Shown here: in pieces, positions 1 to 30,820 of the stretch
Numbering within the stretch: the first letter of the stretch is position 1
Layout: every line of letters starts with the position of its first letter
Program-made: the position numbers and the translations under genes
DNA from: a virus
Lineage: Duplodnaviria; Caudoviricetes
DNA length: 30,820 nucleotides
Direction: 5' to 3' (one strand)
Virus record (IMG/VR): IMGVR_UViG_3300017989_004169
Coordinates: 1 to 30,820 of that record
Notes under the pieces: model-generated
Seen by the model: only the letters and a program-made list of their open reading frames with translations
The model's database searches: none
Told to the model about the DNA's origin: nothing

Positions 1-1
1 A

Positions 2-607
2 GGCAATGCAGCTGCAGCCCCTGGAGCCGATGGTAACTACCAAGAGATAGATTCCGGTGATGGGACTGGAAGCATAATCAAATTCAATAATTCCAATGCT
101 TCTAATCAAACAGTGATGGTAGTCAGCAATGGCCTTTTGGTCAATGCCCCTGATAACTCTAGAGATCAAGCTCTTGAGTCACTTGCTGGTCAAGTAGATG
201 CTATGATTCCAACACTTGCAAGCGTTGCTGGTGTCCCTGAAGATGATTTTCAAGCTGCACCTAGCAATGTAGATTTAAAAGCTTTTGGGAGTAAAGTTAA
301 CTCACTTCAAAGATATAAGCAGATAAGCAACTCTGATAGTCCATATTCAGCCATATCTCCTGTAGAATTGCTTTTAGTGGATACAACAACGGCAGCAGTT
401 ACAGTAACTCTTCCAGCGTCACCAAGTATAGGTGATCGTATAATAGTTATGGATAGTCATAGTAACTTTGGAACAACAAGTTTAACAATAGATAGAAATG
501 GCAATAACATAGATGGTTCAGCGGCAAATTTTACTATAAGTACCGATGACGCTTGGGCAGAATTCATTTATGTCGATTCAACCCGTGGTTGGGTAGTGAG
601 GATATAA
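2..607 (+). CDS. Tail fibre / virion structural protein, C-terminal part (5' end lies upstream of the window)
   Basis: The frame is open from base 2 (GNAAAAPGADGNYQEIDSG...), so the 113 start is internal. The C-terminus VDTTTAAVTVTLPASPSIGDRIIVMDSHSNFGTTSLTIDRNGNNIDG...YVDSTRGW resembles the common phage proximal tail-fibre (T4 gp34/gp9-10-like) repeat. Confidence 0.7.
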   Translation, partial: GNAAAAPGADGNYQEIDSGDGTGSIIKFNNSNASNQTVMVVSNGLLVNAPDNSRDQALESLAGQVDAMIPTLASVAGVPEDDFQAAPSNVDLKAFGSKVNSLQRYKQISNSDSPYSAISPVELLLVDTTTAAVTVTLPASPSIGDRIIVMDSHSNFGTTSLTIDRNGNNIDGSAANFTISTDDAWAEFIYVDSTRGWVVRI

Positions 608-1155
608 TGGCAACTTACGAAGATAAGAAAGCAACACAAGCACAAGCAACAATACCAGATGCTACTGATTCTGAAACTGGCTTAATACAGTTAGATGATA
701 CATTTGCAGCCGATGCCTCAAATCCTGGTTTGTTAAAGGCAAATATACAAGATGTATCTACTTCGACAGATACCAGCACAGGACTTCAAGCCAATGTGGA
801 GGGATATGGAAATGTATACACGCGCACAGTTAATGGATTTTCAGACCATGCTGCTATTATTACTGTAACTTTTATGTATAGATATGATAATAATAATGGT
901 ACAGCATTAACCACTAGACCTAGAATTCATATATATGATACAACGTCCACAGATACCATTAACAATGAAGTTCAAAATATTGGAGTGGTAACTGGTTTTG
1001 ATGATAAAATTTTGAGAACTGTTACATGTATTGCACCACCAGTAACAGGCACAACATATACTATTGAAGCATGGGAAGAAAATACTGGTGGTGGAAGCTA
1101 CAATGCCACAAATGGAATGTTAAGTATTTCATGTACAAAACTTGTATTACCTTAA
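607..1155 (+). CDS. Putative tail-fibre-associated protein (182 aa)
   Basis: ATG at 607 overlaps the upstream TAA (TAATG coupling), a better start than 553. Thr/Asn-rich, with a DATDSETGLIQL fibre-repeat-like motif, in a structural gene cluster. Confidence 0.55.
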   Translation: MATYEDKKATQAQATIPDATDSETGLIQLDDTFAADASNPGLLKANIQDVSTSTDTSTGLQANVEGYGNVYTRTVNGFSDHAAIITVTFMYRYDNNNGTALTTRPRIHIYDTTSTDTINNEVQNIGVVTGFDDKILRTVTCIAPPVTGTTYTIEAWEENTGGGSYNATNGMLSISCTKLVLP

Positions 1156-1164
1156 GGATAGAAC

Positions 1165-3708
1165 ATGGTTGACTTAATTAGAAAAACAGCAGGTGCCAAT
1201 AACGGCGGTGAACTAGATAGTGATAACCCGCAAGTTATCAAAGGTACAAAAACCTTTGATGATGACGTTACATTCAATGGCACTGTTAACATAGATGCTA
1301 TCGGTGGCAATGCTGGTGGTATTAACTATTTAGAAGGTGACAATACATCTTTTGAGAATGGAACAGTAGGCGACTGGACCCTATACAAAGATGCAGAACA
1401 ATCGACACCTGAAGACGGTACAGGTGGAAGCCCTAGTGTGACGTTTGCAGCCTCTAACTCATCTCCACTTAGAAATACTTACTCCGGTATCCTCTCTAAG
1501 GGGGCATCAAATTTATTAGGTGAAGGTGTTGGTATAGATTTTACAATCGATGATGCTGATAAGAATCAAATGTTAACAGTATCATTTGATTATTCAGGCT
1601 CTGAAAATTTTAGATATGCCAGGAATAATGCTTTAGAAGAAGTTGTTGATTTTTATTCTGGTGGCCTTAATGAAAAATCTATTTGGGATTATACCTCTGG
1701 AGATATTATTATTAATAGCTACTTAGATGATTGGGTAGCAGATGGTAGTACTGTAGAAGCTGTTAGTTTTTGGCTAGCTAAGGGAGCAGGTACAGTTGGT
1801 AATGCGCGGCTTATATATATTCAGGCAGATGTTCCATCTGGGGCACCAACAGTTGCCTCTAGTTGGATTAGTCTTTCTGGAGTAGGCACATTACGAGAAG
1901 AATTTGTGTTTCCTCTTACAACCCCTATTGATACCACAAATGGCGATAAATATTGGTGGGGTATTGAAATTGATATAACCACTACGAATAATACTGTAGA
2001 AATACAATCTAATAATGCATCAACCACCAATGAAACATCAATTTATCTAAGATATATTGGTGATTCATATGAACTTCAATCTAGTCAGCAATTGGATTAT
2101 AAAATATATACACGAGATGATAGTGCAGTTAATGGCGATGTTATGCCCTGGATATATGATGTTGATAATACTGAGTTAATAGCTTTAGCACCTAATAAAC
2201 TAGGCGGAAGTGGTAAATTTTCTGGTTCTTTCCTTGCAACTGATAGTTCAAACTACAGATTAATACTCCATACATCTAGTATAAATGATGAGTTATGGGA
2301 TTTAAAAATAGATAATATTGTTGTTGGACCTCAAGATGTAATTGCAATCCCAGATCCGAGATGGCCGAGCTATGACGAGAGTGAGGTTACAATAACGGAA
2401 GATACAGCATTTACTATAGATGCGGTAAAAGCTAATTTAATACCGTATGAAACAGCAGATAGTAAATGGAGATTAAAATTCAATATATATATGGATTTAT
2501 CTGGCAGTCCGGGTGGTGGGACTCCATGGAACATTAACTTAGCTAATACAACTTTTGCGAATGAAGATACATTTTTCTACCAAGCTCTCGCTGTAAACGG
2601 GACATCTCCTACAGACGCTAACAGATCATACGGTATGTGCTTACCGAATACAGGTAATATTTACTTAGATTCGGCAACAACACGGTCAAGATGGAATATA
2701 TCAGGCGACGTATTACTTGAATCCAAACCAACATGGGCCACCAAGACCGCGCCGGATGTTTACCTTGCTGGGAAGGTGAATGTTGATGAGGTGGCTGCTG
2801 TCTACACAACCGACGCAGGAAACACTATAGCTAACTCCGATGCTGTTGTTGATTTCGAAGACGTCGTTAAAGACACACATAACGCAGTTACAACTGGTGC
2901 ATCCTGGAAATTTACTGCGCCAGTATCAGGGTATTATACGATAAGCTCAAGTTTGCAATTGAACGAAACGGCAGGCGATTTTGACGGTAATGCCGAATAC
3001 TTCAGACACTATGCCGTAATCGATGGTACAGAAAAATATGCTTTATCTAGGTTTATACCACCTGCAGCAAGTGATTATCCTACAGTTAATGGGTCAGTTA
3101 CAGTTTATGTAGACAAAGATAGCTACATACAAATAGAGGCCAGACAATCGAGCGGAGTTAACAAAACTTTATCAGCTACTGGTCAGCAAAATTATGTTTC
3201 TATCGTAAAAATCCCATCCCCACAAGAAGTGGCAAACGCCGCGCTCACGTTCAGCCAAGCTACAGAGGATCGGCCGGGGCTTGTTTATCAGAGTGCATGG
3301 TCTGACTTCACTCCAAACTCAACTGGATTTACTGGAACATTCACTTCAGCAAAATATAGAAGAGATGGACCAGATTTGTTGGGGAGAATCACTTATACAT
3401 GCGATGGAAATGAAACAGGCGGTAGCATGTATATAGAAACACCAGCTGGTCAAACTATAGATGTTTCTGATTATGGGGATTATACGAAGGTTGGAGATGT
3501 TACTTTCTATGATGTAACAGGAACTGTCTATGCAGGAACAGCTTACCTTGTAACATCAAATAGTAGGATTTATATATCGAGTCTTGGCTCTGGAGGAACC
3601 TATACAACTAACGCAGGTGTGGATATGGATACCACTTCTAATCCGTTCGAAGCTGTTTCTGGAGATATAATCAATATAAATTTCAGAATACAAATATCAG
3701 GATGGTAA
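1165..3708 (+). CDS. Modular tail fibre / receptor-binding protein (847 aa)
   Basis: AAGGA RBS. QVIKGTKTF fibre motif. N-terminal domain paralogous to 7423-9447. C1q-like module (DTHNAVTTGASWKFTAPVSGYY) and a terminal W..FTP...YRRDG...FRIQISGW module. Confidence 0.7.
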   Translation: MVDLIRKTAGANNGGELDSDNPQVIKGTKTFDDDVTFNGTVNIDAIGGNAGGINYLEGDNTSFENGTVGDWTLYKDAEQSTPEDGTGGSPSVTFAASNSSPLRNTYSGILSKGASNLLGEGVGIDFTIDDADKNQMLTVSFDYSGSENFRYARNNALEEVVDFYSGGLNEKSIWDYTSGDIIINSYLDDWVADGSTVEAVSFWLAKGAGTVGNARLIYIQADVPSGAPTVASSWISLSGVGTLREEFVFPLTTPIDTTNGDKYWWGIEIDITTTNNTVEIQSNNASTTNETSIYLRYIGDSYELQSSQQLDYKIYTRDDSAVNGDVMPWIYDVDNTELIALAPNKLGGSGKFSGSFLATDSSNYRLILHTSSINDELWDLKIDNIVVGPQDVIAIPDPRWPSYDESEVTITEDTAFTIDAVKANLIPYETADSKWRLKFNIYMDLSGSPGGGTPWNINLANTTFANEDTFFYQALAVNGTSPTDANRSYGMCLPNTGNIYLDSATTRSRWNISGDVLLESKPTWATKTAPDVYLAGKVNVDEVAAVYTTDAGNTIANSDAVVDFEDVVKDTHNAVTTGASWKFTAPVSGYYTISSSLQLNETAGDFDGNAEYFRHYAVIDGTEKYALSRFIPPAASDYPTVNGSVTVYVDKDSYIQIEARQSSGVNKTLSATGQQNYVSIVKIPSPQEVANAALTFSQATEDRPGLVYQSAWSDFTPNSTGFTGTFTSAKYRRDGPDLLGRITYTCDGNETGGSMYIETPAGQTIDVSDYGDYTKVGDVTFYDVTGTVYAGTAYLVTSNSRIYISSLGSGGTYTTNAGVDMDTTSNPFEAVSGDIININFRIQISGW

Positions 3709-3773
3709 TGATACACATCATAGCGATTATAGATTGAATATAATTTTAAATAACCTTTAAATAGGAATTAAAT

Positions 3774-5159
3774 ATGCCACAAGTACTAGTACCCGATAAG
3801 ATAGAAGAACTCTCAATTGCTTCAACTACAAGCATATCGTTTCCATCCTCTATTGTAACTATTGGCGGTCAGCAATATCGTAATAGCTCAACCCTAACCT
3901 GCGATCTTTCTACAACTGGAGCAAATGGTTTAGATACAGGATCACTTGCTTCTGACTCGACTTATTTCGTATATGCGGTTGTGAGTAGCGGAAGTATGGC
4001 AATTGTTGCTAGTTTAAACCCTGATACCACTGGACCTACTGGATTCTCAGTATGGAAGCTAATTGGAGCTTTTGGAACTAAACCAGGTGCTGCTGAAGTT
4101 GATTTTATATACTCGATATACGGTCAACATGGCAAACCTAAAAATGATATCCAGGGTAGGGCGATATATGATGATTTAGCTAGTGCACCCACGGTTGGTA
4201 CTCAAAACTATATTATAAATGGTGGTTTTGATTTTTGGCAACGTGGAACAGATTCTGGCTCTGTAACGTCTTCGGGTTGGCAATATCAAGCAGATAGATG
4301 GAGATTTTACACAAGTGCTGGTGGTGGTGGAACAGGCTCTATCTCACGCCAAACACTAACACCAGGAGATATATCAAGCAATTCGCAATATTACCTTCGG
4401 TGGGATCAAACTGTGGCTGTTACAGCCTCTTCTCCCGCATTGCAAATCCCAATTGAAGACGTTAGAACTTTAGCTGGTAAAACAATTACACTATCATTTT
4501 GGGCAAAACAGTCTGGAAGTGAAGAATTTAAAGTATATACTAAACAGGATTTTGGTAGCGGTGGATCGTCGAATGTATTTAGCTCAATTCCAACATTTAC
4601 ACCATCTACATCATGGCAACAGTTTAGCTTCACATGGGATATACCGGATTTGTCCGGTAAAACAATTGGGACTGATAGTAATTTTGCCATTACATTTGGG
4701 ACTGATGGTTTAGGTACCTTTACCATAGATATTGCAGATGTTATGCTCAATGAGGGGCCTATTGCTGCCCCATTTCAACGTGCAGGTGGTACAATAGGTG
4801 GTGAATTAGCGTTGTGTCAAAGATATTATCAAAGAATTGAGGATAATGCAATAATAGGGCATTGTCCTAGGGTTAATATACGAGGTGCCAGCACTTCGGT
4901 TGTAAATGTATGGTATAGTTCAATTGTACCATTCCGCTCAGTCCCCACATATTCCCAGTCAGCGACATCTTCTTTTGCCATTTACCCCACTAGTGGCACT
5001 ACAGGGGTTAATGTTTCTGGAAGACCAGCAGCTAATATTGAACTTCTAAGCTGTGGAGACGTAGCGTGGAATTATGAAACATTATCAGGAATAGTTGGTG
5101 GTCAAGCATACAGTTTATTCTTATCATCAGCGGTTATGGCATTAGACGCAGAATTTTAA
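3774..5159 (+). CDS. Tail fibre protein with carbohydrate-binding-like domain (461 aa)
   Basis: N-terminal GANGLDTGSLASDSTYFVYAV motif, and a NYIINGGFDFWQRG...IEDVRTLAGKTITLSFWAK...ELALCQRYY module typical of phage tail fibres. Confidence 0.7.
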   Translation: MPQVLVPDKIEELSIASTTSISFPSSIVTIGGQQYRNSSTLTCDLSTTGANGLDTGSLASDSTYFVYAVVSSGSMAIVASLNPDTTGPTGFSVWKLIGAFGTKPGAAEVDFIYSIYGQHGKPKNDIQGRAIYDDLASAPTVGTQNYIINGGFDFWQRGTDSGSVTSSGWQYQADRWRFYTSAGGGGTGSISRQTLTPGDISSNSQYYLRWDQTVAVTASSPALQIPIEDVRTLAGKTITLSFWAKQSGSEEFKVYTKQDFGSGGSSNVFSSIPTFTPSTSWQQFSFTWDIPDLSGKTIGTDSNFAITFGTDGLGTFTIDIADVMLNEGPIAAPFQRAGGTIGGELALCQRYYQRIEDNAIIGHCPRVNIRGASTSVVNVWYSSIVPFRSVPTYSQSATSSFAIYPTSGTTGVNVSGRPAANIELLSCGDVAWNYETLSGIVGGQAYSLFLSSAVMALDAEF

Positions 5160-5177
5160 AATAAAAGGATATAAATA

Positions 5178-7412
5178 ATGACATTAGCTCCTAGAATTGA
5201 CAGTATAGAGAATACAACTGATGGCCTTCAGTATATTACTGATAATCAGGTTATTCTTGAGAAGATGGATGCTCCATATACTACTATTAATAACCGTGCT
5301 CAGATGGTAAACTATGCAGCTCTCTGCCCGATGATGGGTATTAATCGCATACAGACACAAGAAGTATTTAAGATTGATGAAGAATCAGGCCCTAACGGTG
5401 AGCCTGTTTATGGTGTTGTGAATGATAAATGGGGACAGATTAGATTTGTTGGTACAGTAACATCATATAATGTTGCACGTGGACAATTAATAAATATTTC
5501 TACTACAGGCGATTTTGTAGAAATAGTTTTTTGGGGCACAGGCTTAAATGCTCTTATATCTTATGTAACATCTGATAACCGTGGTTTTAATGTTACAGTA
5601 GACGGAATATCTCAACCTGCTGTTGATTTATCATCATTGTCTAATGTGTTAATAAATAGAAATTATTCTCCACACCATGTTGTAAATATTGTCAGTGGGT
5701 TAAGTGCAGGATGGCATACTGCTATATTAACAAAAACTACAGATTTTGATACGGAATTTTCTGGCTTTGAAATTCTTAATGAATCTTCCACGATCGACAT
5801 CCCTGCTGGTTCGGCTGTAATTGATGGTAAGCTAGTAACCACTGCTTCTACGCAATCATTGGCTTATAATCCGCTCACTGGTTCTAATGGTGGTAGAGTA
5901 ATTACATATTTACCACAAAATGGTATAGCTGCCCAAACATATACCGAAGTGGGAACAGCCTCTACTACTTTAGCTAATGTAGATCATTCCAATGAAGAGG
6001 TTATTAGAACTTATTATTGGCGCGAGTTTGGTGCCTCTAGGAGTGATGATTTTAGTTTAGTAACCTCTAGCTCTGACGTGGCATTTACTTTAGACGATGG
6101 TACAACTACATTAGTTGGGGATGATGTATATAATCTTACGGGTGCCAGTGGAGAAGGGCTTCGGTTGGTTGCAACAGGTGATACTTTCACTTTTACTTTT
6201 GTTGGAACTGGTCTCGATATATATGGCGGTGGCAATAACGGAGCTGTTAGTACAGAAACTTTCACAATTGCGATTAATGGCACCAATATAGCAACTAATG
6301 ATGCAGTATTTGGAACTACTGCTATTAAAAATCTTCAAATTGCTTCCAATCTTCCATATGGTACACATACTGTAAAGGTTATACAAACAGGCTCAACCGG
6401 TGTTGATGTGATTTGGAATAAATTTATTATATATGGACCTAAAAAGCCCACATTGCCAGCTAATACTATAGAATTAGGTGATTATAATGTGATGGCTGAC
6501 TTTGTTACAAATGATACCGCAGGTTTAGAAACTATTGCTACTGGAGTTTTGCGTAAGTGTCAACTAAGAGAACATATTTATACTGGAACTTGGCAATCAG
6601 CGACAATTACACCAACTTATATTTGCGGTGGATCCACATATGCCACAACAGCTAGTAATCAAACTGTATCTTATACTTTCTTTGGTACTGGTTTCGAACA
6701 TCGGTTGGATGATAACGCCAATACAACATTGAATTTTACTATCAATGGTTCTTCAAATTTATCTAGTTATACAACTGGATTTTATGGAAGTACTAATGCG
6801 ACATTTACAGCTTCTACAGGGGTATATGTAGGGACAGCCTCGATGGATCCAGGTGGTGGTATTTATGTTTACGATATGCCTCTTGGACTATATACAGTTG
6901 AAATAGAATATGCAGCAGGTAGTACATATATCCCCATGGCTCTTGATATTATTACTCCAATTCATACTCATAAAAATAATGGCCCACATGTTGTCCAAAA
7001 TACACTATTAGTTGGAAGTCAAGGGGTTTTAGATACAAGGCCATTGCCACAAGAATATTTAGATCCTAATGGAACTTCAAAAAATAAATTTGTTGTATCG
7101 GGAGATATTACTTTAGGTGCAAAAGCTCCACTCGAAGATATGATGACTACTATTTACACCACTAGTGGCAAATTGTGGATTGAGTATACAGATAGATTAT
7201 ATGGTACTGCTGCAATGTATTTGTATATTGATGGTGTAGAACAAGATACGGAAATAAATTCTGTATCTGATACACTATGGATATACACTTCTAAATCATG
7301 GCTAGTTAACGTATCGCCTGGTGAGCATACAATACAAATTCATGGATATACTAGTGGTTCTGGTAAGACTGGTGGTGGAAATCGAAGTATGAGAATACAC
7401 GAACTTAAATAA
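5178..7412 (+). CDS. Virion/tail protein with three internal beta-sandwich repeats (744 aa)
   Basis: AAGGA RBS. Repeated VFWGTGL / TFVGTGL / TFFGTGF motifs, each followed by a G.HT/YT-type strand. Thr/Gly-rich, located between tail-fibre genes. Confidence 0.6.
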   Translation: MTLAPRIDSIENTTDGLQYITDNQVILEKMDAPYTTINNRAQMVNYAALCPMMGINRIQTQEVFKIDEESGPNGEPVYGVVNDKWGQIRFVGTVTSYNVARGQLINISTTGDFVEIVFWGTGLNALISYVTSDNRGFNVTVDGISQPAVDLSSLSNVLINRNYSPHHVVNIVSGLSAGWHTAILTKTTDFDTEFSGFEILNESSTIDIPAGSAVIDGKLVTTASTQSLAYNPLTGSNGGRVITYLPQNGIAAQTYTEVGTASTTLANVDHSNEEVIRTYYWREFGASRSDDFSLVTSSSDVAFTLDDGTTTLVGDDVYNLTGASGEGLRLVATGDTFTFTFVGTGLDIYGGGNNGAVSTETFTIAINGTNIATNDAVFGTTAIKNLQIASNLPYGTHTVKVIQTGSTGVDVIWNKFIIYGPKKPTLPANTIELGDYNVMADFVTNDTAGLETIATGVLRKCQLREHIYTGTWQSATITPTYICGGSTYATTASNQTVSYTFFGTGFEHRLDDNANTTLNFTINGSSNLSSYTTGFYGSTNATFTASTGVYVGTASMDPGGGIYVYDMPLGLYTVEIEYAAGSTYIPMALDIITPIHTHKNNGPHVVQNTLLVGSQGVLDTRPLPQEYLDPNGTSKNKFVVSGDITLGAKAPLEDMMTTIYTTSGKLWIEYTDRLYGTAAMYLYIDGVEQDTEINSVSDTLWIYTSKSWLVNVSPGEHTIQIHGYTSGSGKTGGGNRSMRIHELK

Positions 7413-7422
7413 GGATTAAACA

Positions 7423-9447
7423 ATGGTTAAGCAGAATATCCCATTAAGACCCCTGAAGGATCAGGTTGATGCTGGTACTGGTGGAAGCGGCGGACTTGGA
7501 ATCAATTATATTGATAATTATGATTTTGAAGATGCCAGTGTTACTGGTTGGGAAACATATGTAGATACTGCACAAATCGATCCAGAAGATGGAACAAGTG
7601 TAGCTTCTGCTAATGTTACTATCACGTCTAACTTAACGACACCGCTTCGTGGAACATATGATGCCCTTCTATCTAAAGATGCTGCTGATCGACAAGGTGA
7701 AGGTTGGAGTTATGATTTCACTATCGATTCTGCTGATAAAGCAACTATGCTTGCAGTAAGTTTTGACTATTCAGTCTCAGCTGATTTCCTATATGGTACA
7801 AATGGTGACCCTTCTGATCCCAGTGACGTTACTGTTTGGGTTTATAATGTTAATGAATCTGAGCTTATTCAACTTGCTCCATATACATTAGATGGAAGTG
7901 GTAAGTTCTATGGTGTATTTCAAACAAAAGCAACATCTACAAATTATAGACTGATTCTCCATATCTCAGGTGATAATACCGATGACTGGACAATGAACAT
8001 CGATAATGTATTTGTTGGTCCCCAAACTAAAAGTTTTGGTCCTGCGATGAGTGATTGGACCTATGGTGGAACTGTCACTATACGTGGCTCAACATCAAAT
8101 CCCACTAAGGGTACTGTTGTAGAGGATAAATTTTACTATAGAAGAGTAGGAGATAGTTTAGAAGTTAATTTTGCCTATGAACAAAGCTCTGCTGGCTCTG
8201 CTGGTTCTGGTAATTATGAATTTGTCCTACCCAATGGGTGGCAAATAGATTCTAATAAAATAGCAAATGATCCTAGTGGCCAAGTTACTGTAGGTGCTGC
8301 CTATGGATATTCTAGTAGTACCTCTAAGGCTTTTACTGGAACAGCAAGTGTGCAACCAGATGTGGATACAGATTATGTTATTTTAAAATTGGGAAATGAT
8401 ACTGCTGCTGTTGAGAATGTATCATCTACTCGTCTTGATTTAAACACTACAATTATAAGATTAGGTGCTGAATTTAAAGTCCCAATCGCTGGCTGGAGCT
8501 CAAACACACTTGTTTCTTCAGATGCGGATACACGAGTTGTTGCAGCACAAAGTGCAGATATTCTTGGAATCACCTTAACATCTGGATCAACCGTTGGGCG
8601 AATTGGATTTAATACTACGGTATTTGATACTCATGGTGGGATGGTAAATGCCGGTTCCGGATCAACTTCCGCTGATGGATCTATATATACTGTTCCTGTA
8701 GCTGGTAAATATAGCGTTAATGCACAAATAGGAATACAGGCCGCGAGTGCTTGGTCAGCAGGGGATTTAGCATACACATATATTTATGTTAATAACTCTC
8801 CAGTAGCGCAACAAACCTTTAATGCTCCAAGTACAGGTACGTATACACCAGTTATAGTTTTATCAAGAGTCTTGGATTTAAATGTAGGTGACACAGTACA
8901 AATTGTAGCATACCAAACCTCAGGTAGTAATAAGGCCGTTGTGGGTAACGCTGATACGAGCTGGTTTGAAGTAGAACGTATATCTGGTCCAGCTCAAATT
9001 GCGGCGAGTGAAGTGGTTGCCTTTAAGGCCAATGCAGCTGGATCACAATCAGGACCAGATACTACTGCTGGTGGATTTATTGAGTTTGCAGGTGCTGTTG
9101 AGATTGATACACATGGAGCCTGGGATGGTACAGATACCTACACTATACCTGTAAATGGAATATATGAAATAACTGCTTGGGTTTATGGTGGATCAATAAA
9201 TATGGGAACAAATAGCGCCAGTCGATTACACCTAAATATCGATGGGGTTACTGATGACTATTTATGGTTTACTGAAGAATCTGCAGCAAATACTGCAAAA
9301 AAATCACAAATGCAAGGTTCAGTAATTAAAAACCTAAAAGCCGGACAAACTGTACGTCTTAATGGCTATATTGATGACAACACAGGGGGATGGACTGTTA
9401 ATAATGCCAGTTATATGTGTATCAAACGCATTGGTGGCGTAATGTAA
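7423..9447 (+). CDS. Modular tail fibre / receptor-binding protein (674 aa), paralog of 1165-3708
   Basis: AAGGA RBS. Shared N-domain (GINY...PEDGT...PLR...GEG...DFTID.ADK...VSFDYS...YRLILH...IDN..VGPQ), a YRRVGD...VPIAGW module and two C1q-like modules (DTHG...YTVPVAGKY; DTHGAW...YTIPVNGIY). Confidence 0.7.
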   Translation: MVKQNIPLRPLKDQVDAGTGGSGGLGINYIDNYDFEDASVTGWETYVDTAQIDPEDGTSVASANVTITSNLTTPLRGTYDALLSKDAADRQGEGWSYDFTIDSADKATMLAVSFDYSVSADFLYGTNGDPSDPSDVTVWVYNVNESELIQLAPYTLDGSGKFYGVFQTKATSTNYRLILHISGDNTDDWTMNIDNVFVGPQTKSFGPAMSDWTYGGTVTIRGSTSNPTKGTVVEDKFYYRRVGDSLEVNFAYEQSSAGSAGSGNYEFVLPNGWQIDSNKIANDPSGQVTVGAAYGYSSSTSKAFTGTASVQPDVDTDYVILKLGNDTAAVENVSSTRLDLNTTIIRLGAEFKVPIAGWSSNTLVSSDADTRVVAAQSADILGITLTSGSTVGRIGFNTTVFDTHGGMVNAGSGSTSADGSIYTVPVAGKYSVNAQIGIQAASAWSAGDLAYTYIYVNNSPVAQQTFNAPSTGTYTPVIVLSRVLDLNVGDTVQIVAYQTSGSNKAVVGNADTSWFEVERISGPAQIAASEVVAFKANAAGSQSGPDTTAGGFIEFAGAVEIDTHGAWDGTDTYTIPVNGIYEITAWVYGGSINMGTNSASRLHLNIDGVTDDYLWFTEESAANTAKKSQMQGSVIKNLKAGQTVRLNGYIDDNTGGWTVNNASYMCIKRIGGVM

Positions 9448-9849
9448 TCAATCAAACATTCCTTCAAGCAGCAAGTGACCCATATCTATCACTTGCTGTT
9501 TTTCTTTTCCAGGATTTTTATCTACCCAATTATCACTCCAAGTAATGGTCAAACCCAATACTTGCAAATCTTCCCATTTCTCCATATTGTTACTCCAATC
9601 AACATCAATATGGACATTAGGATCAAAAGCCTTGAGTCGATTTTCCATCAAGGTAGTAGTCTTCTCTAGTCCAGCAATAAAATCCCAAAAATCATCCGAG
9701 CTCTTACGTACTTCTTCAACAGCATCTACATAACGCATCATTACCTGCTCGGGTGACATAGATCGCTGAGAATTAGTACGTAATTCTTTATATTTTTGGG
9801 CTTTTTTATTGATTAAATCATAAATTTGTTTTTTGGATTTTTTAGACAT
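9448..9849 (-). CDS. Hypothetical protein (133 aa)
   Basis: Overlaps the primase stop in an operon-like way. Its stop abuts the stop of the convergent + strand gene. No recognised motif. Confidence 0.7.
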   Translation of the reverse strand: MSKKSKKQIYDLINKKAQKYKELRTNSQRSMSPEQVMMRYVDAVEEVRKSSDDFWDFIAGLEKTTTLMENRLKAFDPNVHIDVDWSNNMEKWEDLQVLGLTITWSDNWVDKNPGKEKQQVIDMGHLLLEGMFD

Positions 9850-10714
9850 TGTTCACCTTTGAAAAGAACCATTTCAAATATTCTTTAGGATCGTTTTCCT
9901 CCATGAACACATCATTCCAATCCACCCCAGTTTTGCCAGTAAATGCATAGTGAGTGCAAGCTTTGGCATTTTTAAATTTCTTCAGCATATCAAGACCAGC
10001 CTCATCGGAGTCAGGGGCAACAATTACCTTATAGCCTTTATTAACAAGCTCATTCATTTGTTCTAATTGATGTTTAGTGGCGCCAGAACCACTACAGGCA
10101 ATGGCTCGCCATGGTGTGGTGATTGCACTTCCATATGTTGCATTCAAAGCCTGCTGTATTGCTTGGGCATCAAAAGCACCTTCGACCGCAATCACACCTT
10201 TAATATTAGACATCAATACATCTTGATTCCAATTATAGAACAAAAGCCCAAGACGTGTACCTGACATTGTGTCAATCTTGCGATCATTGCCATTGGCATC
10301 CACAAATGGCTCTAAAAAACGAGTTTGAGCCCCTACAAACACACTACCAAAGAAATAAGGGAATACTATCCCTTTACGTTCCATATCATAATACATACCT
10401 TCAGCAGGCTCTAATCCTCGCTGCTTGCGAATATAATCAACCCCTTCTTGTGCCCTAGGATCAGAAAGTGGTATAAAATGCTTTGGCCACTCTTGCTGAG
10501 TAACTTCATTGGGAGTTGCTTCTTTGAAATCAATTTTATTCTTTAGAAAGTCAGAAACAGATACACCTGCGGCTGCACAGTAAGCATAAAGACTATAGCC
10601 CCGTTGACATTTGCCCTTGCAGTATACCCAAAGGCTTCCATTATCAGGATCTTTATGCCAGTACAGCGTGTCCCTGGGCCGTTGACATATAGCACATCTT
10701 TTGGTATTAATCAT
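9842..10714 (-). CDS. DNA primase, DnaG/TOPRIM type (290 aa)
   Basis: N-terminal zinc finger CAIC...CKGKC. TOPRIM motifs VEGAFDA, DSDEAG and DWND. Start moved to the ATG at 10714, which has a GGAGG at 10721-10725. Adjacent to the helicase. Confidence 0.88.
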   Translation of the reverse strand: MINTKRCAICQRPRDTLYWHKDPDNGSLWVYCKGKCQRGYSLYAYCAAAGVSVSDFLKNKIDFKEATPNEVTQQEWPKHFIPLSDPRAQEGVDYIRKQRGLEPAEGMYYDMERKGIVFPYFFGSVFVGAQTRFLEPFVDANGNDRKIDTMSGTRLGLLFYNWNQDVLMSNIKGVIAVEGAFDAQAIQQALNATYGSAITTPWRAIACSGSGATKHQLEQMNELVNKGYKVIVAPDSDEAGLDMLKKFKNAKACTHYAFTGKTGVDWNDVFMEENDPKEYLKWFFSKVNNV

Positions 10715-11852
10715 TTTGTGCCTCCATTTTAGCACGAGCTCTATCTAGCATATCGCTTTGATCTTTACCAAGTGTATCTTCTACCATTTTGTCAATATTA
10801 AAATCTTCATCTTTTATTTCAGATTGCTTCTCAACCATCCTTGCTTTTTGTTTAACCACTTCTTCTTCAAACTGCTGTGTATATGGAACATATTTACCAC
10901 CACGATAGCCAATTGGCATTTCCTCACCCTGGTTTCCTAGCCAACGATCTTTATGTACTATCAAGATACTTCGTGAATATTGTTTATCGGTTTTCAATTC
11001 GAATATATCAGTTGCTTTGTTGAGTATTAGTCGTCTGCCCTCAAGCCTCTCTTTATAGTCACTTTCACCACGACGTATTTGAGCCATTAGGATAATTGGA
11101 CAGCCAACTGAATTTTTGAAGTAATCCAAATCATTTGCGAACATCTCATTGGCTTCATGCGGGCGAAGACCAGGTTGAGCAATACTATAATTGACATTTT
11201 GATAATAATCAATCAATATAGCATCAAACTTACCAGATGCTCGTGTAAGTAGGGCTTTCATACCCTCAGGAGATGTCGTAATCCTAGAGTCGCCTTTAAA
11301 ATCAAGCCCACATATTGTAACACTATTTTTAGAGAGTGCAACCATATTGTTAATTACATTCTCACGCTCTTGGTCTGTAAGTCCGCCCTTAATCTTATAC
11401 TTATGAATAGAGATATCTAAATCTAAACAAGATACCCTAACACCTACATCATCATTCTCTTCTTCATTAACAATAATAAGAACACGTTTGCCTTGTTTTA
11501 TTAGCTCTTTTGCAATATTAGCTGTAAGAGTACTTTTACCTGTACCTGTACTAGCACAAAACAAAGCTAAACTACCAGCGGCTAATTGAACAAAATCCTT
11601 CAATTCATCATAAAGAAAAGGAATGCAATCTTCACGTTGCTCTGCTTTCTTACGTGCTTTTTCTGCAACCTCATCCCAATCAGTATCTAAATCAGCTGTC
11701 TCAAGTGTTTTTTGTATTTGTTGATTATCAAATATACGCTTGAGTTTATTCTTAGCCTCATGCTTGCGAACAGCATCTTGTAGAGTACGTAACTCTTCTT
11801 TTTTCTGTTCTTTACGGGCTAATTCTTCAAATTTTGTATTATCATCACTCAA
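10707..11852 (-). CDS. Replicative DnaB-like (SF4) helicase (381 aa)
   Basis: Walker A ASTGTGKS, catalytic NEE, Walker B ILIDYYQ, MAQIRR and a KDR arginine-finger-like motif. Directly upstream of the primase. Confidence 0.85.
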   Translation of the reverse strand: MSDDNTKFEELARKEQKKEELRTLQDAVRKHEAKNKLKRIFDNQQIQKTLETADLDTDWDEVAEKARKKAEQREDCIPFLYDELKDFVQLAAGSLALFCASTGTGKSTLTANIAKELIKQGKRVLIIVNEEENDDVGVRVSCLDLDISIHKYKIKGGLTDQERENVINNMVALSKNSVTICGLDFKGDSRITTSPEGMKALLTRASGKFDAILIDYYQNVNYSIAQPGLRPHEANEMFANDLDYFKNSVGCPIILMAQIRRGESDYKERLEGRRLILNKATDIFELKTDKQYSRSILIVHKDRWLGNQGEEMPIGYRGGKYVPYTQQFEEEVVKQKARMVEKQSEIKDEDFNIDKMVEDTLGKDQSDMLDRARAKMEAQND

Positions 11853-12334
11853 GAATCACCTCGCTCAGTAAAGAAAAAAGGATTTTCTCGGGTAACTTTC
11901 TTGGATGAATTATAAAAATCTTCTTCATTTAATTCATCATCTGTAGCTATGCCTTTTTGTGTTTTCCTAGTTTTTTTAGTGGGTAAAGGCGGGGGCAGAA
12001 TATCTTTCTCTTCAATAGGATATAGCTCATAATAGGCAGCTAATGCTTTATTACGAATATCATCTTTCCACCCATCAAGCCACTCTTTATAAGAAGTTTT
12101 TACATATGGCTTTTTGACTTTCCATACATACTTAGCTGTGCTGTGTGATGGAAGAGAATATCCCACAGCATCATCAACAATTTCACGAGCTATATCATAT
12201 GGAATTGATGCCGCATACAGTGAATAAAAGAGTTGGTCAAAATTTTCACGCATATTCTCGCGCTTTTTATCCATTTTGACAAAATCAACTTTCCATTTTT
12301 CAAAAATACGATTTGCTTTAGTCTTTTTGCTCAC
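11849..12334 (-). CDS. Hypothetical protein (161 aa) upstream of the helicase
   Basis: GTG at 12334 with AGGAGG at 12341-12346. ATGA overlap with the helicase start. Confidence 0.7.
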   Translation of the reverse strand: MSKKTKANRIFEKWKVDFVKMDKKRENMRENFDQLFYSLYAASIPYDIAREIVDDAVGYSLPSHSTAKYVWKVKKPYVKTSYKEWLDGWKDDIRNKALAAYYELYPIEEKDILPPPLPTKKTRKTQKGIATDDELNEEDFYNSSKKVTRENPFFFTERGDS

Positions 12335-12509
12335 ATTCAACCTCCTGCGTATCACCGCTTTTAAGGTTTGTGATTAAGATTTTAGCAGAATTGTATTCCC
12401 GATCAATGTGAAGAAGCTCTAATTTGTACTCATTGTTGATTACGAAGGGTCGTGAGGCATTTAACCACCAGTATAACTGGTTTTTAAGCTTATTAGCAAA
12501 TTGCTTCAT
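12318..12509 (-). CDS. Small hypothetical protein (63 aa)
   Basis: ATG at 12509 with GGAGA at 12517-12521. The longer 12560 start overlaps the promoter-like motif. Confidence 0.65.
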   Translation of the reverse strand: MKQFANKLKNQLYWWLNASRPFVINNEYKLELLHIDREYNSAKILITNLKSGDTQEVECEQKD

Positions 12510-12551
12510 CCAAAAATCTCCACAAATATAAATACTTACCAATATATTTTT

Positions 12552-12559
12552 ATTATACA
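12552..12559 (-). promoter_or_regulatory. TGTATAAT promoter-like (-10) motif for the primase/helicase operon
   Basis: ATTATACA on + strand, in the divergent intergenic gap. Confidence 0.65.
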
Positions 12560-12595
12560 CATGAATTTATAAAATATGTATGCAAAGCTATACTT

Positions 12596-12603
12596 TGTAT
12601 AAT
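12596..12603 (+). promoter_or_regulatory. TGTATAAT promoter-like motif, 6 nt before the SF2 helicase ATG
   Basis: Exact motif, back-to-back with the minus-strand copy. Confidence 0.65.
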
Positions 12604-12609
12604 AATCTT

Positions 12610-13986
12610 ATGAAAGCTATTGTAACAAATAAAACAATCACTATTTTGGATGCTACTCCAAAATATGAACAATATATTACAGATATTTTATCTTTTGTTG
12701 ATAAATCTAAGCAGTACCAGTTACGGCGCATGGAGAAAAACCCATGGCAAAAGAATTCACCACATTATCACAAGATAAAAGCAGAGTCCACAGGTTGCCT
12801 AGTAGTTAAGCAAGATAATAAAATTATTATACCCTCAGGATTTGCATATACATTAAATAATGATATGGATATTGAAGATCTCAGATCTTCAACCGGTGAT
12901 AAAATTGCCCTCCCTTGGAAAAAGAAGCCATTTGATTTACGTCCTTATCAACAAGAAGCTGTAGAGCTAATGGATAGTGAATATCGTGGATTAATTAATA
13001 TGGCAACAGGCCTTGGTAAAACACTCACAGCCATCCATGCTATTAGAAAAATAAAGCGAAAAACGCTTATCGTATGTCCTGGTAAATCTATTGCAGATCA
13101 ATTCTATTTACAGCTATGTGAAGCATTTGGAAGTCATCGTATAGGTTATATGGGCGGTGGAAAAAAGCAGCTCAAGGATATCACAGTTGGTATAGTGGGA
13201 ACCATCAATAATAACATCGATACGGTCTCCAAACATGGTCTAGGATTGGTTATATTTGATGAGACGCATCATATTAGTGCTGATACATTCTTCTCGATAG
13301 CGGAGAATCTGGGAGACATAGGGAAGATGTTTGGATTGACTGCTACAGACTTTCGTTCTGATGGTAAAGATGTCATGATTACTGCCGGTGTTGGCCCTGT
13401 TGTAATCAAAAAAGATGTGGTTTGGGGAGTTCAAAATGGCTGGCTTGCGGAACCACATTTCTTTATCCGTAATATTTACTCTGGACAACGTGAATTTCCT
13501 GGTGACAAGCTCAAGAATTACAAATCTCATATTTTGAATTGTGAAGTCACCAAAAAGCAAATTGAGAATGATTGTCGTAATTTTATAAATATGGGCAAAT
13601 CAGTATTGTGTTTGGTATCAGAAGTTGCTCATGGCGAAGAATTATCTCAGGCACTTGGGGTCCCCTTTGCAACTGGCAAAGATAAGAAATCCGCCTCATA
13701 TATTGACGAGCTAAATAGTGGTAAAACGCTTGGGCTTATTGGTACAGATAGCTTTATAGGCGAAGGCACAGACACGAAACAGGTGGATGTCTTGATATTG
13801 GCTAATTTTGTTGCGAGCAAAGGGCCAGTGATTCAATGCCTCGGGCGGGGATTACGCAAGACGAATACAAAAAGTAAAGTGATTATATTAGATTATAAAA
13901 TTGCTAATTCTAAGATGTTGGCTCGTCATTGCGATAATCGTGTTAAAATATATAAAACGATTAATTCTAATATTACTATGATATAG
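12610..13986 (+). CDS. Superfamily 2 DNA helicase (UvsW/Rad25-like, 458 aa)
   Basis: Q-motif LRPYQ, motif I MATGLGKT, II IFDETHH, III GLTAT and VI QCLGRGLR. The start at 12610 is preferred over 12580 because the latter lies upstream of the promoter motif. Confidence 0.9.
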   Translation: MKAIVTNKTITILDATPKYEQYITDILSFVDKSKQYQLRRMEKNPWQKNSPHYHKIKAESTGCLVVKQDNKIIIPSGFAYTLNNDMDIEDLRSSTGDKIALPWKKKPFDLRPYQQEAVELMDSEYRGLINMATGLGKTLTAIHAIRKIKRKTLIVCPGKSIADQFYLQLCEAFGSHRIGYMGGGKKQLKDITVGIVGTINNNIDTVSKHGLGLVIFDETHHISADTFFSIAENLGDIGKMFGLTATDFRSDGKDVMITAGVGPVVIKKDVVWGVQNGWLAEPHFFIRNIYSGQREFPGDKLKNYKSHILNCEVTKKQIENDCRNFINMGKSVLCLVSEVAHGEELSQALGVPFATGKDKKSASYIDELNSGKTLGLIGTDSFIGEGTDTKQVDVLILANFVASKGPVIQCLGRGLRKTNTKSKVIILDYKIANSKMLARHCDNRVKIYKTINSNITMI

Positions 13987-13993
13987 GTGATAT

Positions 13994-14893
13994 ATGTTAA
14001 CAGAACATTTCAAGGCTAGTGAACTTCAGTGTAGTTGCTGTGGTCAGCTTGTAATTGACAGACAGCTTGTTTACGGACTTGAAGTCCTAAGGCGGCTTTT
14101 AGGAAAACCAATCATTATTACTTCTGCATATCGATGTATGGCACATAATGCAGCAGTTGGTGGAGTTCCTAATAGTCAACATGTATTAGGTAAAGCTGCT
14201 GATATTCAAGTACCTGGATTAACCCCAGATGAAGTACACAAAGTTGCAAAATGGTTGTTTACAGGGTTGGGATTATATGATAATTTTTTACATGTTGATG
14301 TACGCGAAGGCAAAAGAGCTTTTTGGTCAAATATATCATATAATAGAAAATTCACCGATGATGATTTATATGATAGTCATAAATTATACAATCAAGGCTT
14401 AAGTTTTCGTGAAATTGGTACTATCTTAGGATACGATGCCTCTAATATTAGATATCACTTTGATAAAAATAAGTTGCCACGTAGAAGCCAGAAAGATGGT
14501 ATTGCCTTATCCGAAAGTAAAAGAGATAAAACTGGTAGTAATAACCCAAATTGGAAAGGTGGCAAATCAAAGTTACAATTAAAACAGCAAATGGCTCAAT
14601 ATGCAGGCGGTAAATGTAAAGATTGTGGCCTCATTTATACAGTAGAAAATTCACCAGTATTTGAATTTCATCATTTAAACCCATTGATAAAAAGTTTCAA
14701 TATTTGCAACGAATTACAACTACATGATATCGATGTAATTAAAAGTGAAATAGATAAATGTAATTTATTATGTGCTAATTGTCACAGATTACGTCATTAC
14801 AATTCAAACAATATATCATCCGAAGATGTTCTACCAGAAGGACCATCAGATCAGGATATAGAGAACAAACTCAAAGAGGCTGAAGATGAGTAA
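13994..14893 (+). CDS. Peptidase M15-family endolysin-like protein fused in frame to an HTH-HNH endonuclease module (299 aa)
   Basis: Residues 1-112: HF...E..CSCCG, ITSAYRC..HN..VGG..NSQH..GKAADI and FLHVDVR (M15 zinc ligands). Then HTH (GLSFREIGTILG), GSNNPNWKGG and HNH (CKDC...FHHLNP...LLCANCHRLRH), followed by an acidic tail. Confidence 0.85.
   Translation: MLTEHFKASELQCSCCGQLVIDRQLVYGLEVLRRLLGKPIIITSAYRCMAHNAAVGGVPNSQHVLGKAADIQVPGLTPDEVHKVAKWLFTGLGLYDNFLHVDVREGKRAFWSNISYNRKFTDDDLYDSHKLYNQGLSFREIGTILGYDASNIRYHFDKNKLPRRSQKDGIALSESKRDKTGSNNPNWKGGKSKLQLKQQMAQYAGGKCKDCGLIYTVENSPVFEFHHLNPLIKSFNICNELQLHDIDVIKSEIDKCNLLCANCHRLRHYNSNNISSEDVLPEGPSDQDIENKLKEAEDE
14330..14819 (+). mobile_element. Putative in-frame HNH homing-endonuclease insertion (480 bp plus 10-bp direct repeat)
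   Basis: AATATATCAT at 14330-14339 and 14810-14819, exactly 480 bp apart and in the same codon phase (N-I-S), bracketing the HTH-HNH module. Confidence 0.65.
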
Positions 14894-15143
14894 ACATACT
14901 GTTCAATTACCCGATGGGTTTGAAATCGATTTAGATAATGTCACAGTTACAGATACCATAACCACAGATAACACCGCTGTACCACCACTTTGGGATACTA
15001 CCACTACCGATGGTATATATGAACCATTTTCACCTTATAATCACACCTATAGCTATCAAGAAGAAATTAAAGCCCTCAAAGAAGAAATAAAAGAGCTTAA
15101 GAAAATCATTGAAGAGCATATCTTGCTTGGACATGGTGAGTAA
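14886..15143 (+). CDS. Hypothetical protein (85 aa) with short C-terminal coiled coil
   Basis: Overlaps the upstream stop, has GAGG upstream and EEIKALKEEIKELKKII heptads. Confidence 0.65.
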   Translation: MSKHTVQLPDGFEIDLDNVTVTDTITTDNTAVPPLWDTTTTDGIYEPFSPYNHTYSYQEEIKALKEEIKELKKIIEEHILLGHGE

Positions 15144-15155
15144 TGTAGAGTCGAT

Positions 15156-15297
15156 CTATATACTTTCCTAAAAACTATCTTATCAATTCAAATCTAATCT
15201 AGTTTTGCGCAGCAAAACTATGTGCGGGCTCTTGCCCGCACGCTGCTAGTAAAGTATATAGTATAGAATAGATTAGGGGTGATGGGGAAGTCTTCCC
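15156..15297. other. Structured non-coding element (nested inverted repeats): candidate ncRNA or replication origin
   Basis: Outer stem 15156-15170/15247-15261 (14/15 bp). Hairpins TAGTTTTGC-GCA-GCAAAACTA (15200-15220) and GTGCGGGC-TCTT-GCCCGCAC (15222-15241). Palindrome GGGAAG-T-CTTCCC (15285-15297). No ORF. Confidence 0.6.
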
Positions 15298-15298
15298 T

Positions 15299-15306
15299 AT
15301 TATACA
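15299..15306 (-). promoter_or_regulatory. TGTATAAT promoter-like motif pointing into the structured element
   Basis: ATTATACA on + strand, with no minus-strand ORF downstream. Confidence 0.5.
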
Positions 15307-15364
15307 GCGAAAAGATGAAAATGACTTGCGCTAAGCGTTTTTGCTTTGGTGTACATTATACTTT

Positions 15365-15389
15365 ATGTAATAATTACATCTTGTATAAT
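15365..15389 (+). promoter_or_regulatory. Palindrome ATGTAAT-A-ATTACAT followed by TGTATAAT promoter-like motif upstream of dUTPase
   Basis: Palindrome at 15365-15379, motif at 15382-15389, and a GGAGG RBS before ATG 15413. Confidence 0.6.
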
Positions 15390-15412
15390 TTGTAATAACC
15401 ATCGGAGGAATT

Positions 15413-15895
15413 ATGCAAAAGATGACAACCCAAGAGCAGTTGCAGCAACTGCATGAAGAAAGTTTTGCAATAAAAATAGAAGTTTTATATGACGGGAGAT
15501 TACCCTTTAAGGCCCATAGGACTGATGCTGGCTTTGATGTATTTGCTACTGATGATGTGATTATTCATCCAGGAGAAATTATCAAACACTCTTTGAATAT
15601 AAAAATGCAATTGCCACGTGGTACATATGCAAGTATTGAATCTAAATCTGGACTTGGTGCTCGTGGCTTGTTGGTTTATGCGGGTGTAATTGATCAAGGA
15701 TATCGTGGTGTTCCTCATGTTGTCGCAACCAACCTAAATCATAAAGACCCAAATCCTATTGTTATTAAAAAACATGAGAAAATAGCACAATTCATTGTAT
15801 ATCCTTTTAATTCAGAATATTACATTAAAGAGGTTTATAAGGTAGACGAAAATACAGCAAGATCTGGGGGCGGTTTTGGTTCAACAGGTAAGTGA
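15413..15895 (+). CDS. dut: Trimeric dUTPase (160 aa)
   Basis: Motifs DAGFDV, SKSGL, GVIDQGYRG, KIAQ and RSGGGFGSTG. Confidence 0.93.
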   Translation: MQKMTTQEQLQQLHEESFAIKIEVLYDGRLPFKAHRTDAGFDVFATDDVIIHPGEIIKHSLNIKMQLPRGTYASIESKSGLGARGLLVYAGVIDQGYRGVPHVVATNLNHKDPNPIVIKKHEKIAQFIVYPFNSEYYIKEVYKVDENTARSGGGFGSTGK

Positions 15896-16310
15896 CACAT
15901 ATAGTGACTCTAATGGTGAAGCTTTTCAGAAATTGCAACGAGCTTTTCCTATATGGAATATTATTAACTTTACAATAACACAACAAATGCAATCTGCAGC
16001 AATATATGATACCTTTACTATTGGTCAGGTACCAACATATCAACCATCAGGGGGTGCTACGTTTACACTAGAAATATATAGACAAGTTAAACCAGGTGTT
16101 AACTCTAGTTTAAATCTTCATGGGTTAGCAGATTGTTGGTTAGATTGTGCCATAACTGTAGATGGTGTTAATAATGAGGTATTACGTTATGTATTTACAG
16201 GTTATGGTGAGATTTGGGATTTTATTGAAAAACATCAAGATGAAATATATAAAGAAGTAACTTTACCATATTTAGATAAGCAATTAGATGACATTTTAAC
16301 TAATAAGTGA
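15876..16310 (+). CDS. Hypothetical protein (start uncertain: TTG 15876, TTG 15933 or ATG 15987)
   Basis: Fills the gap between dut and the MTase-like gene, with a GTGA overlap at its 3' end. No recognised motif. Confidence 0.6.
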   Translation: MVQQVSDTYSDSNGEAFQKLQRAFPIWNIINFTITQQMQSAAIYDTFTIGQVPTYQPSGGATFTLEIYRQVKPGVNSSLNLHGLADCWLDCAITVDGVNNEVLRYVFTGYGEIWDFIEKHQDEIYKEVTLPYLDKQLDDILTNK

Positions 16311-17017
16311 GAATAATGAGTAATATTTCTAATTTATTTAGTACGAATATTCGCATTATGAATATGGATCCATTAGATCAAGATGCTATTTGGCCTATGA
16401 ATATTGAAATATGTATTTGTAGGGTACCAATTCGTAAGCGAGACGGCTACGATCCTGAAAAGATGAAGACATTCGCTGAGAGGCTAAAACACCATATGGC
16501 CCATAATGGTATAGTATTTTTGATATGTTATGCCCCAATTGAAGAAAGAAGTAGGCCATTTGAAGTAGCAAAAACTATGACAGACAAGGGGTTTCACCAT
16601 ATTGATAATATTGTTATTGAGAAAACATGGCTCCCAGGTAAGCGATCTGAAGTTAATTTAGTGAGCTCTCATGAGTATGTTTTGCATTTCTGCAATGGTA
16701 AGGTTTGGAAACTAGATAGGCTGCCAATCAGAGAATACCTCAGTACTCCTGATGATATATCTTGTCCTGGTAATACATGGAAAGTTACTACTGGTAGTTT
16801 AGATGAGAGCTACCCATTAGATTTAGCAGAGTTATTGATTCGTATGACTGATTGTCTTCCAGGTAGTGTTGTATTTGATGCATACTGTGGAACCACATCC
16901 TCACTAAGGGCAGCATTGAAAGTAGGTCATTCGTTCTATGGCTTTGAGCGGGATAATAGAAAATTTAAGAAAATGAAGGATTTAATTGATAAATACCAAA
17001 ATGAAGGTGTGATATAA
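16307..17017 (+). CDS. N4/N6 DNA methyltransferase-like protein (beta-class layout), catalytic motif degenerate
   Basis: HEYVLHF, GNTW and YPLDLAELLIRMT...GSVVFDAYCGTTSSLRAALKVGHSFYGFE match the N6_N4_Mtase C-terminal pattern. No (D/S/N)PPY. Confidence 0.75.
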   Translation: MRIMSNISNLFSTNIRIMNMDPLDQDAIWPMNIEICICRVPIRKRDGYDPEKMKTFAERLKHHMAHNGIVFLICYAPIEERSRPFEVAKTMTDKGFHHIDNIVIEKTWLPGKRSEVNLVSSHEYVLHFCNGKVWKLDRLPIREYLSTPDDISCPGNTWKVTTGSLDESYPLDLAELLIRMTDCLPGSVVFDAYCGTTSSLRAALKVGHSFYGFERDNRKFKKMKDLIDKYQNEGVI

Positions 17018-17205
17018 TGCATAAAATAGAAATTGTACGTAAAAAGGGTGCTAGTAAATGTCTATCAAGTAAATTTTGTGAAATATGGCTTGATGGTAAA
17101 AAATTACAAGGTGTTCAAGAATTTGACTTAAATATTGCCAGTAATGAACTAGCAACTATTACCCTTAAAATAATCGGTGAATTTGACATTGTAGACGAGG
17201 AATAA
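17017..17205 (+). CDS. Small hypothetical protein (62 aa)
   Basis: TAATG coupling upstream and a 1-nt gap to the chaperonin. EIWLDGKKLQGV beta-rich pattern. Confidence 0.65.
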   Translation: MHKIEIVRKKGASKCLSSKFCEIWLDGKKLQGVQEFDLNIASNELATITLKIIGEFDIVDEE

Positions 17206-17206
17206 T

Positions 17207-18910
17207 ATGTTATATAAAAAATCTAAAGCAAAAGATATGGTTCACAATAAGAGGGAACTAAATAAAATTGTCTATGAAACTCTTCACAAGATGGCAGTAG
17301 TTGCCGGTGCAACCTTAGGTCCTGGTGGAAGACCGGTTTTGATTGATCGTGGTGATCTAAGTCCATTGGTTACCAAAGATGGTGTTACTGTCATTAAATC
17401 CTTGGGTATTGCTAATGCCTCTAATAACATTGTCTTGGATGCTGCAAAAGAAATCTCCATTGGTACTGCCAAAGAGGCAGGCGATGGTACTACAACAGCT
17501 ATTATTATTGCCGATAAGCTAGTTGAAGCAGGGCAAATATTCCTTAAAGCAAACAAGAAATATAATCCACAACGATTAATTAATGAATTAAATCAAGCTT
17601 ATGACACCATTGTTGTTCCTTATTTGCAACAAAACGCAATTGAAACTACAACACCAGAAGAACTACGTAATGTAGCCCTCATCTCCTCTAATGGCGATGA
17701 AAGAATTGCAGATGCTGTTGTTGAAGCTGTTATGGGTGCTGGCGATGACGGTAAAGTATTGATCCATGAAGGCGATGGTGATATTATTGAAGTTCAGCAT
17801 GTCGAGGGGTTTGTTGTTACTTCCGGTCTTAAGGACTTAGGTCAAATTGGGCCTGCATTTATTAACGATAAAGCTGGTCAGCAAGTAAAAATGGATAATG
17901 GTCATGTGGTACTCTATGATGGCTCGCTCAATGATCTTGCAATTCCTGCTCGTATTCAAGAGGCTGTTGTAGATGAAGCTGGTATGTCAGATGGTAAGCC
18001 TATTGTTGTATTTGCACATGCATTTGCTGATAATGTATTGGATAAGTTTGCGAAAACTACTAAAGGTGGTATTACAGTATTACCCGTTAAGACACCAAGA
18101 TCAGGATTACCCAATGGTGCATCAATGTTTCTACAGGATATGGCAGCATACACTGGAGCATTCGTATACGACCCAGGAACACAGGATGATATTAATGATG
18201 GTGGTATCGGTAGTTTTAATTCAGCAGTTGTAAATATGTATGAAAGTTTCATCATCAATACTCCTGATGAAGAAGCAATTGATGCAAGGGTTGAAGAACT
18301 GAAGGCTTTTTTATCGCAAGCATTTGGAGAATTAGATAAGCAACATCTTAGGGCAGCAATTGCAAAGCTCCGAGGCGGTGTCAGTAGCATTATAGTGGGT
18401 GGCACCTCTGAGCTCTCGATACGTGAGAAGAAAGATCGTGTGGAAGATGCAGTTGAAGCTGTGAGATCAGCGATTGCAGAAGGTATTGTTCCTGGCGGAG
18501 CTACCACTATGTTGAAAATTGCAGCAGAAATGAGAGCATCCAAATCACGTAAAGAATCTTGGAGTATCATGGAAGAAGCATTACAGGCACCTTTTATGAT
18601 ACTAATGGATAACTGTGGTGAAGATCCTGAAGCAGTTGTTCAGAAACTAATGCCAATCATTACACAATCTAAAGGATTACCTGAAGCTGTATTTGATGCT
18701 AATAATTATGTAATTGTTGATCCTTTTGAAGTAGGGATTATTGAACCAGCTAAAGTATGTAGAGTAGCATTAGCAAATGCATTATCAGTAGCTGGATTGT
18801 TAACTACTTTGGGTGGTATTGTTGTTCGTCCTTCTGATGCTACACTAGATAATCAACTTGAGCTTGCAGAAGCTTCGTTTAAAAATATGATGAGTACAGT
18901 AGGGGAATAA
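17207..18910 (+). CDS. groEL: GroEL-like phage chaperonin (567 aa)
   Basis: TLGPGGRPVLI, TKDGVTV, GDGTTTA, DRVEDA and EGIVPGG motifs. GAGG RBS. No GGM tail. Confidence 0.93.
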   Translation: MLYKKSKAKDMVHNKRELNKIVYETLHKMAVVAGATLGPGGRPVLIDRGDLSPLVTKDGVTVIKSLGIANASNNIVLDAAKEISIGTAKEAGDGTTTAIIIADKLVEAGQIFLKANKKYNPQRLINELNQAYDTIVVPYLQQNAIETTTPEELRNVALISSNGDERIADAVVEAVMGAGDDGKVLIHEGDGDIIEVQHVEGFVVTSGLKDLGQIGPAFINDKAGQQVKMDNGHVVLYDGSLNDLAIPARIQEAVVDEAGMSDGKPIVVFAHAFADNVLDKFAKTTKGGITVLPVKTPRSGLPNGASMFLQDMAAYTGAFVYDPGTQDDINDGGIGSFNSAVVNMYESFIINTPDEEAIDARVEELKAFLSQAFGELDKQHLRAAIAKLRGGVSSIIVGGTSELSIREKKDRVEDAVEAVRSAIAEGIVPGGATTMLKIAAEMRASKSRKESWSIMEEALQAPFMILMDNCGEDPEAVVQKLMPIITQSKGLPEAVFDANNYVIVDPFEVGIIEPAKVCRVALANALSVAGLLTTLGGIVVRPSDATLDNQLELAEASFKNMMSTVGE

Positions 18911-18911
18911 A

Positions 18912-19613
18912 ATGAAATTTTTAGAAAAACGGTATGTCCAGATATTAATTGCAATTGCAGTTGGTATCACATTAGGGGCAGTATTCTATCCTACTAAACA
19001 TATTGAAAAACGTATCACAACTGAATATGAAAAGAAAATTGATAAGTTAGAAAAGATTCATATTAAATCCACTCAGAAGCTGGTTGAAGAATTTATTAAA
19101 CAAGATAAAGAGATTAAGTCGTATAAAGAAATTACTCAAAATAAAATTAGTTCATATCAATCTGAGATACGCCAACTCAAGTCAAAGATGACAGAGAAAA
19201 CTTACAAATTAATCAAACCTGACGGCACAATCGAAGAGCGTACATTTAAACAGTCTGAAACTGAAGAATATACCTCTTTTGTAAAGTCTGTAAAAGAAGA
19301 ATTTACTCGTAAAATCAATAATATAGAGCAGAAATGGACTTCAATACACAAAAAACGCGTTAATGAACTCAAAACACAATATAAGCAAGAGTATGAACTT
19401 AAACTAGAAGAGTATAAGAAACAGTATGAAGAAACTATAATCGATGTAAATCCTAAGAAATACACACTAGAAGCAGGGTACACTACAGAAAGAAAAGTAT
19501 ACCTACATACATCCTATACATTATGGGGACCAGTATTTGTTGGTGGCCACACAGAGGGTCACACTGATGGAACTGGACTATCTGGTGGGTTAGGATTGGG
19601 GATTTCTTTTTAG
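18912..19613 (+). CDS. Membrane-anchored coiled-coil protein with C-terminal beta-strands (spanin-like candidate, 233 aa)
   Basis: N-terminal TM (ILIAIAVGITLGAVFY), a long K/E-rich helical region and a C-terminus GLSGGLGLGISF. The ORF is solid; the function is inferred. Confidence 0.55.
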   Translation: MKFLEKRYVQILIAIAVGITLGAVFYPTKHIEKRITTEYEKKIDKLEKIHIKSTQKLVEEFIKQDKEIKSYKEITQNKISSYQSEIRQLKSKMTEKTYKLIKPDGTIEERTFKQSETEEYTSFVKSVKEEFTRKINNIEQKWTSIHKKRVNELKTQYKQEYELKLEEYKKQYEETIIDVNPKKYTLEAGYTTERKVYLHTSYTLWGPVFVGGHTEGHTDGTGLSGGLGLGISF

Positions 19614-19614
19614 T

Positions 19615-19622
19615 TGTATAAT
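19615..19622 (+). promoter_or_regulatory. TGTATAAT promoter-like motif
   Basis: Exact motif in a 36-bp intergenic gap. Confidence 0.6.
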
Positions 19623-19649
19623 ATTATTTTAGATTAGGTACTAATTAAT

Positions 19650-20006
19650 ATGCCAAAATTTAGATTTAAATGCAAGCAGTGTGATTCTGTAATTGTAAAA
19701 TATGTCAAACCTGGCACAAAAGAGATAGAGTGTGCCTGTGGTGGCAGTGCAATTTGGCAAATGCCAAGGCTTAATGGGGCTGCAGATGTCACTGAAACAG
19801 TAGATAAAGATTTTGGTACTAAATGGCGTGCTGACCATAAAGATGACCTGAAAAAGCGCAAAGATGAATATTTTTGGCAGCATGAGGTACCTAGATTGGT
19901 AAATAGTGGTACTTATGAGTTGCAAACTATGCTGGAAAATGGCTGGATTAAGGTAAATGATAAAGGGGAAATTGAGATTCAAAACAAGCCACCCCATAAG
20001 AGGTAA
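19650..20006 (+). CDS. FmdB-like zinc-ribbon protein (118 aa)
   Basis: MPKFRFKCKQC...ECACGG matches the MPxYxYxCxxC...CxxCG pattern. Confidence 0.7.
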   Translation: MPKFRFKCKQCDSVIVKYVKPGTKEIECACGGSAIWQMPRLNGAADVTETVDKDFGTKWRADHKDDLKKRKDEYFWQHEVPRLVNSGTYELQTMLENGWIKVNDKGEIEIQNKPPHKR

Positions 20007-20008
20007 TT

Positions 20009-21787
20009 ATGAAAATAGGATCTTTAGAGATCAGCAATATACTCAGTATTAAAAAGGCCCGTATAGATTTTGATGAAACGGGCCTTGTTCTTATTGAGGG
20101 GTTTAATTATGATGATGGTACAGCCAATGGGGCTGGTAAGACTGCTATTATGAATGCTTTGGCATTTGGACTATATGGAAAGCTTCCACGTAATATCACA
20201 ATCACAAATCTCCTACGATATGGTACTAAAAAGGGTGGTGTAATTGTAGATAAAATTGCTACTAATGATGGGATATGGAAGGTTCAGCGTAATCGCCCTG
20301 GCGGTGTCTTATATTTTAAAGATGATGTGCAACAAGATATCAGTCAAGAGGAGTTTGAATCTAAATTAGGATTAACATACTCACAGTTCTTGATATCAAT
20401 GTATTCAGCTCAAACTAAAGGTGAAAAATTTATTGATATGAATGATCGAGGTAAAAAAGAGTTTTTACTACAGCTCATGAACCTTGAGGATTTTTCTAAA
20501 GCTAAAACAGTTGCAGATCAAGATATTAAAGATATTAACACCAAAATACATCAATTACAATTACAAGAAGCAGCACTATCCTCAAGGATACAGGCCTTAA
20601 GTGAAATAGTAGTAGATGTCAATGAATTAAATACAAAAGTAGCAGAATATCAATCAAATATCCAAGAATTTAATCAAAAGATCAAACAACAGCAAGCAAT
20701 TACTAGGCCAGATATATCTCAATTTGATGCTTTAGAACAAAAAATCACAAAACATCGCGATATTATTAACGCTGCCAGTATTGAACGCAGTAAATTAGTT
20801 CAACAGTTTAAACAATATGGACAAGAATATAATAAATGGAAATCAGATGAAATGCCAGGGCACGATGTTATATGTCCTGAGTGTGCGAAATCTATTAGAG
20901 AGGTTAATGGTGAGTTAATTAGTCATGTGGATTTAGACAAAATACAACAAGAGAAAGCTAAGAAAGCCAATGAATTAAGAGATAAATGCAAAGATATTAA
21001 AAAATTAATAGATGCACAAGATGTAATGATTGCCAAAAAGCCTGAAATTGATAAATTAGAAGCTACATTAAGGCAAAAGAAAATACAAAAATATGCAGAT
21101 TACGATAAAGCCCAAGAGTTAATTACCAATTATCGAGCTTATATTGCTCAGCAAAATACTTATATTAATACAATAAATAGGCAAATTATTGAGCAATCAG
21201 AGCGTGTTAAGGAATTAACAGATAGTAAACAAAAATTACAAAATATTACAACAAAAATACAAAATTTTTCTAAAGAGTTGGAATTGCTCCAAACTATATC
21301 CCATATATATTCCCCCACGGGAGCTCCAGCTTACATTATGGATTCGATAGTAGAGGATTTTAACAATGCTACAGCATACGTTTTGGCTAATATATGGCCA
21401 AATGTAAGCTACAGTATACAAACCTTCAAGGAAAATAAATCCGGTGAGATTAAGGCTAAATTCTCAGATAAATTAATACTTAATGGCAAACAAGTGAATA
21501 TTGGTAGCTTATCAGGTGGTCAGCATCGATGCCTATCTTTAGCTATAGATTTTGCTATATTGGATGTTCTGTCGAATAAATTTTCAATCGATATCAATCC
21601 TGTTATTTTTGACGAACCCCTATCTGGGCTAGATAATGCCAATAAGGAAAGAATATTAGAAGTACTTGAAAAGATTGCATTAAATAGACAAATCATCATT
21701 ATTGAACATAGTAGTGAATTCAAATCTGCCTTTTCAAAAACTATCAATGTAGAACTACGAAATGGTATATCCACTGTATCCGTATGA
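20009..21787 (+). CDS. Rad50/SbcC/T4 gp46-like recombination ATPase (592 aa)
   Basis: Walker A NGAGKT, Q-loop YSAQ, coiled coils with central zinc hook CPEC, signature LSGGQ, Walker B IFDEP and H-loop IIEH. Confidence 0.92.
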   Translation: MKIGSLEISNILSIKKARIDFDETGLVLIEGFNYDDGTANGAGKTAIMNALAFGLYGKLPRNITITNLLRYGTKKGGVIVDKIATNDGIWKVQRNRPGGVLYFKDDVQQDISQEEFESKLGLTYSQFLISMYSAQTKGEKFIDMNDRGKKEFLLQLMNLEDFSKAKTVADQDIKDINTKIHQLQLQEAALSSRIQALSEIVVDVNELNTKVAEYQSNIQEFNQKIKQQQAITRPDISQFDALEQKITKHRDIINAASIERSKLVQQFKQYGQEYNKWKSDEMPGHDVICPECAKSIREVNGELISHVDLDKIQQEKAKKANELRDKCKDIKKLIDAQDVMIAKKPEIDKLEATLRQKKIQKYADYDKAQELITNYRAYIAQQNTYINTINRQIIEQSERVKELTDSKQKLQNITTKIQNFSKELELLQTISHIYSPTGAPAYIMDSIVEDFNNATAYVLANIWPNVSYSIQTFKENKSGEIKAKFSDKLILNGKQVNIGSLSGGQHRCLSLAIDFAILDVLSNKFSIDINPVIFDEPLSGLDNANKERILEVLEKIALNRQIIIIEHSSEFKSAFSKTINVELRNGISTVSV

Positions 21788-21793
21788 TATAAT
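21785..21793 (+). promoter_or_regulatory. Extended -10-like TGATATAAT
   Basis: Overlaps the ATPase stop. A second TATAAT lies at 21806-21811. Confidence 0.45.
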
Positions 21794-21828
21794 TAATAGG
21801 TACACTATAATTGTGGAGATATATCTTA

Positions 21829-23628
21829 ATGGCTGACAAACCGACTATTTCAACACCTAATCTTGATTTGGACAAAAACCCAGGGCAAACTATGAGTCCT
21901 AAGGTTCCTAAAATGCCAGCAATTCCAAAGGTTCCACCAAAAACTAATCAAGTTGGTGTATCTCCAGATTCTAAAAAAGACCCCACTAAGCAAGCTGAAC
22001 AAATTAAAGATGCATCCCTAAAACAAGATGCTATGGAAGCTATTAGACTAAATAAAAGTGGTCAATGGTCTCTAGATAAAGTTGATCCCAGTAATATGTA
22101 TTTTCATATACATCAAGATGGTTATCGTATTACTGATAAGCCTATGCATTATAAAGAAATTGTGCAACGCCATGGTCCAGTCAAGGAATTGGAAAGTAAA
22201 GGATTTCGTTTACATCCAGCTGATAAGCCTGAAGAAAAAGTAGAAAAACGTGCCCCTAAAGGTGTAGATCCTAAAAAACATGAACGATGTGTAATGGGTG
22301 TTAAGCAGCAAGGGCATGATGTTGGATCAGCGCATGCTATTTGTTCTGCCTCTATGAATAAAAATAATAGCCAGTGGTCACTTAAGAAAACTGATGATAT
22401 TGTTCGTGAGGAATTAGAGAAGATTGATTGGAAGGGTGTTGGCAAAAAAGCAGCAGGTTTAGCAACAGCAGGTGCTTTGACTGCAGGTGCAATGGGCATG
22501 GGCGCCACAGAGGCCAAGGGGGATGTTGGTCATTTAAAGCATTATCTAAAATCCATGCATGGCATGAATATTGGTGGACATGATGTTCATGTTTCTCATG
22601 AAGATACAACTAATCCTAAACTAAAAGGTAGTACCAGTGGTGCAGGTAATTTTTCCATTAAAGTTGGGGATTACAAAATCAATGGTAGTTACAGTGGTGT
22701 AGGTGATAGTAGCCATCATAAATTACAACTTAGTGGTCCTGTCCATGTTAAGGGTGGTCATGCACCATTTGAAGGGGATTTGGATACCAAGGGGGATGAT
22801 GCTGCAGAAAGTTTGCATAATTACCTATCTGGTAATTCTGACGATAAACATCTCAGTCTACAGAATAAATTAATGCAAGAACGCACAAAAGAAGATGGTA
22901 ATAAAGGATTAAATATAGGTAGTTTTAACCTTGAAAAGCCTATTCAAAAAAGTAATAATGATCAGTGGTCATTAGAAAAGAAAAAGCCACCATTTGACCC
23001 ACGAGCCGAAAGGGGTACATATGGTGGTGAAATGCGAGACCGCTGGGCCCACCATCACGATGCAGAAGCTAAAAGCAAGATACCTCGTATGGAGGGTGCT
23101 GCTCGTACAAGAGCATTGAGTAAACTAGCGGGATCAACAGAATATAGACGTAATCCCCACACCAACGAAGTTGAGTTCTTAATGCATCGAGGAATAAACG
23201 AGGATGAATTAAAGAATAATCACAGTGTTGATAAGGGAATTACTCGATATCATAATGAATCAAAAAATGGATGGACACCCAAGTTAAATGTTGCTCATGA
23301 TTTTGGTGTATATGGTGATTGGGATAATAAAAAAGGACATGTAGTATCTGCGTGGGTCCCAGAAAGCCAATTACACACATCTTTTAGACAGTATGGATCC
23401 GATAGCCCTAGTGAACATGATATGCTGCGTGATGAGGATGAATGGTTAGTTTCACATGAGCAACCATTGCAACACCATAAGGTAGTTGAGGCCGATAAGC
23501 TTCAGACTGGGCCAAAGCCTTCTAAAATACAAAGAATGGCTGAGCAACAAGGGCAAAAAGTAAAGACTATGAAGGACTTTTCACCTGAAGAACTTCAGGC
23601 AATGACTGATCGCGCTAATAAAAAATAA
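21829..23628 (+). CDS. Modular (polyvalent) protein with QWSLxK linkers and a C-terminal ADP-ribosyltransferase-like domain (599 aa)
   Basis: ATG 21829 with GGAG at 21815-21818. QWSL at 22063, 22372 and 22963. ART-like LMHRG...GWT...A..F...EDEWLV. Confidence 0.65.
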   Translation: MADKPTISTPNLDLDKNPGQTMSPKVPKMPAIPKVPPKTNQVGVSPDSKKDPTKQAEQIKDASLKQDAMEAIRLNKSGQWSLDKVDPSNMYFHIHQDGYRITDKPMHYKEIVQRHGPVKELESKGFRLHPADKPEEKVEKRAPKGVDPKKHERCVMGVKQQGHDVGSAHAICSASMNKNNSQWSLKKTDDIVREELEKIDWKGVGKKAAGLATAGALTAGAMGMGATEAKGDVGHLKHYLKSMHGMNIGGHDVHVSHEDTTNPKLKGSTSGAGNFSIKVGDYKINGSYSGVGDSSHHKLQLSGPVHVKGGHAPFEGDLDTKGDDAAESLHNYLSGNSDDKHLSLQNKLMQERTKEDGNKGLNIGSFNLEKPIQKSNNDQWSLEKKKPPFDPRAERGTYGGEMRDRWAHHHDAEAKSKIPRMEGAARTRALSKLAGSTEYRRNPHTNEVEFLMHRGINEDELKNNHSVDKGITRYHNESKNGWTPKLNVAHDFGVYGDWDNKKGHVVSAWVPESQLHTSFRQYGSDSPSEHDMLRDEDEWLVSHEQPLQHHKVVEADKLQTGPKPSKIQRMAEQQGQKVKTMKDFSPEELQAMTDRANKK

Positions 23629-23645
23629 TTGTTGTTAATCTCCTA

Positions 23646-23653
23646 TGTATAAT
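23646..23653 (+). promoter_or_regulatory. TGTATAAT promoter-like motif
   Basis: Exact motif upstream of GGAGG (23660-23664) and ATG 23669. Confidence 0.65.
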
Positions 23654-23668
23654 ATCGTAGGAGGTTAT

Positions 23669-24136
23669 ATGGCTAAGCGAAAGCAAAAACTCACCAAATC
23701 TGGTAAACCAAGAAAAAAACCTAAATGGAACCCTAATGCTGCATTTCGCGGTGCTTTGCGTCGTGTATTTGCTCGTTCCCCAAAAGTGGTTGAGGTCAAG
23801 CAGGCTGCACGTAAGGAAGAAATTAAACACAACAAAGATGGATCAGTATCCAAAAAGAAACGTGTATTGTATCAATGCGCAATATGTGGCAAATGGTTTC
23901 CAGGTACACATGTGGCAGTAGATCACGTTAACCCAGTAATTAATCCTGAAACAGGATGGGTAGATTGGAATGATTTTATATCTCGATTGGATTGTGATAA
24001 AGACAATTTACAAGTCGTTTGTAGTTACACGAAAAAATATGAAGATGAAACTGGTAAATATGGCACTTATTCCTGCCATTATAAGAAATCTCAAGATGAA
24101 CGCAAGGCACTTAAGCTTTTGAAGGATAAATCATGA
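23669..24136 (+). CDS. HNH endonuclease (155 aa)
   Basis: YQCAICG...VAVDHVNPV...NLQVVC...CH motifs and a basic N-terminus. Start placed after the GGAGG RBS. Confidence 0.8.
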   Translation: MAKRKQKLTKSGKPRKKPKWNPNAAFRGALRRVFARSPKVVEVKQAARKEEIKHNKDGSVSKKKRVLYQCAICGKWFPGTHVAVDHVNPVINPETGWVDWNDFISRLDCDKDNLQVVCSYTKKYEDETGKYGTYSCHYKKSQDERKALKLLKDKS

Positions 24137-24399
24137 TTTGTAAACAATGCGGAGATGAAGTACATTATTGTGGTAATTGTGATTATGTAATGCATAAGGA
24201 TTTGGGATACTGTAGTAAACATTGCCTTGAGAGTTCTAAGCCATATTTAGAGGCAACAAAAAACTTTAGTAGTTTTTTACGTACACTAACACCAGATCAG
24301 AAAGTGAGATTTGCTAACTTCCTAGAGGCTTATCCTGACTATGAAATAATTTTAGATAACATGTGGGAATTATTTATTAACCATTCCGACTCTAATTAA
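24133..24399 (+). CDS. Small Cys-rich putative zinc-binding protein (88 aa)
   Basis: CKQC, CGNC and YCSKHC. ATGA overlap and AAGGA RBS. Confidence 0.65.
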   Translation: MICKQCGDEVHYCGNCDYVMHKDLGYCSKHCLESSKPYLEATKNFSSFLRTLTPDQKVRFANFLEAYPDYEIILDNMWELFINHSDSN

Positions 24400-24416
24400 T
24401 GTATTCAATATGATTT

Positions 24417-24424
24417 TGTATAAT
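24417..24424 (+). promoter_or_regulatory. TGTATAAT promoter-like motif
   Basis: Exact motif in an intergenic gap before an AAGGAG RBS. Confidence 0.65.
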
Positions 24425-24463
24425 GTTGTTAATCAACTAATATATTTATTTTAAGGAGTTTTT

Positions 24464-24760
24464 ATGTCTGTTAATTTGGGAAAAGCCAAATCAGTTTTAA
24501 GTGAAACCTTTATTAAGGATAGCGAAGATATTACTGAAGATAAGGCCATGGAATTGATTGTTAAGGCTGAAATGGAAATCAAAGAGCTAGAAGAAGAGCG
24601 GGATAATGATGATCAGCTTAATGCTGCGAAGGTGATTGTAAAAGATCTCAACGCAGGCTACTCATCAGCTATCAAGCACAATAAAGCCAAAATCAGACAT
24701 CTCCTTGGAAAAATTGAAGAAATTCAAGAGGGTAAGGTTAACCCAAACGCTTCAGTATAA
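24464..24760 (+). CDS. Hypothetical helical/coiled-coil protein (98 aa)
   Basis: Strong AAGGAG RBS; charged helical sequence. Confidence 0.75.
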   Translation: MSVNLGKAKSVLSETFIKDSEDITEDKAMELIVKAEMEIKELEEERDNDDQLNAAKVIVKDLNAGYSSAIKHNKAKIRHLLGKIEEIQEGKVNPNASV

Positions 24761-24772
24761 TTGTACTGAAGC
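24749..24772. repeat. Inverted repeat GCTTCAGTA-TAATTG-TACTGAAGC
   Basis: Perfect 9-bp arms spanning the stop codon and a GTATAAT. Confidence 0.8.
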
Positions 24773-24792
24773 ATTAACTAAGGAGAGATACG

Positions 24793-25131
24793 GTGAGTTT
24801 AAAGACTGATTATTTAGAAGGCCTTAATGGATATACGGCACAAATGGCTGCAGTTTTTGCAGCGGGTGTTGATTTTGTAACCACTAATTCCGCCACTATA
24901 ACTACTGAGCTACAAACTGCTGCTAGTAAGGGTAAAAAATCTTTTACAATTACACTCCTTACCACCTTTGAGACTGCAAATCTTCGTCTCGAAGGTACAC
25001 ATATGGATACATTTTTTGCAGGGATTGTTAAAGCATTCGCTGATGAGGACATTTATTCATACGAAGTATCTCCCTCTTTGGATACCACAGATTCTAATGA
25101 TCTATACGTTATCTTAACGTTTACCTTCTAA
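24793..25131 (+). CDS. Hypothetical protein (112 aa)
   Basis: GTG start with AAGGAG RBS; Thr/Ala-rich. Confidence 0.75.
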   Translation: MSLKTDYLEGLNGYTAQMAAVFAAGVDFVTTNSATITTELQTAASKGKKSFTITLLTTFETANLRLEGTHMDTFFAGIVKAFADEDIYSYEVSPSLDTTDSNDLYVILTFTF

Positions 25132-25158
25132 TATACACCTCATCATCCCCACCCACAC

Positions 25159-25185
25159 TATGACCGCATACGCGGTCATATCTTT
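25159..25185 (+). terminator. Probable intrinsic terminator
   Basis: TATGACCGC-ATAC-GCGGTCATA (9-bp stem) followed by TCTTT, 27 nt after a stop codon. Confidence 0.6.
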
Positions 25186-25186
25186 A

Positions 25187-25194
25187 TGTATAAT
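25187..25194 (+). promoter_or_regulatory. TGTATAAT promoter-like motif upstream of the DNA polymerase
   Basis: Exact motif directly after the hairpin. Confidence 0.65.
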
Positions 25195-25250
25195 ATAATT
25201 ATCATATTATTAACCCCCTCATAGGTGTTGAGGTCTAATAAGGACAAATT

Positions 25251-28200
25251 ATGAATCAATTATGGATTGATGTTGAAACTACTGGTTTTTATGCAGATAA
25301 ACATGATATAGTACAGCTTGCTTGCATCCCACTAATCAACGGTGTTCCTCAAACTCCCTTTAACGAATTTTGCCAACCAATTAACTGGAAAGATATCCAG
25401 CAAGGTGCTATTGATACCCACGGTATCACTATTGAGCAAATGAAAACATTCCAAACCCCTGCTGAATTGTGCGATAAGTTAATTAAATATTTAGATAGCT
25501 TTAATACACAGTTTACCATTGCTGGGTTTAATGTTAGTTTTGATCGAAAATTTCTAAGTCAATTTTATACAAAACAAGGTAGGTCTAATGATTTTTTTCG
25601 TCACTTTGTATTAAATGTGCATGATACCTATTCAAGGGCTCGTAAAATTGGTAAAAAAGAAATTGGCACAGAGAATTTAAAATTAGAGACTCTTGCTAAG
25701 CACTTTGAGGTATCAATTGATGCTCACGATGCTTTATCAGATATTGAAGCCACTATTGAAGTAGATAAGAGAATTGCTAAGATGCTAGGAGAAGCATCAG
25801 CAAATTACTTGGCACCCACTAAACAGTACGATATTGAATTACTAGAACCAGCTCAGCTACATGTGCATTCCTCCTACAGTGGGGATGCCATTGGTGCTAT
25901 ATCTGAATGGGAAGCTTGGTGCAAAGAGCATAAGGTACCAGGTTTTTCTACTTGTGATCATGGTCTAGCGGTGTCATTTGGGGAAATCACTAAGGTTAAG
26001 GGTGATGTGACTGGAGTTCCTGGTGTAGGGCTTTATTTACGAATAGATGAAACTAATGATTATATACCCCTCAATGCTTGGGCCATATCCACCCAAGGAT
26101 ATTATAATTTAATGAAATTAGCTTCAGTTGGATATGAAAACCGTATTATCGAGGATGGTGTAACACTTCCAATATTACATAAATCACAGATGGTAAATCT
26201 TGATGGTATTATATTTGGGCTGAGTGACGCTTATGGTGCCATTGGTCAGGCATTAGTGAAGCAAGATGAAAAACTTATACACAAAATTATAAAATACGTA
26301 CTAGATATTATCGATTCTAAACAATTATTAGTAGAATTAGTGGCAATTGATATTCTCTATAGCTTTACAGATAAAATCGGATTTCAACCTATTGCAACAA
26401 ATAAGCTTATGCCTGATGGGAATTTAGGTAAAGCATATAATGTGTATATGAACAAAATTGCACAACAATATGAATTACAATGCATACCCGTAAGCAATGC
26501 ACATTTTATTGAAGAGCAAGATAAGATTGTTCAAGATTGTGTCTCTAAGAACACCTTTACAAGTAATCGTCATTATCATGAATCTTATCATATAAAAACT
26601 GCTAAAGATATGTACTCAATATTAAAGTCACATTTAGGTGATGAATTGACTCCGCAGCGTTTTACCACAATGGCAGAAACCACCCGTGATATTGTTAACA
26701 AAGCAAAAACTATTGAAATAGATCATACATATCATTTACCTAAAATTAATATCCCTCAGCATATTGCACAAAAAACTGATAATTATGACCAACAATGCTT
26801 TATGTATATGATGGAAAAAATAAAAGAACACGGTCGATGGATTGATGAGCCGGAATACAAGGAGAGATTTAAGCTAGAAATTGATGTTATTATGAATAAC
26901 AAAACCCTAAGCTTTATTCCATATTTTCTACTATATGAGGATATTTGTGCCCATGCGAGATCAGTTGGTGTATTCATGGGTGAAGGTCGTGGTAGTGCTG
27001 GTGGTTCATTATTGTCATATTATTTAAAAATAATCCATATTGATCCTGTTAAAGCAGATTTACCATTTGAGAGATTCCTATCTCATCCTAGAATTGATGG
27101 TGGTAGCTTTCCAGATATTGATGGTGATTTTTCAGATCGTGTGCCTATTATTGAATTTTTACGCGATAAATATGGAGCAGGTTTTGCTCAGGTCGCTACA
27201 CTTCAAACTATGAAAGTAAAGAATGCTATATGTGATGCTATGTGGGCTCTGTATGCTCGTAATCGTAATGATCCAGAAATACGAGCAGTATGTGATGTGA
27301 TTGCTGATAGCCCTCAGGGGACTGCTGAAAAAGACTTTTTATATGGCTTTACAGATAGAGAGGGGGTTATACATAAGGGGCATATCGAAGAAAATGAAAT
27401 GCTCCGTAATTTCTTTGAACATTATCCCGAAATTGAGCGTATGGTGAAGAAGCTTATTGGCTCAATTCGAGGCTTTAGTCGACATGCATCAGCATATGTA
27501 GTTTCCACCTTAGATTTATCCTCCCAACGTATTCCCACAATGATTATGGACCACCCAGAGGTTGGTGAAATAACAGTGACCCAATTCCCAGCAAAAGCAG
27601 TTGAAGATATGGGTCTAATAAAGGCTGATATTTTAAAGGTAGTTAACCTAGAGTCAGTGCGGCAATGTATTAAATTGATTAAAGATCGTACTGGAAAAGA
27701 CTATATGCAGGAGGATGAATTTGGTATGGCAGAAATATATCGCCTACCAGATGATATGGCAGTATATAAAGATTTTCATAATAAGAAAACAGATAGTGTA
27801 TTTCAATTTCATACTGAAATTAACAAAGCTCATATGAAAGACTTTAAACCACAAAGTCGATTACACTTAGCTGACATGACAGCTCTACTTCGTCCTGGAG
27901 CAATGGATGCTTTGGTAGTCAATGAAGAGCTATCTGAAGAAGATGGAGTATCAGCAGCTCAATACTATATGGATGTGCGTTCTGGTAGACGTAAGGTCAG
28001 TTATGTTCATCCTGATTTAGCTCCAATGACATCTAATGGAGTTTTCTGTTATCAAGAAGAAATTATGAGCTTTTTAGTTTGGTCTGGTTTTACAATGGCA
28101 CAAGCGGATCAATATAGGGCTGCAATTGCTAAAAAGAAATTAGATAAGATGCAATCAGCATTTGAGAAAATCAGGCAAACATGTAGTGCTAAAGGTTGGA

Positions 28201-29228
28201 CTGCAAAGCAAATTCAAACTGTTTGTAGTCAGATACAGGCATTTGCTCGATATTCATTTAACAGATCTCATTCGCGTTGTTATGCGGATTTAGGCTATAT
28301 AACTATGTATCTCAAGCATCATTATCCACTCGAGTGGTGGTGTGCAGTACTGAACACTACTGAAAAAGAGGACAAGCTTCGTGGGTTTGTGGCATTATTG
28401 GGTGATATGGTCCAGCCACCATCGTTAAAGTATCCATCAAGTAAATTTGAAATTCGTGGTGAACACATTGTGGCACCTGTTACTATCATCAAAAAGATTG
28501 GTCCCAAGACAGCTAATGAGCTGGTTACCAAAGGGCCATTTGAATCAATTGAGGATTTTTGTTTACGAATTGATCATACCAAGGTTAATATTGGTCATTT
28601 TTCAGCATTACTACAAGGTAGAGCTGCAGATGATTTAATGGATACTGGGATTTGGGTTTTAGATTATGGTGCAGCTCGAGAAGATTTAATTGAACGATAC
28701 GAGAAAACAAGAAAAAGTAAAACCAAAATTAAAGAAGAAATCCGAGATTATGATCCAATCAGGGTATTCCTAGCTGAGCGAGAATACAACCAATGCTTTA
28801 ATAAGAGTTTATTCCTAGATGGAGATATTACAAAGATTATATTAGACTGTGATAAAGACTTTGAGCCTACAGGAAATCCAGGTGTTCCAATGTTTCGTCA
28901 TGGTGTGCCGGTATTAGGTAATTTACGGGTTGCTGCTGGTATGGTTGAAAATAAAGTTGAACGTAAGGTTGGGATGGTATTGCTGTATAATTCCTCCCTT
29001 GTAAAAAAAGGTATATCTAAACGAACTGGTAAGCCATATGAGTTTTTAACCATTGAGTTATCTGATGGGTTTACAAATGTTGAATGTACTGATTGGTATA
29101 ATAAACAGGCATTGGGATGGCCAAAAGATAGCCTTGTGTATGTCACAGGATATCTCAAAGAAGGGTGGCGAAGCCCAGTGTGCATTCAAGTAAAATCAAT
29201 AAAGCAACTCACTAAGGAGAATACATGA
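25251..29228 (+). CDS. dnaE: C-family DNA polymerase (Pol III alpha-like) with fused N-terminal DEDDh 3'-5' exonuclease (1325 aa)
   Basis: Exonuclease IDVETTG...FN..FD...HDALSD. PHP LHVHS/CDHG. Core GRGSAGGSL, FERF, FPDIDGDF, RHAS, IKADIL, YQEEIM and YSFNRSH. C-terminal OB-like fold. Confidence 0.93.
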   Translation: MNQLWIDVETTGFYADKHDIVQLACIPLINGVPQTPFNEFCQPINWKDIQQGAIDTHGITIEQMKTFQTPAELCDKLIKYLDSFNTQFTIAGFNVSFDRKFLSQFYTKQGRSNDFFRHFVLNVHDTYSRARKIGKKEIGTENLKLETLAKHFEVSIDAHDALSDIEATIEVDKRIAKMLGEASANYLAPTKQYDIELLEPAQLHVHSSYSGDAIGAISEWEAWCKEHKVPGFSTCDHGLAVSFGEITKVKGDVTGVPGVGLYLRIDETNDYIPLNAWAISTQGYYNLMKLASVGYENRIIEDGVTLPILHKSQMVNLDGIIFGLSDAYGAIGQALVKQDEKLIHKIIKYVLDIIDSKQLLVELVAIDILYSFTDKIGFQPIATNKLMPDGNLGKAYNVYMNKIAQQYELQCIPVSNAHFIEEQDKIVQDCVSKNTFTSNRHYHESYHIKTAKDMYSILKSHLGDELTPQRFTTMAETTRDIVNKAKTIEIDHTYHLPKINIPQHIAQKTDNYDQQCFMYMMEKIKEHGRWIDEPEYKERFKLEIDVIMNNKTLSFIPYFLLYEDICAHARSVGVFMGEGRGSAGGSLLSYYLKIIHIDPVKADLPFERFLSHPRIDGGSFPDIDGDFSDRVPIIEFLRDKYGAGFAQVATLQTMKVKNAICDAMWALYARNRNDPEIRAVCDVIADSPQGTAEKDFLYGFTDREGVIHKGHIEENEMLRNFFEHYPEIERMVKKLIGSIRGFSRHASAYVVSTLDLSSQRIPTMIMDHPEVGEITVTQFPAKAVEDMGLIKADILKVVNLESVRQCIKLIKDRTGKDYMQEDEFGMAEIYRLPDDMAVYKDFHNKKTDSVFQFHTEINKAHMKDFKPQSRLHLADMTALLRPGAMDALVVNEELSEEDGVSAAQYYMDVRSGRRKVSYVHPDLAPMTSNGVFCYQEEIMSFLVWSGFTMAQADQYRAAIAKKKLDKMQSAFEKIRQTCSAKGWTAKQIQTVCSQIQAFARYSFNRSHSRCYADLGYITMYLKHHYPLEWWCAVLNTTEKEDKLRGFVALLGDMVQPPSLKYPSSKFEIRGEHIVAPVTIIKKIGPKTANELVTKGPFESIEDFCLRIDHTKVNIGHFSALLQGRAADDLMDTGIWVLDYGAAREDLIERYEKTRKSKTKIKEEIRDYDPIRVFLAEREYNQCFNKSLFLDGDITKIILDCDKDFEPTGNPGVPMFRHGVPVLGNLRVAAGMVENKVERKVGMVLLYNSSLVKKGISKRTGKPYEFLTIELSDGFTNVECTDWYNKQALGWPKDSLVYVTGYLKEGWRSPVCIQVKSIKQLTKENT

Positions 29229-29737
29229 AATTTGTATGCGTTAAAGAAGCACCTGAAGAACTACGTAAGGGTGAATATGTAATTAGTATGCCGGACTTTA
29301 TGGAAGAAATTCAAGAAAATACACATCGAAAAGGTAATACACAAGTTACTCGCAATAAGCACCTACGTCACCTAATTGGTACAGTAGGTATGAATTATGG
29401 GCCTGAAGATTTTAGTCCATATACAGATGTCAGAACTCACCCCTATGAAGGATTGGCATTTAAATCCAATGAAGATCTTTCTAAGATTTTGGTAACAATT
29501 TTTGAGAAAGAGTATCCAGCAATGTTTGATTACTATATTGCTAAGAAGATCAAAGAGCGCCCAATGGCTACTAAAGTTATCTATTTTGTGGGTGATTTCT
29601 TGCAATCTAAGGCTTTTACTGAAGCTGGTTTTGAACATATTGAGCTCAAAGATGTTGATGTAGTATTGGGGCTTAAGAAGAAGCGAACAATAGGAAGACC
29701 TGCTGTAAAAGACAAAACAACTGAATCTATGGTATAA
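29225..29737 (+). CDS. Hypothetical protein (170 aa)
   Basis: AAGGAG RBS and ATGA overlap with the polymerase stop. Confidence 0.75.
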   Translation: MKFVCVKEAPEELRKGEYVISMPDFMEEIQENTHRKGNTQVTRNKHLRHLIGTVGMNYGPEDFSPYTDVRTHPYEGLAFKSNEDLSKILVTIFEKEYPAMFDYYIAKKIKERPMATKVIYFVGDFLQSKAFTEAGFEHIELKDVDVVLGLKKKRTIGRPAVKDKTTESMV

Positions 29738-29757
29738 TAATATTGACAATAATGTCA
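29730..29757 (+). promoter_or_regulatory. Extended -10-like TGGTATAAT followed by palindrome TGACA-ATAA-TGTCA
   Basis: Motif at 29730-29738 and palindrome at 29744-29757, upstream of the SSB-like gene. Confidence 0.5.
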
Positions 29758-29795
29758 TTAAGCAATTTGAAGCCTATACAGGCAAGGAGAAAATT

Positions 29796-30820
29796 ATGGC
29801 CAAGATTACCATTAATACCGAAGCACTTAAACCCCAAAAAAATTGGATTCGTCACAAAGTAAACGCTGGAGATAACGTTTATCGTATTCTTCCTCCTTAT
29901 GGCGATATTGAGGTGCATAAAAATGTACCCTTTAAGAAGTGGAGTGTGGTATGGGGGCTTGTGGACCCTGCATCGGGTCGTATGAGACCTATTAATTCAC
30001 CCATGAACTCTGATGAGCGCAAGTGTCCGGTCTCAGAATATCTTGATTTGCTTACTCAGCAAATTGAAATGTTGAAAGATCAATATAGAGCTCAGGGTGT
30101 GCAAGAAGATCAGATTAAAGAACAACTATCTTTTGCGAATCGCTTGTTGTGGGAAATTAAACCCAAACATGTATATGCTTATAATGCATCTGATAAATCA
30201 GGGGCTGTAGGCATTTTGGAAATCAAAACTACCGCTCATAAGGCTATGAAAAAGAAAATGATGGAATACATCAATATTTATAGCCAAGATCCTACATCTC
30301 TGAATTCTGATCAAGATGATAGTGGTGTTTGGTTTAATATCACTCGTGAAGGTGAGCGAAAAGAAACTAAATACGATGTAGTATTCAATGTTACACGTGA
30401 GAAAGATGAGCAAGGACGTCTTATTTCGATCGATGATCGTTCTCCTTTGGCTACCAATATAGTTAATAATTATAACGATTTGGGATACAACCTCCATACA
30501 CTATATAAGACCCCAACTTATGATGAGTTGAAATCCACTTTGATTCTCAATATCAATGAGTGGGCAAAAGAGCATCCTGAAGTATTGGTTGCGGGTTTTC
30601 AAATGACTGATATGCCTTCAGCACCAGCACCAATTGAGACGCCTGTTGAGACGCCTGCGCCAGCACCACAGGGCACTAAGCCTGTTAATATTTCACTTGG
30701 TGAAGATGATGATGTCCCTGCAGCAACCCAACCTACTCCAATGCCAGCAGCTCAACCAGCAGCTCAACCAGCAGCTCAACCAGCAGCTCAACCAGCAGCT
30801 CAACCAGCAGCTCAACCAGC
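29796..30820 (+). CDS. gp32-like single-stranded DNA-binding protein, 3' end truncated (missing from the ORF track)
   Basis: AAGGAG RBS and ATG 29796, frame open to the window end: MAKITINTEALKPQKNWIRHKVNAGDNVYRILPP...KCPVSEY...YAYNA...DPTSL...GVWFNITREG...TKYDV. This is the RILP/CP/DP..G pattern of gp32-type SSBs, with a Pro/Ala/acidic tail. Confidence 0.75.
   Translation, partial: MAKITINTEALKPQKNWIRHKVNAGDNVYRILPPYGDIEVHKNVPFKKWSVVWGLVDPASGRMRPINSPMNSDERKCPVSEYLDLLTQQIEMLKDQYRAQGVQEDQIKEQLSFANRLLWEIKPKHVYAYNASDKSGAVGILEIKTTAHKAMKKKMMEYINIYSQDPTSLNSDQDDSGVWFNITREGERKETKYDVVFNVTREKDEQGRLISIDDRSPLATNIVNNYNDLGYNLHTLYKTPTYDELKSTLILNINEWAKEHPEVLVAGFQMTDMPSAPAPIETPVETPAPAPQGTKPVNISLGEDDDVPAATQPTPMPAAQPAAQPAAQPAAQPAAQPAAQP
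30744..30820 (+). repeat. Perfect 12-bp tandem repeat CCAGCAGCTCAA (6 copies + 5 nt, encodes PAAQ)
   Basis: Read directly; runs off the window end. Confidence 0.97.

Follow-up and report, generated by a model that had tools for sequence, protein, structure and literature searches.

In-frame insertion of an HTH-HNH nuclease gene into the linker of a predicted phage endolysin

A phage gene of the endolysin type appears to carry a whole nuclease gene within its own reading frame. The window analysed here, i.e. the whole stretch of 30,820 nt, is a 30.8-kb virus record with a completeness estimate of 18%, and contains helicase, primase, polymerase, GroEL and tail-fibre genes. The original prediction had described an HNH module lying in frame in an endolysin-like gene, and such an insertion was confirmed by 12 insert-free relatives and by the stand-alone protein P0172; as far as sequence comparison goes, the insertion is established by these insert-free alleles together with the stand-alone homolog. 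The explanation that we favour, with a probability somewhat above even, is that a complete HTH-HNH gene sits in frame in the endolysin linker, is translated unspliced as a 299-aa fusion and is still homing. The element would have arisen once, when illegitimate recombination between short matching sequences placed the gene in the variable linker and replaced the nuclease's own start and stop. Expression would come from the endolysin's signals, and the domains would fold independently, with lysis spared. The fusion would then cut insert-free endolysin loci of co-infecting relatives, and repair would copy it into them along with the M15 domain. Taken by itself, continued homing is likewise slightly more probable than not. 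The features are listed below by window position.

12580..13986, + strand: SF2 helicase, upstream synteny anchor of the endolysin slot (Pfam, comparison of helicase loci)
13994..14893, + strand: 299-aa fused ORF composed of an M15A-type endolysin domain, the HTH-HNH insert and an acidic tail (Pfam, PHROG; a second fused allele, P0002, is 75% identical over the full length)
13994..14329, + strand: M15A-type zinc peptidase domain, residues 1-112, with R47, H63, D70 and H100 present (Pfam PF08291, match to PDB 1lbu)
14330..14339, + strand: left copy of the 10-bp repeat, N113-I114-S115 (N-I is also found here in the insert-free P0034)
14339..14818, + strand: stretch matching the whole stand-alone gene P0172, whose Met corresponds to Y116 and whose stop to S275 if the alignment is extended gap-free past the last conserved His
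14354..14467, + strand: helix-turn-helix, predicted DNA-binding domain (HTH_38, model, VIA match)
14534..14563, + strand: GSNNPNWKGG motif, also found after NUMOD3-like repeats in another phage nuclease (L051)
14615..14797, + strand: zinc-binding HNH nuclease domain with CxxC (208-211), FHH (225-227) and CxxCHxxxH (260-268) all intact (PHROG 3106 and 2255, BFVD)
14810..14819, + strand: right copy of the 10-bp repeat, N273-I274-S275 (I-S-S is also found here in the insert-free P0323)
14825..14887, + strand: acidic, conserved tail made up of LP[DE]GP[ST] and a helix predicted at 286-298, common to GH24, amidase and peptidase endolysins of the phage group
15413..15895, + strand: dUTPase, downstream synteny anchor (Pfam, locus comparison)

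The ORF is a single stop-free frame of 299 codons. An assembly artefact was rejected, since contig L135 is identical to the window DNA over 6080 nt and each insert junction is bridged without differences by contigs of runs X1, X2, X3 and X4; X1 and X2 are marked as candidate sources of this DNA, X3 and X4 resemble one data set, and these four runs may represent only two samples. Contig depth over 14752-16013 is about half that of the neighbours in X1 and X2 (5.9 against 13.1 and 11.2), with a similar fall in X3/X4 and no alternative contig among those listed. The drop may reflect coverage bias or a second strain, contig depth being a weak measure. GenBank phages covering 80% of the fusion were absent from the 832 records compared, and the nearest helicase in that collection is 26% identical. 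The phage group is therefore without a close isolate in that collection.

The N-terminal part of the ORF matches Peptidase_M15_3 (PF08291) over residues 5-102 (E 1e-20, 74 bits against a cut-off of 23), and its model matches the zinc DD-peptidase 1lbu (Foldseek E 3.6e-5, VIA Z 9.6). R47, H63, D70 and H100 are invariant or nearly so among 49 homologs, and their catalytic roles in the window protein are presumed from what is known of the M15 family. Assignment to the M15 type is supported by the fold, the zinc ligands H, D and H and the conserved Arg. The ORF also occupies a lysis-gene position, GH24, amidase and other peptidase genes being located between the same helicase and dUTPase in relatives. 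The M15 domain is thus classified as a predicted endolysin-type peptidoglycan hydrolase. Two AlphaFold models of the fusion were built from separate alignments (M15-only and HNH-only homologs), each being well supported for one half. In these models, whose overall pTM is low (0.40 and 0.53), the M15 domain, HTH, HNH and C-terminal helix form separate units joined by low-confidence linkers. Matches in the ESM Atlas scored 0.76 or less.

For the insert, HTH_38 was matched at residues 121-154 (E 2.5e-5, under the Pfam cut-off), the region was modelled as three helices (pLDDT 83-95), and a structure match to the GcrA DNA-binding domain was returned by VIA (Z 6.5). The NUMOD3 match in L051 is just under the cut-off (E 7e-4), and the window's own GSNNPNWKGG stretch has no Pfam match. 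Residues 145-278 match PHROG HNH endonucleases (PHROG 3106, E 5e-23), and the HNH part of the model matches viral HNH models in BFVD. The zinc ligands, the FHH motif and the CxxCHxxxH motif do not vary among 25 homologs; this HNH core with its two CxxC motifs places the domain among the zinc-binding HNH endonucleases. The Pfam HNH match (E 0.083) is below the cut-off and a McrA match is weak (E 0.1); PDB structure searches were led by the M15 and HTH parts and sampled the HNH domain little.

In an insert profile search, residues 3-158 of the stand-alone homolog P0172 (161 aa, 51% identical, known as a protein sequence only) covered insert positions 6-159. Since this match runs from end to end, the insert would correspond to a complete gene that has lost its own start and stop, and it would have no room for non-coding sequence. 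The true junctions are uncertain by about three codons, i.e. 14330-14809 or 14339-14809. The 149 nearest stand-alone relatives differ in their DNA-binding modules (judged by eye for 22 with long extensions), as homing endonucleases do. Four annotated HNH relatives are intergenic, within a tRNA cluster, or overlapping the end of a polymerase gene, and none of the four is annotated as intronic; none of the family members looked at was identified as a characterised homing endonuclease. In Roseobacter phage CRP-125 (L316), an HNH-like match to P0172 at 2501-2869 runs across the DNA polymerase gene's end and the annotated ORF that follows, and is possibly an overlapping or broken endonuclease gene.

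The absence of an in-frame ATG, GTG or TTG before the HTH, claimed from the outset, agrees with the codon table for codons 113 to 160. This stands against the idea that the nuclease is also made alone, through an internal start or proteolysis of a linker, with the fusion as a by-product of overlap. A TATAAT hexamer does occur at 14339, where the Met of the stand-alone gene falls, and TATAAT also lies a short distance upstream of several window genes. The linkers are also of low confidence in both models, and internal starts have been proposed for the ShiLan HNH in the available part of its report (PMC11855218). However, TATAAT occurs 33 times on the strand, the copy at 14339 is without the TG found before intergenic ones, and a promoter scan gave 4 sites, fewer than shuffles (8.8). 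We consider such a second product improbable.

A search among shorter proteins showed the same M15 domain linked to the acidic tail, with no HNH, in P0034, P0035 and P0036. By profile search the tail was found in 14 of the 434 proteins compared, two of them fused and 12 being insert-free M15-tail proteins, so the empty-site alleles sought by the original prediction exist. HNH-less homologs that also lacked the tail had been named as evidence against the proposal; the insert-free alleles keep the acidic tail. Three insert-free M15 alleles (L249, L251 and L293) lie in the syntenic slot, downstream of the same helicase. The insert is thus at one site in two alleles and absent in 12, which is the distribution expected of a homing endonuclease. 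No insert-like ORF was found among the 100 clade-search loci (L214-L313), and none of 34 pattern matches, from a pattern that required a TGT codon, was a real further nuclease-tail fusion.

In the second fused allele, P0002, the insert is found at the corresponding position and none of the predicted catalytic residues has been lost. P0002 is identical to the window protein at 85/112 positions of the M15 domain (76%), 123/160 of the insert (77%) and 52/64 of the HNH core. The insert is conserved at the amino-acid level, beyond its mere frame, which suggests that the nuclease sequence is under selection. An open frame alone would not preserve the amino-acid sequence, and the nuclease is therefore likely functional. 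Idle homing endonucleases decay. Judged from the two alleles, the insertion is old and under selection. The fused M15 domains are sisters with support of 91/84 (23 rows), under the tool's star threshold, and 86/83 (18 rows); a single origin of the two fused alleles is the simplest reading, though not a firmly supported one. For the tail of the window protein (P0001) the best match is P0036 (17/21), and for the P0002 tail it is P0322 (17/21), compared with 13/21 between the two fused proteins. This discordance was significant in one of six triplet tests (p 0.004, picked post hoc) and in none of 15 quartet tests, and is a weak sign that exchange took place at the right junction. The junctions are known only as protein sequence for P0002, P0172 and the closest insert-free alleles.

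Two fused sister alleles with equal divergence in the M15 domain and the insert also fit one insertion followed by vertical descent without homing. The nuclease might then be a domesticated domain, captured once and serving the phage after homing was lost; the benefit may be the cutting of rival phage or host DNA late in infection, or regulation of the lysis gene by the HTH. By analogy, the lone LAGLIDADG domains in phage methylases also seem to be vertically inherited, according to the available part of their report (PMC9957025). On the other hand, the fusion is rare and patchy (two fused alleles, 12 without the insert), genes of other nuclease families are gained and lost around the endolysin gene, and the comparisons gave no positive sign of a benefit to the phage. 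Domestication is plausible but unlikely on these grounds. Continued homing of the in-frame nuclease is preferred.

The duplication claimed for AATATATCAT was confirmed, the sequence occurring at 14330 and 14810, 480 bp apart and encoding N-I-S each time, and at no other place on either strand of the window. The accompanying caution that a 10-bp repeat can arise by chance was justified: an in-frame 10-bp repeat anywhere in the gene was obtained in 45% of 5000 codon shuffles, a comparable one is present in 9 of 16 real blocks of 900 bp taken from other genes of the window, and three other exact 10-mers are repeated in the same region. The position of the copies at the domain boundaries, offered as the real evidence, holds in part. 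A copy within a 30-90 nt window at each boundary occurred in 0.12-1.3% of 20000 shuffles, with the windows set post hoc, but both copies can also be host linker, as seen in P0322 and P0323. Removal of 160 codons leaves 8 residues from W111 to L280, the same spacing as in 5 of 10 measured insert-free alleles, which fits a duplication; linkers of insert-free alleles range from 4 to 21 residues. P0322 and P0323 have 11-residue linkers, and P0323 matches the right copy plus what follows (I-S-S-x-D). Removal of Y116-N272 (157 codons) leaves exactly 11 residues and an empty allele of 142 aa, so both copies may be host sequence. By these linker comparisons, an insert of 157 codons flanked by two host-derived copies is as good a fit as a duplication. 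The last residues of P0172 resemble the right copy, and such an end would provide illegitimate recombination with a short match. The two copies are D-I-S and D-I-I in P0002, whose right flank is shorter by one residue.

If the repeat were instead a functional target duplication or recombination site, the insert could be moved or excised as DNA. The exact repeat at both boundaries, rare by chance, the 8-residue spacing left by the 160-codon removal and the D-I of P0002 where both window copies have N-I are in line with this. However, no transposase or recombinase domain accompanies the direct repeat, and the inverted repeats listed include no terminal pair at the ends of the insert. The repeat is reduced to two residues in P0002, and the linkers of P0322 and P0323 account for both copies as ordinary host sequence. 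No joint across the insert was present in the contigs of six runs, four of them covering the insert, contigs being prone to drop rare variants; X5 (a small share) and X6 have short pieces only over the locus. Movement as DNA through the repeat is quite improbable in our assessment.

The claim that neither an intron nor an intein is present was upheld. A group I intron was rejected, as the insert has no ribozyme match, no non-coding room and no terminal G. Rfam gave no intron at E<=5 and two chance-level matches, the RNA fold of the insert is no better than shuffles (z -0.39), and the right boundary is without a G in either register. An intein was rejected as well, since no HINT domain was detected by Pfam or fold, the models showing only M15, HTH and HNH. 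The H-Y-N-S near the right end of the window insert is similar to an intein end motif, and would favour an undetected RNA- or protein-splicing element that restores a short endolysin. This end motif is absent in P0002, which has H-Y-R-P at the intein-like place, and the insert is of the same length as its stand-alone homolog. HNH-bearing endolysin introns are described for staphylococcal phages in the available part of a preprint (bioRxiv 2025.02.06.636829) and may serve as an analogy for splicing; given the negative results above, we hold a splicing element to be highly improbable. A ShiLan-type insertion was also rejected, because the HNH lies in the host frame and the other frames across 13994-14893 contain short ORFs only.

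The acidic tail has no Pfam match. A search with a degenerate tail motif gave 20 loci, and 13 of these are endolysin ends adjoining the same helicase. A helicase scan with a single protein returned nothing, and an alignment scan gave 80 helicase loci, from which 69 distinct near-full-length helicases were kept. An endolysin was found within the available flank in 53 of the 69 and in none of the other 16. Over the endolysin slot (L216-L232, L234-L312), the tail is present in 35 of the 53 syntenic endolysins and absent in 18, as judged with a profile built from these same tails at a cut-off of E 0.3, a few being marginal. The original prediction had called the C-terminal linker dispensable. This applies to the linker itself, which varies from 4 to 21 residues, but only by half to the tail, which by these comparisons is a conserved module of the phage group, kept in most members and lost in some. 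With the tail conserved, an insertion in the linker that keeps the frame retains it. By eye, small ORFs at 15876-16310 of the window and at L216:3021-3242, L217:1780-2013 and L237:7710-8144 end in acidic, likely amphipathic helices that are tail-like.

The catalytic domains of the slot include GH24 lysozymes (44 of 53), M15 peptidases and a PHROG 465 endolysin, with an amidase added by the tail search. Among loci whose helicases are nearest to the window's, the domains are GH24 or PHROG 465 and not M15A, which suggests that catalytic domains have been swapped before a retained tail. An acidic tail shared behind unrelated catalytic domains points to a possibly unstudied lysis module in this phage group. 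The homing proposal can be extended to a cassette that lives as an endolysin domain, makes a short duplication on landing and co-converts the M15 domain on one side, with the tail as the right-hand crossover; it would thereby swap lysis chemistry (lysozyme, amidase, peptidase) across the group. We regard this extended form as unlikely.

Nuclease genes adjoin the endolysin at several other loci. Endonuclease VII-like genes abut or overlap it in L253 (2724-3104), L282 (3352-3828) and L228 (1888-2481), a GIY-YIG gene in L271-273 (L271:2413-2955), HNH genes in L284 (5435-5989) and L270 (2500-3387), and a further free-standing nuclease gene in L230 (2993-3727). They represent at least three families, all of them separate ORFs and of other families than the window insert. 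These neighbours suggest that the slot is a repeated landing site, and from the gene order the fusion is most simply one such nuclease arrival, inside the gene and in frame. More nuclease-like ORFs were seen near methylase and GroEL genes in L263, L267, L275, L287 and L292.

Unspliced endonuclease insertions in phage genes are known. No endolysin with an HNH in its own frame turned up in the literature searched, which consisted largely of openly accessible main texts, and the combination appears to be new. Fusions of rps3 with LAGLIDADG in Ophiostomatales reportedly lie near the C-terminus, with a duplicated end. A report on Ophiostomatales mitochondria describes homing-endonuclease coding sequence that continues the frame of a host protein's gene, as in the window, and differs in concerning a fungal organelle and LAGLIDADG (PMC7902536). 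The available parts of PMC10448857, PMC3943268 and bioRxiv 2025.01.02.630785 hold no in-frame fusion of endolysin and HNH.

It has been reported, in the part of the paper available, that nine phage methylases (mycobacteriophage F-cluster) contain a lone in-frame LAGLIDADG domain, which by prediction folds apart and is seemingly inherited vertically (Gosselin et al. 2023; PMC9957025). As in the window, the endonuclease domain there is in frame without intein or intron, has its own predicted fold and is carried by one group, and mobility is unproven there as here (PMC9957025). In contrast, the window nuclease is an HNH and its host a cell-wall hydrolase, not a DNA methylase; and whereas the methylases allowed a restriction-modification reading, the window insert has an end-to-end stand-alone homolog (PMC9957025, as far as available). 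Out-of-frame HNH genes inserted in phage methylases have also been described (Arsenault et al. 2025; PMC11855218). In the available text, the ShiLan domain and the Pacc40 insertion resemble the window case as HNH genes in a phage gene with no host-frame stop and no detectable splicing, and they too have stand-alone homologs beside related genes (PMC11855218). However, their HNH has its own start and stop in a frame other than the host's, and homing is supported by its patchy spread (PMC11855218); the window HNH is in the host frame and startless.

The staphylococcal endolysin introns likewise place an HNH gene between endolysin modules, but there the gene is split and spliced or assumed so, in the preprint as available, whereas the window case is one frame without a ribozyme (bioRxiv 2025.02.06.636829). 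WHO elements of yeasts, from the part of the source available, home without splicing at a gene end, as is predicted here, but they are genes in their own right that take the place of the 3' end of FBA1, and no replacement gene end occurs in the window (bioRxiv 2020.01.20.913210). Judged by its sequence features, the window element works like the lone-endonuclease insertions and is not an intron, an intein or a ShiLan-type insertion. It points to a further lifestyle for a selfish nuclease, as a permanent domain in a tolerant linker of a non-DNA enzyme. For a metagenomic case the evidence is unusually complete, combining insert-free alleles, a donor-like stand-alone gene and a second fused allele. 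The 34-kDa protein makes the question raised by the methylases, whether unspliced endonucleases still home, directly testable.

Two further observations concern the surrounding DNA. Two adjacent strong hairpins at 15200-15241, terminator-like on the minus strand, are intergenic before the dUTPase gene. TATAAT with TG just before it lies upstream of genes at 12598, 15384, 17013, 19617, 21788, 24419, 25189 and 29733. The copy at 12598, 6 nt before an ATG, suggests that transcripts are leaderless and that the helicase begins at 12610, not 12580.
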